A DNA stretch of 52,322 bases from Candidatus Omnitrophota bacterium (GCA_003644385.1 QNCD01000003.1:1-52322), one strand, 5' to 3'; counted from the stretch's first letter, positions 1 to 52,322 are shown. Numbers and translations are program-made. Notes: generated from the sequence alone by a model not told the origin.

Positions 1-1375
1 CATCACTATTGATACTGCTGCCCTCTTTTAAAACCACAAATGCCTTGGGGACCTCGCCTCTTAATTTATCGGCAACACCAATAACCGCGACTTCAGCAAT
101 ATCCGGATTCTTATGAATTGCCGATTCTACTTCCGGCTCAAATACGATCTCACCGCCTACTTTGATCATCTCTTTTTTTCTTCCTGCGATATAAATATCT
201 CCATCGGCATCGATCCTCCCCAGATCTCCGGTATGGAACCAGCCATTGCGAAAAGAGGCGGCGGTAGCCGCAGGATCCTTATAATATCCGTCGGTCACTA
301 CCCAACTGCGTACTACTATCTCCCCCACTTCACCAACACCCACCTCCTGATCATTTTCATCAAATATTTTCACCTCAACCCAGGGGGCAGGGCGGCCGAT
401 GCTCTCTATTTTTTTTGAGCCTTTTGCCGTGACAATCGTAGGCCCCTGAGTTTCAGTCATGCCCCAGCCGTGGTAAAGATAAGCCTGAGGACAGTACTTA
501 TTGAACCTGCGCAGCTGGTCCGCAGAGCTGGGCGCGCCAAAAGAATCTATCCATTTTAAAGACGATAAATCAAAGGTTTCAAATTCCTTTAATTGTAAAA
601 GCGCATAATACATTGAAGGAACTAGCCAGAAACAAGTAACTTTATGTCTCTGAATATTTTTTAAACACTCTAAGGGAATAAACCGCTCCATTAAAACAAT
701 GGTGCTACCTAAAAACACTATTGCCTGCAGATAGAGCAAGCCCCCTAAATGCGAAAGCGGAACCGCGCCAAGAGCAATATCTTTATCGCATAAATTCACA
801 AAGTATGACATGGCCTTAGCAGGTGCCTCTATCTGGCGGTAATTAATCAAAACCCCCTTGGGCTTTCCCGTAGTCCCGGAGGTATAAAAAATAACGGAGT
901 AATCCTTATCCTGGATATCAATATCAAAAGGCTTATTATCGGCCTTTTCTAATAACTCTTCAAAATACAAATAACCTCCGATTCTCTGCTGGCAGGTAAT
1001 TATGTTTTTTAAACTGGGGCAATTTTCTTTCAAAGCGGATAAGGATATGCTAGCTTTAGGCTTGGTAATTAGAATCGAGGCTTCGGCATGCGAAATACAG
1101 GAAATAAGCTCCTCTTGAGTAAGCATAAAATCAAAGGGAACTGCGCAGGCGCCCAAACACCAGATTGCTAAATAGCTATAAATATATTGCGGCCAGTTAG
1201 GCAGATAAATAGCAACCCGATCACCCTTTTTCACCCCTAGTTTTTTTAGGCTATTAGCTAGCTTAAATACTGTATCTTTTAAATCAGGGAAGGTAATTTG
1301 GTTATCTTTAAATATAATTGCCGGCCGGGAAGGATATTTTTTAGCCTGGGATTGTAAAAATTGATAAATCTTCAT
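1..1375 (-). CDS. Long-chain fatty acid--CoA ligase (AMP-binding family), 3' end outside window
   Basis: Absent from the ORF track because it runs off the edge. Manual translation from ATG 1375: MKIYQFLQSQAKKYPSRPAIIFK...GVKKGDRVAIYLPN...IFYTSGTTGKPKGV (AMP-binding signature). Confidence 0.9.
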   Translation of the reverse strand, partial: MKIYQFLQSQAKKYPSRPAIIFKDNQITFPDLKDTVFKLANSLKKLGVKKGDRVAIYLPNWPQYIYSYLAIWCLGACAVPFDFMLTQEELISCISHAEASILITKPKASISLSALKENCPSLKNIITCQQRIGGYLYFEELLEKADNKPFDIDIQDKDYSVIFYTSGTTGKPKGVLINYRQIEAPAKAMSYFVNLCDKDIALGAVPLSHLGGLLYLQAIVFLGSTIVLMERFIPLECLKNIQRHKVTCFWLVPSMYYALLQLKEFETFDLSSLKWIDSFGAPSSADQLRRFNKYCPQAYLYHGWGMTETQGPTIVTAKGSKKIESIGRPAPWVEVKIFDENDQEVGVGEVGEIVVRSWVVTDGYYKDPAATAASFRNGWFHTGDLGRIDADGDIYIAGRKKEMIKVGGEIVFEPEVESAIHKNPDIAEVAVIGVADKLRGEVPKAFVVLKEGSSINSD

Positions 1376-1404
1376 AACTGGATGAAAAAAAGAAAGGTTT
1401 TAAT

Positions 1405-1454
1405 ATAGTAAAATTTTACTATTTAAATTTTACCAAAACTTACAAAGTTGTCAA
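1405..1454 (-). promoter_or_regulatory. Sigma70-like promoter and perfect 18-bp palindrome upstream of the acyl-CoA ligase
   Basis: Minus strand TTGACA-N16-TAAAAT (TTGACA at 1454-1449); ATAGTAAAATTTTACTAT at 1405-1422. Confidence 0.55.
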
Positions 1455-1512
1455 GTAAATTTTAAATTTTATCAGGAGTTAAACCTTTTGCGGTTATTAG
1501 AGATAAGCAGTT

Positions 1513-1587
1513 AGGGACGGTTCTCAGGCCAAAGCAAAAGTGTCCCCAAAAAGGGGACACTTTCAGATTGAGTTAAGAACCGTCCCT
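1513..1587. repeat. Nested inverted repeat, REP-like element; may also act as terminator
   Basis: Outer perfect 12-bp arms AGGGACGGTTCT (1513-1524) / AGAACCGTCCCT (1576-1587); inner perfect 11-bp arms AAAGTGTCCCC (1537-1547) / GGGGACACTTT (1553-1563). Confidence 0.75.
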
Positions 1588-1609
1588 GCTACGCTAAGAA
1601 ACGTTCCTA

Positions 1610-4600
1610 CTAATTATTGTTATTATTATCTATCTTGACTGTACCGTGGCCGGCAAACTTAAGCGCTATATCATCGATAATAGCATAAATACAGGGTATG
1701 GCGACTAAGGTTAAGGCGGTAGCGCAAATAATACCCCAGACAATGGTTAGCGCCATGGGACGTAAAAACGGATCTCCTCCCCAGAGTCCATAAGCAGTAG
1801 GAGCCAGGCCTAAAGCGGTGGTGACTGTGGTCAGGATAACCGGACGCAACCTTAACTGCCCTGCCTGAATAATAGAATCACGCCTGGCTACTTTTTTACG
1901 CCGCAGGTTATTAATAAAATCCACCAAAACAATAGAATCATTAACCACAACGCCGGTTAAGCCGACGACTCCCATTAGCATGAAGAAACTTAAATTCAGG
2001 CCGTGGAAGAAAAACGCCCAGACTACCCCGATTAAACCGAAAGGAATAGCTATCATCACTACAAGAGGTTGAATCAGGGAATTGAAATTAGCGGCTAAAA
2101 TTAAAAATATAAGAAAGAATGCCAATATAAAGGCCTTAATGAAATCCTTTATCGAGCGCACATTCTCCTCCTGTTCTCCGCCGTAGTCTATCTGGTAACC
2201 CGGATATTCCAAGGGTATATCCTTAAATTCTCTTTGCAAAAGCTGGTTTGCCTGCAGCGAGGTGACATTTTTATTGTCCACTTCCGCGCGTAGAGTAATT
2301 ACTCTTTTGCCGTCTAAGTGCCGGATGCGCTCAACTGAAATCCTCTCTTCCAGCCGCGCTATTTTATTTAAAGGAATAAGATTGCCGAAACGGTTAGGAA
2401 TAAGGATTTTTTCAAAAATTTCTTTTTCATCCCGATATTTTTCAGGAAAACGCACCAGGACATCAATCTCTTCTTCTGCTTTCACCGGCTTTATTGAAGT
2501 GGCTACTCCGCCTTTAAATGCATTGCGGATGGATGTAGCTATTTCGCCTACCGAAAGATATGCCCGCGCTGCCTCCTCCTCATCAATAATTACCCTTATC
2601 TCTCCCCTGCCAACCTCATAATCCGAGGTAATATCCGATACCCCATTGATATTAGCTAAAAATGAGCTTATTTTTTGTGAAATCTCCTCTAAAACAGAGA
2701 ATTCCTCGCCTCTAATCTGAACTGCTATGGGTTTGCCTACCGGCGGGCCCTCCTTTTCTTTTTCAAAATATACCTTCTCAAATCCCGGGGTGCCTTTCAC
2801 CTTTTCTCTTAAGGCTTCAATAATCTCATTAAGTGTTCTTTTGCGCTGGGTGTAAGGAGTGACATATACGGTAATTTGAGCTACATGGCTGCCTGACTTG
2901 CCGTAAGGGTCAAACATCCAGCTGCGGCCGATAGAGCCAACCTGTGTAGTATAGGCATCTAATTCATCCTGCGGCAGTTCTGCGATTTCATCTTCTATCT
3001 GGGCGATCAATTTATTGGTCTCATAAAGATTTGTGCCTATGGGCGCTTCGGCGCGGATGTAAAACTGCTCTATTCCTTCCTCGGAACTAAAAAGCACAAA
3101 GCGCATCCGGCTGGCCAGAAAAATCGTAGATAAAAATACACCCCCTAAAATTAAAATTACCAGATATCTTCGGTTTAGCGCCTTCTTAAGGATATTGGTA
3201 TAAAAATCAAGTAGTTTCTTAAACCAAGGTAACTCTTTTTTAAACTTGACGCTCTGATTTTTATGGGCAAAGTCGGCAAAGTGTGAGGGTAGTATTACTA
3301 AAGCCTCAAATAAAGAGGCACTTAAAGCAATAATCACCACCAGAGGAATCCCCCAGATAAATTTACCGAGCATTCCCGACATAAACATCAACGGGCAAAA
3401 TGCCGCGATTGTGGTAATGATTGTGGTGGTAACCGGCTGGGCTACCTCTTGTGCGCCGATAATCGCAGCCTCCCTCCTGTTTAAGCCGCTCTCTAAATAA
3501 CGCGAACAGTTTTCAGCCACAATGATTCCGTCGTCAACTAACATACCTAAGACCACAATTAAGCCGAACATCGTAACCAGATTTACGCTTATGCCCATGA
3601 AACCCATTATTGCTAATGTGGCGCCGAAGGCAATCGGCAGGCCTAAAGCAGTAAGAATAGCTACGCGTAAATGCAGAAATAAAACCAATACCACGCAAAC
3701 TAATAATAAACCTAAAATACCGTTGTTCTTTAAGACGCCAAGCCTGCGATTGATATAATAGGCCACATCATCAATATAGGAAACCTTTAATGCCGGATCT
3801 GCCTGTTTGAGAAAATCGCCAGTTTGTTTTCTGACTGCATCCACTACTTTTATAGAATCTCCGCTTGCGCGCTTAATCACCGTCAGATTGATCGAGCGTG
3901 TACCAGAACTCTTATTTATTATATCTTCGTCCTCAAATGAAAAGCGGACTGAAGCAACGTCTTTTATGCGCAGCCAGTTTCCGGTCTCATTAGCCCGGAT
4001 AACCACGTTTTCAATTTCTTCCTTGCTATAGAATTCCCCTGTTGTGCGAATACTGTATTCTTTCTCACCGCGCAGCTTTCCTGCAGGCACACTGATATTC
4101 CTCTTACGCAGGGCCTCCATAACTTCTTCTAAGCTCAAATAGGCTTCTTTGAGTTTAAAGGGATCGACCTCCACCCAAACTTCTTTATCTCTCCATCCCT
4201 TGCGGAAGATGCGGGATACCACGGGAATATCCTCTAGTATATCTTCAAGGCTTTCTGCGTATTCCTGGAGCTCGCTCTCCGTGAGCTGACCGCTTAAAGC
4301 AACCTCAATCACCGGAATCTCTCCGGAAGTAACCTCTGTAACATAGGGCTCCTCGGCTTCTTTGGGCAGGCCCTGCGCACGATCCACTGCCTGTTTTATA
4401 TCATCGACAACCTTATCCTTATCTTTGGCGTCCTGGCTAATATTGACTAAAATACTGGAATTATTTTCAATAGAAGCAGATTGTATCTCTTCTATCCCAT
4501 CAACGCCCTTAAGTTCTTTTTCTATTGGTACGGTAACCAGCTTCTCTACTTCTTCGGGAGCAGCGCCCGGATAAAAAGTAGTTATAACCACTCTATCAAA

Positions 4601-4729
4601 GGATACTTCTGGGAAAGCCTCTCTTTGAATCTGATATATATAAAGCGTATAGAATCCGGCTATCAGGATAAAAACAGAAATCAGGTTAACCAAAAGAGAA
4701 TGTTTTACTGAAAATTCGGAAATCTTCAT
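1610..4729 (-). CDS. RND efflux permease (AcrB/AcrD/AcrF family)
   Basis: ~1040 aa; motifs REAFPEV, GMLVDDGIIVAEN, GVVVNDSIVLVD, RLRPVILTT. Start moved to ATG 4729 (MKISEFSV), just past the TolC stop. Confidence 0.95.
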   Translation of the reverse strand: MKISEFSVKHSLLVNLISVFILIAGFYTLYIYQIQREAFPEVSFDRVVITTFYPGAAPEEVEKLVTVPIEKELKGVDGIEEIQSASIENNSSILVNISQDAKDKDKVVDDIKQAVDRAQGLPKEAEEPYVTEVTSGEIPVIEVALSGQLTESELQEYAESLEDILEDIPVVSRIFRKGWRDKEVWVEVDPFKLKEAYLSLEEVMEALRKRNISVPAGKLRGEKEYSIRTTGEFYSKEEIENVVIRANETGNWLRIKDVASVRFSFEDEDIINKSSGTRSINLTVIKRASGDSIKVVDAVRKQTGDFLKQADPALKVSYIDDVAYYINRRLGVLKNNGILGLLLVCVVLVLFLHLRVAILTALGLPIAFGATLAIMGFMGISVNLVTMFGLIVVLGMLVDDGIIVAENCSRYLESGLNRREAAIIGAQEVAQPVTTTIITTIAAFCPLMFMSGMLGKFIWGIPLVVIIALSASLFEALVILPSHFADFAHKNQSVKFKKELPWFKKLLDFYTNILKKALNRRYLVILILGGVFLSTIFLASRMRFVLFSSEEGIEQFYIRAEAPIGTNLYETNKLIAQIEDEIAELPQDELDAYTTQVGSIGRSWMFDPYGKSGSHVAQITVYVTPYTQRKRTLNEIIEALREKVKGTPGFEKVYFEKEKEGPPVGKPIAVQIRGEEFSVLEEISQKISSFLANINGVSDITSDYEVGRGEIRVIIDEEEAARAYLSVGEIATSIRNAFKGGVATSIKPVKAEEEIDVLVRFPEKYRDEKEIFEKILIPNRFGNLIPLNKIARLEERISVERIRHLDGKRVITLRAEVDNKNVTSLQANQLLQREFKDIPLEYPGYQIDYGGEQEENVRSIKDFIKAFILAFFLIFLILAANFNSLIQPLVVMIAIPFGLIGVVWAFFFHGLNLSFFMLMGVVGLTGVVVNDSIVLVDFINNLRRKKVARRDSIIQAGQLRLRPVILTTVTTALGLAPTAYGLWGGDPFLRPMALTIVWGIICATALTLVAIPCIYAIIDDIALKFAGHGTVKIDNNNNN

Positions 4730-4736
4730 ATTCCAC

Positions 4737-6260
4737 CTATAAGGGCTCTTTCCAATACCTTTCAAACAGCGAATTCTTTGCTAACTCTAACTCTAACCGG
4801 CAGATCCGATATTGATACAGGTATTCTGATAATGCCAGTTGCGCCTGCAATAGATCTTCTTCATAACGGATCAAGGTGTCAGAATTGGAACGACCGTAAT
4901 TTAAACGTTTGATCTGTTCATCTAATTTCTTCCGGTGCATATCCAGTGTAGATTCAAGAATTCTCACTTGCTTCTGAACAGTATTTACCTGATTGACCTT
5001 ATCATTAAGTTCACGCAAAACAGAACGCTCAACTTGTTTGAGTTCTAAAAGAAGCTTTGCTTTTTCAAGTTGTGCACTCCTTAGCTCTGACTTTGCCTGG
5101 CGGTTTTCAAGAGGAAATTTAAATTTCAGAGTAACAGAAACATCATCATTGCTATTCTTACTAAGGTCTCCCCAGGCATCCTCGCGGCTGGAATCGATAT
5201 TATTGCGAGCGAAAGAGGCCCCCAGATCAATTTCCGGCCATAACGCGTTTTTCTTTATCACGATATCGATTTTATTCATTTCAAGCTCATTCTTTATGCG
5301 TTTATAATCGCGGCGGTTTTCTATAGCTTCTTTGAGTGCCTCGGGCAAATTAACGGCGCCTTCTTCGTGAGGCAACCTATCCAGGGCAATAAGATCCTGC
5401 TGGAAATCGCCCTGGTTAATCAAAAAAAGCAGATTATTTTTTGCAGCATCTTTATTCATTTTAGCTATAAAAACGTCGCTTTCCCGCGTTAATACCAAAG
5501 CCTCCATAGTCAAAAGCTCAACTTCTTCAATTAACCCCAGGGTGTATTTATCTTTATAAATACTCCAGAGCTTTTTTGCTCTCTCAAGCATATCCTCTGC
5601 GACAGAAAGGTGCCTGTCTTTTAACACAAAATTCCAGTAAGCTTTTTCAACTGAATAAAGCGATTCCTCAATATCATCCAGTGAAGTAAAATCTGAGTTC
5701 TCGATATCAATTTTGGTAATCTTGATATCCCCGCGGTCGGCGAGGCCAAAAAAGTTCTTTCCCAAGGCCTGCTTAATGCTGATTTTGGCCGTTGCTTCGT
5801 TATAGGGATTTAAAGTAGCGTAACTGCTGTCTGTGCGGGCCTTTTCGGCGGCTGTTTCGAGATTTATAGTCGTACCGCTGGGTATTTTCTTCTCCAGGCC
5901 TACGGAAAAATTATGCTTTTTCTCTTCGCTGCCGGCAAAGATAGTTGGTTGCATGCTCCTATCGCGGCTAAACCCTAACTCTGCCTCTAGAATCGTATCA
6001 AATATAGACTCCGCTTTCTTCAAAGAAGTCCTCTTTATGTAGGCGTCGTATTTGGCAATCTGGATATCCAAGGAATTCTCCAACGCTAAACTCATCACAT
6101 CATCAAGCGATATTTTTATAGCCCCTTTGCTTTCTTTTTTTGGGGAGACCTGGGCAGAAATCTGTGCTGCTGCCGGCAGAATAAGAAAATTAAGCAACAC
6201 CGCCATGCCGATCATTATAAAGCCATCTTTTATCTTAAAAAGCTTGTTTCCTTTTTTCAT
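4737..6260 (-). CDS. TolC-family outer membrane efflux protein
   Basis: Signal-peptide-like N terminus, ISLDDVMSLALENSLDI, VEKAYW, LWPEIDL...FPL repeats; adjacent to RND gene. Confidence 0.9.
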   Translation of the reverse strand: MKKGNKLFKIKDGFIMIGMAVLLNFLILPAAAQISAQVSPKKESKGAIKISLDDVMSLALENSLDIQIAKYDAYIKRTSLKKAESIFDTILEAELGFSRDRSMQPTIFAGSEEKKHNFSVGLEKKIPSGTTINLETAAEKARTDSSYATLNPYNEATAKISIKQALGKNFFGLADRGDIKITKIDIENSDFTSLDDIEESLYSVEKAYWNFVLKDRHLSVAEDMLERAKKLWSIYKDKYTLGLIEEVELLTMEALVLTRESDVFIAKMNKDAAKNNLLFLINQGDFQQDLIALDRLPHEEGAVNLPEALKEAIENRRDYKRIKNELEMNKIDIVIKKNALWPEIDLGASFARNNIDSSREDAWGDLSKNSNDDVSVTLKFKFPLENRQAKSELRSAQLEKAKLLLELKQVERSVLRELNDKVNQVNTVQKQVRILESTLDMHRKKLDEQIKRLNYGRSNSDTLIRYEEDLLQAQLALSEYLYQYRICRLELELAKNSLFERYWKEPL

Positions 6261-6718
6261 TTTGCACTATTTTTATCCGATTGAACTAATATATGCCGGA
6301 TGCGCATCAAAATTTTTAAATAATCTTCGCGCTCCTGCCGGCTAAGCTGGCTAAATATTTTGATGATCATCGTCTTTCTCTGTTGATTGATTTTATTGGT
6401 AAGATCTCGGCCTTTATTAGTTAAGCTAATCTTAATTACTCTTCTGTCTTTAGGGTCATAGACCCGCTTAACATAGCCGCTTTTGAATAGTTTATCCACG
6501 ATGCCGGTCATTGCCGCAGTGGTGACGTTTAGAAGAACAGCCAGATTCTTCATCTTAGATTCGCCTTTTTTGCTCAAGAAATTTAAAATGACGAATTGCG
6601 CAGGCGTAATCTTGCCCTTAAGCAATTCATCCTGCTGCTTAGTAATTAATTCCCTCATGATTACCGGCATAATCTCTAAAATTTGGCCGGAGAATTCTTC
6701 TAATGTTAGACTTGGCAT
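6257..6718 (-). CDS. MarR family transcriptional regulator
   Basis: ITPAQFVIL...VTTAAMTGIVDKL...DPKDRRVIKISLTNKG. Confidence 0.95.
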   Translation of the reverse strand: MPSLTLEEFSGQILEIMPVIMRELITKQQDELLKGKITPAQFVILNFLSKKGESKMKNLAVLLNVTTAAMTGIVDKLFKSGYVKRVYDPKDRRVIKISLTNKGRDLTNKINQQRKTMIIKIFSQLSRQEREDYLKILMRIRHILVQSDKNSAK

Positions 6719-6746
6719 TCTAATTCACCTTTAGTTAATAATTTTA

Positions 6747-6767
6747 ATAGTCAATATACTTAACTAT
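6747..6767. promoter_or_regulatory. Probable MarR operator (imperfect palindrome)
   Basis: ATAGTCAA-TATAC-TTAACTAT (one mismatch) about 30-50 bp upstream of the marR start. Confidence 0.45.
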
Positions 6768-6839
6768 CAACAATCTTAAGTATAATACATAAAATCGAAA
6801 AATCAAGTGAAATTTTACTTATTTTTAAGGCGGGTTGGA

Positions 6840-7355
6840 CTATACCGCCTTTATGAAGTAATCGAGGAACCTGGTCTCGGCTTGCAGGAGCTCTAAATTA
6901 TGCTCTAATATAAGGCGGGAGGGTTTGGAAAGCTTGACTCTGTTATTATTCAATAGCTTTTTTAAGCCATTTGCTATTCGGTTTAAAATAAAAATGCGGC
7001 CGCGCAATCTGCGCTTGCCTTCACTTTGCTTTATATACTTTAAAAAGTACAGGCTTAAATCAAGGCTGAATTGCGGCCTTTTAAAATCCATGAAACTCTT
7101 AGTTAATAATTCCTTAAAGCGAGCCTGGCCTTTGCTGGTCAATTTGTAAACGTTGCGCTGGGGGCGCCTGCCTACTTTACTTGTGTGTTTATCAATAAGC
7201 CCTTTTTTTTCTAAAATTTTTAAAGGATAATAAATTGATTTTATTTCTATGCCGGCAAATAAAGATAAGATCTCTTTTATTTTTCTTTTTATCTCATATC
7301 CGTGCTTTGGGCTTTCTTTTAATAAGCCCAACAATACAAATTCCTGCTCAATCAT
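6840..7355 (-). CDS. PadR family transcriptional regulator
   Basis: LLGLLKESPKHGYEI...SIYYPLKILEKKGLI...YKLTSKG. Confidence 0.93.
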   Translation of the reverse strand: MIEQEFVLLGLLKESPKHGYEIKRKIKEILSLFAGIEIKSIYYPLKILEKKGLIDKHTSKVGRRPQRNVYKLTSKGQARFKELLTKSFMDFKRPQFSLDLSLYFLKYIKQSEGKRRLRGRIFILNRIANGLKKLLNNNRVKLSKPSRLILEHNLELLQAETRFLDYFIKAV

Positions 7356-8299
7356 TCATAGACACCTATCTGGCGAAATTTTTTGTATCTTAATTCTAAG
7401 AGTTGAGCTTTATCCATAGCTATCAATTCGTTCAGATTCTTTACTATTATTTCTTTTAGAATTTCAGCCGTTTGCTCAGGCTGGCGGTGCGCTCCGCCTA
7501 GAGGCTCAGGGACCACCTCATCGATAATGCCCATTTTGAGTAACTCCCCGGCAGTTAATTTTAAAACCGAAGCCGCGTCAGAAGCACGAGAACCTTCTTT
7601 CCATAATATTGCCGCACAACCTTCCGGAGATATAACCGAATAATAGGCATTTTCTAAAACATAGATTTTATCTGCTATCCCGATACCTAAAGCCCCTCCT
7701 GAGCCGCCTTCTCCGATTACTACGGCCACGATAGGAACGCTAATGCTGGTCATTTCTCTTAAGTTAAGGGCAATCGCCTGAGCCTGTCCGCGTTCCTCTG
7801 CACCTACACCCGGATAAGCTCCCGGCGTATCAATAAAAATCACTATGGGTAAGTTAAATTTTTCTGCCAGCTGCATTACCCGTAATGCTTTACGGTAGCC
7901 CTCAGGATGAGCGCAGCCAAAGTTACGTTTTAGGTTATCTTTGGTATCCCTCCCCTTTTGCTGTCCGATAACTGCAATCTTTCTCTCTCCTAACCTTGCC
8001 AAACCAGTTACCATTGCCTTATCATCGCCGAAATGACGGTCTCCGTGAAGCTCAACAAAGTCAGACATCATCATATTTATATAATCCAAAGTGTAAGGCC
8101 TTTTAGGATGGCGGGCAATTTGCACTCTTTGCCAGGGAGTGAGATTTCCGTAGGTTTCTTTCTTTAAATGCTCAAGCTTCTCCTCCAGGCGTTTTACTTC
8201 TGAAGAAATATCCACCTTTTTATCTGAAACGAAATTCCTCAGTTCTTCTATTTTCTTCTCAAGTTCAATAATGGGTTTTTCAAACTCTAATCCGTTCAT
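7352..8299 (-). CDS. accA: Acetyl-CoA carboxylase carboxyltransferase alpha subunit
   Basis: LEFEKPIIELE, ARHPKRP, ELHGDR, PEGYRKALR, IDTPGAYPG, GEGGSGGAL, ISPEGCAAILW. Confidence 0.98.
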   Translation of the reverse strand: MNGLEFEKPIIELEKKIEELRNFVSDKKVDISSEVKRLEEKLEHLKKETYGNLTPWQRVQIARHPKRPYTLDYINMMMSDFVELHGDRHFGDDKAMVTGLARLGERKIAVIGQQKGRDTKDNLKRNFGCAHPEGYRKALRVMQLAEKFNLPIVIFIDTPGAYPGVGAEERGQAQAIALNLREMTSISVPIVAVVIGEGGSGGALGIGIADKIYVLENAYYSVISPEGCAAILWKEGSRASDAASVLKLTAGELLKMGIIDEVVPEPLGGAHRQPEQTAEILKEIIVKNLNELIAMDKAQLLELRYKKFRQIGVYE

Positions 8300-8346
8300 C
8301 TTTTAGCTCTCAGTCATTAGCTTTTTATAATTAAACCGTTGAAAAT

Positions 8347-9153
8347 TTAATCAACTATGGTTACTTCGGTTCCTACGGGAACTATAGCATATAACTCTTC
8401 AACGTCTGCATTAGATAAACGCACACACCCCTCAGTAACCTGTTTACCTAAATTTTGCGGATCAGTAGTGCCGTGTATTCCGTAGCTGGTAAGGTCTATA
8501 CCCAACCAGCGCGTTCCCAGGATATTTGCCGGGTCCTCCGGCGGGATGACCTGATTATCTTTATACCAGGTGGGATTTGCGAGTTTATTGATTATTTTAA
8601 AATTTCCGACCGGGGTAGAATTATTTATCCCGGTAGAAACTGTATAAGTCTTAAAAATCTCTTCGTGGCTTTTTAAGAAAAGTGTATTTTGTGATTTATC
8701 CACAACTATGCTAAACGGTTGTGTCCAGACCTTAAGCTTCTCACCGGGAAAGATCTTATCATCTCTAAGGCCGTTACTTTTCATGATCAATTCCGCAGTG
8801 GTATTATATTTCTTTGCTATTGACTCCAAGGTATCACCTTTTTTGATTTCATAAATTACACTCTCCTCGGTTATGGCAGGCGAAAATAATAGTTGAATAT
8901 TGATTTCTTCTATTTTCTTCTGCCAATTTGCAATCTGGCTGGAATTTGGAAATTCACTGATCAACCGGCGATATAATGATTTTGCCTCCTTGAGATTTCC
9001 TTTTTGCTGGGCTGCTTGAGCCTGGGCTGCCAACCCTGGAAATTCCTGCCCTAAGGGGCATAGCTGTCCTCCTTTTTTAAGCGCAAAACTCAAGGCGAAT
9101 AAGGCAAATATTGATAATATAATAATAAATAAAAAAATTGTTTTCTTGTTCAC
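8347..9153 (-). CDS. LysM-domain L,D-transpeptidase (YkuD family)
   Basis: N-terminal TM; LysM YEIKKGDTLESIAKKY; catalytic YGIHGT...TEGCVRL. Confidence 0.92.
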   Translation of the reverse strand: MNKKTIFLFIIILSIFALFALSFALKKGGQLCPLGQEFPGLAAQAQAAQQKGNLKEAKSLYRRLISEFPNSSQIANWQKKIEEINIQLLFSPAITEESVIYEIKKGDTLESIAKKYNTTAELIMKSNGLRDDKIFPGEKLKVWTQPFSIVVDKSQNTLFLKSHEEIFKTYTVSTGINNSTPVGNFKIINKLANPTWYKDNQVIPPEDPANILGTRWLGIDLTSYGIHGTTDPQNLGKQVTEGCVRLSNADVEELYAIVPVGTEVTIVD

Positions 9154-9170
9154 TTTAATGCCCGCTTCCT

Positions 9171-9617
9171 TTAATGAAAAAGAAATGCTATAGCTATCCC
9201 TAAAACCAGGCCTGCGAATACCTCCACCGGAGTGTGGCCTACTAATTCCCGAAGCCTGCCTTCGGAAATCTTCCCCTGCCAGTAGATATCTTCCAGTATT
9301 TTATTTAATATTCGCGCCTGTTTACCTGTAGAGCGCCTGACTCCCTGGGCATCAAACATCACTACCAGCGCAAACGAAGCAGCTAAAGCAAAATAAACAG
9401 TAGCAAAACCCTGCTCTAACCCTACTATTGCCGCCAGGCAGGATGCGCCCGCAGCGTGGCTTGAAGGCATACCTCCGGTACCCAATAACCAGCGAAAATC
9501 AAATTTCTTGGACTTAATCGTACCGATCATCACTTTAATCAGCTGCGCAATCACCCAGGCAAAAAGAGTAACCATAAGAATTTTATTCTTACCGATTTCA
9601 ATAAAAATTTCTTTCAT
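9171..9617 (-). CDS. Divergent PAP2 family membrane protein (DUF212)
   Basis: GGMPSSH, VVMFDAQGVRR, LRELVGHTPVEV. Confidence 0.93.
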   Translation of the reverse strand: MKEIFIEIGKNKILMVTLFAWVIAQLIKVMIGTIKSKKFDFRWLLGTGGMPSSHAAGASCLAAIVGLEQGFATVYFALAASFALVVMFDAQGVRRSTGKQARILNKILEDIYWQGKISEGRLRELVGHTPVEVFAGLVLGIAIAFLFH

Positions 9618-10270
9618 TGCCTTCCCTTATATTCGCTGGCTGGAATTACCTCTATATTTACCTTTGTTGAAGTAGTATTTTTCCCTTGCCATGTCAAAAA
9701 ACCACGGTTGCCCGATATTTTCTGGTCTTTTTCTATTTTAACTTCTCTTGTTAATCTCTCTTTTCTTAATTCTTTTTTCGCCTGGCGTATTTTTTTCTCT
9801 AAATCTTTTATCACTCTTCTTAGTTCTTTAATTGAAACCAGGTAATTTGCAATCTCCTCTTCTTTCCCGGGCGCCTTAGATAAACCTAAAATTATTTTCC
9901 TCTTCTCCTCTCTTAGAGCTAAATTCTCCTCTTTTAAAAGAGCGATCCGGTAATTCAGCTCTTCAATGCTCTCTTTTGTCTGTAACGAAGCCGCTCTGAG
10001 CCTGGCAACTTCTTTTTCTTTCGTCTCTATCTGCCGGGCTAAGTCTGTATTTTCCCGCCTGAGCTTCTCCAGGCTTTTCTTCTCCTCAAATAAATCCTGG
10101 AGCAGAAGTTCGTTTCCTTTTGACAAATCCGATATCCGGGTTTGCGCCTGTTTTAACTTATTTAATAAAACATGTTTTTCTCTGGTTGAGTCTAAATACT
10201 TAAAAATAGTAAAAATTGCGACCCCAAGCAGAAAAAAAACAATAATTATAATCGGTTTTAAATCCTTCAT
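9614..10270 (-). CDS. Membrane-anchored coiled-coil hypothetical protein
   Basis: N-terminal TM, long heptad-rich K/E region, C-terminal GNRGFL...VNIEVIP; overlaps the next gene by 4 nt. Confidence 0.75.
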   Translation of the reverse strand: MKDLKPIIIIVFFLLGVAIFTIFKYLDSTREKHVLLNKLKQAQTRISDLSKGNELLLQDLFEEKKSLEKLRRENTDLARQIETKEKEVARLRAASLQTKESIEELNYRIALLKEENLALREEKRKIILGLSKAPGKEEEIANYLVSIKELRRVIKDLEKKIRQAKKELRKERLTREVKIEKDQKISGNRGFLTWQGKNTTSTKVNIEVIPASEYKGRQ

Positions 10271-10509
10271 TAATCAGTTCTTTTAGGAAAAATATTATAT
10301 AATAAACCCCGAACCAAAGCAAATCTTTTTTGACCCTGAATTCCCCTCGCTAACAATCCGGTTTATATTTTAATTAAAATATTTCGTAACCTCTTTATTT
10401 TTCGAAAGATATATCTCTGATAAAATTTTAAAGCGGACTTATAAAGGCAAGTACTAATAAGTAGATAAGAAATCAAGGTCTCCTAATATTAAATTGGCCT
10501 CTGATGCAG

Positions 10510-10971
10510 TTATCTTAAATCTCCGGGGGTAAGATCAACTACCTCTTCGATATTCGCCACAAACATGTATTCGGGCTTTGGCAGCCTTGCTTCAGGATGA
10601 TCAGGGTGTCCTTTTTCCTCGCGGATGTTTCTGACTAATCTATTAGCTGCCCTGGCGGCAATTTTCTCTTCCCATATTTTTTTTACCTCTTCATCCAGAT
10701 TTTTGGCACAAACTATATTAGCTGTCCCTTTCAAACAATAACCTCTGAATTTATGTTCGTCTACGGCAGTGATGCTTATTTTAGGATTACGTTTTAAATT
10801 TCTATAGGTTACTGCTTTATATAAATCAATGAGGTAAATTCTTCCGTTAACTTCTACCCTGGCGATTCCTTTACAGGAATTGTGAGGAAGGCCGTTTTTG
10901 CCTATGGTAGAAACAATAACAAAACCCTGGTTTTGAAAAAAATGAATTAACTCCGGAGTTAATCTTTTCAT
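10510..10971 (-). CDS. Pyridoxamine 5'-phosphate oxidase-like FMN-binding protein
   Basis: VIVSTIGKNGLPHNSCKG...TYRNLKRNPKISI...GYCLKGTA. Confidence 0.85.
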   Translation of the reverse strand: MKRLTPELIHFFQNQGFVIVSTIGKNGLPHNSCKGIARVEVNGRIYLIDLYKAVTYRNLKRNPKISITAVDEHKFRGYCLKGTANIVCAKNLDEEVKKIWEEKIAARAANRLVRNIREEKGHPDHPEARLPKPEYMFVANIEEVVDLTPGDLR

Positions 10972-10974
10972 TCT

Positions 10975-11415
10975 TTAGATATCCGCCTCTGCCATCCAGC
11001 GGCCGTGGAGGTTACAACTTTCTAAAGCTTTTAGTTTTCCTCCGGAAACTTTTAGGTGTATTCCTAAAATCGGATTAAGTCTCTCGGCAGTGAGATGATA
11101 ACGGGAAATGAAAACATTATCTATATATATATCAATGGAAGTTATGAAATGTTTTTCCTCCATCGGATGCAAGATTTCCCCTATCTTAATGTGGGCATCC
11201 GTACAACCGGCTCCTGCCAGGCCGCATTGTTTGCTGATTTTAATAACCGGGGTGTGTTTTTTTTCTAATTCATTAAGGTTCTTAGGGTCGGCCGGTTTCT
11301 TAATCGCATTGCTATCAGGCTGAAAAAAATTCTTCGGCGCATTACAGACCGGGCAGTTATCCGGGGCGCTGCCAAAAACAACATATCCACACTTTCCACA
11401 AACGAAATTATCCAT
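10975..11415 (-). CDS. Superoxide reductase (desulfoferrodoxin-type) with N-terminal rubredoxin-like domain
   Basis: Start ATG 11415 after a GGGAGG RBS; CGKCG...CPVC, then EKKHTP, HPMEEKHFI, CNLHG. Confidence 0.9.
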   Translation of the reverse strand: MDNFVCGKCGYVVFGSAPDNCPVCNAPKNFFQPDSNAIKKPADPKNLNELEKKHTPVIKISKQCGLAGAGCTDAHIKIGEILHPMEEKHFITSIDIYIDNVFISRYHLTAERLNPILGIHLKVSGGKLKALESCNLHGRWMAEADI

Positions 11416-11435
11416 TTTTTCCTCCCTAATAAGCA

Positions 11436-11472
11436 TATAACTTATGGAGCACGAAATGCGGCATAAGTTATA
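11436..11472. repeat. Intergenic hairpin (member of a small dispersed family)
   Basis: TATAACTTATG (11436-11446) / CATAAGTTATA (11462-11472), perfect 11-bp arms. Confidence 0.6.
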
Positions 11473-11529
11473 GTGAAACGCCTGCGCATTGACTCCGGAC
11501 ATCCATAATATACTTGTGAATGCGAGGAG

Positions 11530-12357
11530 CTAGATTTTCTCAAACATATCTTTTCCTACCCCGCACTCCGGGCATATCCAATCGCCGGGCAGAGATTCAA
11601 AACTTGTCCCCGGCGGAAATCCACTCTTAGGATCGCCTTTCGCGGGATCGTAAATATAACTACAGGCCTGACATTTATATTTACTCATTTTAACCATCCT
11701 TCCTTCTTTAAGAATCCTTATTCTCTCAGGTTTCAATACCCTTACCTCAATTTTACCGTCAAGCAACATTTTAAACTTTTCAGCATCTAGAGAAGTACCG
11801 GCAACCTCTCCATAATGCATGGGTATAGCTACCTTTGGCTTAATCTCCAAAGCTGCTTCTGCGGCCTCTTCTGCGGTCATTACATAAATGCCGCTTACCG
11901 GTAAAAGCGCAATATCGCATTTGTAGTCCTTCATTTCAGGGATATGGTCGGTATCCCCGGCAAAATAAATTGTAGTGCCGTCCAAAGTAACCAGAAAGCC
12001 TAATTTCCTGCTTTCTTTGGTATGAAATTGTTTATTCGTATTATAGCTTGCCACTGCTTTTATCTTAATGCCGTCTATCTCTGTTACTTCCTGGGGAGAA
12101 AGAACCTTAATTTCTTTGTAAGCAAAATTCACGGATTCTAATTGTTGGCCTGCGGCCTTATCAGTAACAATTACGGCATCTTTTGTGCTGATTAGCTTTA
12201 GATCCTCTTTGGAGCAATGGTCAAAATGGTCATGTGAAATAAAAATAATGTCGGCCTTGGGCGAACTCTGCGGCAACTTCCAGGGATCGAAATATAAAAC
12301 TTTTGAACCGTCTATGCGGAAACTATCATGGCCAAACCAGTGTATATTTTCAACCAT
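11530..12357 (-). CDS. MBL-fold metallo-hydrolase with in-frame C-terminal rubredoxin
   Basis: WFGHDSF, SHDHFDH, YFAGDT, IPMHYG; then [13 protein letters not shown]...[20 protein letters not shown]. Confidence 0.9.
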
Positions 12358-12387
12358 CTATACATCCTCCTTGGGAAAGATAAAATT

Positions 12388-12864
12388 CTAGGCTACTTTT
12401 TTAGCCTCTATCAGTTTCAGATAATGGCGGCGTTCCTCCTCAATTATCTTATCTATTGTTTTTCTCTGGCTGTCAGGTATTAAACTCTTGGCTTCTGTAT
12501 AATAATGCACTGAGTCTAATTCCATTTCAATCGCAAAGCGAATCGCCTCAAGCGCCGAATTAATCTCTTCCATTTTAAGTTTCATTGTTTTTGCCTTAGT
12601 AAATATATGCTCATCAGCATAGGAGCGCAGATATTGGAAATATTCTCCGGGGAAACTTTCCGCGGGCCTATAATTTTCTACCCTGGAAATCATTTCCTTG
12701 AATATCTCCCGGTGCTTTACTTCTTCATCTGCCAGAAAGTTAAAAGTATTTTTTATAGAATCTTTATCTATCTTGACAGCCATATTACGGTAAAATTCTT
12801 CTCCGTTTTCTTCAATTTTAATCGCAAATTGAAGAACTTCACTGGCGTTAAACATTGTAGACAT
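12388..12864 (-). CDS. Ferritin-like/rubrerythrin family protein
   Basis: AIKIEENGEEFY, LADEEVKH, AIEMELDSVHYY, EEERRH di-iron motifs. Confidence 0.92.
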   Translation of the reverse strand: MSTMFNASEVLQFAIKIEENGEEFYRNMAVKIDKDSIKNTFNFLADEEVKHREIFKEMISRVENYRPAESFPGEYFQYLRSYADEHIFTKAKTMKLKMEEINSALEAIRFAIEMELDSVHYYTEAKSLIPDSQRKTIDKIIEEERRHYLKLIEAKKVA

Positions 12865-12886
12865 TGCCTGCCTCCTTCTTGAGTTA

Positions 12887-14098
12887 TTACTGCGTTAATT
12901 CGTTGCCATCACTCTTTAATTTTTTGGCAAAATCCTTACCAAATTCATAACAGCGCACGCTTTCCTGCTCATTGGGAATATATTGTACTGAAAGCGAAGG
13001 TAAGCTGATTTCTATACCCGCCTCCTTGATGACCTTTTCAATCTCCTGGATCGCTCCCCCTGCCCAGCCATAGGAACCGAAAACGCAAGCCAGCCTATTC
13101 TTAGGTTTTAAGCCCTTTAAGAATTGCAGGAATCCGGCAATCGTAGTCAGCATATCATTATCGTGGGTCGAAGAACCAATAACATAACCTTTGCTATCTA
13201 ACATTTCCCTAATCACCTCAGTACGGTCAGAAAAGGTTATATCAAATAATTTAATATTTAGTCCTGAATCTATTATGCCTTCAGCGATCATTCTGGCCAT
13301 CTTCCCTGTTGCGCCCCACATTGTCTCATAAACTATGGCTACTTTATTTTTTGTCTCGTTTTTTGCCCAGGACGAATAGGCCTCAATTATCTTAGTCGGG
13401 AAACTACGCCAGATAATACCGTGGCTGGGAGCAATCATTCTAAGCGCAATATTCATCTTCTGCACTTCTTCGATTTTCTTTAATACCATAGCACTTAAAG
13501 GCCAAAGGATATTTCCGTAATACTTCGCTGCTTCATCCATAAGCACAAACTGATCTACCTCATCGTCAAACCTCTCAGAAGTGGCATAATGTTGACCAAA
13601 GGCATCATTAGGGAAAAGCAGCTCTTCCTGGGGGCAATAAGTAAACATACTTTCCGGCCAATGCAGCATTGGCGCTTCTAAAAAAGTTAAGACCCTTTTG
13701 CCTAAATTTAACTCATCGCCGGTCTTAACAAACTGGAAATCCCAGTTGCCGTAATAATGTTTGTATAAGCCTTCTTTGCATTTCTTAGTACCCAGGACTT
13801 TTGCCATGGGGCAAAGTTTTAAAACTTCAGGCAAGGCTCCGGAATGGTCTACTTCTACGTGATTGGTAATGATATAATCAATATTTTCTAAGGGGGTAAG
13901 CTGTTTTATTTTTTCAATCAATTCCCCGGTAAATGCAGGGTGTACTGTATCTATTAAGGCAATCTTCTCATCCTTAACCAAATAAGCGTTGTAGGTGGTG
14001 CCTCTTTTTGTGGTATAGGTGTGGCCGTGGAAATTACGCACGTTCCAGTCAACTGCTCCTACCCAATAAATATCTTTTTTTATTTCTAATGCACACAT
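12887..14098 (-). CDS. fprA: Flavodiiron protein (A-type flavoprotein)
   Basis: GTTYNAYL, NHVEVDHSG, PMLHWPESM, DAFGQH, APSHG, flavodoxin FGSYGWAG. Confidence 0.96.
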   Translation of the reverse strand: MCALEIKKDIYWVGAVDWNVRNFHGHTYTTKRGTTYNAYLVKDEKIALIDTVHPAFTGELIEKIKQLTPLENIDYIITNHVEVDHSGALPEVLKLCPMAKVLGTKKCKEGLYKHYYGNWDFQFVKTGDELNLGKRVLTFLEAPMLHWPESMFTYCPQEELLFPNDAFGQHYATSERFDDEVDQFVLMDEAAKYYGNILWPLSAMVLKKIEEVQKMNIALRMIAPSHGIIWRSFPTKIIEAYSSWAKNETKNKVAIVYETMWGATGKMARMIAEGIIDSGLNIKLFDITFSDRTEVIREMLDSKGYVIGSSTHDNDMLTTIAGFLQFLKGLKPKNRLACVFGSYGWAGGAIQEIEKVIKEAGIEISLPSLSVQYIPNEQESVRCYEFGKDFAKKLKSDGNELTQ

Positions 14099-14961
14099 TT
14101 AAACGTCTATCCCGAATAACTTCCTGACCGCTAAACCAATAACAAAATTAATTGCCGCAACCGAAAGGCCGGTTCCGGCCATCTCCAGGAATCTCTTCTT
14201 AAAATTTAAATTTTTGGCTACGGAAATATAAAAAGTAAAAATAATTAAAAGGGCTGTAAAGATTACTAAGCTCAAACAAAAATAAATATTTTCTAAAACT
14301 AAATAAGGTAATATCAGCGGTACGACTGTTATTACGTAGGCAAAACCAGTATAAATACTTGCTTTAAGAGGGTTTTTTGCGTATCCTCATGTTTAGTAGA
14401 AAGATACTCTGATGCAGCCATAGATAAGGAAGCGGCGATTCCGGTAATTAGCCCGACAATACCTACTAATTTCGTATTTTGTAATGCCAGGCTTAATCCG
14501 ACTAAAGCTCCGGTTAATTCCACTAATGCGTCGTTTAACCCCAAAACCATAGAGCTGACATATTGCAGACGTTCTTCATTAATTGAATCTAATAACTCCA
14601 GCTCATGAGTATTCTCATCCTGAATTATTTTCTCAATTTCGGGCGTCCTTTCCTTTATCTTAGCATAAACATCCTGAGCAAGATCCTCCCCCTTTCCCAT
14701 TAACCTTAAACCGAAATTCAAACCGAAAACTTTAGTAATAAGAACATAAAGAAAAACCTTAAAATTATCCGGGCGAACCTCTTGTCCGGTTAAGGTTTTA
14801 AAAAAATCGTAGTGTCTCAATTCATCCGCAGAAATCTTCTCTAAAAGATCTTTTTGCTCTTTTAGCCTTGTGCTTAAAGCAAGCCTTTTATAAATAATGT
14901 GCTCGGTAATCTCATTGCGCTGTGCCTTTAAAACTTTTAATTTTAGCTCTTGGTTTAACAT
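14099..14961 (-). pseudogene. Rubrerythrin-VIT1/CCC1 family iron transporter, split by a 1-nt frameshift
   Basis: Ferritin-like N domain (QRNEITEH, DELRH, DENTH), VLGLNDALVE, SMAASEYLS. Adding one A to the A6 run near 14373-14378 restores NPLKASIYTGFAYV...RFLEMAG...LFGIDV*, with its stop at 14099 abutting the fprA start. Confidence 0.85.
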
Positions 14962-14979
14962 AAGCTTTTCTTTTTAAAA

Positions 14980-15687
14980 TTAATAACCGATAAAGCTTTC
15001 TGTTCTTAGGTTTTCTTTTTTGCAACCCGCCTCCAGACACAAAGCATTCATTGCCTTAACCATACCGGGCGGGCCAAAGATATAAATTATTCGTTCGTGG
15101 ATATCTTTGATTTTTTCTACAACTAATTGTTTATTTATCCTCCCGGAAATGTAGTTTTGATCTTGTTTTGAAGAATCTGTCATGGTGTAAAAAACTTTTA
15201 TATTGGTATTATTCTGCCAACTATCTAGCTCCTTCTTAAAAGCGATTTCTTCTTGGTTGCGGTTAGAATAAAGTAAAAACGCACTAGTGGATAACTTACG
15301 GTCGACAATGTATTCCAAAATAGAAATTACCGGCGTAATCCCGATGCCGCCGATTAAAAAAGCGATTTTTCTGTATTCTTCTCTGAGCACATTAGTTCCG
15401 AAAGGCGCCTTTAAAGTTATCTCCTCTTCAAATTTTAAATTCCGCAGTTTAGAGGAAAAGTCACTTTCGCTTAGTCTTTTGGTAACTTCGATATAATCTT
15501 TTAAAGGAGAAGAAGAAAACGAAAGGTATTTATTTAAATCTTTGTTTTTAGGGTTAGAACTATCGAATACAAACTGTAAAAATTGGCCTGGTAAAAATTG
15601 GTTTTTATTTTCTGAATAAAACCTAAAGCTTTCTATCGTAGGTGTTCTTTTGATCTTTTCGACTAACTTAACTTTAAAAGCCTGCAT
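14980..15687 (-). CDS. FAD/NAD(P)-binding oxidoreductase (ferredoxin-NADP reductase-like)
   Basis: FLPGQF, YLSFSSSP, APFG, IGGIGITP, YSNR, FGPPGMV, ESFIGY. Start moved to ATG 15687 to avoid overlap with the sufB-like gene. Confidence 0.9.
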   Translation of the reverse strand: MQAFKVKLVEKIKRTPTIESFRFYSENKNQFLPGQFLQFVFDSSNPKNKDLNKYLSFSSSPLKDYIEVTKRLSESDFSSKLRNLKFEEEITLKAPFGTNVLREEYRKIAFLIGGIGITPVISILEYIVDRKLSTSAFLLYSNRNQEEIAFKKELDSWQNNTNIKVFYTMTDSSKQDQNYISGRINKQLVVEKIKDIHERIIYIFGPPGMVKAMNALCLEAGCKKENLRTESFIGY

Positions 15688-15695
15688 AGCGTAAA

Positions 15696-16799
15696 TTAAA
15701 AGGCCTTGCTCAATATTTTTTCTTCCAGTCCGGCGATTTCTTTCTTTAAGAAATCCGGCAAAGCCAAAGTATCCACATCCATAAAACCGCGCACTATAAT
15801 GGCTTGCGCAGCTTCTTTGCTGAATCCGCGGGAACACAGATATTCAATCTCTTCTTTGTTGATTTTTCCTATTGCCGCTTCGTGCGACATATCTACATCG
15901 CGAAGGTCCGATTCCATTTCAGGGATAGCGTGAATTGTGCCCTTCTCTGAAAGAATTAAACCCCGGCATTCTAGATGCGCCCGGATATCTTTATTTTCTG
16001 CTTTCAGGTGGCCGCGGGCTACGACTTTACCTCCCAGACTTACTGCGCGAGCCATAATTTCTGCCTGGGTGCCCTTGGCCCTTAAAATGACTCTTGAGCC
16101 GATATCCTGTAACGAGCCGGGATGGGATAGTAAAAGTGAATTAAAACTGGCCCGCGATCCTTCTTCTTTAAGAACCGCAGTCGGATACATAGTGATATTT
16201 TTTACCGGACGCAGGCAGATATAATTAGAAATAAAAGTGGCACCCTCGCTAACCATAGCTATGCTGATCGGCCTGACAGTAACATCCTCTTTCCAAGAAT
16301 GCACCATAGTGAAATTGAGGTATCCCCCCTTGTGCACGAAAAATTCTGAAATCCCAAGGTGATAGCCTTCATTAGCTGCTTTTGCCGCAGAACAGCCGGT
16401 AATCAGATAAACCCGTGCACCTTCTTCTACAATAATAATGTTGTGTACTTTCTGTTTTAATCCTTGCGACTTAAGAAAAAGGCAGGCCTGGATGGGCAAT
16501 TTGATACTTTGATCTTTTTTGACCCTGATAAAATAGCCGCCCTTTGTATCGGCGGGATACTCTCTATTTAATTCCTTAAAGGACTTGCCGTAGTATTGCC
16601 CGGCTTCGGGAAACTTATCAAGCGCCTCTTCTATACCTAAAATATCTATGCCCTTTTGGAGGCTGCGATAAAAATTGACTTGATGGTCCGCTTGCAAGAA
16701 GCTCGCTGAGCGCGTCTTCTCTGAAAGGTCCATCCCCGAGGAACTGACTATATCTATGTCCTCGGGATCCAAAGTCTTATTCAATTCGCTTTTTGTCAT
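15696..16799 (-). CDS. sufB: SufB/SufD-family Fe-S scaffold (SmsB-like)
   Basis: PIQACL, QKVHNIIIVEEGA, HLGISEFFV, AHLECRGLIL, SHEAAIGKI, IVRGF. Confidence 0.88.
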   Translation of the reverse strand: MTKSELNKTLDPEDIDIVSSSGMDLSEKTRSASFLQADHQVNFYRSLQKGIDILGIEEALDKFPEAGQYYGKSFKELNREYPADTKGGYFIRVKKDQSIKLPIQACLFLKSQGLKQKVHNIIIVEEGARVYLITGCSAAKAANEGYHLGISEFFVHKGGYLNFTMVHSWKEDVTVRPISIAMVSEGATFISNYICLRPVKNITMYPTAVLKEEGSRASFNSLLLSHPGSLQDIGSRVILRAKGTQAEIMARAVSLGGKVVARGHLKAENKDIRAHLECRGLILSEKGTIHAIPEMESDLRDVDMSHEAAIGKINKEEIEYLCSRGFSKEAAQAIIVRGFMDVDTLALPDFLKKEIAGLEEKILSKAF

Positions 16800-17499
16800 G
16801 GCATTCTGTGCATTTTATGTAACCTTTTTCTTTAATCGTCTCAAACATCTCTTTTGGTCCGCCTGCGCACCAGAATCTCCCATCAATCATCACGCAACCC
16901 CTCTTTGCTTTTACATAATCCATAATATAGCCGGTATGGGTGATGATTAAAGCGGATTTCTCTCTTTGTTTAAGATAATCATTAAGCACCGAACCCATCA
17001 AAGAGATATTTTCTAGGTCTACCCCGGACTCAGGCTCATCCAGAAGTAAAAAATCAGGGTCCTGTAAAAGTACCTGGAATAATTCCGAACGCTTAATTTC
17101 TCCGCCTGAAAAATCTAAATTTACGTCGCGGTTTAAATGTTCTGTAAGGGAGAGCCTCTCTGCCAGTTCTTTATTTTTTGCTTTGTCTTTAGAAAGAAAC
17201 TCGGCTATCTGGGCGAGCCTAACCCCTCTAATTTTTGGCGGATGCTGATACATTATGCCGATACCTTGTTTAACCCTTTCTTCGGTTTCCAGGTCGTTGA
17301 TTCTGTCGCCCTTAAAAATTATCTCTCCGCTTCTTACGTTATAGCCTGAAAAACCCATAATCGTTTTAATCAGGGTGGTCTTACCGCTTCCGTTCGGGCC
17401 AAAAACTACCATTATTTCGTTTTTGCCTATACTTAAATTTATTTCTTTAAGTATAGTTTTACCTTGGACTTCGACTGAAAGGTTGTTTATTTCTAGCAT
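16777..17499 (-). CDS. sufC: SufC-like ABC ATPase (SmsC-like)
   Basis: GPNGSGKT, RDVNLDFSGGEIKRSE, LLDEPESGVD, IITHTG, C-terminal GYIKCTEC. Confidence 0.9.
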   Translation of the reverse strand: MLEINNLSVEVQGKTILKEINLSIGKNEIMVVFGPNGSGKTTLIKTIMGFSGYNVRSGEIIFKGDRINDLETEERVKQGIGIMYQHPPKIRGVRLAQIAEFLSKDKAKNKELAERLSLTEHLNRDVNLDFSGGEIKRSELFQVLLQDPDFLLLDEPESGVDLENISLMGSVLNDYLKQREKSALIITHTGYIMDYVKAKRGCVMIDGRFWCAGGPKEMFETIKEKGYIKCTECHDKKRIE

Positions 17500-17547
17500 A
17501 TTATCCAGCTTCCCCAGACCTTCATTTTAACGCAACCGCGGCCTTTA

Positions 17548-17793
17548 TCAATCTCGCTTATTTGGCAAAGTCTTCTTTAGCCGCCTTAATTTCTCTTCGT
17601 CAATACACTCCCGCGCCGCCCTACACCAATCTATGCAAGAAGGCAATCTATCTCGGCAAACCAGGCTTTTACAGCGGGGGCAATGAATTTGTACCTCATC
17701 AGAAAAAATCTCCAGAAGATAACCGCAATCCTGACAAGGAATAGTCTCTATTTCAATGTTCCTCTTATCTTGGCCCGGGCATTTATAAGTCAT
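17548..17793 (-). CDS. Small Cys-rich (Zn/Fe ribbon-like) protein
   Basis: 81 aa: CPGQD, CQDCG, CPRCK, CIDWC, C; RBS GGAG and overlap with the rrf2 stop. Confidence 0.8.
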   Translation of the reverse strand: MTYKCPGQDKRNIEIETIPCQDCGYLLEIFSDEVQIHCPRCKSLVCRDRLPSCIDWCRAARECIDEEKLRRLKKTLPNKRD

Positions 17794-18197
17794 TTAATTT
17801 CTCCTGCTAAAGAGGCAATACTGATAACCTCTAATTGCGAAATTACTTTACCTTCAATTTCTTTTAACTTCCGGCTTAGGAGACAAGTCCTAATATTAGG
17901 ACAGGGCTTTTTTTTAAAAATGCATTCCCTTAATTTAACTCCTCCCTGAAAAATCCTGACTAAATCCATTACAAATATTTTCTTCGGCGGCTGAACTAAA
18001 ACGAAGCCTCCGCTTTTACCCTTATAAGATCTAAGCACTCTTCTTTTGTTCAAAGTCTGCAGTATTTTTCTTAAAAAGGGTCGCGGTATTTTTAAATCCC
18101 TGACTAATTCCTTTGCAGAGATAAACTTTTTTTTGTTTTTTGCCATAAAACAAAGCGCGCGAATAGCATAATCAGTATCTCTGTTAATCAGGCTCAT
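17790..18197 (-). CDS. Rrf2 family transcriptional regulator (3 Cys, likely Fe-S binding)
   Basis: TDYAIRAL, IPRPFLRKILQTL, KGKSGGF, ECIFKKKPCPNIRTC. Confidence 0.93.
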   Translation of the reverse strand: MSLINRDTDYAIRALCFMAKNKKKFISAKELVRDLKIPRPFLRKILQTLNKRRVLRSYKGKSGGFVLVQPPKKIFVMDLVRIFQGGVKLRECIFKKKPCPNIRTCLLSRKLKEIEGKVISQLEVISIASLAGEIK

Positions 18198-18338
18198 TTA
18201 TTCTCCCGTATTAAACGAATTTTTTATTCAGGGGGCAGTTTAGCATCGTGCCCAGGACAATCTACTGCAACCTTCCTTACAATGTGCTACAGGCCGAAGC
18301 ATATATTTAATAGTAACTTGCATGCTCATCACCTGCAA

Positions 18339-18370
18339 ACAAATGATACCATATTAGTATCATTTGTCAA
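18339..18370 (-). promoter_or_regulatory. Promoter of the Rrf2 operon overlapped by a palindromic operator
   Basis: ACAAATGATAC-N7-GTATCATTTGT perfect 11-bp arms (18339-18367); minus strand TTGACA-N16-TATCAT with TG extension. Confidence 0.75.
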
Positions 18371-18379
18371 GCATTTTTT

Positions 18380-19138
18380 CTAATCTTGTCTTGTCATCGG
18401 TACAAATCTGACCGGAATAATGTCTTTTTGCTCTAATCTGCCGTTAATTTTCTTAAGCAAGCGCAGCTCCTGGTATTTATCTCCCACTGGAATAACCATG
18501 CTGCCCCCTTCGGCTAATTGTTCAATCAAAAGTCCGGGAACTTCTTCAGATGCACAGGTAACGATTATCCGCTCAAATGGAGCAAATTCCGGCCAACCCA
18601 AATAGCCGTCTGCGCGCTTGACTTTAATATTTTTATAGCCCAAACCATCTAATAACTCCTCTGCCCGAGAGGCAAGTTCTGGTAGGATTTCAATGCTGTA
18701 AACCTCCCTAACCAACTCTGCCAATATGGCTGCCTGATAACCTGAACCGGTTCCTATTTCTAAAACTCTCTCATTACCTTTCAGCTCTAAAACCTCGGTC
18801 ATCAACGCCACTATATAGGGTTGAGATATGGTCTGCCCGAATCCAATGGGTAAAGGGTTATCCTCGTAAGCTAAATAGCGTAGGTTCCTGGGTACGAATT
18901 TATGCCTTTCTACTTTCAGCATTGCCGCCAGAACAGAATCATCTTTGATCCCGCGTGCCTTGATCTGTTCATCAACCATCTTCTCTCTAAGCCTGGTAAA
19001 CTTTTGCTGCCAGGTTGCGCTGGTCACCCCATCCTGCGCAAACACTAATCTTGCGCCAAACGGGATTGAAATAATTAAAACCGATAAAAATAAACTCCAA
19101 ATCCTCTTTTCCATCTTGGGGACGTTTCTACTTATCAT
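18380..19138 (-). CDS. pcm: Protein-L-isoaspartate O-methyltransferase with hydrophobic N-terminal extension
   Basis: VERHKFVP, GQTISQPYIVA, VLEIGTGSGYQAA, DGYLGWPEFAPF, VRFVPM. Confidence 0.95.
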   Translation of the reverse strand: MISRNVPKMEKRIWSLFLSVLIISIPFGARLVFAQDGVTSATWQQKFTRLREKMVDEQIKARGIKDDSVLAAMLKVERHKFVPRNLRYLAYEDNPLPIGFGQTISQPYIVALMTEVLELKGNERVLEIGTGSGYQAAILAELVREVYSIEILPELASRAEELLDGLGYKNIKVKRADGYLGWPEFAPFERIIVTCASEEVPGLLIEQLAEGGSMVIPVGDKYQELRLLKKINGRLEQKDIIPVRFVPMTRQD

Positions 19139-19308
19139 AACTCTTTATAAAATAAAGAGTTACATCTTAAATGGAATTGAAATAAAAACAAGCGATAATA
19201 TATAAATAGTATTATTTCGATGCTGCTGTAACTTATTGTGGCTCAAGGATTAAATCTATTGAGAAACGTCCTTTTTTATAAGGGAAAGGGATGGGTCATA
19301 AAGAAAGA

Positions 19309-19635
19309 TTATTCTTTTAATGCCTGGATTACTTCGGATAGATCCGTGCCGCCTAAATTTACGCCTGTGCGGTATTTATCAGGCTCTACCATTTTAGACC
19401 AGGCTACATTTCCCCAGGCATAAAGCGTCTCGCCTTTATCCGGAATTGGCAACCAGATTTCTAAAGAAGTATCCGGCGCTAACTGCTCATCGGTGAACAA
19501 ACCGACGCCCCTTAAACTAACATCATGAGTTTTAACCAGCCGCCAGCGGTTTGAATACATATTTAAGAATCTCGCCGAAAGTTTTACCGGAAATCTTGCA
19601 AAATGCCTTTTATCGCTACTAGATTCTTCCTGCAT
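19309..19635 (-). CDS. PilZ domain protein
   Basis: KRHFAR and DVSLRG motifs; GGAGG RBS. Confidence 0.88.
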   Translation of the reverse strand: MQEESSSDKRHFARFPVKLSARFLNMYSNRWRLVKTHDVSLRGVGLFTDEQLAPDTSLEIWLPIPDKGETLYAWGNVAWSKMVEPDKYRTGVNLGGTDLSEVIQALKE

Positions 19636-19711
19636 TTTAAGAATACCTCCTCTTTTCTAAATTTAATTAAAAAACATTCATTTTTATTATACCATAAAAA
19701 ATCTGCCTGCA

Positions 19712-19747
19712 TAAAAATAAAAAAGCCATGCCCCCCTAAGCACGGCT
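19712..19747 (-). terminator. Intrinsic terminator upstream of the PilZ gene
   Basis: Minus strand AGCCGTGC-loop-GCATGGCT followed by TTTTATTTTT. Confidence 0.6.
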
Positions 19748-19767
19748 GTCTATATTATATTTGATGA

Positions 19768-19917
19768 TTATCTTATTATGTCTTTCTGTTTGCCGGAATT
19801 AAGTGAAAGTTTAGTTTTTCTTTTGCGCCTCTTGTTTTCTTTAATTAAGGCATCAAAATAACCTTTAAGTAAAGTTTTAGCTTTAGTGTGCTGGGTGGGT
19901 TTTTTTGGATTTTTCAT
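19768..19917 (-). CDS. Possible small basic protein (49 aa)
   Basis: MKNPKKPTQHTKAKTLLKGYFDALIKENKRRKRKTKLSLNSGKQKDIIR*; a TTGACA lies upstream and a terminator downstream; weak RBS. Confidence 0.3.
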   Translation of the reverse strand: MKNPKKPTQHTKAKTLLKGYFDALIKENKRRKRKTKLSLNSGKQKDIIR

Positions 19918-20103
19918 TTTATTTGAGAAACTCGCTGGAATGTATTTTTAATACACAATAATTATACTATTCTAAAAATTTCTCTTTGTCAAGTAAAGAT
20001 AGCTTATTTTTAATAACCGCTTCTTTAGAATAAGGTTTTAATCTTAAAAAATAAGGTTTATCTATTTATAACAGACTATTGTTTTAAAAAACAGGATAGT
20101 TTT

Positions 20104-21375
20104 TTAATTACTCCAGACAAACCAGACAAAAACATAGGCTGCGCTTACTGCTGCCAAAGTAAAGGGAAGACCGATTTTAATAAAATCCCTAAACCGCACC
20201 AGATAACCTTCCTTTTTCAGCAGGCCGCAGGCAACGATATTAGCCGAGGCGCCTATAGGGGTAATATTTCCCCCTAAGCTTGCCCCGATTAATAAGCCAA
20301 AAAGAAATAGCGAAGGGTTGATATCCAGGTTATTGGACATAGAAATCGCTACCGGAAGCATTGCCACTAAAAACGGGACATTATCCACAAAAGCGGAAAA
20401 TAGCATTGCCACGAATACCAGCAGCGTATAACCTAAAAATATATTAGTTCCTATTAAGCTGCCGAGAAAACCGGAAAAGGCCTCAATCCAGCCGGTTAAA
20501 GTAATACTACCCACAAGGATAAACACGCCGATTAAGAAAAAGGTGGTTTCCCAGTCCAAGGTTTTCAAGGTGTTCCTCAGAGAATCTTTGAAAAAAATCT
20601 TTTCCCAGAATAAAGAAAATGTGCCGAATAGCATACAGATTATTCCCGCCATATAAGAAAAGCCAACATCAATAAAAGAGGAAACCGCCAAACATAAAAT
20701 CAGGCCAACCAGAATAACCGTGGGTGCCCAGGTTACTACTTTTTCTACGGGCATAATCTGGGGTTTTTCTTTATGTTTTTTAAATACAAAATAAAGGACT
20801 ATAAATGATGCCAACGCCCCTAATTCTACAGCCCAGAATATGCTCGGCCTTCCTTTGTAAAAGAAAAAGTCCATAAAATTCATTTTGGCGAAACCGCCCA
20901 AAAGCATACTCGGAGGGTCTCCGATTAAAGTAGCAACCCCCTGTAAATTACTGGATATGGCTATGGCAATCAACATCTTCATCGGATTCATATTTAATTT
21001 TTTTGCCAAAGAAAGGGCGATCGGCGCAACAATCAAAACCGTAGCTACGTTTTCTACAAAAGCCGAGATTAACCCGGTTAGCATACAGATAAATAATATC
21101 GCCCAACCCGTACTTTTTGATCTATCTACTATAACTTCAGCCAGAAAAGCCGGAACTTTGCTTTTCATGAAAATATCCGCTACCAAGAGGGTCCCGACAA
21201 AAATACCCATTACATTCCAATTAATTGCTAAAAATGCCTCTTTAAAGGAGACCGCTTTTGTTAAAATCAACAATAAAGCGGCGATAACCGCGACATGAGT
21301 TCTTTTGCGAGGCAAAATTATAAAAAAGAGGTAAGAAATTATAAAAAGGAATAGAGAAATAATCTTAGCACCCAT
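20104..21375 (-). CDS. ArsB/NhaD/CitMHS (SLC13-like) ion transporter
   Basis: SAFVENVATV, NLQGVATLIGDPP, SAFVDNVP, GGNITPIGASANIV. Confidence 0.9.
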   Translation of the reverse strand: MGAKIISLFLFIISYLFFIILPRKRTHVAVIAALLLILTKAVSFKEAFLAINWNVMGIFVGTLLVADIFMKSKVPAFLAEVIVDRSKSTGWAILFICMLTGLISAFVENVATVLIVAPIALSLAKKLNMNPMKMLIAIAISSNLQGVATLIGDPPSMLLGGFAKMNFMDFFFYKGRPSIFWAVELGALASFIVLYFVFKKHKEKPQIMPVEKVVTWAPTVILVGLILCLAVSSFIDVGFSYMAGIICMLFGTFSLFWEKIFFKDSLRNTLKTLDWETTFFLIGVFILVGSITLTGWIEAFSGFLGSLIGTNIFLGYTLLVFVAMLFSAFVDNVPFLVAMLPVAISMSNNLDINPSLFLFGLLIGASLGGNITPIGASANIVACGLLKKEGYLVRFRDFIKIGLPFTLAAVSAAYVFVWFVWSN

Positions 21376-21376
21376 A

Positions 21377-22153
21377 TTATTTAAGTTTTTTCAGTAAATC
21401 TTTGGCGACTTTTTCGCCTGATAATAACATCCCGCCGAAAATCGGCCCCATGCGCGGGGCGCCGAATGCGGCGTTTGCGCTCATGCCGCAGACATATAAA
21501 CCAGGGCAGACCTCTTTTGAATTTTTTACAATCGTATCCTCGGCAACCTCTGCCCACATAGACTTCTCACCCATCACCCTGGAGCTTTTAGTCTTCAATC
21601 TAATCCCAGATTTTCTTTCGGCAATCCTGGCTACTTCTGCGGCATGCCCAGTAGCATCCACTACAAAGCGCGCCTTCATAGTTATAGGGTCTACGTGTAA
21701 ACCGGCCATTTCTACCGCTGTCCAGTTTAAAACTAAACCGCAAATACGGCTTTTCCTGATCATCACATCTTCAGCACTTAGCAAATTAAAGATTTTTAAT
21801 CCCCTTTTTACTGCTTTAGAGCAAATAGTGGAAACAGATTCAATAGAATCAGCCAAATAATAATTTCTTTCATATAATCTTGTTTTAATGCCAAATTCAT
21901 CGAGAATCCTCCTGGCCTTATCCTGCACTACTATTTCATTAAACATAATTCCGCCGCCCCACATCCCGCCGCCAATTGAAAGCTTTCTTTCAAAAATAAC
22001 TACTTTTTTCTTCTCCTTTGCCAGATAATACCCGCAACACATACCCGCAGGCCCTGCGCCAACAATAGCCACATCCACTTCCAGAGAATCCACCAGCTTA
22101 TCCTTATAACCTTCGATTATGGCACGGGAAATTTTAATCTCGTCTAAATGCAT
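21377..22153 (-). CDS. thi4: Sulfide-dependent ADP-thiazole synthase (Thi4, non-Cys type)
   Basis: [41 protein letters not shown]. Confidence 0.95.
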
Positions 22154-22156
22154 ATT

Positions 22157-22741
22157 TCACCTCATATTCTTTAAAGTAATTTTTTTTGCTCCTTTACGCA
22201 CCAATTCATTTATTGCTTTTTCAGAATCATCGGGCTTTAGATTTACGCCCTGTATAGCATCTAATAATATCTTTACTTTAAATCCTTGCTTTATGGCTTC
22301 CAGACCAGAAAATTTCACGCAGTAATCTGTAGCCAGGCCGCAGATAAACAATTCCTTGATACCCAATAATCCCAATATTCTCGGGAAAGCCATTCCGCTG
22401 GAATCTTGGGCTTCAAAAGCAGAATAGCCGTCTTTTTTTGCATCAATTCCTTTATAGAGAAGAATCGCGTTTTTAGGTAACTTCAATTTGGGGTGAAATA
22501 AAGCGCCCCTGGTATTGCGGATACAGTGCACCGGCCAGGCACCGCCAAAATCTTTGAAATGCTTAGTCCTGGGAGGATGCCAATCACGGGTGGCAAAAAT
22601 CGGCAGTTTACGCTTAGAAAAAAATTTAATATAACGGTTTATTTTCGGTATAATCTTATCACCTTGCGGCACACCAAGTGCCCCGCCCGGACAAAAATCA
22701 TTCTGCATATCTACTACTAAAAGTGCTTTTTTCGCTTTCAT
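22157..22741 (-). CDS. pncA: Nicotinamidase/pyrazinamidase
   Basis: VDMQNDFCPGGAL, TRDWHP, WPVHC, KG...YSAF, GLATDYCV. Confidence 0.95.
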   Translation of the reverse strand: MKAKKALLVVDMQNDFCPGGALGVPQGDKIIPKINRYIKFFSKRKLPIFATRDWHPPRTKHFKDFGGAWPVHCIRNTRGALFHPKLKLPKNAILLYKGIDAKKDGYSAFEAQDSSGMAFPRILGLLGIKELFICGLATDYCVKFSGLEAIKQGFKVKILLDAIQGVNLKPDDSEKAINELVRKGAKKITLKNMR

Positions 22742-22754
22742 CCTGCGTCCCCCG

Positions 22755-23768
22755 TTATGAAAAAACCCCAGGAATAACCGTATTACAAAAAGGGCATCTG
22801 TTTTCTTTGATATTGTTTTCTAAAATAACGAATCCCTCTCTTTTGATTAATAACTTATTGCAATTATGGCAATGGGTATCATTACCCCAACCCAAGACAT
22901 TGCCTACGTATATATAATTTAGTCCTGCCTCTTTTCCTATCTCTACTGCCTTTTTTAAAGTTGCTTCGGGTGTAAGTCGGCAATCCGTAAATTTATAGTC
23001 CGGGTGAAAGCGCGAGATATGCCAGGGGATATTCTTGTCTATTCCAGAAATAAATCCGGCAATATTACTAAGCTCCTCTTTGTAATCATTCTCTCCGGGG
23101 ACAACTAAAGTGGTAACCTCTAACCAGATATTTAACTGACGCATTAATCTTATCGATTCCAGGACAGGCACAAGAGAGGCGCTGCATATTTTACGGTAAG
23201 AATCTTCCTTAAAAAATTTAAGATCAACGTTTGCCGCATCTAAATAGGGCTCAATCATCTCCAACGCCTCTTTGCTCATGTAGCCGTTGGTAACAAAATT
23301 ACTGTAAAGCCCCTTTTCTTTAGCTAATCTTGCCGTATCTAAGGCGTACTCAAAAAATACAGTCGGCTCGGTATAAGTATAAGAAATACTTTTACAGTTA
23401 TTCTTTACTGCTGCTTTTGTTACATCCTCAGCCGAAAAAAAACTGCTCTTGTTATGTCCTTCTTTTTCTAAGCGCACCTGAGAAATCTGCCAATTCTGAC
23501 AAAAGCCACAGCGAAAATTGCAGCCGATAGTAGCTAAAGATAAACTAAAAGTTCCCGGCAGAAAATGATAAAGTGGTTTTTTCTCTATGGGGTCGGCATT
23601 CAAAGCAATCAGCTCACCATAAACGTGGGTATATAATGTCCCCTTTAAGTTCTGCCGGACGCCGCATATTCCGAATTTTTGATTCTGGATTTTGCAATGA
23701 TGCCCGCAAAGATAACACTCAACGGCATCATCCGGAAGTTTACGATAGAGCAAAGCCTCTCTTTTCAC
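22755..23768 (-). CDS. amrS: AmmeMemoRadiSam system radical SAM enzyme
   Basis: CYLCGHHC, CGVR, DPIEKKPLYHF, CNFRCGFCQNWQISQ, YTYTEP, PWHISRFHP. Confidence 0.93.
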   Translation of the reverse strand: MKREALLYRKLPDDAVECYLCGHHCKIQNQKFGICGVRQNLKGTLYTHVYGELIALNADPIEKKPLYHFLPGTFSLSLATIGCNFRCGFCQNWQISQVRLEKEGHNKSSFFSAEDVTKAAVKNNCKSISYTYTEPTVFFEYALDTARLAKEKGLYSNFVTNGYMSKEALEMIEPYLDAANVDLKFFKEDSYRKICSASLVPVLESIRLMRQLNIWLEVTTLVVPGENDYKEELSNIAGFISGIDKNIPWHISRFHPDYKFTDCRLTPEATLKKAVEIGKEAGLNYIYVGNVLGWGNDTHCHNCNKLLIKREGFVILENNIKENRCPFCNTVIPGVFS

Positions 23769-23852
23769 CCCACTCTTCCTTTCTGTCTATTCCAGCACGG
23801 GATAAATCTCACTTTTACTTATTTACTAATTTATAAATAGGAAAGGCAGGAT

Positions 23853-24854
23853 TCATACCCTAAAGATAGACATCTTATTTTCTTCTATGGGTGAAGTTTC
23901 TTGCGATTTTCTTTTCTTTTCTTTTACCTTTTTATAAATTATTCTTATCGCGCTCTTTCCATTACGGTCGCAATAACGGCAGACTATGCTATTTGCCAAA
24001 TCAATCAATTCCTCCTTGAGATTTCCTCTTAGCAGGGCAGTGGGACCCGAGATATTAAAATAGGGCGTAAATAGATAATCATTAGCAAATGCTAGTTTTA
24101 ATAATTTTTTATTCTCCTCTTCATTTCTTCCTACGATAAGTTTTGTTTTAGGAGCTAGCCTGAAATGCCGGCCTATCTTAAGCAAGGCGATATTATGTAA
24201 ATTGAATTCTCCGTGCTGCAGGAGATCATTAAGCCTCTGTGTAAAGGTGCGATCAGTTAGTAAACATCCTCCCGCCGGGGTAAAGAAATATTTAATATTA
24301 AATTTTTCTGCTAAAGCTATCTGAGTCCTGCGGCTTCTGCCTTGGATGGCGAACAAATTATTCCTCTTTACCCATCCCTCTCTTTCTGGCAGGCTTTCAG
24401 GCATTGCCCTGGCCGATAAAGGCCGGAGGATTAATCCAGAGAGCCTTGCCTCTTTTTCGATAAGCTCTAATGCCTGCTTATGCTGAGACATGGGCCGCTG
24501 CCCGAGAACTTCTCCAGTAATAATAAATTTTGCCCCCAACCGATGCATCATCAGCCGGGCTTTATTTAACATAAGAATTCTACAGTCGATACAAGGATTT
24601 AAGTTAGCCCCATAACCATATCTGGGTTTACTGATTATCTTAAGATATTCCTTTCCTAATACTACGGAATTTATTTTTATGCCTGCTTTTAACAATGCGA
24701 GTTTTTGCTTTAAAAAAATTTTTTCTAAATTCTCCCGCTGGCTGGCAAAAGGGGTTTTGAAATACAAGCCAATTACTTTTATGCCCTGAGACCGGATTAA
24801 AATTGCCGATAAGATACTATCTAATCCGCCAGAAATTAATGCGACTGCTTTCAT
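23853..24854 (-). CDS. ThiI-like PP-loop tRNA thiolation/modification protein with DUF814-like C terminus
   Basis: ISGGLDS, NPCIDCR, TGEVLGQRPMSQ, PAGGCLLT, GRHFRL...VGRNEEEN. Confidence 0.85.
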   Translation of the reverse strand: MKAVALISGGLDSILSAILIRSQGIKVIGLYFKTPFASQRENLEKIFLKQKLALLKAGIKINSVVLGKEYLKIISKPRYGYGANLNPCIDCRILMLNKARLMMHRLGAKFIITGEVLGQRPMSQHKQALELIEKEARLSGLILRPLSARAMPESLPEREGWVKRNNLFAIQGRSRRTQIALAEKFNIKYFFTPAGGCLLTDRTFTQRLNDLLQHGEFNLHNIALLKIGRHFRLAPKTKLIVGRNEEENKKLLKLAFANDYLFTPYFNISGPTALLRGNLKEELIDLANSIVCRYCDRNGKSAIRIIYKKVKEKKRKSQETSPIEENKMSIFRV

Positions 24855-24966
24855 TATTAAAGATTTTGGTTATTTTATTTATCATTTTATCTTATGCAAA
24901 GAGAGAAATCAAGGAGAGAAAAATTCAGGGAGAGGCAAATTAATATCAAGCAAAATATGCCTGTGC

Positions 24967-25221
24967 TTAAGGAACTACCTTAAAGACCTTGTCGTTAGGA
25001 TGGACTTTCTGGGCAACCTTCATGCCGATTACATCTTTGGCCTTGGCCTCGGTGATATTTGCGTGCTCAATCTGCATAGATTCCACTGTCTGGGTAAAAT
25101 CTTCGGAATGCCCTTTGATATGTATTGTATCGCCTACTTTTAAAGTATCGGAAAGCTCAATAATGCCTACGTTAAGGTGGCCGTAATAATGCGAAACTTT
25201 GCCGATTTCTTTCTCTTCCAT
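24967..25221 (-). CDS. Translation elongation factor domain-2-like small protein
   Basis: EIGKVSHYY...LKVGDTIHIKG...FTQTVESMQIEH; GGAGG RBS. Confidence 0.85.
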   Translation of the reverse strand: MEEKEIGKVSHYYGHLNVGIIELSDTLKVGDTIHIKGHSEDFTQTVESMQIEHANITEAKAKDVIGMKVAQKVHPNDKVFKVVP

Positions 25222-25306
25222 GCTTACCTCCTTTTGTTTTGAAGGTTAACACAACTGGCGTAAGGCTGCTAATAAGAAAGGCCCGGTTCGTTAAGCTGTG
25301 CAGGAT

Positions 25307-25387
25307 TTAACCCATGCAGGGCTTGCGGCCCTTATTCGCCCGTTTTGAGCGCCAGTTTAATTTTCCTCTACGTTTTCTTTTTCCCAT
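25307..25387 (-). CDS. 26-aa basic peptide resembling ribosomal protein bL37
   Basis: MGKRKRRGKLNWRSKRANKGRKPCMG; ATG 25387 lies 1 nt after the stop of the CsgG-like gene. Confidence 0.6.
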   Translation of the reverse strand: MGKRKRRGKLNWRSKRANKGRKPCMG

Positions 25388-25388
25388 G

Positions 25389-26132
25389 TTAATATTTATA
25401 GTACTCAGGTGATATTGCCTGCGAGACATAACGCACTGCTTCAATAATACATATACGTATTGCTTTTTCCATAGGGCTATCACTATAAGCGGACAAACCA
25501 CCGGCTAAACTGTATTCTCCAAATAAATCCGGCATTTCTCCAATCGTAATATCCGAAGCCTCTCCTTTTACTTGCGTGGCTGCCAAAACTTGTGAGGTAG
25601 CAGAATTAACTATGCGTACATCAAAAATCATACACGCCTTATTAGATGCACTGCCTGATAAACCTCCTAAAATACCGCTGCCTACTCCTCCCCCGCCACC
25701 TAAGCCACCTTTCCCTCCGGATACTTGAGGCTCAAATTCGTTGACCGTAAGAGCGATAATTAAATCTGCTTTCTTTTCCTCTTCTTTCGGGCTTATCTGT
25801 ATCCCAGTCTTCTCAGCAGGAGCCGCTCGTTTCTCTTGAAAAGATACTACCTGGGCCTGAGGCTCTAATATTTCAAAACGGTTGCTATTTACAAGCGCGG
25901 TAATAAATATTTCCCGCAAGCCTAAGCCGATATCATTGGTTGCCTTGGCTACCTTCACTTCAAAATCTGCGACAATCACCCTTGCCTTAGGCCCTGAATA
26001 AACAGGTAAAGCTAAAGCTGCCGCGGCTTCATCGGCTTTACTAAAAGGCCGGGTAAACTTCTCTAGACGTGCGCATCCGTTTAAGGTAATAAACAAAACA
26101 ACGCAGCATATAAATAATAAAAATTTCTGCAC
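25389..26132 (-). CDS. CsgG/HfaB family lipoprotein
   Basis: Lipobox LNGC; YSGPKARVIVADF, TALVNSNRF, DVRIVNSATSQVLAA. Confidence 0.85.
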   Translation of the reverse strand: MQKFLLFICCVVLFITLNGCARLEKFTRPFSKADEAAAALALPVYSGPKARVIVADFEVKVAKATNDIGLGLREIFITALVNSNRFEILEPQAQVVSFQEKRAAPAEKTGIQISPKEEEKKADLIIALTVNEFEPQVSGGKGGLGGGGGVGSGILGGLSGSASNKACMIFDVRIVNSATSQVLAATQVKGEASDITIGEMPDLFGEYSLAGGLSAYSDSPMEKAIRICIIEAVRYVSQAISPEYYKY

Positions 26133-26287
26133 TTTAAAATATTTTCTGACAGGGAACTTTCTGAATTAGCTCTGGTTTTACTATATACAAAATCGACCTC
26201 TCTGTCAAGCCAAAATAGGCTGCTAACATTAGCAGTAGCAACCTCTTGATCTTATTTTTCATGGATAAAATCTTTAAATAAATAACA

Positions 26288-26311
26288 AGGCAGGGCCTTT
26301 AAACCCTGCCT
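26288..26311 (-). terminator. Probable intrinsic terminator
   Basis: AGGCAGGG / CCCTGCCT 8-bp stem just downstream of the 26340 gene; weak U tract. Confidence 0.55.
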
Positions 26312-26339
26312 AAGTAATCAGTTCTTTTAAGTAACGAAC

Positions 26340-26834
26340 TTACTCAGATACTTGCGTTTCTAACTCTATATCTTTAGCTATTTCTTCCGGATTGGTTTCG
26401 GTAACTTCTTGCATATACTCCTGCTCTTCTTCGCCCCCAATAGCCCCTAGTCTTTCTACACTTATATTCTTGGCTATATTCACGCCGGAAGAATCAGTTA
26501 TATAATCGAGGCTAATAGTGTCTTGCGGCTTGATTTCATCAAAAGAATTAACGTTTTCATAAGTTGTGTCCTCATTTATGATCACGAGAGTCTCCTTCTC
26601 ATTGTAACTATCATAGTCAAGATATTTAATCTTTAATTCTTTCTTTTCTGGATTAACAGCGAGTATCTCACCCCATAACCATAGGGTATCCGAGTCAGGC
26701 TCTGCTTCAATACCCGTATCTTCTTCTACGGACTCAATGCCTGATTCCAAACTCTGGCTGAAACTTAAGACTGGAAGCATCATTAATAAAGAAATAACCG
26801 TGCCTGCGACTACCCATAATTTATGTTTTAACAT
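26340..26834 (-). CDS. Exported acidic hypothetical protein (possible OB-fold)
   Basis: Start ATG 26834 after GGAGG; signal peptide; WLWGEI...KYLDYD...DTISLDY. Confidence 0.8.
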   Translation of the reverse strand: MLKHKLWVVAGTVISLLMMLPVLSFSQSLESGIESVEEDTGIEAEPDSDTLWLWGEILAVNPEKKELKIKYLDYDSYNEKETLVIINEDTTYENVNSFDEIKPQDTISLDYITDSSGVNIAKNISVERLGAIGGEEEQEYMQEVTETNPEEIAKDIELETQVSE

Positions 26835-26914
26835 TCCCCCCTCCTTGAAATTAAACAAAATCTACCATAAACAATTTAACTTGTCAAGCGAAGAATCACA
26901 GGAAAAATTATAAT

Positions 26915-28297
26915 TTATCTGTAATAAGGCAAAAACAACAATGCCAGCCAGGCAATAGAGGTGGTAACCAAACCTATAATAATACCGATCCCCATCCAGC
27001 GCAGAAAAGTCAATTTAATATTTCTTTCTTTTTCCAAAATTCCTAATGCTACTATATTCGCGGTAGAGCCGATTAAGGTAATATTGCCCCCAAAACAGCC
27101 GCCGAAAAGCAACGCCCACCAGAGAACTTCTAAATAGCCGTTGAGCATCTGGAAGCCGTGTATCACAGGAATAAATGCAGCTACCAAGACAACGTTATCT
27201 AACATGCTTGAGCCAATCGCGCTTAGCCAGAGTATAAAGGAAGTCAGAAAATAAGGATTGTTACCGGTGAAATTGACGATTTTTCTGGCCAGGACATCAG
27301 TTGCTCCCGTATACTTTAATGTTGCTGCCTGGGCAAAAAGAAAAAGGAAAAAAAGCAATGTCCACCATTCCACATCTTTCTCAATAAATTTACGCGCTTT
27401 ATCGTGCTTCCAGATCATAACCAAGGCTGCGCTGACTAATGGAATGATCAACAGGATTGTGTTAGCTTTTAAACCCCAGAACACATCCAGACGATGCGAA
27501 AAAGCTAAGCCCAAAAGGGTTAAGATAAAAATTGAAAGGGCGATTTCTGTCTGTCTGTCAGGAGGAACAGATACCAATTTGATCAGCATTTCATTTGCGC
27601 CGAATTCTTTCATTTTCTGGTCTAATTTTTGTAATGAACGCCTGTACCAAAATAAAACAATAAAAATCATGCTAAAAAGAGAAAGCACGGCTAAGGGGAA
27701 AGCCTTGATAATAAAATCCTCAAAAGTCAAACCGGATTTAGTAGCAATCAGAATACCGATAGGGTTACCTAATACCGTGCCCGCAGAGCCGATATTTGTA
27801 GCTAAAATTGAAATTATGATATAAGGGGTGGGTTCGACTTCAAAATAATCGCAAATTTCTAATACTGCTGCAACTATAAAAATAATTGAAGTGACTTCAT
27901 CAACCGCACAGGCCAACAAAGCCGAAATTAAAGAAATAACCAGTACAAATCTTTTAGCAGTGAGATTTTTAATGCGAATGATCAGGCTGACAATCCAGGC
28001 AAAGAAACCCGCATCCTTGAGCAACCCGATCAGCACCATCATTCCTACCAGAAACAAGATGACTTCTAAAGAGGAGGCTCTGACCAGATTATCCAAATCA
28101 ATTGTACCGGTAGCCAACAAAATAGAAGCGCCTAAAAAAGCAAAGCTTAAGCGCAAATTCCAAAAAAATAAAGTTCCCAGGACAGAGGCGCTAAATATCG
28201 AGATAGATAAAGCCTGTTGAAAATTTAAGCCGATTCGCCGAACTAAAAAAGCTAAGCCTATCGGAATAAAAATAATAAATATGAATTTTTTAATCAT
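26915..28297 (-). CDS. ArsB/NhaD/SLC13-like permease
   Basis: CAVDEVTSI, TNIGSAGTVLGNPIG, LDNVVLV, GGNITLIGSTANIV. Confidence 0.9.
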   Translation of the reverse strand: MIKKFIFIIFIPIGLAFLVRRIGLNFQQALSISIFSASVLGTLFFWNLRLSFAFLGASILLATGTIDLDNLVRASSLEVILFLVGMMVLIGLLKDAGFFAWIVSLIIRIKNLTAKRFVLVISLISALLACAVDEVTSIIFIVAAVLEICDYFEVEPTPYIIISILATNIGSAGTVLGNPIGILIATKSGLTFEDFIIKAFPLAVLSLFSMIFIVLFWYRRSLQKLDQKMKEFGANEMLIKLVSVPPDRQTEIALSIFILTLLGLAFSHRLDVFWGLKANTILLIIPLVSAALVMIWKHDKARKFIEKDVEWWTLLFFLFLFAQAATLKYTGATDVLARKIVNFTGNNPYFLTSFILWLSAIGSSMLDNVVLVAAFIPVIHGFQMLNGYLEVLWWALLFGGCFGGNITLIGSTANIVALGILEKERNIKLTFLRWMGIGIIIGLVTTSIAWLALLFLPYYR

Positions 28298-28302
28298 CTA
28301 AA

Positions 28303-28764
28303 CTAACTAGTGGAGGACATTTCTGCTTCTTTGGGTATCGCTTTCAATATGTCGCAGCGGGCCACGATTCCTAATACTTTTTTCTCCTTATCAACTACCA
28401 AGAGTCTACGCACTTTCTGCGTCAGCATCAATCTTGCCGCTTCTGTTAAAGAAGCTTCCTCGGAAGTAGTTATGACTTCCCTGCGCATAAGCTGACTTAC
28501 TTTGACCACCTTTAGCTCAGTGAGTTTGCGCGATATTGCCTTAGGATTATCCTGATAAATAAACCTTCCTACTTTTTCCACGTAACTGGGTAAAATATAA
28601 GAAAGTACGCTTTTCTCGGTAAACATACCGAGAAGTTTTCCGCCTTCATCAATTACCGGTAAACCGCTTATTTTGCTTTTAAATAAAAGGTCCAGGGCCT
28701 CTTGCCCTCTATCGTCGGGCTTTAAGCTGATTACATCCCTTATCATAATCTCTTTTATCTTCAT
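28303..28764 (-). CDS. CBS-pair domain protein
   Basis: KIKEIM...ISGLPVID...VSQLMRREV...VRRLLVVD...GIVARCDI. Confidence 0.92.
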   Translation of the reverse strand: MKIKEIMIRDVISLKPDDRGQEALDLLFKSKISGLPVIDEGGKLLGMFTEKSVLSYILPSYVEKVGRFIYQDNPKAISRKLTELKVVKVSQLMRREVITTSEEASLTEAARLMLTQKVRRLLVVDKEKKVLGIVARCDILKAIPKEAEMSSTS

Positions 28765-28802
28765 TTTTATCTCCGGTTAAGTCCAGCTGATTGTTGAGAA
28801 AT

Positions 28803-29369
28803 TTAAAAAATCTCTCTTATCCTGGGCTGTAATTTTATATAAACAACGCTGGCGATTATGGATTTTAATAAATCTCCAAAAATAAAAGGAAAAAAGCCTA
28901 TAAGGAAGGCGCCGAATAAGGAGCAGCTTAGGGTGAGTTTAAGCCAGATAACGCCAGAGCACAAAAGTATCAAATCAGCAATTAAAAATACTGCCAGCAC
29001 GTAAGTGAATTTATTTGTGATTTTTTCTATAAATGTCCCCACAAATATACTGGCTAGAATAAAACCAAATAAGTAGCCTCCGGTAGGTCCTAAAAGGTAT
29101 AATATGCCGCTGCCGGCGCTTGAAAATACAGGCAGGCCGCATAAACCTAAAGAAATATAACCTAATTGGCTGATTGTGCCGTCGCGCCGGCCTAAAAGTG
29201 CTGCGCTGAGTAAAACAAAAAAAGTCTGCAGGGTTAAAGGCACAGGCGTAAAAGGTAAAGGAATACGCACAAATGCCCCAAAACCAGTCAATAAAACAAA
29301 GGTAAAAATTCCGATTAGACGGCAAGCTGGCTTATTTATAACTATTTCCTTATTAAAAATCGCCTGCAT
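28803..29369 (-). CDS. bioY: Biotin transporter
   Basis: IPLPFTPVPLTLQTF, GLPVF, GPTGGYLFGF, PFIFGDLLK. Confidence 0.95.
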   Translation of the reverse strand: MQAIFNKEIVINKPACRLIGIFTFVLLTGFGAFVRIPLPFTPVPLTLQTFFVLLSAALLGRRDGTISQLGYISLGLCGLPVFSSAGSGILYLLGPTGGYLFGFILASIFVGTFIEKITNKFTYVLAVFLIADLILLCSGVIWLKLTLSCSLFGAFLIGFFPFIFGDLLKSIIASVVYIKLQPRIREIF

Positions 29370-29373
29370 TTTA

Positions 29374-30306
29374 TCATCCTCCTACAATAGGTCCTTGGCT
29401 AGGCCTGCTCTTCCAGCGACGATGAATCCAGCCCCACTGCGCCGGGTATTTGCGGATATAGGCCTCGATTATATCAGTAATCTTCTGGATATTAAAAACC
29501 AGTTTTTCTTGATTGTTATCTTTCTGCACTAAATTAAATTCAGTTTCAAAGATAATTTTGTGCGCATCGTCGCTTTGTCTGACAATAAAGCATGGCAGGA
29601 TCGCTGCCTTTGTCCGCTCAGCCAGGATAATAGGGCCGGTAGCGGTAGCCGCCTTTCTTCCGAAAAAATCTACAAAGACACCTGCGGTGCCGAAATTTTG
29701 ATCCATTGGGATAAAAACCAGCTCATTGTTACGTAAATACCTAATTGTCTTCTCAACGCATTGCTTGCGCGGCTGGCTATAAATTGTTTTTATATTAAAA
29801 TGTTCGCGTTTCTCTAAGAACATCTTTTCTACGCGCTTATCGCGCATATGCCGCATTATCCCCGATACTTGATAGCCTTCTAATCCAATCCTGGCAAGCA
29901 TTAAAGGAAAATTTCCGAAATGTCCGCTGACAAGTATAACCCCTTTGCCTTTGGACAATGCTGCCTCCAGGTTTTCTTTGCCGACAATTTTCACGCGCTG
30001 CCGTAATAATTGGGGTTTATCTAATAAAAATAAAAGCTCGACCCCGGACTTAGCCATATTGTCAAAGCATTCTCTGGCAATTTGTTCGATCTGTTCGCCA
30101 GTCAGACTCACGCCAAAAGCAAGCTTCAGACTCTCCAGGGCAATCTTTCTCTGTTTAGCGGCGATAATATAGCCTAAAGTAGAAATTTTTCTGGCGTAAG
30201 CATAGATGCGTTTGCTATCAAGAAATCTAATTACCGAAGAGCAGGTAATTAAGCCTATCCAACCAAAAAAACGGCCGATACTTTTGCGTATTTTCTTACT
30301 ATTCAT
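29374..30306 (-). CDS. Lipid A late acyltransferase (LpxL/HtrB family)
   Basis: GHFGNF, MDQN...VDFFGR, YPAQWGWIHRRWK. Confidence 0.9.
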   Translation of the reverse strand: MNSKKIRKSIGRFFGWIGLITCSSVIRFLDSKRIYAYARKISTLGYIIAAKQRKIALESLKLAFGVSLTGEQIEQIARECFDNMAKSGVELLFLLDKPQLLRQRVKIVGKENLEAALSKGKGVILVSGHFGNFPLMLARIGLEGYQVSGIMRHMRDKRVEKMFLEKREHFNIKTIYSQPRKQCVEKTIRYLRNNELVFIPMDQNFGTAGVFVDFFGRKAATATGPIILAERTKAAILPCFIVRQSDDAHKIIFETEFNLVQKDNNQEKLVFNIQKITDIIEAYIRKYPAQWGWIHRRWKSRPSQGPIVGG

Positions 30307-30343
30307 TCTCTCGTAGTTAAAAATTTAAAAACACAACTATGCC

Positions 30344-32137
30344 TCATTTGCGTAATTCTTGCATTTCATAAAGCCTCTTATAGAATCCGCCCTTCTTAAT
30401 CAGATCGCGATGAGCACCTTTTTCTACAATTCTGCCTTTGTCTAAAACCACAATCTGGTCAGCATTCTGAACTGTAGAGAGCCGATGAGCAATCACAAAT
30501 ACCGTACGACCCTTTATTAACCTATTCAGGGCTTCCTGGACAATGCGCTCTGATTCGGAATCAAGCTGCGAGGTTGCCTCATCTAAAATTAAAATCGGAG
30601 CATTCTTAAGCAACGCCCTGGCAATGGCCAGCCTCTGGCGCTCTCCGCCGGAAAGTTTAATTCCTCTATCGCCGATAACCGTATCGTAACCTAAAGGCAG
30701 GCGTGCGATAAATTCATGCGCATATGCTTGTTTTGCCGCTTCGCTTACCCGGGGCATCGGGGAATCGGGATTGCCGTAAGTAATATTTGCCTTTATAGTA
30801 TCATTAAAAAGTATGGTCTCCTGAGTAACTATTCCGATTTGTTTGCGAAGTGATTTTAAGCTTACCTCTCTTATATCCAAACCGTCGATAAGCACTCTTC
30901 CTTTTCTTGGATCATAAAAACGCGGAATCAAATCTAAGAGGGTTGACTTGCCTACTCCACTGGGGCCAACTATCGCCAACATCTGCCCCCTGCCTACTTC
31001 TAAATTGATATCCTTAAGCACATCCTCGTCTTCGTATTTAAAAGATACGTTTTCAAAACAAATATTATTTTTAAAAGCTGGCAGTTCTTGCGCCTGTTCT
31101 TTTTCCCGCACACTTATAGGTGCGCCCAATATTTCATAAACCCGGTTACTGGCGGCTACCGCCTGCTGGACGATAGCATTAACCTGGCTTAATTTTTTAA
31201 AAGGTTTGATTAAAGAAAGTAGCGCCGCCATGAATAAGGCAAATGTGCCGAAAGAAAACAATCCAGAAATAACCTGCCTGCCCCCATAAAAAATGATAAA
31301 AAGTGCTACTGCCACTCCGATTAACTCAGTAAGAATGCCCAGTAAAAGCATTCTTTTTATCGACTTCATGGCAATCTTATAGTAACCCTGATTCTGTTTT
31401 TCAAACCTGCTGATTTCTTTATCTTCTGCGCAAAAAGCCCGTACTATCCTGACGCCGCCAAAGGTTTCTACTAATAGTGTGTTGATATCCGCCATCTTCT
31501 CCTGGGATCTTTTGCTTAATTTGCGCAGCGCCCTACCGACCATAACCATAGGCACGGCTACCATAGGCAATACTACTATAGAAATTATCGCCAGCCGCCA
31601 GTTAATCAAAAAGGTCAGAAGGGCAAAAGAAATCACCTGAAATGACTGGTAAACCAGATCGGTTAACGCATAGGAAACCGCGTTTTCAATAAGTTTGACA
31701 TCATTAGTAAGCCGAGAGACAAGCTCCCCGCTTCTCTTCCGGGTAAAATAATCAAGGGATAAAATCTGCAGTTTATTATAAACCAGGTTTCTTACGTCTC
31801 TGATTACTTTCTGACCTACATCCGACATGATATATGAATGTAAAAATTCAAAAAGCGCCCTGATTGCTAAGGCGATGGGAACAATGATGAGCAAAAGGGA
31901 CAATACTTTAAGGGGGGGCAGACTATTAAGCTTATTTATGATATTCTCAATTATTACAGGCGCCTGGCCATAAGAAAATATTATGGGCTTATCGGTAAAA
32001 ACCCGGTCAATAATGGGTACGATTGCGCTTAAACGGAAGATATCCAGAAGCGTAACAATGCCCATAAATAAGCCGGAGAGTATAAGCAAGCCGTAGTAGG
32101 GCCGGGCAAACTTAAAGAGATTTCGGTAATCTTTCAT
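30344..32137 (-). CDS. msbA: Lipid A export ABC transporter (MsbA-like)
   Basis: 6-TM domain fused to NBD (GPSGVGKST, LSGGERQR, ILDEATS, IAHRLST); lipid A gene context. Confidence 0.85.
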   Translation of the reverse strand: MKDYRNLFKFARPYYGLLILSGLFMGIVTLLDIFRLSAIVPIIDRVFTDKPIIFSYGQAPVIIENIINKLNSLPPLKVLSLLLIIVPIALAIRALFEFLHSYIMSDVGQKVIRDVRNLVYNKLQILSLDYFTRKRSGELVSRLTNDVKLIENAVSYALTDLVYQSFQVISFALLTFLINWRLAIISIVVLPMVAVPMVMVGRALRKLSKRSQEKMADINTLLVETFGGVRIVRAFCAEDKEISRFEKQNQGYYKIAMKSIKRMLLLGILTELIGVAVALFIIFYGGRQVISGLFSFGTFALFMAALLSLIKPFKKLSQVNAIVQQAVAASNRVYEILGAPISVREKEQAQELPAFKNNICFENVSFKYEDEDVLKDINLEVGRGQMLAIVGPSGVGKSTLLDLIPRFYDPRKGRVLIDGLDIREVSLKSLRKQIGIVTQETILFNDTIKANITYGNPDSPMPRVSEAAKQAYAHEFIARLPLGYDTVIGDRGIKLSGGERQRLAIARALLKNAPILILDEATSQLDSESERIVQEALNRLIKGRTVFVIAHRLSTVQNADQIVVLDKGRIVEKGAHRDLIKKGGFYKRLYEMQELRK

Positions 32138-32185
32138 TTTTAGCCTCGTTTATTCGACAACTTGAAAAATATTTTATCATAGCAA

Positions 32186-32214
32186 TTGACTTTTGTCTAT
32201 CGGTTTGCTATTAT
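32186..32214 (+). promoter_or_regulatory. Sigma70 promoter of the Gfo/Idh/MocA-lpxB operon (probably leaderless)
   Basis: TTGACT (32186) N17 TATTAT (32209-32214) with TG extension; ATG at 32221; no SD. Confidence 0.6.
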
Positions 32215-32220
32215 TCTTAT

Positions 32221-33147
32221 ATGAGTAAAATGCGGGTCGGTGTGGTAGGGCTCGGGCGGCTGGGAAGCCTGCACGCAAAAGTCTACCAGGAAAGTGAAAA
32301 TTGCCAGCTTCACGCTGTCTGCGATATAGACGAAACACGGCTAGAGCAGGGCCTAAAAGAATTAAACGTCTTCGGCGACAGCGATTATAAAAATATTTTC
32401 TCTAAGGTCGACGCGGTAAGCATTACAGTCCCCACAAAATTACATTTCCCGATTGCCTATGATTTCTTAAAGCATAATATCCACGTCCTTGTTGAAAAGC
32501 CGATCACTAAAAATATCCGGGAAGCCGAAGCATTAATAAAAATCGCCCGTAAGCGCAACCGCGTTCTTCAGGTTGGCCATATAGAAAGATTTAATTCCGC
32601 GTTTTCGTCTACAAAAAAAATAGTTTCCAATCCAAAATTTATCGAGTGCCACAGGCTCAGCCCCTTCCCTAACCGCTCCTTAGATATAGGCGTGGTACTG
32701 GACTTAATGATACACGATATAGATATTATTTTAGGCTTGATCAATTCGAAAATAAAAAAAATCGAGGCAGCAGGAGTAAGCGTGTTGACTGAATATGAAG
32801 ACATTGCCAATGCCCGCATAACTTTTAAAAACGGATGTGTTTCTAACCTCACCGCCAGCCGCGTTTCCGATGAATGGTTGCGTAAAATAAGGATTTTTCA
32901 AAAAGATACCTATATTTCTCTTGACTATAGGCAGGCACAGGCTTCAATATACAAAAAAAACGGCTCAGAGATTACTAAGAATGATTTGCCGATTGAAAAG
33001 GAAGAGCCCTTAAAAAAAGAGCTGGAATCATTTCTGGACTGTATTATTAATAACAAGAGGCCGGTGGTCTCTGGCGAAGTAGCAAGAGAAGCACTCAAGG
33101 TTGCTTTAAAAATTAAAAACCAGATATGGCGCAAAAGCATATTTTAA
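32221..33147 (+). CDS. Gfo/Idh/MocA oxidoreductase (GnnA-like)
   Basis: GLGRLG, HVLVEKP, QVGHIERFN, DLMIHDID, TASRVS; overlaps the lpxB start. Confidence 0.9.
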   Translation: MSKMRVGVVGLGRLGSLHAKVYQESENCQLHAVCDIDETRLEQGLKELNVFGDSDYKNIFSKVDAVSITVPTKLHFPIAYDFLKHNIHVLVEKPITKNIREAEALIKIARKRNRVLQVGHIERFNSAFSSTKKIVSNPKFIECHRLSPFPNRSLDIGVVLDLMIHDIDIILGLINSKIKKIEAAGVSVLTEYEDIANARITFKNGCVSNLTASRVSDEWLRKIRIFQKDTYISLDYRQAQASIYKKNGSEITKNDLPIEKEEPLKKELESFLDCIINNKRPVVSGEVAREALKVALKIKNQIWRKSIF

Positions 33148-34265
33148 TAATTTGCGGAGAGGCATCCGGAGACCTTAATGCCTCCTACCTTATTCAGGCA
33201 ATAAAAAGTTTAATGCCTGAAGTAAAATTCTCCGGCATCGGCGGGATATACATGCAGCAGCAGGGAGTAAAACTTTACGACCATATACAGAAACTCTCTG
33301 TCCTGGGGTTCTTTGATGCATTAAAAAAGCTGACCAGGTTTATCCATTTAAAAAAACTAATACTTAAAAAAATAAGAGAAGAAAAGCCAGATGCGATAAT
33401 CTTGGTCGACTTTTCCGGTTTTAATTTAAGGTTGGCAAAAGAAATAAAAAAATCAATACCTGTTATATACTACATCAGCCCCCAAGTCTGGGCCTCGCGC
33501 CCGGGGAGAATCAAGACTATAAAAAAATACGTAAATGAAATGATAGTTCTTTTTGGCTTTGAAGAAGAATTTTATAAAAAACACGGCGTCAACGCCAACT
33601 GCGTCGGGCACCCCTTGCTGGACACGGTAAGAATCTCGATGGATGAAAAAGAGTTTTTGACTAAATTGCATCTTTCTGAATCTAAAATAATTATCGCCCT
33701 TTTGCCTGGATCACGCACACAGGAAGTAAAATATATCCTGCCGGTGATGTTAAAAGCCGCCAAACATATTCAAAGAAAAATCAAAGATGTGCAATTTGTA
33801 GTCGCAAAGTCACCCAATGTAGGCATAAATATATACAAAAAAAATATTCTGGGTTCGGGCATTGATGTGAAATTTATCGATAATAAAACTTATGAGTGCC
33901 TCAATATCGCTAAATTCTGCCTGGTAGCTTCCGGTACGGCCACGATAGAAACAGCCATAGCAGGAAAACCTTTTCTCATAATCTATAAAATGGGCTGGTT
34001 AAATTATCTCCTTTATCGCCCACAGATAAAGCTCCCCTTTATCGGTATGGTAAACTTAATAGCCCGGAAAAAAATTATCCCCGAATTTATCCAATCTAAA
34101 GCCAAACCCAAAAAGATAGCTCAAGAAACAATAAGGATTTTAGGAGATTCTTCTGAAATTAAACGCATCCAGAGTGACCTAGCCGAGGTAAAATCTTTAC
34201 TTGGCGATGAAGGGGCAAATGCCCGCGCCGCTAGCCTGATAATAGATTTTCTGAGCAAAAAATAA
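33126..34265 (+). CDS. lpxB: Lipid-A-disaccharide synthase
   Basis: GEASGD, DFSGFNLRLA, YYISPQVWASR, VGHPLLD, LLPGSR, SGTATIE, PEFIQ. Confidence 0.97.
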   Translation: MAQKHILIICGEASGDLNASYLIQAIKSLMPEVKFSGIGGIYMQQQGVKLYDHIQKLSVLGFFDALKKLTRFIHLKKLILKKIREEKPDAIILVDFSGFNLRLAKEIKKSIPVIYYISPQVWASRPGRIKTIKKYVNEMIVLFGFEEEFYKKHGVNANCVGHPLLDTVRISMDEKEFLTKLHLSESKIIIALLPGSRTQEVKYILPVMLKAAKHIQRKIKDVQFVVAKSPNVGINIYKKNILGSGIDVKFIDNKTYECLNIAKFCLVASGTATIETAIAGKPFLIIYKMGWLNYLLYRPQIKLPFIGMVNLIARKKIIPEFIQSKAKPKKIAQETIRILGDSSEIKRIQSDLAEVKSLLGDEGANARAASLIIDFLSKK

Positions 34266-34365
34266 CCCATTAAATCAAAAAAATATCCTAATACATATTT
34301 ATAAATTGAATTTCAATTTACGGTGCGGATTGTTTAAGATAGGGCTTTTTAGGATGGTTTTAACC

Positions 34366-35475
34366 TTAGTAGGAAGTTTCTATTTTTAAATAATGCTCCA
34401 GGATCCTTAATCTTTCCTTTATCGAACAAGCTTCATTTGTTCTCTGGTGGGATAGCCTTTCGAATTCGGTAAGGTCAAAATCAGCCTTGTTAATGTCTGA
34501 CTGGGCAAGCTCCCAATTATCGTTAACTAATTTTTTAAAAGCCAAAAGCTTTTGGCGGGTAACAAAACTTAATTTGCCCTGCGATATCGCCGACCTGAAT
34601 ATCAGGTAATATATTATAATCATTGCCGGTTCTGACAAAAGGCTATCCTGCTCGGTAAAGACTTGACACATATTATCAAGAATAACCCCCGCCCTATTTC
34701 CGTGAGTATTTGCGCTTATGTCCGGTAATTCTAAGAATCTATAAAACCGTTTATATATGATTCGCTTAAATTAATTATCTTATTGAATTTTGAAATACAA
34801 TGTTCCAAAAAAAGGAGCTTGGCCGCAACCGCCTTATGTTGATTTTTATTATCACTAAAGAGGACGTAATTCTTAAAAAAAGGATGTGAAGCGACTTGCC
34901 GAATTATTTTGATTACCGGGCTGTCCAGATTATAAATTCTGGCGGCATTTTCTAAAGAACCTGCTTCATATAATCTTAAAAACATTTCGTCAATCAGATA
35001 AATATCGTCCGTTTCTATGCACATTATCGGCAAGACATACGCATCAAAAGCGGATTTTAAATCCGGATAGTGCTTTTCTAAATTGAAATAATTCATGCCT
35101 CCTGCCGCAACTTGCGGATTTTTAAAATAGACAAAATTTTCATTTAGAGAAAACTTGCAGTCGATAAAAGACCAAATGCTCTGTAATCTTTGCTGGCCGT
35201 CAATAACAGAATAGGCAACTTCTTTATCCATCGGGGATTTTATTGTCTCAGACAGCTCGTGTAAGTATATTTTAGGGATATCGTAACCGTTTAAGATCGA
35301 ATCTATTAAAAGCTGCTTTTTCTCCTAAATTCCACACCCCTCCCTTTTTATGATAAAGCACATTGCTATCGATTAAATTTCTTTCTGCGCTGATACGCAA
35401 AACAGTGCTGTCATGCATAGGATAAATATTTATATTCGGCACGCCGTCTCCCTTCTTGTCCGATTTAGTTTTCAT
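34366..35475 (-). pseudogene. DUF262 (ParB-like, GmrSD N-terminal) domain gene, two frameshifts
   Basis: Three ORF-track pieces join: GGVWNL / EKKQLLIDSILNGYDIPKIYL...VIDGQQRL...EMFLRL / ELPDIS...VILDNMCQVF; shifts near 35325 and 34731. Confidence 0.85.
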
Positions 35476-35578
35476 TCTACAACTAGAGGCAGCATTGTCA
35501 ATAGCTAATTACCTGCTTATTTTAAGTTTATGCGACCTGATTGAAATCATAAACAACCTGTAATATAATCAATAAATG

Positions 35579-36685
35579 TTAATTGTTTTGACCAATAAGA
35601 GAATTCGCGAATTTAATACGCTCGCTTATCGGGGGATGGTCAAAGAAAAAAAACTTAATCAGCGGGTGGGGAGTTCTATCGGCCAGATTTTGTAAGGCGA
35701 GTTTATCCATCATGGAAATAAAAGCTTCTTTTTTCCCGGTTACTTTAAGAGCTAGATAATCTGCGCTTCTTTCCAGGTAACGACTGATATAATTTTCAAA
35801 AGGCTGTATAATTATCGCAAAAAGTGTAAAATAAATCAAAATAACCGGCAAAGCGGCAATATCAGAAAGAGAAGACAAATCAAATAATTTTAAAACAAAC
35901 GGGCTGGTTTTAAATATAAGATAAAAAATTATAAGCGTTGCTTGAGAATCTATAAAAGTAAGTTTAAAGAGATGTTTTAATTTATGGTGGGCAAACTCAT
36001 GGGCAACGATTACCTCAATTTCATCGTTTGTATATTTATCCTTTAAAGTATCTGCTAAAATTACGCGCTTGCTACTGCCCATTCCGACATAAGCAGCATT
36101 GGCTTTTACGGTTTTTTTACTAAAATCTATTTCAAAACAATCCAAAAGCTTGATGCCCATTTTTTGGGCTAAAGTCAATAGACGGCTTCTTAAATTCTCA
36201 TCTTGAAGTTTGCGGTATTTAAAAAATATAGGTATGATAACCGTCGGCAGGAGCTTGCCCAATATTAAACTTAAAATTATCCAGAATAAAGAGGCAATTA
36301 ACCACCAAATGCTGGAGTAATATTTTAGAATTTGATAAAACGCGCTTACCAGCATTAGCGCAATCAAATAAGAAATAATTGCTGCTTCCAATTGCTCAAA
36401 AAGCCAATTTTTGAAATTTTGATTGGATAGGCGGAATTTATGTTCAAGAATAAAAGAATGATAAAAATTCAAAGGAAAGTTCAAGAAATAAAAACCCAAA
36501 GATACTGCCAGAATATAGGCAGGAAGCAAAAAGTACTCTCTTTTTAAGAACATCGAGAGCTGTTCTGCGAGTGTTTTCGATAAACCAGAAACCAAAAATA
36601 CGAGAAGGATGAGAAGCAGGTAAACGGTTTCTAAAATTGCCAAAAGATATTTCCTATAAGAGTAGCGCTTAGTGTCTTCCGACAT
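35579..36685 (-). CDS. M48 family (Ste24/CAAX-like) membrane metalloprotease
   Basis: ANAAYVG...RVILADTL, AHEFAH, ERSAD, DHPPISERI. Confidence 0.93.
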   Translation of the reverse strand: MSEDTKRYSYRKYLLAILETVYLLLILLVFLVSGLSKTLAEQLSMFLKREYFLLPAYILAVSLGFYFLNFPLNFYHSFILEHKFRLSNQNFKNWLFEQLEAAIISYLIALMLVSAFYQILKYYSSIWWLIASLFWIILSLILGKLLPTVIIPIFFKYRKLQDENLRSRLLTLAQKMGIKLLDCFEIDFSKKTVKANAAYVGMGSSKRVILADTLKDKYTNDEIEVIVAHEFAHHKLKHLFKLTFIDSQATLIIFYLIFKTSPFVLKLFDLSSLSDIAALPVILIYFTLFAIIIQPFENYISRYLERSADYLALKVTGKKEAFISMMDKLALQNLADRTPHPLIKFFFFDHPPISERIKFANSLIGQNN

Positions 36686-36706
36686 ATCTTTTAAAGATAC
36701 CTCTAT

Positions 36707-38101
36707 TTAGTCCAATAGAACTTCCTCATTTTTATTCGGAATATAAACATTAATTCCCTGTAACGAAAGGTTGTCAAATAAAGACTGTGTTTGTTCTTCG
36801 TCTCCATGCACGAGAAATACCCGTTTTAAAGGAAGGCATTCTGAAACAAATTCAAGAAGCACCTGCTTATCCGCATGTCCGGAAAAAAAGTTTATTACAG
36901 CCACCTCGGCATTAAGCTCGTATTCTACCCCGAATATGCGCACAACCGGCTCTTTATCCACTATTTTTTTACCCAAAGTATCACACGCCATATAACCCAC
37001 CACCAAAACCGTATTCCTTGAATCTTCTATATTATTCTTGAGATGATGAAGAATTCTTCCAGACTCGCACATGCCTGATCCGGCAATAATAATCATCGGC
37101 CTCTTATCGTTATTCAAGGCTTTGGATTCCTGCTGCTGGCGGATAAACCTGAGGTTCAGGAAACCGAAAGGATCATTACCAGACTGTATTGCACTGCGGG
37201 TTTCTTCATCCAGATATTTATAATGAAATTTAAAGAGTTCGGTGATATCAGTTGCAAGAGGACTATCAACATATATGGGAATAGGGGGGATAGCTTTATC
37301 TTTTAAAAGTTCATTCAAAAAATAGATTACTTCCTGGCTACGCTCCAGCGTAAAAGAGGGTATAATTACTTTACCTTTGCGCTGAATAGTACGATTAATC
37401 ATATCTTTCAATTTATTCTTTGCTTCCTCTATCGGAGTGTGCATTCTCGCTCCGTAAGTGCTCTCTAAAATAAGATAATCCAAGCCTGAGGGTGGATGAG
37501 GATTATCTAATAAAGGCGGGTTTTTACGCCCTAAATCAACTGCATAACCTATTCGCCTTGCGCCTGTTTTATCCTTTATCTCCAATACGATAATCGCCGA
37601 GCCTAATATGTGACCGGCATTATAGAGGGTGAGAAAAATATCCCTGGCTACACAGAATCTCTGCCCGTAGGAAATACTGCGGAATCTTTTTGTGCTGCGG
37701 GAGGCTTCTTTCTTTGTGTAAAGAGGCCTTCTTAAGGGCAGCTGCATTCTCCTATTAATCTTATTAAGATACCTTATATCTTCTTCCTGGATCTTGCCTG
37801 AGTCCTCTAACATAAGCCTGGCTATATCTTTGGTAGCAGGGGTGGTATAAATTTTACAACGCAAGCCCTTTTTTATCAGCGAAGGAATATTGCCGCAGTG
37901 GTCAATATGGGCATGCGAGAGGACAAGGGCACTTATTTTATGCGGGTTATAGTTTAAAGTAGTGTTTACTCGGTAGAATTCATCGCGCCGTCCATAAAAC
38001 AGGCCGGCGTCAAGGAGCACCTGTGATTTGTCGGTTGAGACCAGGTGGCTGGAGCCGGTGACTGTCCTTACGCCGCCTAAAAATTTTAATTTTATTGGCA
38101 T
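36707..38101 (-). CDS. MBL-fold beta-CASP ribonuclease-like protein
   Basis: Start ATG 38101 (MPIKLKFLGG); SHAHIDH, AGHILG, ESTYG, SGMCESGRI, SGHAD, LVHGD. Confidence 0.93.
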   Translation of the reverse strand: MPIKLKFLGGVRTVTGSSHLVSTDKSQVLLDAGLFYGRRDEFYRVNTTLNYNPHKISALVLSHAHIDHCGNIPSLIKKGLRCKIYTTPATKDIARLMLEDSGKIQEEDIRYLNKINRRMQLPLRRPLYTKKEASRSTKRFRSISYGQRFCVARDIFLTLYNAGHILGSAIIVLEIKDKTGARRIGYAVDLGRKNPPLLDNPHPPSGLDYLILESTYGARMHTPIEEAKNKLKDMINRTIQRKGKVIIPSFTLERSQEVIYFLNELLKDKAIPPIPIYVDSPLATDITELFKFHYKYLDEETRSAIQSGNDPFGFLNLRFIRQQQESKALNNDKRPMIIIAGSGMCESGRILHHLKNNIEDSRNTVLVVGYMACDTLGKKIVDKEPVVRIFGVEYELNAEVAVINFFSGHADKQVLLEFVSECLPLKRVFLVHGDEEQTQSLFDNLSLQGINVYIPNKNEEVLLD

Positions 38102-38109
38102 ATGATTAT

Positions 38110-39639
38110 TTAAGTTACGAAAAGGTTTGGAGAAGAAAATTTTCCGTCGCTGGTTAAATTTACGCCTAATCTTTTGAGTCCAACTTCGTCTCCTGGGGTG
38201 GGGATGTGGGTTATATGGACTTCGCAACCGTTGAGTTCCACAAGTTTATTCATTGCCAGTTCTGCAGTATGGTTGGTGGTTGCGCTTATGGAAAGCGCTA
38301 TTAACGCCTCTTCTAAATCCAGGCTTTCTGATTCGGCGTTTAAAATACCCTCTTTGAGCCTAGCTATCTGGTTTATTACGTGAGGCGAAAGCAAAAGAAT
38401 GCCGTCCGGAATATTAGCCAGTACCTTTATAGCATTTAGGACAAGGCTGGAAGCAGCATGCATTAATTTTGAATTCTTTCCGGCGATAATCTGCCCGCTT
38501 CCTAACTGGATAGCCGCGCCGCAATATATTCCCATATTTCCCTTTCCTTTTGCCTCTGCCTCTTCAGCAGCCTTTCTAGCCGGACCTACTACTACTCTGT
38601 CTGTAACCTTAACGCCTAATTCCCCCATTAAAAGTGCTACCCTCTCCACAGTCTCTTTTTTCTCTATTCCCGAGACGTATTCGGCGTTATATCTGAAATA
38701 CCTCCTGATTAATTCCTGTTTCGCCGCTTCCTGCACCATTTTATCGTCTATAATACCGAACCCGGCGCGGTTGACCCCCATATCTGTAGGTGAATTATAA
38801 GTTGGTAAATTATTGGTTTGTTTGTTAAAAATCCTGCTTAAAATTAATTTTAATATCGGAAAGCTTTCTACATCTCGGTTATAATTTATTGCTGTTTTAC
38901 TATACTTATTAAGGTGAAACGGGTCCACCAGATTAAAATCCTGGATATCAGCGGTGGCGGCTTCGTAAGCTACGTTTACCGGATGTTTCAAAGGTATATT
39001 CCAGATGGGAAAAGTTTCAAATTTGGCATAACCTGCGTTTATTCCCTTTTTATGCTCGTGGTAAAGTTGCGAAAAGCAGGTAGCCAGTTTTCCACTTCCG
39101 GGGCCGGGGCCGGTAACTATAACTATAGGCTTCTTAGTTTCTATATATTCGTTTTTACCAAAGCCTTTTTCGCTGACAATCAAATCTACATTAGCGGGGT
39201 ATCCTTCTATCGGATAATGCAAATGCACCTTTACTCCGCGGCGCTCTAATTTATTTTTAAAAATTATTGCCGAGGATTGACCTGCGAAACGCGTAATCAC
39301 TACTGCTAATATATCCAGGCCCCACTTCCTTAAATCATCGATTAACTTAAGGGTCGCAGCGTCATAGGTAATCCCAAAATCGCCCCTCACCCTTCCTTTC
39401 TCGATATCCCCGGAATAAATACACAATACAATATCGATCTTGTCTTTTAACAGCTGTAGCAGCCTTATTTTAACGTTGGGATCGTATCCGGGAAGGACTC
39501 TTGCGGCGTGGAAATCGAAACAAAGCTTTCCCCCGAATTCTAGATAAAGCTTGTTGCCGAATTTTTTAACCCTGTCCAGAATTGCAGCGGTCTGCTCTTT
39601 TAGGTATTTTTCATTATCAAATCCGCTCTTTTTATTCAT
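38110..39639 (-). CDS. DUF1846 family protein (P-loop)
   Basis: GFDNEKYL, KLYLEFGGKL, GPGSGKLATC, YAKFETFPIWN, SPTDMGVN. Confidence 0.92.
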   Translation of the reverse strand: MNKKSGFDNEKYLKEQTAAILDRVKKFGNKLYLEFGGKLCFDFHAARVLPGYDPNVKIRLLQLLKDKIDIVLCIYSGDIEKGRVRGDFGITYDAATLKLIDDLRKWGLDILAVVITRFAGQSSAIIFKNKLERRGVKVHLHYPIEGYPANVDLIVSEKGFGKNEYIETKKPIVIVTGPGPGSGKLATCFSQLYHEHKKGINAGYAKFETFPIWNIPLKHPVNVAYEAATADIQDFNLVDPFHLNKYSKTAINYNRDVESFPILKLILSRIFNKQTNNLPTYNSPTDMGVNRAGFGIIDDKMVQEAAKQELIRRYFRYNAEYVSGIEKKETVERVALLMGELGVKVTDRVVVGPARKAAEEAEAKGKGNMGIYCGAAIQLGSGQIIAGKNSKLMHAASSLVLNAIKVLANIPDGILLLSPHVINQIARLKEGILNAESESLDLEEALIALSISATTNHTAELAMNKLVELNGCEVHITHIPTPGDEVGLKRLGVNLTSDGKFSSPNLFVT

Positions 39640-39766
39640 CGTGAAATTAAAATTTTATGGAAGTTATTATAGTATATAGCAGGTGATTTGTAAATTAAAT
39701 TCGCTTTCAACCCAATTAATGGAAAAAACGAAATTAGGCAGCTAAACTTTTGAAAAATTATAAAAT

Positions 39767-39801
39767 AAAACAGGCGTCTTTTTAAAAAGGACGCCAGTTT
39801 T
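39767..39801. terminator. Intrinsic terminator downstream of gdhA
   Basis: GGCGTCTTTT / AAAAGGACGCC stem flanked by A and T runs. Confidence 0.7.
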
Positions 39802-39831
39802 ATACAGATTTAGTTATAATTTTATTAAATA

Positions 39832-41184
<1,353 letters not shown>

Positions 41185-41229
41185 TTATTATTTAAGCAAA
41201 CATTGGATGTTTTATAGGCAATATACCAT

Positions 41230-41273
41230 AAAAAAAGACGGCCGCCAATATGAAATTAGCAGACGTCTTTGTC
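41230..41273 (-). promoter_or_regulatory. gdhA 5' leader attenuator: ANTAR-like hairpin overlapping a terminator
   Basis: Minus strand GAC-AAAGAC-GTC (41273-41262) shares bases with the 5' arm of the stem AAAGACGTCTGCTAAT/ATTGGCGGCCGTCTTT, which ends in a T7 run; TTGACA upstream. Confidence 0.6.
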
Positions 41274-41416
41274 TTATTAAATCTATCAAAGAAAGTATAA
41301 CATAGAATACTGCCTTGTCAAGCAAAAAGGTAACCCTTTCTGAAAATAAAGAATATATGCTTTAGTTAAAAATTCCTGTTAGATTTTAGCTGATTTTACG
41401 TCTATTATAAGTAAGG

Positions 41417-41621
41417 GCGCAAATTACGTACGAAACGTTAGCAATCGTAAATTGCGCGCCCGAACTTATCCCGGGCTTCAATCTATTGATAGAAAGAAGC
41501 GAGGGATCTCCTTCGCCATTTATAAATAAAATAGAGCGGCTCGGGAGTAATTCCAAAACGCCGATAAACAGCTAAATGCCGTACGCTGTAACTTACGTAG
41601 TGCCCAGCACAACGTAAATTA
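41417..41621. repeat. Cluster of stem-loop elements upstream of comM
   Basis: GCGCAAATTACG / CGTAAATTGCGC (41417-41457); multi-stem element 41462-41553; TAACTTACGT / ACGTAAATTA (41589-41621). Confidence 0.55.
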
Positions 41622-41642
41622 TCTGCTCATTTAAGGAGGTGC

Positions 41643-43208
41643 GTGATGTTAGCCAAAGTACTCAGTTTCGGTTTATGCGGAATAGAGGCGTATCCTATTG
41701 AAATAGAAGTAGATGTTTCAAACGGCCTACCCACATTATCATTAGTGGGACTTGCTGATACCACTATAAAAGAAAGTAAGCAGCGGGTTAAATCAGCAGT
41801 AAAAAATTCAGGTTTTAAATGGCCGGAAGGAAGAATTACCATAAACCTCGCCCCTTCGGACTTGAAAAAAGAGGGAGCCTGTTACGACCTACCCATTGCC
41901 CTGGGTATATTGGCGGGGAGCGGACAACTAAACAGTGAAAACTTAAATATTTATTATATTTTTGGTCAATTATCTCTAGATGGCTCACTGCAACCAATAA
42001 GAGGGATATTACCTATCAGCATGGAAATCGCAAAATCCCTACATATTCACGAAACTCCTTTATCATTAAAAAAGGAAAACCTTATTGTCCCCCTGCAAAA
42101 TGCTAAAGAGGCAGGGTTAGTGCCAGGGGTCAAAGTTTGGCCGCTAAAAACATTAAGGGAAACAGTAGAGTTTCTCAATAATCGAAGTATGGCTATGCCA
42201 TTAAAATTAAATTTTAAAAATTTGTTTGAGCAGAATTCGCGGTATAGAATAGATTTCTCTGAAGTTAAGGCTCAATTTTTAGCCAAAAGGGCAATTGAGG
42301 TTGCCGTGGCTGGAGGCCACAACATCTTGATGATCGGCCCACCCGGAAGCGGCAAGACTATGCTCGCCAAAAGGATCCCTACAATTATGCCTGATTTAAC
42401 ATTAAATGAAGCGTTAGAATTAACTAAAATACATTCTATTGCGGGGACGCTGCCCAAAAATGAAGGCATAATGGCCACCCGGCCTTTTAGAAGCCCGCAC
42501 CATAGTGCATCTGATGTAGCGTTAGTAGGCGACGGGTCAATCCCTCAGCCAGGAGAAATAAGCCTGGCACACCAGGGTGTTCTATTCTTAGATGAATTGC
42601 CGGAATTCCAGCGCAGTTCTTTAGAAGCTTTAAGGCAACCCCTTGAGGAAGGATTAATACGCGTTTGCCGTATCAAAAAATCATTTGTATTTCCTGCCTC
42701 TTTTATGTTAGCAGCAGCTATGAACCCCTGCAAGTGTGGCCATTTTAACGACCTTAAATCTTCCTGCAGGTGCACGCCAAATGAAATTTACAAATATCGC
42801 GCTAAAATATCCGGTCCTTTATTGGATAGAATAGACATACATCTTGAAGTACCTGCTGTGCGTTATCAAGAACTAACATCCAGAGTGCCTACTGAAAGCT
42901 CTGCTCAAATAAAAGAAAGGGTAAATAAGGCGCGTGAGATTCAAAGAAAAAGGTTAAAAAATGAAGGAATTTTATGCAATGCTCAAATGTCTCATAAGCA
43001 GGTACGCAAATTCTGCGAATTAGGCAAAGAGGAAAATGAGCTTTTGAAGATGGCGATGACAGAACTTAATTTTAGCGCCAGGGCATACGACAAAATACTG
43101 AAAACCTCAAGGACTATCGCTGATTTAGGCGATTCTGAAAATATCTCAACAGAGCATTTGTCAGAGGCGATTCAGTACCGCTCTTTAGATAGAGATTTCT
43201 TCCTTTAA
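41643..43208 (+). CDS. comM: YifB/ComM Mg-chelatase-like AAA+ ATPase
   Basis: IEVDVSNGLP, ITINLAPSDLKKEG, GPPGSGKTMLA, RPFRSPHH, LFLDELPEF, AAMNPCKCG, SGPLLDRID, SARAYDKI, EAIQYR. Confidence 0.96.
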   Translation: MMLAKVLSFGLCGIEAYPIEIEVDVSNGLPTLSLVGLADTTIKESKQRVKSAVKNSGFKWPEGRITINLAPSDLKKEGACYDLPIALGILAGSGQLNSENLNIYYIFGQLSLDGSLQPIRGILPISMEIAKSLHIHETPLSLKKENLIVPLQNAKEAGLVPGVKVWPLKTLRETVEFLNNRSMAMPLKLNFKNLFEQNSRYRIDFSEVKAQFLAKRAIEVAVAGGHNILMIGPPGSGKTMLAKRIPTIMPDLTLNEALELTKIHSIAGTLPKNEGIMATRPFRSPHHSASDVALVGDGSIPQPGEISLAHQGVLFLDELPEFQRSSLEALRQPLEEGLIRVCRIKKSFVFPASFMLAAAMNPCKCGHFNDLKSSCRCTPNEIYKYRAKISGPLLDRIDIHLEVPAVRYQELTSRVPTESSAQIKERVNKAREIQRKRLKNEGILCNAQMSHKQVRKFCELGKEENELLKMAMTELNFSARAYDKILKTSRTIADLGDSENISTEHLSEAIQYRSLDRDFFL

Positions 43209-43523
43209 ACCAAGAATGGCTTTGAGTTTTTCTTGGGTTCTTCTATAGGGGTTTTATATTTCTTGCCTCCCAATTATATACTGTGGTTTCAGTAACCCCT
43301 ACTCGCCTGGCAAGCTTTTTCATCGTAATACCTAAATCCATACGTCTTTTCTGATTCTCTCGCCAATCTTATGATGCTTCGGATATCGAGGATTAAACTC
43401 AAAGCGATTAACTTCGATTTCAAGAGTATAAAATAATCTGCCTTTAGAATCATCTCTAAAACTCATTAGACTCTTCCTTTCTAAAAAGAAAGTCCGCATT
43501 TTAAAAATGCGGTCTCTTGCCAA
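43185..43523 (-). pseudogene. XRE-family HTH regulator remnant (left copy)
   Basis: TLEIEVNRFEFNPRYPKHHKIGERIRK / RMDLGITMKKLARRVGVTETTVYNWEARNIKP / YRRTQEKLKAILGL; shifts near 43348 and 43250. Confidence 0.75.
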
Positions 43524-43563
43524 ATCTATTTAATATGTTAATCGGCTATTTTTAATTACCTTA

Positions 43564-43872
43564 TTAAAATAACTGAAATAGCTGCTGATAATAGCTAAAT
43601 ACACTCTTCAAAGAATTAACAAAGATCACACCTAATAGATAGCTCAGGATAATAACGACAGAACTTATAATGGCTTTTTGTTTTTTATCAAAACGGGGAT
43701 TGAATCACACTAAGGGTAACATAAACGTGCCGATACACAAAAATGCTATTATCAAGATATGGGTTTTGAAATACCATTTTTCAATTGGCCTTTTATTTAA
43801 GAATTCTCCACAGTGCTTACATTTTATAGCGCCATTTTGTATCTCTTCAGCACAGTAAGGACATTTTTTCAT
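43564..43872 (-). pseudogene. Zinc-ribbon membrane protein with an in-frame TGA
   Basis: [25 protein letters not shown]...[49 protein letters not shown]...; TGA at 43705-43707; frame continues to TAA at 43564. Confidence 0.75.
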
Positions 43873-43895
43873 ATTGTATACCTATTAAAAACTTT

Positions 43896-44105
43896 CTATA
43901 AATCGAAATCCCTTCTATCACTTATGCGTTTAAGGCAAATGTTTTGCGCTATTTCTCTTCTTAATCTTTTAATGTCTTCATCATTTATATGTTGATCTTT
44001 AATATTGATGTCTGTTAGCTTTGCCTTATATGCAAGCTTACCAATCATATAAAACTTATCGGTAAAATCTTTTTTAAGTCCGCCTCCGCACTTTCTTATT
44101 TCCAT
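43896..44105 (-). CDS. Hypothetical protein, possibly the 3' part of a decayed gene
   Basis: 69-aa ORF without recognisable motif; upstream frames are interrupted. Confidence 0.3.
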   Translation of the reverse strand: MEIRKCGGGLKKDFTDKFYMIGKLAYKAKLTDINIKDQHINDEDIKRLRREIAQNICLKRISDRRDFDL

Positions 44106-44241
44106 CTCTATATAATATAATACTAACGTTAAAACCCTGCAGATATGCCGGAAGGGATATTCTCACGATTTTTGTTTATTCTTTGTTTAATCCGTTCTAT
44201 ATCTTTTTTAAATTCCATACCATATGAAAGATAACTGTTTT

Positions 44242-44574
44242 CTATTCTTTTGATTTAATGACCTTGTTTACTGCAACAATAGCAATGCTTCCGACCCCTT
44301 CCTGTGTAAAATCAATCTTTTCCTCTGTAAGTAATTTATTAAATTGCGCCAAGAAATCCTTTTGGTCAATTAAGGCTAATATGGTCTTACAGGCAGCTCT
44401 TTTCTCTCCAATCATCTGCCGTAATCCGGCAAATATAGGCACTTCATGCGCTAAATAGTCTCCGAGTCTCTCGCCATCTTGGATAATTGCATCGGAAATT
44501 TCTAATTCTGCTAAAATAGATAATATCGGCTCAAGGTATTCTTCTTTATTAAGCACAATCACCATAAGTTCCAT
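44242..44574 (-). CDS. PII-like (GlnB-fold) small protein
   Basis: 110 aa: MELMVIVLNKEEYLEPIL...EVPIFAGLR...KTILALI...GVGSIAIVAV; GGAGG RBS; follows the antiporter gene. Confidence 0.7.
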   Translation of the reverse strand: MELMVIVLNKEEYLEPILSILAELEISDAIIQDGERLGDYLAHEVPIFAGLRQMIGEKRAACKTILALIDQKDFLAQFNKLLTEEKIDFTQEGVGSIAIVAVNKVIKSKE

Positions 44575-44591
44575 TGTATCCCTCCAATATT

Positions 44592-45788
44592 TTATTTGGC
44601 TTTACCAATTTCTCCGGCCTTTGAGATAGCAAATTTCGTCGCTATAGGCCCTATTATTTCAAAAATTATTGTAGTTGCCGCAATAGTATTTATTACAGCT
44701 ACAGCTAAATCTTTCCCCGTAGCCCCGAGAGAACCAAATTCTCTTGTTGCCAGTATAGCAAATCCTATTGCAACACCGGCCTGCGAAAGAATGCCGAGCC
44801 CTAAATATTTTCTAATAACAGGGGCGGATTTGGATATAGTGGCTCCGAAATAGGCACCGCCCATAAGCCCTAATATCCTGCATACGATATAGATTAGACC
44901 CAATAGCCCAATTGCTGGAAGAAGACCAATCTGTAAATGCGCACCGGCTATAACAAAGAATACAATATAAATGGGAAGGGTGATTAACTGTGTCGCCTGA
45001 TATGTTCTTCGATTCGCCAGTAAGAATGTGTTAGCGAATATCATCCCTAAGCTCAAATTTGCCAAAATTAACGAGAAATTAAAACATTTAGACAGACCCG
45101 TGCAAAGTATTATGCAACCCAAGGCTATGACTAATATTTCGCTTTTATTATAAACCTTGCGTATAGAATATCCAAGTAAAAGTCCCATAAGTCCACCCAA
45201 AAGAATAGCTCCACCTATTTCAATAACTGGTTTCCCAATAGTATTAATTAGAGACATATTATCGCCTGTTATAAAAACTTTCGCTAAACCTGATGCAAAT
45301 GCATAAATTATAATAGCTAACCCGTCATCGAGTCCGACAACAGCATAAAGTGAATTCGTTAGAGGACCTTTTGCCTTATATTCTTGTAAAACCACGGCCG
45401 TTCCCGCTGGCGCTGATGCAGGCGCCATAGCTCCGAAAATAAGCGCTAAATATATCTTATGGGTTAATAGGTAAACACCCAGCGCGACAAGCAGAAATGC
45501 TCCAAAAGATTCTGAAAATATAATGGTAATTATACCTTTTCCCATTTTCCGGAGCGTGCTAATACGCATTTCACAACCAATGACAAAAGCAACCAATCCC
45601 AAAGCCAAATCATTAAAGACTCCCATTTTCCCCAAGATGCCGATATTTAGAATATTGGTAAAGGAAGGCCCCAGTAGAAGGCCTGCAATAAGATATCCGA
45701 CAACAGACGGCAACCTAAATTTGTTGCTAAATTTGCCTCCGAGGAATCCTGCGATGATAGAAGTGCCTACAAATACCAATATATCCAT
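44592..45788 (-). CDS. Cation:proton antiporter (CPA2 / Na_H_Exchanger)
   Basis: LPSVVGYLIAGLLLGP, AFVIGCE, ASAPA, VGLDDG, FFVIAGAHL, SQAGVAIG, EIIGP; no cytoplasmic RCK tail. Confidence 0.92.
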   Translation of the reverse strand: MDILVFVGTSIIAGFLGGKFSNKFRLPSVVGYLIAGLLLGPSFTNILNIGILGKMGVFNDLALGLVAFVIGCEMRISTLRKMGKGIITIIFSESFGAFLLVALGVYLLTHKIYLALIFGAMAPASAPAGTAVVLQEYKAKGPLTNSLYAVVGLDDGLAIIIYAFASGLAKVFITGDNMSLINTIGKPVIEIGGAILLGGLMGLLLGYSIRKVYNKSEILVIALGCIILCTGLSKCFNFSLILANLSLGMIFANTFLLANRRTYQATQLITLPIYIVFFVIAGAHLQIGLLPAIGLLGLIYIVCRILGLMGGAYFGATISKSAPVIRKYLGLGILSQAGVAIGFAILATREFGSLGATGKDLAVAVINTIAATTIIFEIIGPIATKFAISKAGEIGKAK

Positions 45789-45804
45789 AATCTTCTAACT
45801 CTTC

Positions 45805-46635
45805 CTATGATTCAACTTTTCTAAATTCATCCAGGATTTCTTTGGGATTCGAAGCTGCCAGAAGTCTTTTTCTGAAATCCTCTTTTTGCAAAAGTCTGCT
45901 TAAGTGAGCAAGAAGCTTCAGATACGCACTTAATTTTTTCTTTGCAGGTGTGCCGATTAAAAATACAAGCTTAACCGGTCTTTTATCTATAGCATCAAAG
46001 TCAAATCCTTCTTTAGACCTCCCAAAAGCGATAACAACGTCTTCCACGGTATCGGTACGGGCATGTGGGACAGCGACTTCATATCCAATACCTGTTGAAA
46101 CCATCTTCTCTCGAGTGAATACCGCAGAAACAAATCCTTCAAAATCAACGATATCTTTTTCTTTTTTAAGAATCTCTGCCAGTTCTTTAATTACATCTTC
46201 TTTTGTCCGTCCTTTTAAATCAAGCAAAATGTTTTCTTCTTTGAGATATTCGCAAAGTTTCATTTTGACATTCTCCTCTCTTTTCTGTGTGTAAAATGAA
46301 CCCTTCTCCAAATGTTTTACTTTTACATAAGGTAGTGTGCAAACAAAAGCCTTTTCGTTAAAATTCCTCCATCTTGAGGAAGATGTGTCATCTTCAAGAT
46401 GATTCATAATCCGTTCTATTTTTTTCTCATCGTCTACAAGGGCTATAAGGGCCTTGTCGTATTCCTTTGAAAGACCTCCTTTCCGAAATCCAAGGGTGCC
46501 CGCCGAATCACCCTCTAATAGAGAGCCGATTCCATTCCGCCTAATAATAGTTACGTCTGGAATTTTTTCCTTCTGTATAAGTGGCATAATCGATTGAAGA
46601 TAATTCTCATTTTTATGCATTATAACCAATAACAT
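45805..46635 (-). CDS. PII-like domain fused to PTS EIIA (Fru/Ntr type)
   Basis: Start ATG 46635 after GGGAGG. N half resembles the 44242 protein (MLLVIMHKNENYL...YDKALIALV...AFVCTLP); C half is EIIA: REKMVSTGIGYEVAVPHAR...FDAIDKRPVKLVF. Confidence 0.82.
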   Translation of the reverse strand: MLLVIMHKNENYLQSIMPLIQKEKIPDVTIIRRNGIGSLLEGDSAGTLGFRKGGLSKEYDKALIALVDDEKKIERIMNHLEDDTSSSRWRNFNEKAFVCTLPYVKVKHLEKGSFYTQKREENVKMKLCEYLKEENILLDLKGRTKEDVIKELAEILKKEKDIVDFEGFVSAVFTREKMVSTGIGYEVAVPHARTDTVEDVVIAFGRSKEGFDFDAIDKRPVKLVFLIGTPAKKKLSAYLKLLAHLSRLLQKEDFRKRLLAASNPKEILDEFRKVES

Positions 46636-46690
46636 GGCATCCTCCCGCGTTAAAAATGACTTTCCGTCAAATTTATAGTTCTCTACAGAA

Positions 46691-47002
46691 TCAAAGGATG
46701 GGAGGAGAGTGATTAAATAAGTCGGAATAAAAGAATAAGTAAGTACTAGAATGGTTGTGTCCAAATAAAGTAACGAAAGAATTGAGGGGATGTATTGAAT
46801 GGGTTAAAATAGGAACATCTGTGTCTGGAAAAAAGTCAACAGGATGATAATCCTTTTTGTTAGATTTGATTTCTTTGATTTCGCAAATCTCTTCTCTGCT
46901 TTCGGCCTCTTGACATATAGGAGTAACCATATGCAAACTGAATTCCGGAAGCATGACGATTAATAATACAAAATTTACTAACAAAGTCTTGTGTTTGTTC
47001 AT
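46691..47002 (-). CDS. Hypothetical protein
   Basis: 103-aa ORF between the two EIIA genes with a hydrophobic N terminus; no motif recognised. Confidence 0.35.
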   Translation of the reverse strand: MNKHKTLLVNFVLLIVMLPEFSLHMVTPICQEAESREEICEIKEIKSNKKDYHPVDFFPDTDVPILTHSIHPLNSFVTLFGHNHSSTYLFFYSDLFNHSPPIL

Positions 47003-47020
47003 CGTAATCTTCTGGGTTAT

Positions 47021-47728
47021 CTAAATCTGATTGCCGGCATACATATGTTCTCTGTCGAATAGCAATAATATTTGGGTTATTTCGTCCTTAGTTTCTGCCT
47101 GTAATAATTTTTTTATAACGCCGGGCATGTGAAAAAATTTAGCAATTTTTGCCAATAATCTAATATGAGTATATTCATTAGAAGTGCATGGCATAAAGAA
47201 AATATGAACGGGCTTCTTATCAGCTGAATCGCAATCAATCCCATTTTTAGAAAGCAAAATAACTATCTTAGATTCTACAAACAAATCTGGAGAAGGATGC
47301 CGAGGATGAGGAATAGCTATACCATTACCTATAGCTGTACTCAAAAATTTCTCTCTTTTTTTAAGTTCACTAAGAAGTTTCTCTTGCGAAGGAGTCAAGC
47401 CTTCTGTATGGGCAATTTTCGCTAATTTCTCAAGAACCGCGTCTATATCTTTTGCTTTTGAATCTAACTCAATCAGATTATGATTTGTCATTCTCGATAA
47501 GGGAATGATATCAACCTCGGTTTTGATTACCGAATCCAATTCCTCATCAGGTGCTTCTGATAGATCCTTTAATAAAAAATTATCGATGGCTTTCAAATGA
47601 AATCGCCATTGGTTGCCAATTTTTACTCCAGGCAGATGGCCGCTCTGAGCCATCTTTATTATGGTTTTTTCATTCAACTTCAGATATTCCGCCAACTCCT
47701 GCGTGGTAAAAACCTTATTTTGCTCCAT
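47021..47728 (-). CDS. Excisionase-like HTH_17 domain fused to PTS EIIA(Ntr) (PtsN-like)
   Basis: FTTQELAEYLKLNEKTIIKMAQSGHLPGVKIGNQWRF; REKFLSTAIGNGIAIPHPR. Confidence 0.92.
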   Translation of the reverse strand: MEQNKVFTTQELAEYLKLNEKTIIKMAQSGHLPGVKIGNQWRFHLKAIDNFLLKDLSEAPDEELDSVIKTEVDIIPLSRMTNHNLIELDSKAKDIDAVLEKLAKIAHTEGLTPSQEKLLSELKKREKFLSTAIGNGIAIPHPRHPSPDLFVESKIVILLSKNGIDCDSADKKPVHIFFMPCTSNEYTHIRLLAKIAKFFHMPGVIKKLLQAETKDEITQILLLFDREHMYAGNQI

Positions 47729-47775
47729 ATCCGTATATTAACCTATTTTAACTTAAACTGACTTACTTTAACCCA

Positions 47776-47804
47776 AGTATGCCATATCTCTCATTTTCTG
47801 TCAA
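47776..47804 (-). promoter_or_regulatory. Sigma70 promoter of the EIIA-antiporter operon
   Basis: Minus strand TTGACA (47804-47799) N17 CATACT (47781-47776). Confidence 0.65.
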
Positions 47805-47816
47805 GAGTAAAAACGA

Positions 47817-48094
47817 TTATCCCTCAATAAAATTAAACGCACGAGAAAAATGCCTTTTGGCTGGTTGCAAGCCTCTTAATTCACAATTAATAACCGTCCT
47901 CAGGGGTCACGCCTATGATCTCTGCAATCTCTTTTATATACAGGCCCTTATCCATACGGGCTTTTCTGAGCTTCTCGCCTAGATTTTGGGAGTTCTTAGG
48001 GTAATCAGGGTTGAATTCGTTCAAATTCAGGCTTAATTCAAGCTTAATTCAAGCTCATAAACAAAAGGAGTGTTGCTATTATGTGCATCAGGGT
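47817..48094 (-). pseudogene. XRE-family HTH regulator remnant (right copy)
   Basis: NPDAHNSNTPFVYELELS / LNLNEFNPDYPKNSQNLGEKLRKARMDKGLYIKEIAEIIGVTPE / TVINCELRGLQPAKRHFSRAFNFIEG*; broken by an 11-bp duplication (AATTCAAGCTT, ~48035-48055) and a 1-nt shift near 47898. Confidence 0.75.
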
Positions 48095-48560
48095 TGCCCG
48101 TGCGGTTATTATACCGATTCCAGGAAAGCCTGTAAATGCAGCCCGGGTAAAATCCAAAATTATATGAATAAAATATCCGGCCCCCTTTTAGACAGGATAG
48201 ATATCCATATAGAACTACCTGCCTTAAAATATAAAGAGTTAAGCCAGAGAGAAGAAAATGAATCATCCGACATAATTAAAGCCCGGGTGGAAAAAGCACG
48301 AGTTATCCAAAGGCAGAGGTTAAATCCGAAGGTATCCCTTACAATGCCCAGATGAATACTAAATTAATAAAAAACATTGTCTCTTGGAAAATGAGACCCA
48401 AAGACTGCTAGGGATGGCAATGACAGAATTAGGATTTTCGGCAAGGGCTTATAACAAAATTTTAAAGGTTTCCCGCACCATTGCTGACTTGGCAGGTAAT
48501 AATAGCATCTATCCGCAACACATCTCTGAAGTAATACAATATAGGAGTTTGGATAAATAA
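48095..48560 (+). pseudogene. comM: Orphan 3' third of comM, two frameshifts
   Basis: CPCGYYTDSRKACKC...KISGPLLDRIDIHIELP...QRQR / KSEGIPYNAQMNTKLIK / HCLLE...MAMTELGFSARAYNKILKVSRTIADL...EVIQYRSLDK*; 1-nt losses near 48320 and 48372. Confidence 0.92.
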
Positions 48561-48565
48561 ATAGT

Positions 48566-50032
48566 TCACCTGAGCATGCGCATGAGGTTAACTTGGGCTG
48601 GCAGGTTATCCGGATCAATCCCAAGCACCCTTTCATATTCTGCACGCGCCTTTGTAAATTCGCCCTTAAGAACAAAGGCACGCGCCCGGTTTAAATATGC
48701 GGTAATATACTTAGGCGTAATCATAATTGCCTGATTAAAATCTGTGATTGCCTGTTCGTACGCCCCTGCGTCCAAATAGGCGCAACCGCGATTATTATAA
48801 GCGATAGGGTATTCAGGATACTGGCGTATGACGTCGCCCCATAAACTAAAGCTGTCTTTCCATACGCTGCATCGCTGCCAGCTTAAAACCGACAGGAAAA
48901 TTATTCCTATGCCTATGCTAAGATTAAACAGGAATCGCCTAAAATGCCTTTGCCTTTGCAGGCGAAAGTTAACCCAACGGCAACATTCGCCTACAAGGTA
49001 AAATAATCCGAGCCCGCTCATATAGGAGTAACGGTCTGCGGCTATAAAATTACCAAAAGGTATGATTTTTATTACCGGCAATAGGCAAATCAAGAAAAAA
49101 AATCCTGCAAAAAATATTTTACGCGTATAACGCAACGAAACTATTAAAAAAATGACCAATATTAAAACCAGCGGCGGTGAAAGATTAAATAGAGGCGATT
49201 GTAACTCTGCAGCCTTAGGAAAAGGGTATTGAGAGGAGAGATGGAAAGGCCAAAAAATTTTTTTTAGCTGAAATAACAGCGCATAACTGACAAGGCTAAT
49301 ACGGCGCCAAAAAGTAAAAAGCGAAGAAGAAATAATTGCGCCTCCGTCGTGCTGAGCCAAAAAACCAATTATTGCACCAATTAAGGCAAGTTGTATAAAT
49401 GGCAATTTTTCAAAAAAAATTTTCTTATTAGGCCGGCGCTTAAAGTGAAAATCTATTAAAAATAGTATAACCGGCAACGTAATCGCCATGACTTTCGACA
49501 AAAGAGAGAAAAAAAATGAAATAAGACCAGAATAATAGAAAACTTTGCGATTATTTTTTAAGTAATAAATATAGCAGATTAACGCCAATAAAAAAAACAA
49601 GCTATAAATAAGGCCTTTTTGCCCTGAAATCCATGCTACCGATTCAACATGAGCGGGATGTATGGCAAATAATATAGCCGCAACCCAGGCGGCAATAAGA
49701 GAATTGCTTATTAAAAGAATAAACCAAAAGGCTAGAAGACAATTTATAATATGCAGGATAATACTAATTGCATGATAACCTGTGGGATTAAGAGTAAAAA
49801 AACGGTATTGCAACCAATAAGAGAGCATGGTTATAGGGTGATAATTAGCATTATAAAATGAGGTGGCTATCCGCCACAGGCCCTTTACCGAACCGTCTTC
49901 TAAATCGCTATTCCGGGTAACGTATTCCGGATCATCCCAATTCGTAAATTTATTCTGTAAGCTTTGCGAAAAAATAATTACGCTAACAATTAATAAAGAC
50001 AGCAGAGCAATAATAATTTTTTTATTTTTCAT
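48566..50032 (-). CDS. TMTC/PMT-like GT-C glycosyltransferase with C-terminal TPRs
   Basis: FTNWDDPEYV, YHPITMLSY, FAIHPAHVESVAWIS, LLSK, ADRYSY, WKDSFSLW; TPR AYNNRG...AYLNRA. Confidence 0.9.
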   Translation of the reverse strand: MKNKKIIIALLSLLIVSVIIFSQSLQNKFTNWDDPEYVTRNSDLEDGSVKGLWRIATSFYNANYHPITMLSYWLQYRFFTLNPTGYHAISIILHIINCLLAFWFILLISNSLIAAWVAAILFAIHPAHVESVAWISGQKGLIYSLFFLLALICYIYYLKNNRKVFYYSGLISFFFSLLSKVMAITLPVILFLIDFHFKRRPNKKIFFEKLPFIQLALIGAIIGFLAQHDGGAIISSSLFTFWRRISLVSYALLFQLKKIFWPFHLSSQYPFPKAAELQSPLFNLSPPLVLILVIFLIVSLRYTRKIFFAGFFFLICLLPVIKIIPFGNFIAADRYSYMSGLGLFYLVGECCRWVNFRLQRQRHFRRFLFNLSIGIGIIFLSVLSWQRCSVWKDSFSLWGDVIRQYPEYPIAYNNRGCAYLDAGAYEQAITDFNQAIMITPKYITAYLNRARAFVLKGEFTKARAEYERVLGIDPDNLPAQVNLMRMLR

Positions 50033-50161
50033 GGAAGAATGACTGGTAACCCTGAATGCATAACTCTAATCCCGGGAATGTAAGACAAAGTATTCTAAAG
50101 TGTTATTTATAATTCGGGATATAAAGATGGGGGTTTACTTCTTAATTCCAATTAAAATAAA

Positions 50162-50530
50162 TTAAAATCTTTTTCTTTTTTTAAATCTATCGCAAATTTC
50201 GCTCTGGATGTGGTTTAAAATATGCTGGATCGCTTCTTTATTGATATTGGTAAACTCAATACCAACCCTAAAAATAGGCTTATCGAACCTTTTTGCCTGC
50301 TGTACATGCACAACCTTTCCTTCGCCGACTATTGCCGTTTCCCACAACCTAGTAATTAATTCAAACTTGACTAGCCTATTATGTTCTATTTTTTCTTACA
50401 TATATACGCCTATCCCGGAAAAACTGATATCGACCAAATCCGCCTTTATTGCCTTGGTAGAACTTCCTTCGCGCTTAAGGATAACGCACTCTTCGACATT
50501 AAGCCTGATGAATCTTCTTCTTTCTTGCAT
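50162..50530 (-). pseudogene. PilZ domain gene with an in-frame TAA
   Basis: MQERRRFIR...DISFSGIGVYM*EKIE...GKVV...RVGIEF; TAA at 50396-50398, frame otherwise intact (123 codons). Confidence 0.85.
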
Positions 50531-50539
50531 TTTTAATCC

Positions 50540-50839
50540 CTTGTTTGAAAATAAATTTTATTGTCTAATCCGAGATCCAAACCCGCCTGCCATCAATATT
50601 TATCCATTTTCCAACACAAATAACTCTAGCCTTTCTACAAATTGATCATTTAAAAAAGGGTACTTTTATAATAACCCCTAACTCTTGTTTTACTTCTAAA
50701 GGCGAATCTTTGATTATGCCTATACCCCTTGCTGATAAATTTTTGAGCAGTGCCCGTTTGACAAAACCCTACTCATCTACCAGAGAAACTGAATTATTGA
50801 GTATAAATCTTTGATAGTCTCTGCGTTATTGTAAGACAT
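50540..50839 (-). pseudogene. Heavily decayed PilZ domain gene
   Basis: RRDYQRF and NLSARGIG motifs with several stops and frameshifts; 3' end approximate. Confidence 0.65.
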
Positions 50840-50935
50840 TCCTATTCTCCGTTGCTGTCTTGATAAAATTATAGACTCATAAAAATTAAAGTCAATCAAA
50901 TTAAAGAGCCTTCTTTTTCAGCTGAATACAAAAAC

Positions 50936-52321
50936 CTATTCCCTTTTTTTGGTAGAAGCAAAATCGATAATTGTATTGAGTTCTTGTTTAGATATCTTAA
51001 TTATCTTAACGCCCACACCGTACTTATCATCTTTGAGCCGGACTATTCTGGTTACCTGTGCTACTACTGCTATGGGCAAAGAACTGTATTCTTTTGGCAT
51101 TTCCATCTGAACGGTAATAAGAGAACCTATAACTAAAGGCCTATCCGATTCAAATAAAAAGCCGCTGCGGCTGACACTTGTTGTCTTAGAGCGTATGTAA
51201 TCTCCCTCTAAGGGAAAAGAAATATCGATTTCTGCTTTATATCTCACTGCTTCTCTGCGCTCAGGGCCTTTGTATGTCTCGGTATCTACAAAAAACGGGG
51301 CTGCTTTTGCTTTCTGGGGAAGCAATTCTTTTTCTTTGATTTTTGCTGGGATTTTTTTATAATAAGCCTCAAAGGCATCTATTATTTCCGATAAAATACC
51401 TAAAAAAGGCTGAGCCGTACAACCGGTAATTTCTTCTACCTCCTTAATTGCCTTGCTATCAAGGGGGTCGGCCATAACAATAGTAAGTAAGTTGCCAACT
51501 TTGTCTACAGGAATCAACCAATATTTTTCCGCGATATCTACCGGAACCAGCTTTATCACTTCTGCGGGTATCTTGTAAGAACTTAAGGGTAGGTAGGGCA
51601 CGGCGAATTGTGTACACAGGCACTGGGCGAGCTGATATTCGTCTATATAGCCGTAAGCAAGTAAAAATTGGGTGAGATTACCTCCGTATTCCTTTTGGTA
51701 TCTCCTAGCTTTATCCAAAATATCCTGCGTAATATAATTATTTGCTAATAAAATTTCTCCGATTTTTTCCTTTTTTTGTTTTCTGATTACTTCCAGACGC
51801 CTGCGCGTTTCTTCGCTTTCTTCCCCTGCGGTATCAGCGGAGGGTGCTTTCATTTTGCTTTTGTATGAAGCAATAAGGTTTGTCCGGGCTTCTATTTCTT
51901 CATTCAACTCGTCGATTTTATTCTCTAATTTTTCGACTTTAGAAGATAGGTTCTTATTTTCTTTTCCTAAATCAAGAATGGTTTGATTCTTCTTTTTAAG
52001 CTCTATTTCTATTTTTTTGTTTTCGGTTTGCAGTTTATTGATTTCCTGCCTAGCCGACTCTTCTTCCTTAGCCGAACGCTTAGGCTCTGACTTGCGCAAC
52101 TCTAATAGGTTTTTTAATTCCGCAGTTAACTCCTTGTTTTCTTTTTCCAGTGATAAAAGGCTATCGCCCTTTCTCCCAAGCTCACTTTCTAATATTTCAA
52201 CCTCCTGGCGCAGTTTCTCTAATTCCTGGTCTTTGCTTTGTAGTTGTTCTCTAAGGACGTTGATCTCTTTTTCTATTTCTGCCGCCCCTAGCTTTTTGGC
52301 ATGCGCATCTTTAAGTTGAGC
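50936..52321 (-). CDS. Coiled-coil + MshEN/GSPII_N + PilZ protein, 5' end outside window
   Basis: Frame is open to the window edge; KIGEILLANNYITQDILDKA..Q, VPVDIAEKYWLIPVD..MADPLD, ERREAVR..SVSRSG. Confidence 0.88.
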   Translation of the reverse strand, partial: AQLKDAHAKKLGAAEIEKEINVLREQLQSKDQELEKLRQEVEILESELGRKGDSLLSLEKENKELTAELKNLLELRKSEPKRSAKEEESARQEINKLQTENKKIEIELKKKNQTILDLGKENKNLSSKVEKLENKIDELNEEIEARTNLIASYKSKMKAPSADTAGEESEETRRRLEVIRKQKKEKIGEILLANNYITQDILDKARRYQKEYGGNLTQFLLAYGYIDEYQLAQCLCTQFAVPYLPLSSYKIPAEVIKLVPVDIAEKYWLIPVDKVGNLLTIVMADPLDSKAIKEVEEITGCTAQPFLGILSEIIDAFEAYYKKIPAKIKEKELLPQKAKAAPFFVDTETYKGPERREAVRYKAEIDISFPLEGDYIRSKTTSVSRSGFLFESDRPLVIGSLITVQMEMPKEYSSLPIAVVAQVTRIVRLKDDKYGVGVKIIKISKQELNTIIDFASTKKRE

Positions 52322-52322
52322 G

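Follow-up and report, generated by a model that had tools for sequence, protein, structure and literature searches.

The comM locus and its two 3' ends

The window that we analysed, the whole 52,322-nucleotide stretch of DNA from Candidatus Omnitrophota bacterium (GCA_003644385.1, QNCD01000003.1:1-52322), carries comM at 41643-43208 on the plus strand. As the first-pass annotation had stated, the gene is full length (521 aa), and the three Pfam domains ChlI (9.9e-43), Mg_chelatase (1.7e-91) and Mg_chelatase_C (1e-33) cover its product nearly end to end in a single open frame, a domain content by which the protein would be assigned to the ComM class. A second, diverged comM 3' end begins at 48095, 5366 bp past position 42729, at the same Cys363 codon, and the letters that had been quoted for the two junctions are found at both of them (Table 1). 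In tblastn, comM residues 363-438 and 455-517 match at 48095-48322 and 48369-48557, respectively (E 3.6e-40), and the middle piece (48322-48402) occupies the third frame, so that the two frameshifts claimed for this orphan are indeed present. Its open pieces are matched separately by Pfam (Mg_chelatase, positions 158-206 of 207, 1.1e-15; Mg_chelatase_C, 42-94 of 94, 1.2e-17), and the native comM tail is a pseudogene now. Attached and orphan tail share 62-65% identity in DNA and 57-58% in protein, and the two junctions have in common only the TG of the codon and scattered bases.

Table 1. Features of the comM region (positions counted from the first letter of the window)
Feature	Position	Strand	Basis
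Resident comM 5' part, codons 1-362 (B arm of the attachment site)	41643..42728	+	ORF, Pfam
TG of Cys363 codon, inferred crossover dinucleotide, left junction	42729..42730	+	TG common to all junctions compared; attP dyad symmetry in relatives
Imported A-type comM 3' module, codons 363-521 and stop, in-frame fusion	42729..43208	+	A-type clade 100/99; discriminating columns
HTH-A, remnant of an XRE-type helix-turn-helix gene, convergent with comM and overlapping its last codons	43164..43466	-	Match to L089 HTH
Terminator-like hairpin, then T run, at end of minus-strand cargo genes	43494..43512	-	Consensus scan only; site number not above shuffled sequence
Cargo: small zinc-ribbon protein, 55 aa	43705..43872	-	Pfam Zn_ribbon_3, 3.8e-07
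Cargo: 69-aa ORF, no family match	43896..44105	-	Pfam, NCBIfam
Cargo: 110-aa ORF, no family match	44242..44574	-	Pfam, NCBIfam
Cargo: cation:proton antiporter, 398 aa	44592..45788	-	Pfam Na_H_Exchanger, 3.9e-26; NCBIfam CPA2 match below curated cut-off
Cargo: PTS EIIA-2 domain protein, 319 aa	45805..46764	-	Pfam PTS_EIIA_2, 5e-37
Cargo: 103-aa ORF, no family match	46691..47002	-	Pfam, NCBIfam
Cargo: excisionase-type HTH_17 fused to PTS EIIA-2, 235 aa	47021..47728	-	Pfam HTH_17 2.5e-13, PTS_EIIA_2 1.6e-31; TIGR01764 9e-12
HTH-B, frameshifted XRE HTH gene, 5' end abutting right junction; P-arm module of the element family	47790..48051	-	Homology to G106 and L089 HTH
TG crossover, right junction (attR)	48095..48096	+	Junction comparison; attP symmetry in relatives
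Orphan, displaced native B-type comM tail, three frames (48095-48322, 48322-48402, 48369-48557)	48095..48560	+	tblastn, Pfam, tree
Chromosomal flank on the right: TPR-repeat membrane protein, 488 aa	48566..50032	-	Pfam TPR families

Content of the island

The segment between the junctions (42729-48094, about 5.4 kb) constitutes an island inside comM. HTH-A aligns over the whole of the intact 103-aa HTH of locus L089 with 46% identity and five internal stops, and HTH-B is 54% identical to an intact HTH at the same place in the related genome G106 and 51% identical to the L089 HTH. In agreement with the first-pass annotation, which had seen no integrase or transposase between the junctions, none of the 39 stop-to-stop frames of at least 45 aa in 43150-48150 has a recombinase or transposase match in Pfam at E <= 0.05, and no large serine recombinase (LSR) was thus found in the island. 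The HTH_17 protein, which is fused to PTS_EIIA_2, was considered as a recombinase and rejected in favour of a regulator-like protein. Terminal inverted repeats at the junctions were not detected in a scan for repeats. To the right of HTH-A, where such a relic is predicted, inspection short of a dedicated sensitive search revealed no sequence similar to an LSR or a P' arm. Genome-wide, in an assembly of 90.7% completeness, PF07508 (Recombinase) matched only on contig C27, which therefore holds the sole LSR found in this genome, and with the comM-linked LSRs described below that LSR shares no more than 21-27% identity.

The resident ComM is a chimera

In the tree of comM 3' ends, the attached tail falls into a clade of seven rows with support of 100/99, here termed A-type, and shares 78% protein identity with the A-type tail of G003. 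In the tree of 5' parts, these seven genomes do not group together; the nearest relatives of the window's 5' part there are G003, G011, G010 and G016, and the 5' alignment rejects monophyly of the A-type carriers (lnL difference 76.7, p-AU 0.0052). The orphan groups with the B-type tails, its nearest rows being G016, G010 and the B tail of G003, i.e. genomes that are also among the closest relatives of the 5' part. Columns that discriminate A- from B-type are absent before codon 363 (0 of 351) and present after it (14 of 158), the first one being residue 371. The separate trees for the 5' part, the attached tail and the orphan thus give tail and 5' part different histories and, together with the AU test and the columns, bear out two earlier proposals, namely that the attached 3' end was imported and that the original tail is a relic. 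As a resident 5' part and a foreign tail are joined in frame at the crossover, ComM is chimeric and still full length.

An empty site and variable cargo at this point, for which a comparison of relatives had been suggested, are both represented in G003: one 5' contig stops at the junction, a contig with a B-type tail has its last 55 bases (the empty-site path), and a contig with an A-type tail starts at the same TG and continues into different cargo. This evidence consists of contig ends, all genomes compared are metagenome bins, and the window's own genome (G000) is the sole member of its genus in the genome set, which thus offers no close relative with an empty site. Most A-type tails of relatives are without detectable orphan or HTH (e.g. 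G021, G024), so that such tails can spread, or be maintained, in the absence of an island as well.

LSR elements split comM at the same point in relatives

In three related genomes (G222, G193, G169), comM is split after codon 362 by elements of about 10.1 kb, 11.6 kb and 65 kb, respectively, each with an LSR of 487-520 aa that is encoded next to the 5' half in the opposite orientation; a fourth genome (G153) has the same layout spread over two contigs. The recombinase-bearing versions for which a search had been suggested thus exist. In autonomous elements of this family, the LSR gene lies tail-first against the comM 5' half (attL), and an XRE HTH lies head-first against the 3' half (attR). 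The crossover TG of codon 363 is the same in the window and in all four, in G193 attL and attR share 22 identical bases around it, and the reconstructed element attachment sites (attP) have dyad symmetry about it at 10 to 18 of 28 positions, as compared with 7 by chance. The LSR frame of the excised form runs across attP into the HTH in four of four HTH-bearing elements: reconstruction extends it from 520 to 597 aa in G222, from 520 to 606 aa in G169 and from 399 to 477 aa in G153, and in G025 LSR and HTH are observed as one frame. The best NCBIfam match of the G222 LSR is CcrB, below the curated cut-off, and LSR genes occur in 80 of the 234 genomes of the order at E <= 1e-30. The first-pass annotation had taken comM to be an established integration hotspot, also for LSRs; the targeting by LSRs is evident from the genomes compared here, but the assumed prior knowledge was not confirmed by our searches of the literature.

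The island and the LSR elements hence share their integration point, with the TG of codon 363 as common central dinucleotide at the attachment site of this family, and the junctions of the island probably are sites for LSR recombination. The HTH modules point in the same direction. Homologues lie directly against the comM 3' end in nine further cases (G025, G106, G153, G068, G222, G169, G196, L096, L127), L090 has a weak, decayed match at the same place, and in their P-arm DNA the window and G106 are similar. Sequence comparison identifies HTH-B as a homologue of the attR-side HTH of relatives, i.e. of the P arm of autonomous members. An A-type tail with the same tail-to-tail overlap with an HTH is found in L089, where the 103-aa HTH is intact, and in G035. 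The A-type arm was also considered as a P' half-site, which was rejected because its symmetry with the P arm (8 of 28 positions) is at chance level.

The design without a recombinase recurs in other genomes. In G106, an A-type tail is followed by 3.4 kb of cargo that we take to be AbiE-like, an HTH and an intact B-type orphan; in G196 and L090 an attached tail is followed by an HTH beside an orphan, and the verrucomicrobial L127 has the order comM tail, HTH, comM tail. The islands with A-type tails in G000, G003, G106 and G196 differ in their cargo.

Proposed origin of the island

With a probability of roughly three in four, we regard the segment 42729-48094 as a decayed, non-autonomous derivative of the family of comM-integrating LSR elements, which entered at the crossover TG of Cys363 (between MNP and CxCG), restored ComM and is now fixed. 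Serine integrases are reported to recombine only attP with attB and attL with attR (PMC3783163), which disfavours a one-step route by which an attR-type circle would have integrated straight into an intact comM. Such an integration is therefore unlikely, and a two-step history must be assumed. In that history, the unit of A-type tail and HTH-A would be an attR segment that had been closed into a circle and that reacted with the attL of an LSR element already present in comM; of the legal LSR reactions, attL x attR is the only one that gives a comM5'-comM3' joint. The resident LSR gene would have been deleted afterwards, leaving the cargo and HTH-B. The predicted intermediate with A-type tail, HTH, attP and LSR was not found among the relatives: the contiguous LSR-HTH frame of G025 is not beside a comM tail, and the G035 contig ends inside the HTH and has no overlap with the start of the LSR contig of the same genome.

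In autonomous elements, integration would detach the C-terminal HTH from the LSR, so that the recombinase made would differ between the integrated and the excised state. A wider scheme that builds on this, to which we give well below even odds, would be that the cassette of tail and HTH is mobile and mends comM via attL x attR, thereby re-creating attP and the LSR-HTH fusion beside the gene, so that the integration state switches the recombinase and ComM becomes an object of conflict between splitting and mending elements.

Alternative readings

What else could have produced such a locus? A comM gene split by an LSR element could in principle have been mended by foreign DNA, for example by transformation, with an intact A-type comM and a downstream HTH, if a homologous crossover in the 5' part of comM formed the left side and an illegitimate joint within the element, which removed the LSR, formed the right side; no site-specific step would then be needed at the left junction. 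Restoring an interrupted comM by recombination with DNA of other strains has been raised for Acinetobacter (PMC11472951), and such a repair would account for the missing LSR, for an orphan and HTH-B that form an ordinary attR, and for the contiguous comM tail and HTH in L089 and G035. However, wherever the change from resident to A-type sequence can be located, it coincides with the att core, with no discriminating column upstream and the first one at residue 371, and the two G003 paths have their final 55 bases in common and part immediately behind the TG. Moreover, random illegitimate joints would not yield the same layout in several genera and another phylum, and we consider this repair unlikely.

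The first-pass annotation had offered two fates for the island, a fixed remnant or an element mobilised in trans. We infer that it is fixed rather than mobile at present, because the orphan and the two HTH genes are all disrupted, no recombinase domain was found in it, the C27 LSR is distant from the comM-linked ones, and no alternative or joined form was seen in the other-assembler contigs of the probable source run, a kind of data that drops rare variants. The fixed remnant is thus the more likely of the two fates, and trans mobilisation today the less likely one. A helper LSR elsewhere could in principle excise and integrate the island in trans, so that cargo moves between comM sites with ComM intact, and the empty-site and A-type paths on the same 5' sequence in the G003 bin, the different cargo of the four A-type islands and the frequency of LSR genes in the order would be in line with this. 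The left junction, though, resembles an attB-type site and not attL, which together with the decay in this genome makes continued mobility quite unlikely.

A local tandem partial duplication of comM, or an assembly chimera of two strains, is very improbable even though the genome is a bin from a metagenome (175 contigs, 3.9% contamination), as the tails have a DNA identity of only 62-65% and lie in different clades, the same architecture occurs in other genomes, and contigs of another assembler from the probable source run, which are the same data and hence no independent proof, span the two junctions without a difference (record 2, 41881-44679; record 6, 46676-49000).

Relation to known elements

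An integrated element that restores its target gene is already known in kind. In Escherichia coli, the element e14 has a tyrosine integrase; it has kept its recombinase and is able to excise. At icd, e14 supplies an alternative 3' end, the displaced end stays as a pseudogene at the far end, and excision re-joins the old tail (PMC13626634). As with e14 and phage 21 at icd/icdC, the target gene in the window is whole, a replacement end is carried and the original 3' end is left as an orphan. Unlike e14, the island has neither a tyrosine integrase nor a long identical attL/attR core; it lies at a serine-recombinase site, has lost its recombinase, and brought a 159-codon replacement of about 58% protein identity, and the A-type replacement tails form a horizontally spread clade of their own.

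LSR elements inserted within genes include A118 in comK, SPbeta and skin (Listeria, Bacillus). With the comM-splitting LSR elements (G222, G193, G169, G153), the island shares the TG, a homologous P-arm HTH and the lack of long direct repeats at the junctions, but those interrupt the gene and carry an LSR, whereas the island is without LSR and the gene is restored. Pseudo-SCC at rlmH (orfX) of staphylococci and CIME of Streptococcus thermophilus are non-autonomous, bounded by attachment sites of a recombinase that has been lost or is encoded at another place, keep the target gene and accrete in tandem. The island may be comparable to them: no recombinase was found in it and it has an attR at the right, but the comM5'-comM3' joint at the left is of attB type, and no joined form was seen in contigs. 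SCC, in contrast, replaces only the last few codons of its target gene, whereas here a third of comM is replaced by a diverged copy.

Mycobacteriophage BPs has a tyrosine recombinase as integrase. In the integration-dependent immunity of this phage, attP lies inside a coding sequence, and integration alters the protein made (PMC4557955). The attP of the autonomous relatives likewise lies inside the LSR-HTH reading frame, but while the split gene of BPs is the repressor, in these relatives it is the recombinase that loses its C-terminal HTH, and the window holds a relic only. In Acinetobacter baumannii, comM is a recurrent target of mobile elements such as the Tn7-like AbaR islands (PMC11472951). 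The target gene is the same, also within the Mg-chelatase domain, but AbaR islands inactivate comM via a transposase, whereas ComM is preserved in the window and the island has no transposase domain that we could find, and neither Tns/Tni genes nor terminal repeats.

Implications

A narrow literature search at the level of titles and abstracts returned no prior description of comM-mending derivatives or of an attP in an LSR-HTH frame. What the present analysis adds is a source for the island, the comM-targeting LSR element family of related Omnitrophota. The conserved CxCG-coding site of comM appears to be a serine-recombinase target in the Omnitrophota and, judging by attR-type joints, in the Verrucomicrobiota as well. 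The position of attP inside the LSR-HTH frame suggests that the integration state could set recombinase activity, a switch that, if confirmed, would be of interest to serine integrase engineers. As a helicase, ComM enables the recombination of transforming DNA that contains heterologous stretches, and mobile elements are thought to gain by breaking comM, as transformation can cure them (PMC11472951). Derivatives that mend comM offer a natural system in which to ask whether hosts or rival elements select for the repair of a competence gene.

A full-length comM and a decayed second tail

The first-pass annotation had described a full-length comM followed by a second comM tail that starts abruptly at the corresponding codon and is decayed by two frameshifts, and frame matches and Pfam searches confirmed this description. 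The second tail, here called the orphan, starts 5366 bp past codon 363 and aligns first with comM residues 363-438, then, after a change of frame, through a short middle segment, and finally with residues 455-517 in a third frame; three successive frames imply two frameshifts. Both open pieces match Pfam (at 1e-15 and 1e-17), and the DNA of the attached tail and of the orphan is 62-65% identical. The window is one entire contig of 52 kb from a metagenome bin (1.74 Mb, 90.7% complete), and the run from which it probably derives is a sediment metagenome.

All noteworthy ORFs between the two comM tails lie on the minus strand. The claim that no integrase or transposase lies between the junctions holds as well, as 0 of 39 stop-to-stop frames of at least 45 aa (positions 43150-48150) matched recombinase or transposase families. 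A tblastn search with comM queries detected no third comM tail (E < 0.5) in the interval from HTH-A, the helix-turn-helix (HTH) relic at the comM end, to the cargo. The idea that the cargo represents native comM neighbours was rejected, as relatives have weak or distant matches only, none of which adjoins comM. The genome of the window (G000) is the sole member of its genus in the set, and there is no close empty site for comparison. A 430-bp stretch of the island is at least 99% alike to two short contigs (depth 28-50) of an unrelated hydrothermal vent metagenome run, from which the rest of the region is absent. A strong promoter-like site inside the orphan start is directed into HTH-B, the HTH relic at the right junction; overall, promoter-like sites do not exceed their frequency in shuffled sequence.

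Positions of comM parts, island genes and related features (G, genome; C, contig; L, locus; LSR, large serine recombinase)
Feature	Source	Positions	Strand	Content
comM	window	41643-43208	+	521 residues; ChlI, Mg_chelatase and Mg_chelatase_C domains (Pfam)
Island	window	42729-48094		
HTH-A	window	43164-43466		
Cargo ORFs	window	between comM tails	-	zinc-ribbon protein; cation:proton antiporter; three ORFs without family match; two PTS EIIA-2 domain proteins, one with an excisionase-type HTH_17 domain
Stretch matched in vent run	window	46743-47176		
HTH-B	window	~47790-48051	-	frameshifted
Orphan comM tail	window	48095-48560		
Promoter-like site	window	48108-48136	-	11/12 consensus positions
LSR-HTH frame	G025:C17 (L039)	6217-6948		
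Sole LSR found in G000, with inverted partial copy of its end	G000:C27 (L047)	832-2280 and 2323-2583		482 aa
comM split near residue 230	G121:C56	2980-5206 and 20115-20978		
comM split near residue 75	G130:C45	16128-17826 and 35579-36904		
Split A-type comM match	G024:C67 (L036/L037)	2-700 and 23037-23144		
Lone A-type comM tail	L087	9989-10477		

The resident ComM is a chimera

The comM genes of 29 relatives were cut at codon 363 and compared together with the window gene and partials from G000, G003, G022 and G024, and the separate trees establish that the island makes ComM a chimera of a resident 5' part and an A-type tail, A being a distinct clade of comM tails and B the ordinary type. In the 3' tree (34 rows), the attached tail belongs to a seven-row clade with support 100/99 (window, G003 A-tail, G021, G008, G035, G024 and G002), and the orphan falls among the remaining, B-type tails, as does the second G003 tail. 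In the 5' tree (32 rows), the 5' parts of the seven A-type carriers are scattered, that of G035 grouping with G040, G014 and G009 in a starred clade. Monophyly of the seven 5' parts, a group defined from the 3' tree and not from the 5' tree, is rejected by the 5' alignment (AU test; lnL difference 76.7, p-AU 0.0052). Columns that separate A from B are found at 0 of 351 positions before codon 363 and at 14 of 158 after it, the first being residue 371. As the nearest rows of the orphan in the 3' tree (G016, G010, G003 B-tail) overlap with the nearest relatives of the window 5' part in the 5' tree (G003, G011, G010, G016), the orphan is, judging from these sequences, the old partner of the resident 5' part. 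The attached tail thus departs from its 5' part and the orphan is B-type, which bears out the earlier reading of a chimera with a relic tail.

In several genomes (G028:C37, G013:C20, G036:C124 and others), an otherwise full-length comM contains one or two in-frame stops (TAG, TGA); these genes may be pseudogenes or reflect sequencing errors.

LSR elements use the same site

A scan with the attached tail gave matches in 209 of the 234 genomes of the order, part of them isolated tails in short frames of ~160-176 aa. Comparison of the comM neighbourhoods, which the first-pass annotation had proposed as a way to find recombinase-bearing versions, revealed LSR elements at the same TG in four relatives. 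In G222, comM codons 2-362 are followed by an LSR of 520 aa encoded on the opposite strand, an HTH gene and comM codons 363-end, the element comprising ~10.1 kb. The layout is the same in G193 (11.6 kb, 487-aa LSR, without HTH), in G169 (~65 kb) and in G153, where it is spread over two contigs; in G068, the comM halves are on separate contigs, and an HTH adjoins the tail. The TG of codon 363 is common to all junctions compared, and in G193 both junctions have 22 bases around it in common. The three complete comM-linked LSRs are mutually ~35% identical. HTH-B is homologous to the right-end HTH genes of these elements and 54% identical to the intact HTH of the relative G106. The island hence sits at an LSR attachment site of comM and carries the P-arm module of this family, the P arm being the element-side attachment DNA.

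The element site (attP) lies inside a reading frame. In G025, the LSR C-terminus continues without stop into two HTH domains on a single contig, and a second copy of the HTH part lies directly against a decayed comM tail. When right and left arms were joined in silico, the LSR frame ran into the HTH, extending from 520 to 597 aa in G222 (L076), from 520 to 606 aa in G169 (L078/L079) and from 399 to 477 aa in G153 (L080/L069), where the frame is still open when the contig ends. The frame therefore extends into one or two C-terminal XRE HTH domains in all four HTH-bearing elements (one observed, three reconstructed); in G193, the LSR end falls before the site. With attP within the LSR-HTH frame, integration of such autonomous comM-targeting elements detaches the HTH. 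In the reconstructed attP sites, 10-18 of 28 positions show symmetry about the TG, where chance predicts 7. An attP within a gene has a precedent in the BPs repressor (PMC4557955).

HTH genes of this subfamily were also seen at L049 (G122:C4), L051 (G114:C11) and L056 (G011:C3), each abutting the start of a comM tail, of which a few up to 60 codons are present. In G114 and G011, this contig differs from that of the full comM match, and G122 has no full-length tail match; in G011, another LSR gene starts ~0.7 kb from the HTH and tail start.

A polymorphic site and recombinase-less relatives

In G003, one contig terminates at ...MNP plus TG, a second opens with the identical last 55 bases of the first and continues into a B-type tail, and a third starts at the same TG (2-base overlap with the first) and continues into an A-type tail. 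Behind this A-type tail lie 10.5 kb with other genes (radical-SAM-like, TPR, carbamoyltransferase-like, as described from sequence only), and no HTH match was found in this 77% complete bin. The A-type tails of the window and G003 share 72% DNA identity, the window orphan and the G003 B-tail 71.7%, versus 62-65% for the cross pairs.

Recombinase-less arrangements occur elsewhere. In G106, a full-length comM with A-type tail precedes four cargo ORFs, after which come an intact 102-aa HTH and an intact B-type orphan. G196 has an A-type tail, upstream of which comM codons 1-225 were not found, three ORFs and an HTH adjoining an A-type orphan. Locus L090 contains comM, ~1.1 kb, a decayed HTH match and an orphan, and L127 (Verrucomicrobiota) a comM tail, an HTH and another comM tail. 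In L089 and G035, an HTH gene overlaps tail to tail with an A-type tail; in L089 it is intact (103 aa), and HTH-A matches this entire protein, with five stops.

Some candidates were dismissed: G021 and G024 have an A-type comM among ordinary chromosomal genes and no orphan, and the zinc-ribbon and HTH adjacency in G043 (L055) belongs to an unrelated tyrosine-integrase region. The A-type comM match of G024 ends at residue 464, and residues 482-521 resume 22 kb away, behind housekeeping genes (by eye folE, mnmE, folC, purH), which may be a rearrangement or misassembly. The lone A-type tail of L087 directly follows lpx-like genes (named by eye), without a comM 5' part within 10 kb upstream.

Origin and present state of the island

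The A-type arm of the window and its P arm show no symmetry beyond chance (8 of 28 positions), which makes the left junction an attB-type (empty-site) joint rather than an attL (left element junction). We infer that the A-type tail and HTH-A form a unit that would be a circular permutation of an attR (right junction) segment, that this unit was inserted at the attL of an element already in place via attL x attR recombination, and that the resident LSR gene would have been lost later. Against this route counts that most A-type tails occur without an island, and that site pairs other than attP x attB and attL x attR are reported not to recombine (PMC3783163). Also against it, the predicted intermediate (A-type tail, HTH, attP, LSR) was not found among the relatives examined; the G035 contig breaks off within the HTH, and this end shows no exact overlap with the beginning of the LSR contig of the same genome.

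The island had been taken as either a fixed remnant or mobilised in trans, and the evidence favours the former. It looks fixed, because its relics are broken, the one LSR that the genome search revealed is distant from the comM-linked ones, and contigs of the probable source run span both junctions without alternative joints. Excised or empty joints were absent from contigs of this run and one other run, rare forms being beyond such data. The LSR of G000:C27, whose identity to the comM-linked LSRs is only 21-27%, is at most a possible trans-acting recombinase, a role that nothing supports; part of its C-terminal end is duplicated in inverted orientation just upstream of its start.

Known analogues and further comM sites

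Pseudo-SCC and CIME elements are presumably analogues of the island. The nearest known case is e14 at icd with its icdC pseudogene (PMC13626634). comM is a known mobile-element target in Acinetobacter (PMC11472951); among the papers listed, titles and opening abstract lines describe no serine-recombinase element in comM. Predicted LSR attachment sites, among which comM targets may already figure, are catalogued in PMC10083194.

The last 35-45 comM codons (residues ~477-521) also occur as short orphans. In G182:C115, G205:C7, G015:C36 and G024:C67, these share a contig with the gene and lie 1-22 kb downstream of it; in G154, G165, G157 and G200, they are on other contigs. Such orphans hint at an additional integration site close to the comM 3' end. 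In G121 and G130, comM is split elsewhere, and a different LSR gene adjoins the 5' fragment in each. With these splits, the sites in comM that serve as targets in this bacterial family number at least three.

Follow-up and report, generated by a model that had tools for sequence, protein, structure and literature searches.

In E. coli, PtsN (EIIA-Ntr) inhibits the K+/H+ antiporter YcgO/CvrA (PMC11808508; bioRxiv 10.64898/2026.08.14.744764), a CPA1 protein that PtsN binds at its RCK and CorC tail. With PtsN-TrkA and PtsN-KdpD as further cases in which a PTS_EIIA_2 domain carrying a phospho-His regulates monovalent-cation transport, K+ homeostasis appears, in the available text of PMC13104625, as a recurring theme of PTS-Ntr. 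Small PII-fold proteins encoded beside their transporters, as in GlnK-AmtB, SbtB-SbtA and PotN-PotABCD, provide a second type of precedent, while PII-NG, described in the available text as a divergent proteobacterial PII group, is genomically linked to CzcABC proton/cation efflux, an RND-type heavy-metal pump (PMC7726332, citing Sant'Anna et al. 2009). Here, we describe a small operon from an uncultivated Candidatus Omnitrophota bacterium, located in a window (the whole stretch of DNA that was analysed) of 52,322 nucleotides, which on balance we read as horizontally acquired and as providing both a tail-less CPA2 antiporter and the signalling proteins that belong to it, seemingly under three levels of control. 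Literature searches found this composition described nowhere, in agreement with the initial annotation, which knew of no characterised system of this kind; it had, however, left uncited the established control of a cation/proton antiporter by EIIA(Ntr), namely PtsN-YcgO, which is the closest known system.

Five densely arranged ORFs lie behind a conserved promoter on the minus strand (47804-44242; Table 1), in the order HTH_17-EIIA, leader ORF, PII-like-EIIA fusion, tail-less CPA2 antiporter and 110-aa PII-like protein. The initial annotation had listed four intact, co-oriented genes; these stand, but the count does not, the leader ORF having been overlooked. Intergenic gaps of 16-17 nt, replaced by overlaps in relatives, suggest co-translation. 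As far as the available text on PtsN-YcgO goes, the two systems share a PTS_EIIA_2 domain with a phospho-His, a cation/proton antiporter as the target and a PTS branch without sugar transport, and they differ in that the antiporter here is CPA2-like and tail-less, the EIIA gene sits inside the antiporter operon and the set also includes one or two PII-like proteins, of which one is an EIIA fusion.

Table 1. Features of the operon and of the comM sequences around it, in window coordinates.
Feature	Coordinates	Strand	Basis or detail
Intact comM	41643..43208	+	Pfam, relatives
Gene 4, divergent PII-like protein, 110 aa	44242..44574	-	Model, Foldseek, profiles
Gene 3, membrane-only CPA2-type cation/proton antiporter, 398 aa	44592..45788	-	Pfam
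Gene 2, PII-like N-domain (about residues 1-105) and EIIA, 276 aa	45805..46635	-	Pfam, hhalign
Gene-2 Shine-Dalgarno (SD), GGGAGGA	46640..46646	-	Sequence
H-S-P-P codons, CAC TCT CCT CCC	46700..46711	-	Predicted folds: pair with gene-2 ribosome-binding site
Leader ORF, 103 aa	46691..47002	-	Conserved ORF inside the 385-nt 'gap' between genes 1 and 2
Gene 1, HTH_17 (excisionase/MerR-like) and EIIA, 235 aa	47021..47728	-	Pfam
Four tandem 10-bp direct repeats, GTTAAAGTAA, GTCAGTTTAA, GTTAAAATAG, GTTAATATAC	47733..47772	-	Read from sequence
Sigma-70-type promoter, 17-nt spacer	47776..47804	-	TTGACA 47804-47799; CATACT 47781-47776; TG precedes -10 box
Displaced, broken comM 3' end (about ComM residues 363-517)	48011..48560	+	Pfam Mg_chelatase, Mg_chelatase_C

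The antiporter is, as first described, devoid of a regulatory tail of its own: the Na_H_Exchanger match spans residues 15-376, and no RCK/TrkA or other cytoplasmic tail was found. Its DD motif aligns with that of Thermus NapA, and at the position of NapA Lys305 it carries Leu where the family consensus is Lys. CPA2-type exchangers needing cytoplasmic regulatory parts are represented by KefC/KefB with KefF/KefG and by RCK- or CBS-tailed CPA2 proteins; unlike KefC/KefB, the present system has separate PII-like and EIIA proteins, rather than a fused KTN/RCK domain or a quinone-oxidoreductase-like subunit.

Both EIIA domains retain the phospho-His noted at the outset, in GIAIPHPR for gene 1 (PTS_EIIA_2 E 1.6e-31, beside HTH_17 E 2.5e-13) and VAVPHAR for gene 2 (PTS_EIIA_2 E 5e-37). 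The most likely start of gene 2 is ATG 46635, with GGGAGGA ahead of it; a start at TTG 46764 is improbable, as all 24 aligned full-length homologues start near ATG 46635 with M-L-x-I-V-M-H. The fusion occurs here and in 23 aligned homologues, and all 24 of these fused proteins keep P-H-A-R. Intact neighbouring genes on contig 21 encode EI and HPr, and together these findings argue that the phospho-His is in use. The solved proteins nearest to the gene-2 EIIA are PtsN proteins (E 1e-16 to 3e-12; 2a0j, E 9.8e-17, His aligned). Against the PtsN model TIGR01419 the two domains score 79.6 and 60.3 bits, below the cut-off of 138.7, and judged by these scores they are not PtsN orthologues, a further difference from PtsN itself. 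Gene 2 does pass the FruA-type EIIA domain model (114.3 bits vs a cut-off of 103.5), as would be expected if the EIIA genes were leftovers of a fructose- or mannitol-type sugar PTS and adjacent to the antiporter by accident. That reading is nonetheless very unlikely: mannitol EIIA is a weaker match (2e-7) than the PtsN proteins, no EIIC was found in the genome, and EIIA and antiporter genes are neighbours in dozens of genomes spread over about ten phyla. HPr kinase was likewise not found, both absences being provisional because the genome is estimated to be 90.7% complete. All four EIIA domains of the genome stand in transporter contexts, and contig 152 carries a second, paralogous module of leader ORF, PII-like-EIIA fusion (42% identity) and CPA2 (67% identity).

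Neither small domain is recognized by standard models, with no Pfam or NCBIfam match for gene 4 alone and no Pfam match for the N-terminal 105 or so residues of gene 2. The model of gene 4 (pLDDT 89.6) has the order beta-alpha-beta-beta-alpha-beta, and Foldseek returned 144 hits at E 0.001 or better, the best being GlnZ, GlnK, TT1020 and PotN (7o4x), with PII proteins as top PDB hits at probability 1.00. By sequence, PII membership is weak: PF00543 is touched by 30 of 40 family members (best E 9.2e-9), but the family profile reaches solved PII proteins only at E 0.031. The gene-2 N-domain is linked to the gene-4 family by hhalign (probability 98.2%, E 5e-14), and in its model (pLDDT 83.8) the strand-helix order equals that of gene 4. 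The initial annotation had called both domains PII-like, and had named a fold other than GlnB-like, or a failure of the four genes to co-occur elsewhere, as findings that would count against it; Foldseek for the one domain and hhalign for the other give PII-fold relatives, and linkage is seen in many genomes (see below).

The most conserved part of the gene-4 family, P-I-F-A-G (residues 46-50, identical in all 40 sequences), forms a loop at the T-loop position. In this, and in being encoded beside a presumed transporter target, the family resembles GlnK, SbtB and PotN, from which it differs in being systematically paired or fused with EIIA and in having no recognizable canonical ATP/2-oxoglutarate-binding residues. 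The B-loop ATP-binding lysine (GDGKIF) and the C-terminal RxR are unmatched in the family/PII profile alignment, so that nucleotide binding is uncertain. PII-NG is similar as a divergent PII group tied to a proton/cation system, yet in the available text it still matches PF00543 and is without an EIIA partner.

The breadth of the association was seen in a neighbourhood survey of the PII-like protein, covering the best 80 of 182 confirmed genome loci, 6 of which end within 500 nt upstream. On the same strand nearby were CPA2 in 56 of the 80, EIIA in 60 and both in 43, across about ten phyla, with HTH-EIIA in 9 and the PII-like-EIIA fusion in 4. The same architectures reappeared in 80 EIIA-centred metagenome loci and in 22 HTH-EIIA-centred loci of the phylum, 13 of these having CPA2 within flanks of about 1.5 kb. 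Among the best 150 representative clusters, 4 show the reverse fusion, with EIIA ahead of a gene-4-type domain. With the query used, no CPA2 was found in 24 of the 80 PII-like loci, some of them incomplete. Here, by counts taken from 35 hand-picked ORFs among 125 neighbours, the EIIA/PII-like pair stands beside Mrp subunits MnhE/MrpF (3 loci, spirochaete) or a Ser/Thr kinase, Pkinase-PEGA (5), and the PII-like gene alone adjoins V-type ATPase G/I subunits in two. Such loci raise the alternative that the pair is a general signalling unit, co-transcribed with whichever membrane energy or ion system a lineage has chosen, with targets possibly outside the operon and the antiporter unregulated; fusions of the gene-4-type domain to PilZ and to a PrmC-type methyltransferase point the same way, as does the distribution among 401 sampled genomes of the phylum, where 24, this one counted, contain full-length HTH-EIIA relatives (E 1e-50 or better) and 21 the PII-like protein, the two sets overlapping only partly. 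We consider this unlikely, since CPA2 is by far the commonest neighbour, the short gaps and overlaps suggest co-translation, and Mrp and V-ATPase, which make up most of the alternative neighbours, are themselves cation/proton machines, which indicates a shared target in ion or pH homeostasis rather than an arbitrary one.

That the gene-2 EIIA and the PII-like proteins control the antiporter post-translationally is, in our estimate, an even call. The EIIA histidine would be phosphorylated by the EI/HPr pair of the genome and would thereby report the PEP/pyruvate state; EIIA and the PII-like parts (the gene-2 N-domain and gene 4) would then act as a switch through contact with the antiporter itself, the PII-like fold taking the place of the cytoplasmic RCK/CorC tail that is the route of E. 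coli PtsN onto YcgO. An operon type of this kind, recurring as it does, would tie ion balance to metabolic state. Antiporter binding, EIIA phosphorylation, ligands and ion specificity are all features that we infer. PII proteins are trimeric and CPA antiporters dimeric, so the symmetric plug of GlnK-AmtB or SbtB-SbtA is not directly transferable; the transporters of the class that includes these and PotABCD are trimeric or ABC. Alternatively, the PII-like proteins could be structural or assembly subunits, for which KefF/KefG of KefC/KefB offer a precedent in the available text of PMC11808508, with the EIIA domains as degenerate, unphosphorylated binding modules. An invariant loop suits a fixed protein-protein contact, and the canonical nucleotide-binding residues are not evident in the gene-4 family; the conserved P-H-A-R and the intact EI and HPr speak against degeneracy, and this explanation is improbable. 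It also sits poorly with related cassettes that have, where the PII-like part would be, a CBS pair, another nucleotide-sensing fold; this pair is fused to EIIA (two proteins scanned, 305-308 aa) or, in the manner of CBS-tailed CPA2, to the antiporter (562 aa), a substitution that fits a role in sensing.

Transcriptional control by HTH-EIIA we hold to be fairly probable. The promoter, TTGACA-N17-CATACT, is located where it was first reported; as a match it is not above chance by itself, the region having 9 promoter-like sites against a shuffle mean of 15.7, and the call is backed instead by conservation: of 34 distinct upstream regions of HTH-EIIA genes, 22 have an exact TTGACA at 59-114 nt from the start codon, compared with 226 of 5000 random 160-nt windows drawn from the same loci. 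Between the -10 box and the start of gene 1 lie the tandem repeats, and in most relatives 3-4 such 10-bp direct repeats (GTTAATATAA) likewise separate the two. The two-unit consensus, allowing at most 3 mismatches, has one match in the window vs 0.01 expected; at least two units spaced 10 nt apart were found in 24 of the 34 upstream regions and in 30 of 5000 random windows, and the strict three-unit pattern had no other occurrence in 1.23 Mb of loci. The repeats are probably the operator of HTH-EIIA, and an operator-like array conserved in this way strengthens the initial proposal of HTH-EIIA as a transcription factor. In 13 of the 22 phylum loci examined, its gene precedes EIIA or CPA2 genes. 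Bound to the repeats immediately downstream of the -10 box, it would repress or release the operon depending on whether its own EIIA domain is phosphorylated.

The third level, translational control through the leader ORF, is proposed tentatively, at somewhat less than even probability. The predicted protein has a basic and hydrophobic, signal-like N-terminus, a variable middle and the C-terminus FNHSPP-IL-stop. Among 13 distinct homologous sequences, with a mean column identity of 30%, only M1 and both prolines are invariant, a pattern described for arrest peptides; all 13 have a hydrophobic N-terminus, followed after a constant spacer of about 76 residues (75-83 aa in 13 of 13) by [H/R][S/A]PP, which lies 2-5 residues ahead of the stop in 11. 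The available text of two studies (bioRxiv 10.1101/2023.09.02.556018; PMC12992588) describes R/Q/H-A/G-P-P arrest peptides, RSPP and HGPP being arrest sequences, and the leader ORF fits the four search criteria published for monitoring substrates in the former. It is a candidate RAPP-like, 'monitoring substrate'-type arrest peptide, sharing with SecM, MifM, VemP, ApdA, ApdP and the RQH family, as there described, a small upstream ORF, an N-terminal localization signal, a spacer of more than 30 aa, a C-terminal [R/Q/H]-x-P-P as the sole conserved element and a downstream SD within a predicted helix. Unlike in those cases, the genes downstream encode a PII-like-EIIA regulator and an antiporter in place of sec or yidC, arrest is a prediction, and the available text of the two studies does not list the most frequent motif here, HSPP, among those tested for arrest; the homologues do include HAPP, RSPP and RAPP. 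The leader would be secreted or membrane-targeted, and a ribosome paused at H-S-P-P would open a helix masking the gene-2 ribosome-binding site.

Set against this is the view, to which we give even chances, that the ORF product is an ordinary small protein, either secreted or in the membrane, which works with the antiporter or has an unrelated role, with a functional or structural HSPP and gene 2 expressed by simple translational coupling. Its constant length and conserved acidic middle region agree with such a protein, as does the absence of HSPP from the motifs tested in the available text; the pattern of invariant residues, the proximity of the motif to the stop, the published criteria and the variants among the homologues do not. 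Of 18 fused loci, 11 have an upstream ORF with [RHQ][AGS]PP in its last 20 residues, compared with 1 of 7 with split PII-like and EIIA genes and 1 of 108 with plain EIIA, against a background of 26 in 2832 ORFs; its lack in 7 of the 18 favours the ordinary protein. In the ensemble, 5.85 of the 6 SD bases of gene 2 are paired with the H-S-P-P codon stretch, and the SD pairs chiefly with motif codons in 7 of 11 sequences evaluated. Shuffled upstream sequences equalled the pairing here in 13 of 100 trials, and in most loci it was not above shuffles (13, 27, 10, 26 and 50 per 100 in five), again in line with an ordinary protein, whereas in two others the level was reached in only 1 and 0 of 100. 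RNAalifold gave no consensus helix, and the Ser and Pro codons vary synonymously.

The operon is the cargo of an element inserted in comM, whose broken 3' piece, itself in two parts (48011-48355 and 48384-48560), marks the far end. In the intact comM, the closest relative after codon 362 or so (from about 42729) differs from that of the first part, as expected if the integrated element supplied the 3' end. The decay of neighbouring island genes remarked on initially is borne out by this fragment and by two remnants of about 60-65% similarity on either side of the operon (about 43260-43420 and 47880-48020). Pfam matches neither of them; read by eye, they appear to be fragments of an XRE-like HTH gene.

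Cytoplasmic pH, K+ and Na+ are governed by cation/proton antiporters and, to our knowledge, little is established about how those lacking a regulatory tail are switched. The operon described here is a single compact transcription unit on the minus strand, running from 47804 to 44242, in which a sigma-70-type promoter is followed by five ORFs with gaps of 18, 55, 16 and 17 nt; one of these, the leader ORF, was absent from the list of the initial annotation. Gene 2 consists of an N-terminal stretch of ~105 aa with no Pfam match and a C-terminal PTS_EIIA_2 domain, giving the arrangement that we write as PII~EIIA. A TTG at 46764 was rejected as its start codon, since all 24 aligned full-length homologues begin at about the ATG at 46635.

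Features of the operon, its surroundings and the related loci (window coordinates unless a locus is named)
Feature	Position	Strand	Description
Promoter		minus	sigma-70-type: TTGACA, 17-nt spacer, CATACT; TG before the -10 box
Direct repeats	47772-47733		four 10-bp units 3' of the -10 box, ahead of the gene-1 start codon
Gene 1 (HTH-EIIA)	47728-47021	minus	235 aa; HTH_17 domain fused to PTS_EIIA_2
Leader ORF	47002-46691	minus	103 aa
Gene 2 (PII~EIIA)	ATG 46635 (best start)	minus	276 aa; GGGAGGA ahead of the start
Gene 3	45788-44592	minus	398 aa; Na_H_Exchanger protein
Gene 3, residue 308	44866-44868		Leu at the NapA Lys305 position
Gene 4	44574-44242	minus	110 aa
Intact comM	41643-43208		one side of the operon
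Broken comM copy	48011-48560		other side of the operon; last ~155 codons, 58-67% identity to the intact copy
Flanking remnants	43260-43420, 47880-48020	minus (as read)	~60-65% similar to each other
Coiled-coil protein	50936-52321	minus	ends in MshEN + PilZ
Paralogous module	L001 (contig 152 of the window's genome): 1-2913		NHSPP leader ORF, PII~EIIA (42% identity), CPA2 (67% identity)
Amino-acid permease	L004 (contig 1 of the window's genome): 1471-3315	minus	614 aa; AA_permease_2, C-terminal PTS_EIIA_2
CBS-variant cassettes	L173:552-1478, L176:2522-3439, L091:2126-3814, L175:2156-2518		CBS pair in place of the PII-like part

Gene 4 itself had no match in Pfam or NCBIfam. Its search against 5.8 billion proteins returned 49 relatives, a minority of which carry a precomputed PF00543 label and one of which is named a P-II family regulator; once near-duplicates and fragments had been dropped, 40 of the 49 were aligned, and 30 of these 40 matched PF00543 with an E-value of 1 or below (best 9.2e-9). 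The family profile matched the sequences of solved PII proteins weakly, at E 0.031 at best, and in its HMM alignment with 2eg1 the PII GDGKIF faces G-x-G-x-I, with the B-loop lysine unmatched and no C-terminal RxR. Judged by sequence, canonical PII membership is weaker than the fold suggests. The AlphaFold2 model of gene 4, built from the 40-sequence alignment, has a pLDDT of 89.6 and a beta-alpha-beta-beta-alpha-beta order, and Foldseek puts PII proteins at the top of its PDB matches (GlnZ, TT1020, GlnK, PotN and others; among them 4co5, 1v3s, 3mhy and 6yc7, with query-length-normalised TM-scores of 0.54-0.66), all at probability 1.00; as modelled, the protein has the ferredoxin-like PII fold with a T-loop. 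The N-terminal domain of gene 2 is related to it, the two profiles aligning in hhalign with a probability of 98.2% (E 5e-14), and the gene-2 model (pLDDT 83.8) has the same order of strands and helices. The view of the initial annotation that both small domains are PII-like was upheld by Foldseek for gene 4 and by hhalign and secondary-structure order for gene 2. The most conserved stretch of the gene-4 family is P-I-F-A-G at the T-loop position (residues 46-50), invariant in 40/40 sequences; the loop of the gene-2 domain differs from it. Among 1.84 billion representatives the family accounts for 884 clusters, counted at 50% identity, at E 0.001 or better, and for 396 at E 1e-10 or better. In two proteins, P0244 and P0222, domains of this family are also found fused to PilZ (a c-di-GMP receptor) and to a PrmC-type methyltransferase.

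Gene 3 matched PF00999 at 92.2 bits (cut-off 26.2) and TIGR00932 at only 37.1 bits (cut-off 238.3), and its nearest solved structure is that of the CPA2 protein NapA (5bz2, E 1.8e-11), with CPA1 NhaP proteins next. Because the Na_H_Exchanger match covers residues 15-376, the protein lacks a cytoplasmic tail. The ion-binding motif of CPA2 proteins is a pair of aspartates (DD) in the crossing helix, and the corresponding D154 and D155, which align with the NapA DD, are invariant in 37/37 cassette antiporters. The position of NapA Lys305 is occupied by Leu in gene 3 and in its contig-152 paralogue and by Lys in the consensus of the 37, and Arg304 is invariant in this comparison. The aligned DD motif suggests a functional exchanger despite the Leu.

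Both EIIA domains matched PF00359 (PTS EIIA, fructose/mannitol/Ntr type; gene 1 109.6 and gene 2 127.5 bits, cut-off 27) and keep the phospho-acceptor His in a G-x-A-x-P-H context, GIAIPHPR in gene 1 and VAVPHAR in gene 2. The His of gene 2 aligns with the PH of the PtsN structures 2a0j and 4gqx, and P-H-A-R is invariant in 24/24 gene-2 homologues. The nearest solved relatives of the gene-2 domain are PtsN proteins (2a0j, E 9.8e-17), but both genes fell short of the 138.7-bit cut-off of the PtsN equivalog TIGR01419 (gene 2 79.6, gene 1 60.3) and the domains are therefore described as PtsN-like, not as PtsN orthologues. An EI-HPr gene pair is present and intact in the window's genome, and phosphorylation of these EIIA domains by EI/HPr is likely. 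Searches of that genome, of 90.7% estimated completeness, found no EIIC, HPr kinase or canonical PII, and one DAC-domain gene; in a genome with no detectable EIIC, EIIA domains seem to serve as a general transporter-regulating currency.

The combination of these genes recurs well beyond the window. A survey of gene-4 relatives with one genome per species gave 182 confirmed members, and the best 80 of these 182 loci, 6 of which end within 500 nt upstream, were examined with HMMs built here. A CPA2 gene lies nearby on the same strand in 56/80, an EIIA gene in 60/80 and both in 43/80, while a tandem CPA2 pair is found in 12/80, an upstream HTH-EIIA in 9/80 and a PII~EIIA fusion in 4/80. By record title, the phyla include Omnitrophota, Elusimicrobiota, Latescibacterota, Zixibacteria, WOR-3, Gemmatimonadota, Spirochaetota, Calditrichota, Aminicenantes and others. 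When metagenomes were scanned around gene 2 the same architectures came back, and a scan of the phylum around gene 1 recovered HTH-EIIA at full length (E 1e-50 or better) from 24/401 genomes, the window's genome counted, with CPA2 within the short flanks of 13/22 loci; both agree with the survey that the operon genes co-occur in other genomes, the lack of which would have counted against the reading of the initial annotation. The 24 loci with no CPA2 match were followed through 35 of their 125 neighbour ORFs, the nearest same-strand ones being chosen for Pfam scanning. Mrp antiporter subunits adjoin the EIIA/PII-like pair in three spirochaete loci (L070, L072, L090), V-type ATPase G/I subunits are present in two loci (L063, L065) and a Ser/Thr kinase (Pkinase-PEGA) in five (L077, L079, L083, L084, L087), the last in Calditrichota-type records. 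The PII-like proteins of these Mrp-, V-type ATPase- and kinase-adjoining loci are more distant family members, with or without EIIA. On contig 152 of the window's genome itself lies a paralogous second module, which ends at the contig end and adjoins a fragment that, read by eye from its sequence, is transposase-like. The cassette is a widespread and untouched module in which the PTS phosphorelay and PII-type sensors, both major signalling systems of bacteria, are joined on one transporter.

How the parts might work on one another is indicated by their fusions. The PII~EIIA order of the window has its reverse, EIIA~PII with a gene-4-type domain, in 4 of the best 150 representative clusters, and because fusions exist in both orders EIIA and the PII-like fold probably touch each other; if real, such a contact would give each of the two families a new class of partner. 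Some relatives have a CBS pair instead of the PII-like part, and this pair is fused to EIIA (305-308 aa) or to CPA2 (562 aa), or in one case is a separate protein. Together, the fusions and the CBS replacement link EIIA with the PII-like fold and with a role in sensing. A 1:1 complex prediction for the antiporter and the PII-like protein, with 37-row alignments for each, returned 'no answer' with a score of 0.00 and is uninformative either way. We see about even chances that the antiporter is the direct target of the EIIA and PII-like proteins and that the PII-like fold takes over from the missing tail. The nearest characterised system, going by the accessible text of PMC11808508 and bioRxiv 10.64898/2026.08.14.744764, is E. 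coli PtsN bound to the CorC/RCK tail of YcgO; there the target is a CPA1 antiporter with such a tail, whereas here it is tail-less and CPA2-like. On the PII side, GlnK-AmtB, SbtB-SbtA and PII-NG/Czc offer precedents (accessible parts of PMC7726332, PMC10710835). In the literature outside subscription journals and supplements, neither an EIIA/PII-like/CPA2 cassette nor an HTH_17-EIIA regulator was found described, in agreement with the statement of the initial annotation that no characterised system of this composition was known.

Transcriptional control may be exerted at the direct repeats in front of gene 1. A repeat array with the consensus GTTAATATAA is present in HTH-EIIA relatives too, and is described here by pattern counts because Tandem Repeats Finder did not report the 10-bp array. 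A strict three-unit pattern occurs at most 130 nt upstream of HTH-EIIA in 12/21 loci and nowhere else in 1.23 Mb of fetched loci. Among the 34 distinct upstream regions of HTH-EIIA genes, out of 43 collected, at least two units are present in 24 and at least three in 16, as against 30 and 16 of 5000 random windows, and an exact TTGACA is present in 22/34 as against 226/5000; the two-unit consensus has one match in the window where 0.01 is expected. The array is a probable operator of HTH-EIIA, and on balance we expect this protein to bind the repeats, whose spacing of one helical turn and position 3' of the -10 box would fit cooperative binding by an excisionase-type HTH repressor. The conserved repeats make this uncharacterised transcription factor readily testable. 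A TATAAAT between the leader ORF and gene 2, conserved with the paralogue, has no good -35 at 17 nt from it in the window, and is unproven as an internal promoter. Nothing supports a c-di-AMP or Na+ riboswitch in the 385 nt between genes 1 and 2, since Rfam models of known riboswitches and other RNA families had no match in either the operon or the paralogous locus.

The leader ORF has no Pfam match, and its homologues occupy the corresponding position in the contig-152 paralogue and in loci that have a PII domain upstream. Leader-type ORFs were tallied as ORFs of 50-170 aa that end at most 600 nt upstream and carry [RHQ][AGS]PP in the last 20 residues, 12 loci with <350 nt upstream being excluded. 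They precede 11/18 fused genes, 1/7 split PII>EIIA pairs and 1/108 plain EIIA genes, and are absent upstream of the other 7/18 fused loci; the background for the motif, hits included, is 26/2832 complete ORFs of 60-160 aa in the same loci. With duplicates removed and one sequence added from the phylum set, 13 distinct leaders have a mean column identity of 30%, and M1 and two prolines are the only invariant columns. Near the N-terminus, all 13 have one to three Lys/Arg and after them a strongly hydrophobic 15-mer (15-residue Kyte-Doolittle maximum 2.3-3.2 within the first ~30 residues, in windows at residues 5-31), and in 13/13 a spacer of 75-83 residues leads from the hydrophobic segment to the motif, which is HSPP in 10/13 and HAPP, RSPP and RAPP in one each, and lies 2-5 residues ahead of the stop in 11/13. 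The Ser and Pro codons of the motif vary synonymously between loci, which argues for selection on the peptide. In thermodynamic ensembles the Shine-Dalgarno of gene 2 pairs for the most part with the codons of the motif in 7/11 evaluated junctions (one further junction was not evaluable). Since shuffled upstream sequence pairs comparably in most junctions, and RNAalifold found no consensus helix across the 11 leader-to-gene-2 junctions, for which the MAFFT alignment of length-variable spacers was poor, this RNA part is suggestive only.

In the accessible text of bioRxiv 10.1101/2023.09.02.556018, monitoring substrates are recognised as small upstream ORFs of unknown function with an N-terminal signal or transmembrane segment, a conserved C-terminal motif and a spacer of >30 aa; the leader ORF has all four, its localisation being judged by hydropathy. 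Its motif falls by sequence in the R/Q/H-A/G-P-P class, of which RSPP and HGPP are known arrest sequences (accessible parts of bioRxiv 10.1101/2023.09.02.556018 and PMC12992588). Unlike in the RAPP-like definition, no sec or yidC gene lies downstream of it, the genes there being PII~EIIA and then CPA2. The accessible part of PMC12992588 does report RAPP/RGPP ORFs ahead of other gene classes, and its main text contains 'antiporter' and 'transporter' 0 times each. We tentatively put the leader forward as a candidate arrest peptide, the less favoured of the two possibilities; it would carry RAPP-like arrest control into ion transport.

Taken jointly, the leader, HTH-EIIA and the PII-like adaptor would make the operon a self-contained ion-homeostasis switch with three layers, of a type so far undescribed, a reading that we consider unlikely to hold in full. 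In the first layer, a force-sensitive, secretion-monitoring arrest peptide (FNHSPP) would report membrane energisation or Sec/YidC activity and set the translation level of the regulator and antiporter genes. In the second, the excisionase-type HTH fused to EIIA would sense the PTS phosphorylation state at the 10-bp direct-repeat operator. In the third, the new PII-like fold would be a detachable docking adaptor, a trans-acting counterpart of the RCK/CorC tail of YcgO, through which EIIA would gate the tail-less CPA2 antiporter. Were this true, the operon would supply both the first monitoring substrate to control an ion transporter and a target class that is new for PII-like proteins.

The operon is the cargo of an insertion in comM, an intact copy of which lies on one side and the end of a broken copy on the other. 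In a comparison with nine relatives from the family, the first 362 residues of ComM and the remnant share their closest relatives and the present C-terminal part prefers others; in G403, a related genome of the same family, comM is split at codon 362/363 and has two different 3' copies. Codon 362/363 of comM appears to be a site-specific integration target, and the intact copy of the window is a mosaic. No integrase is left. The remnants flanking the operon read by eye like the start of an XRE-type HTH gene, with no Pfam match, and may be what is left of regulators belonging to the element, or of a duplication. The PII-like protein is found in 21/401 sampled genomes of the phylum and in 0/60 from the window's own family, and this patchy spread, together with the location on a comM-targeting element, suggests that the operon is an exchangeable adaptive trait in uncultivated lineages. 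Particular to the window is the full five-part arrangement, with operator repeats, comM-borne mobility and an HSPP leader that goes with the extra PII domain. Beyond the broken comM copy, a gene running off the window end encodes a long coiled-coil protein whose terminal MshEN and PilZ domains are c-di-GMP binding modules.
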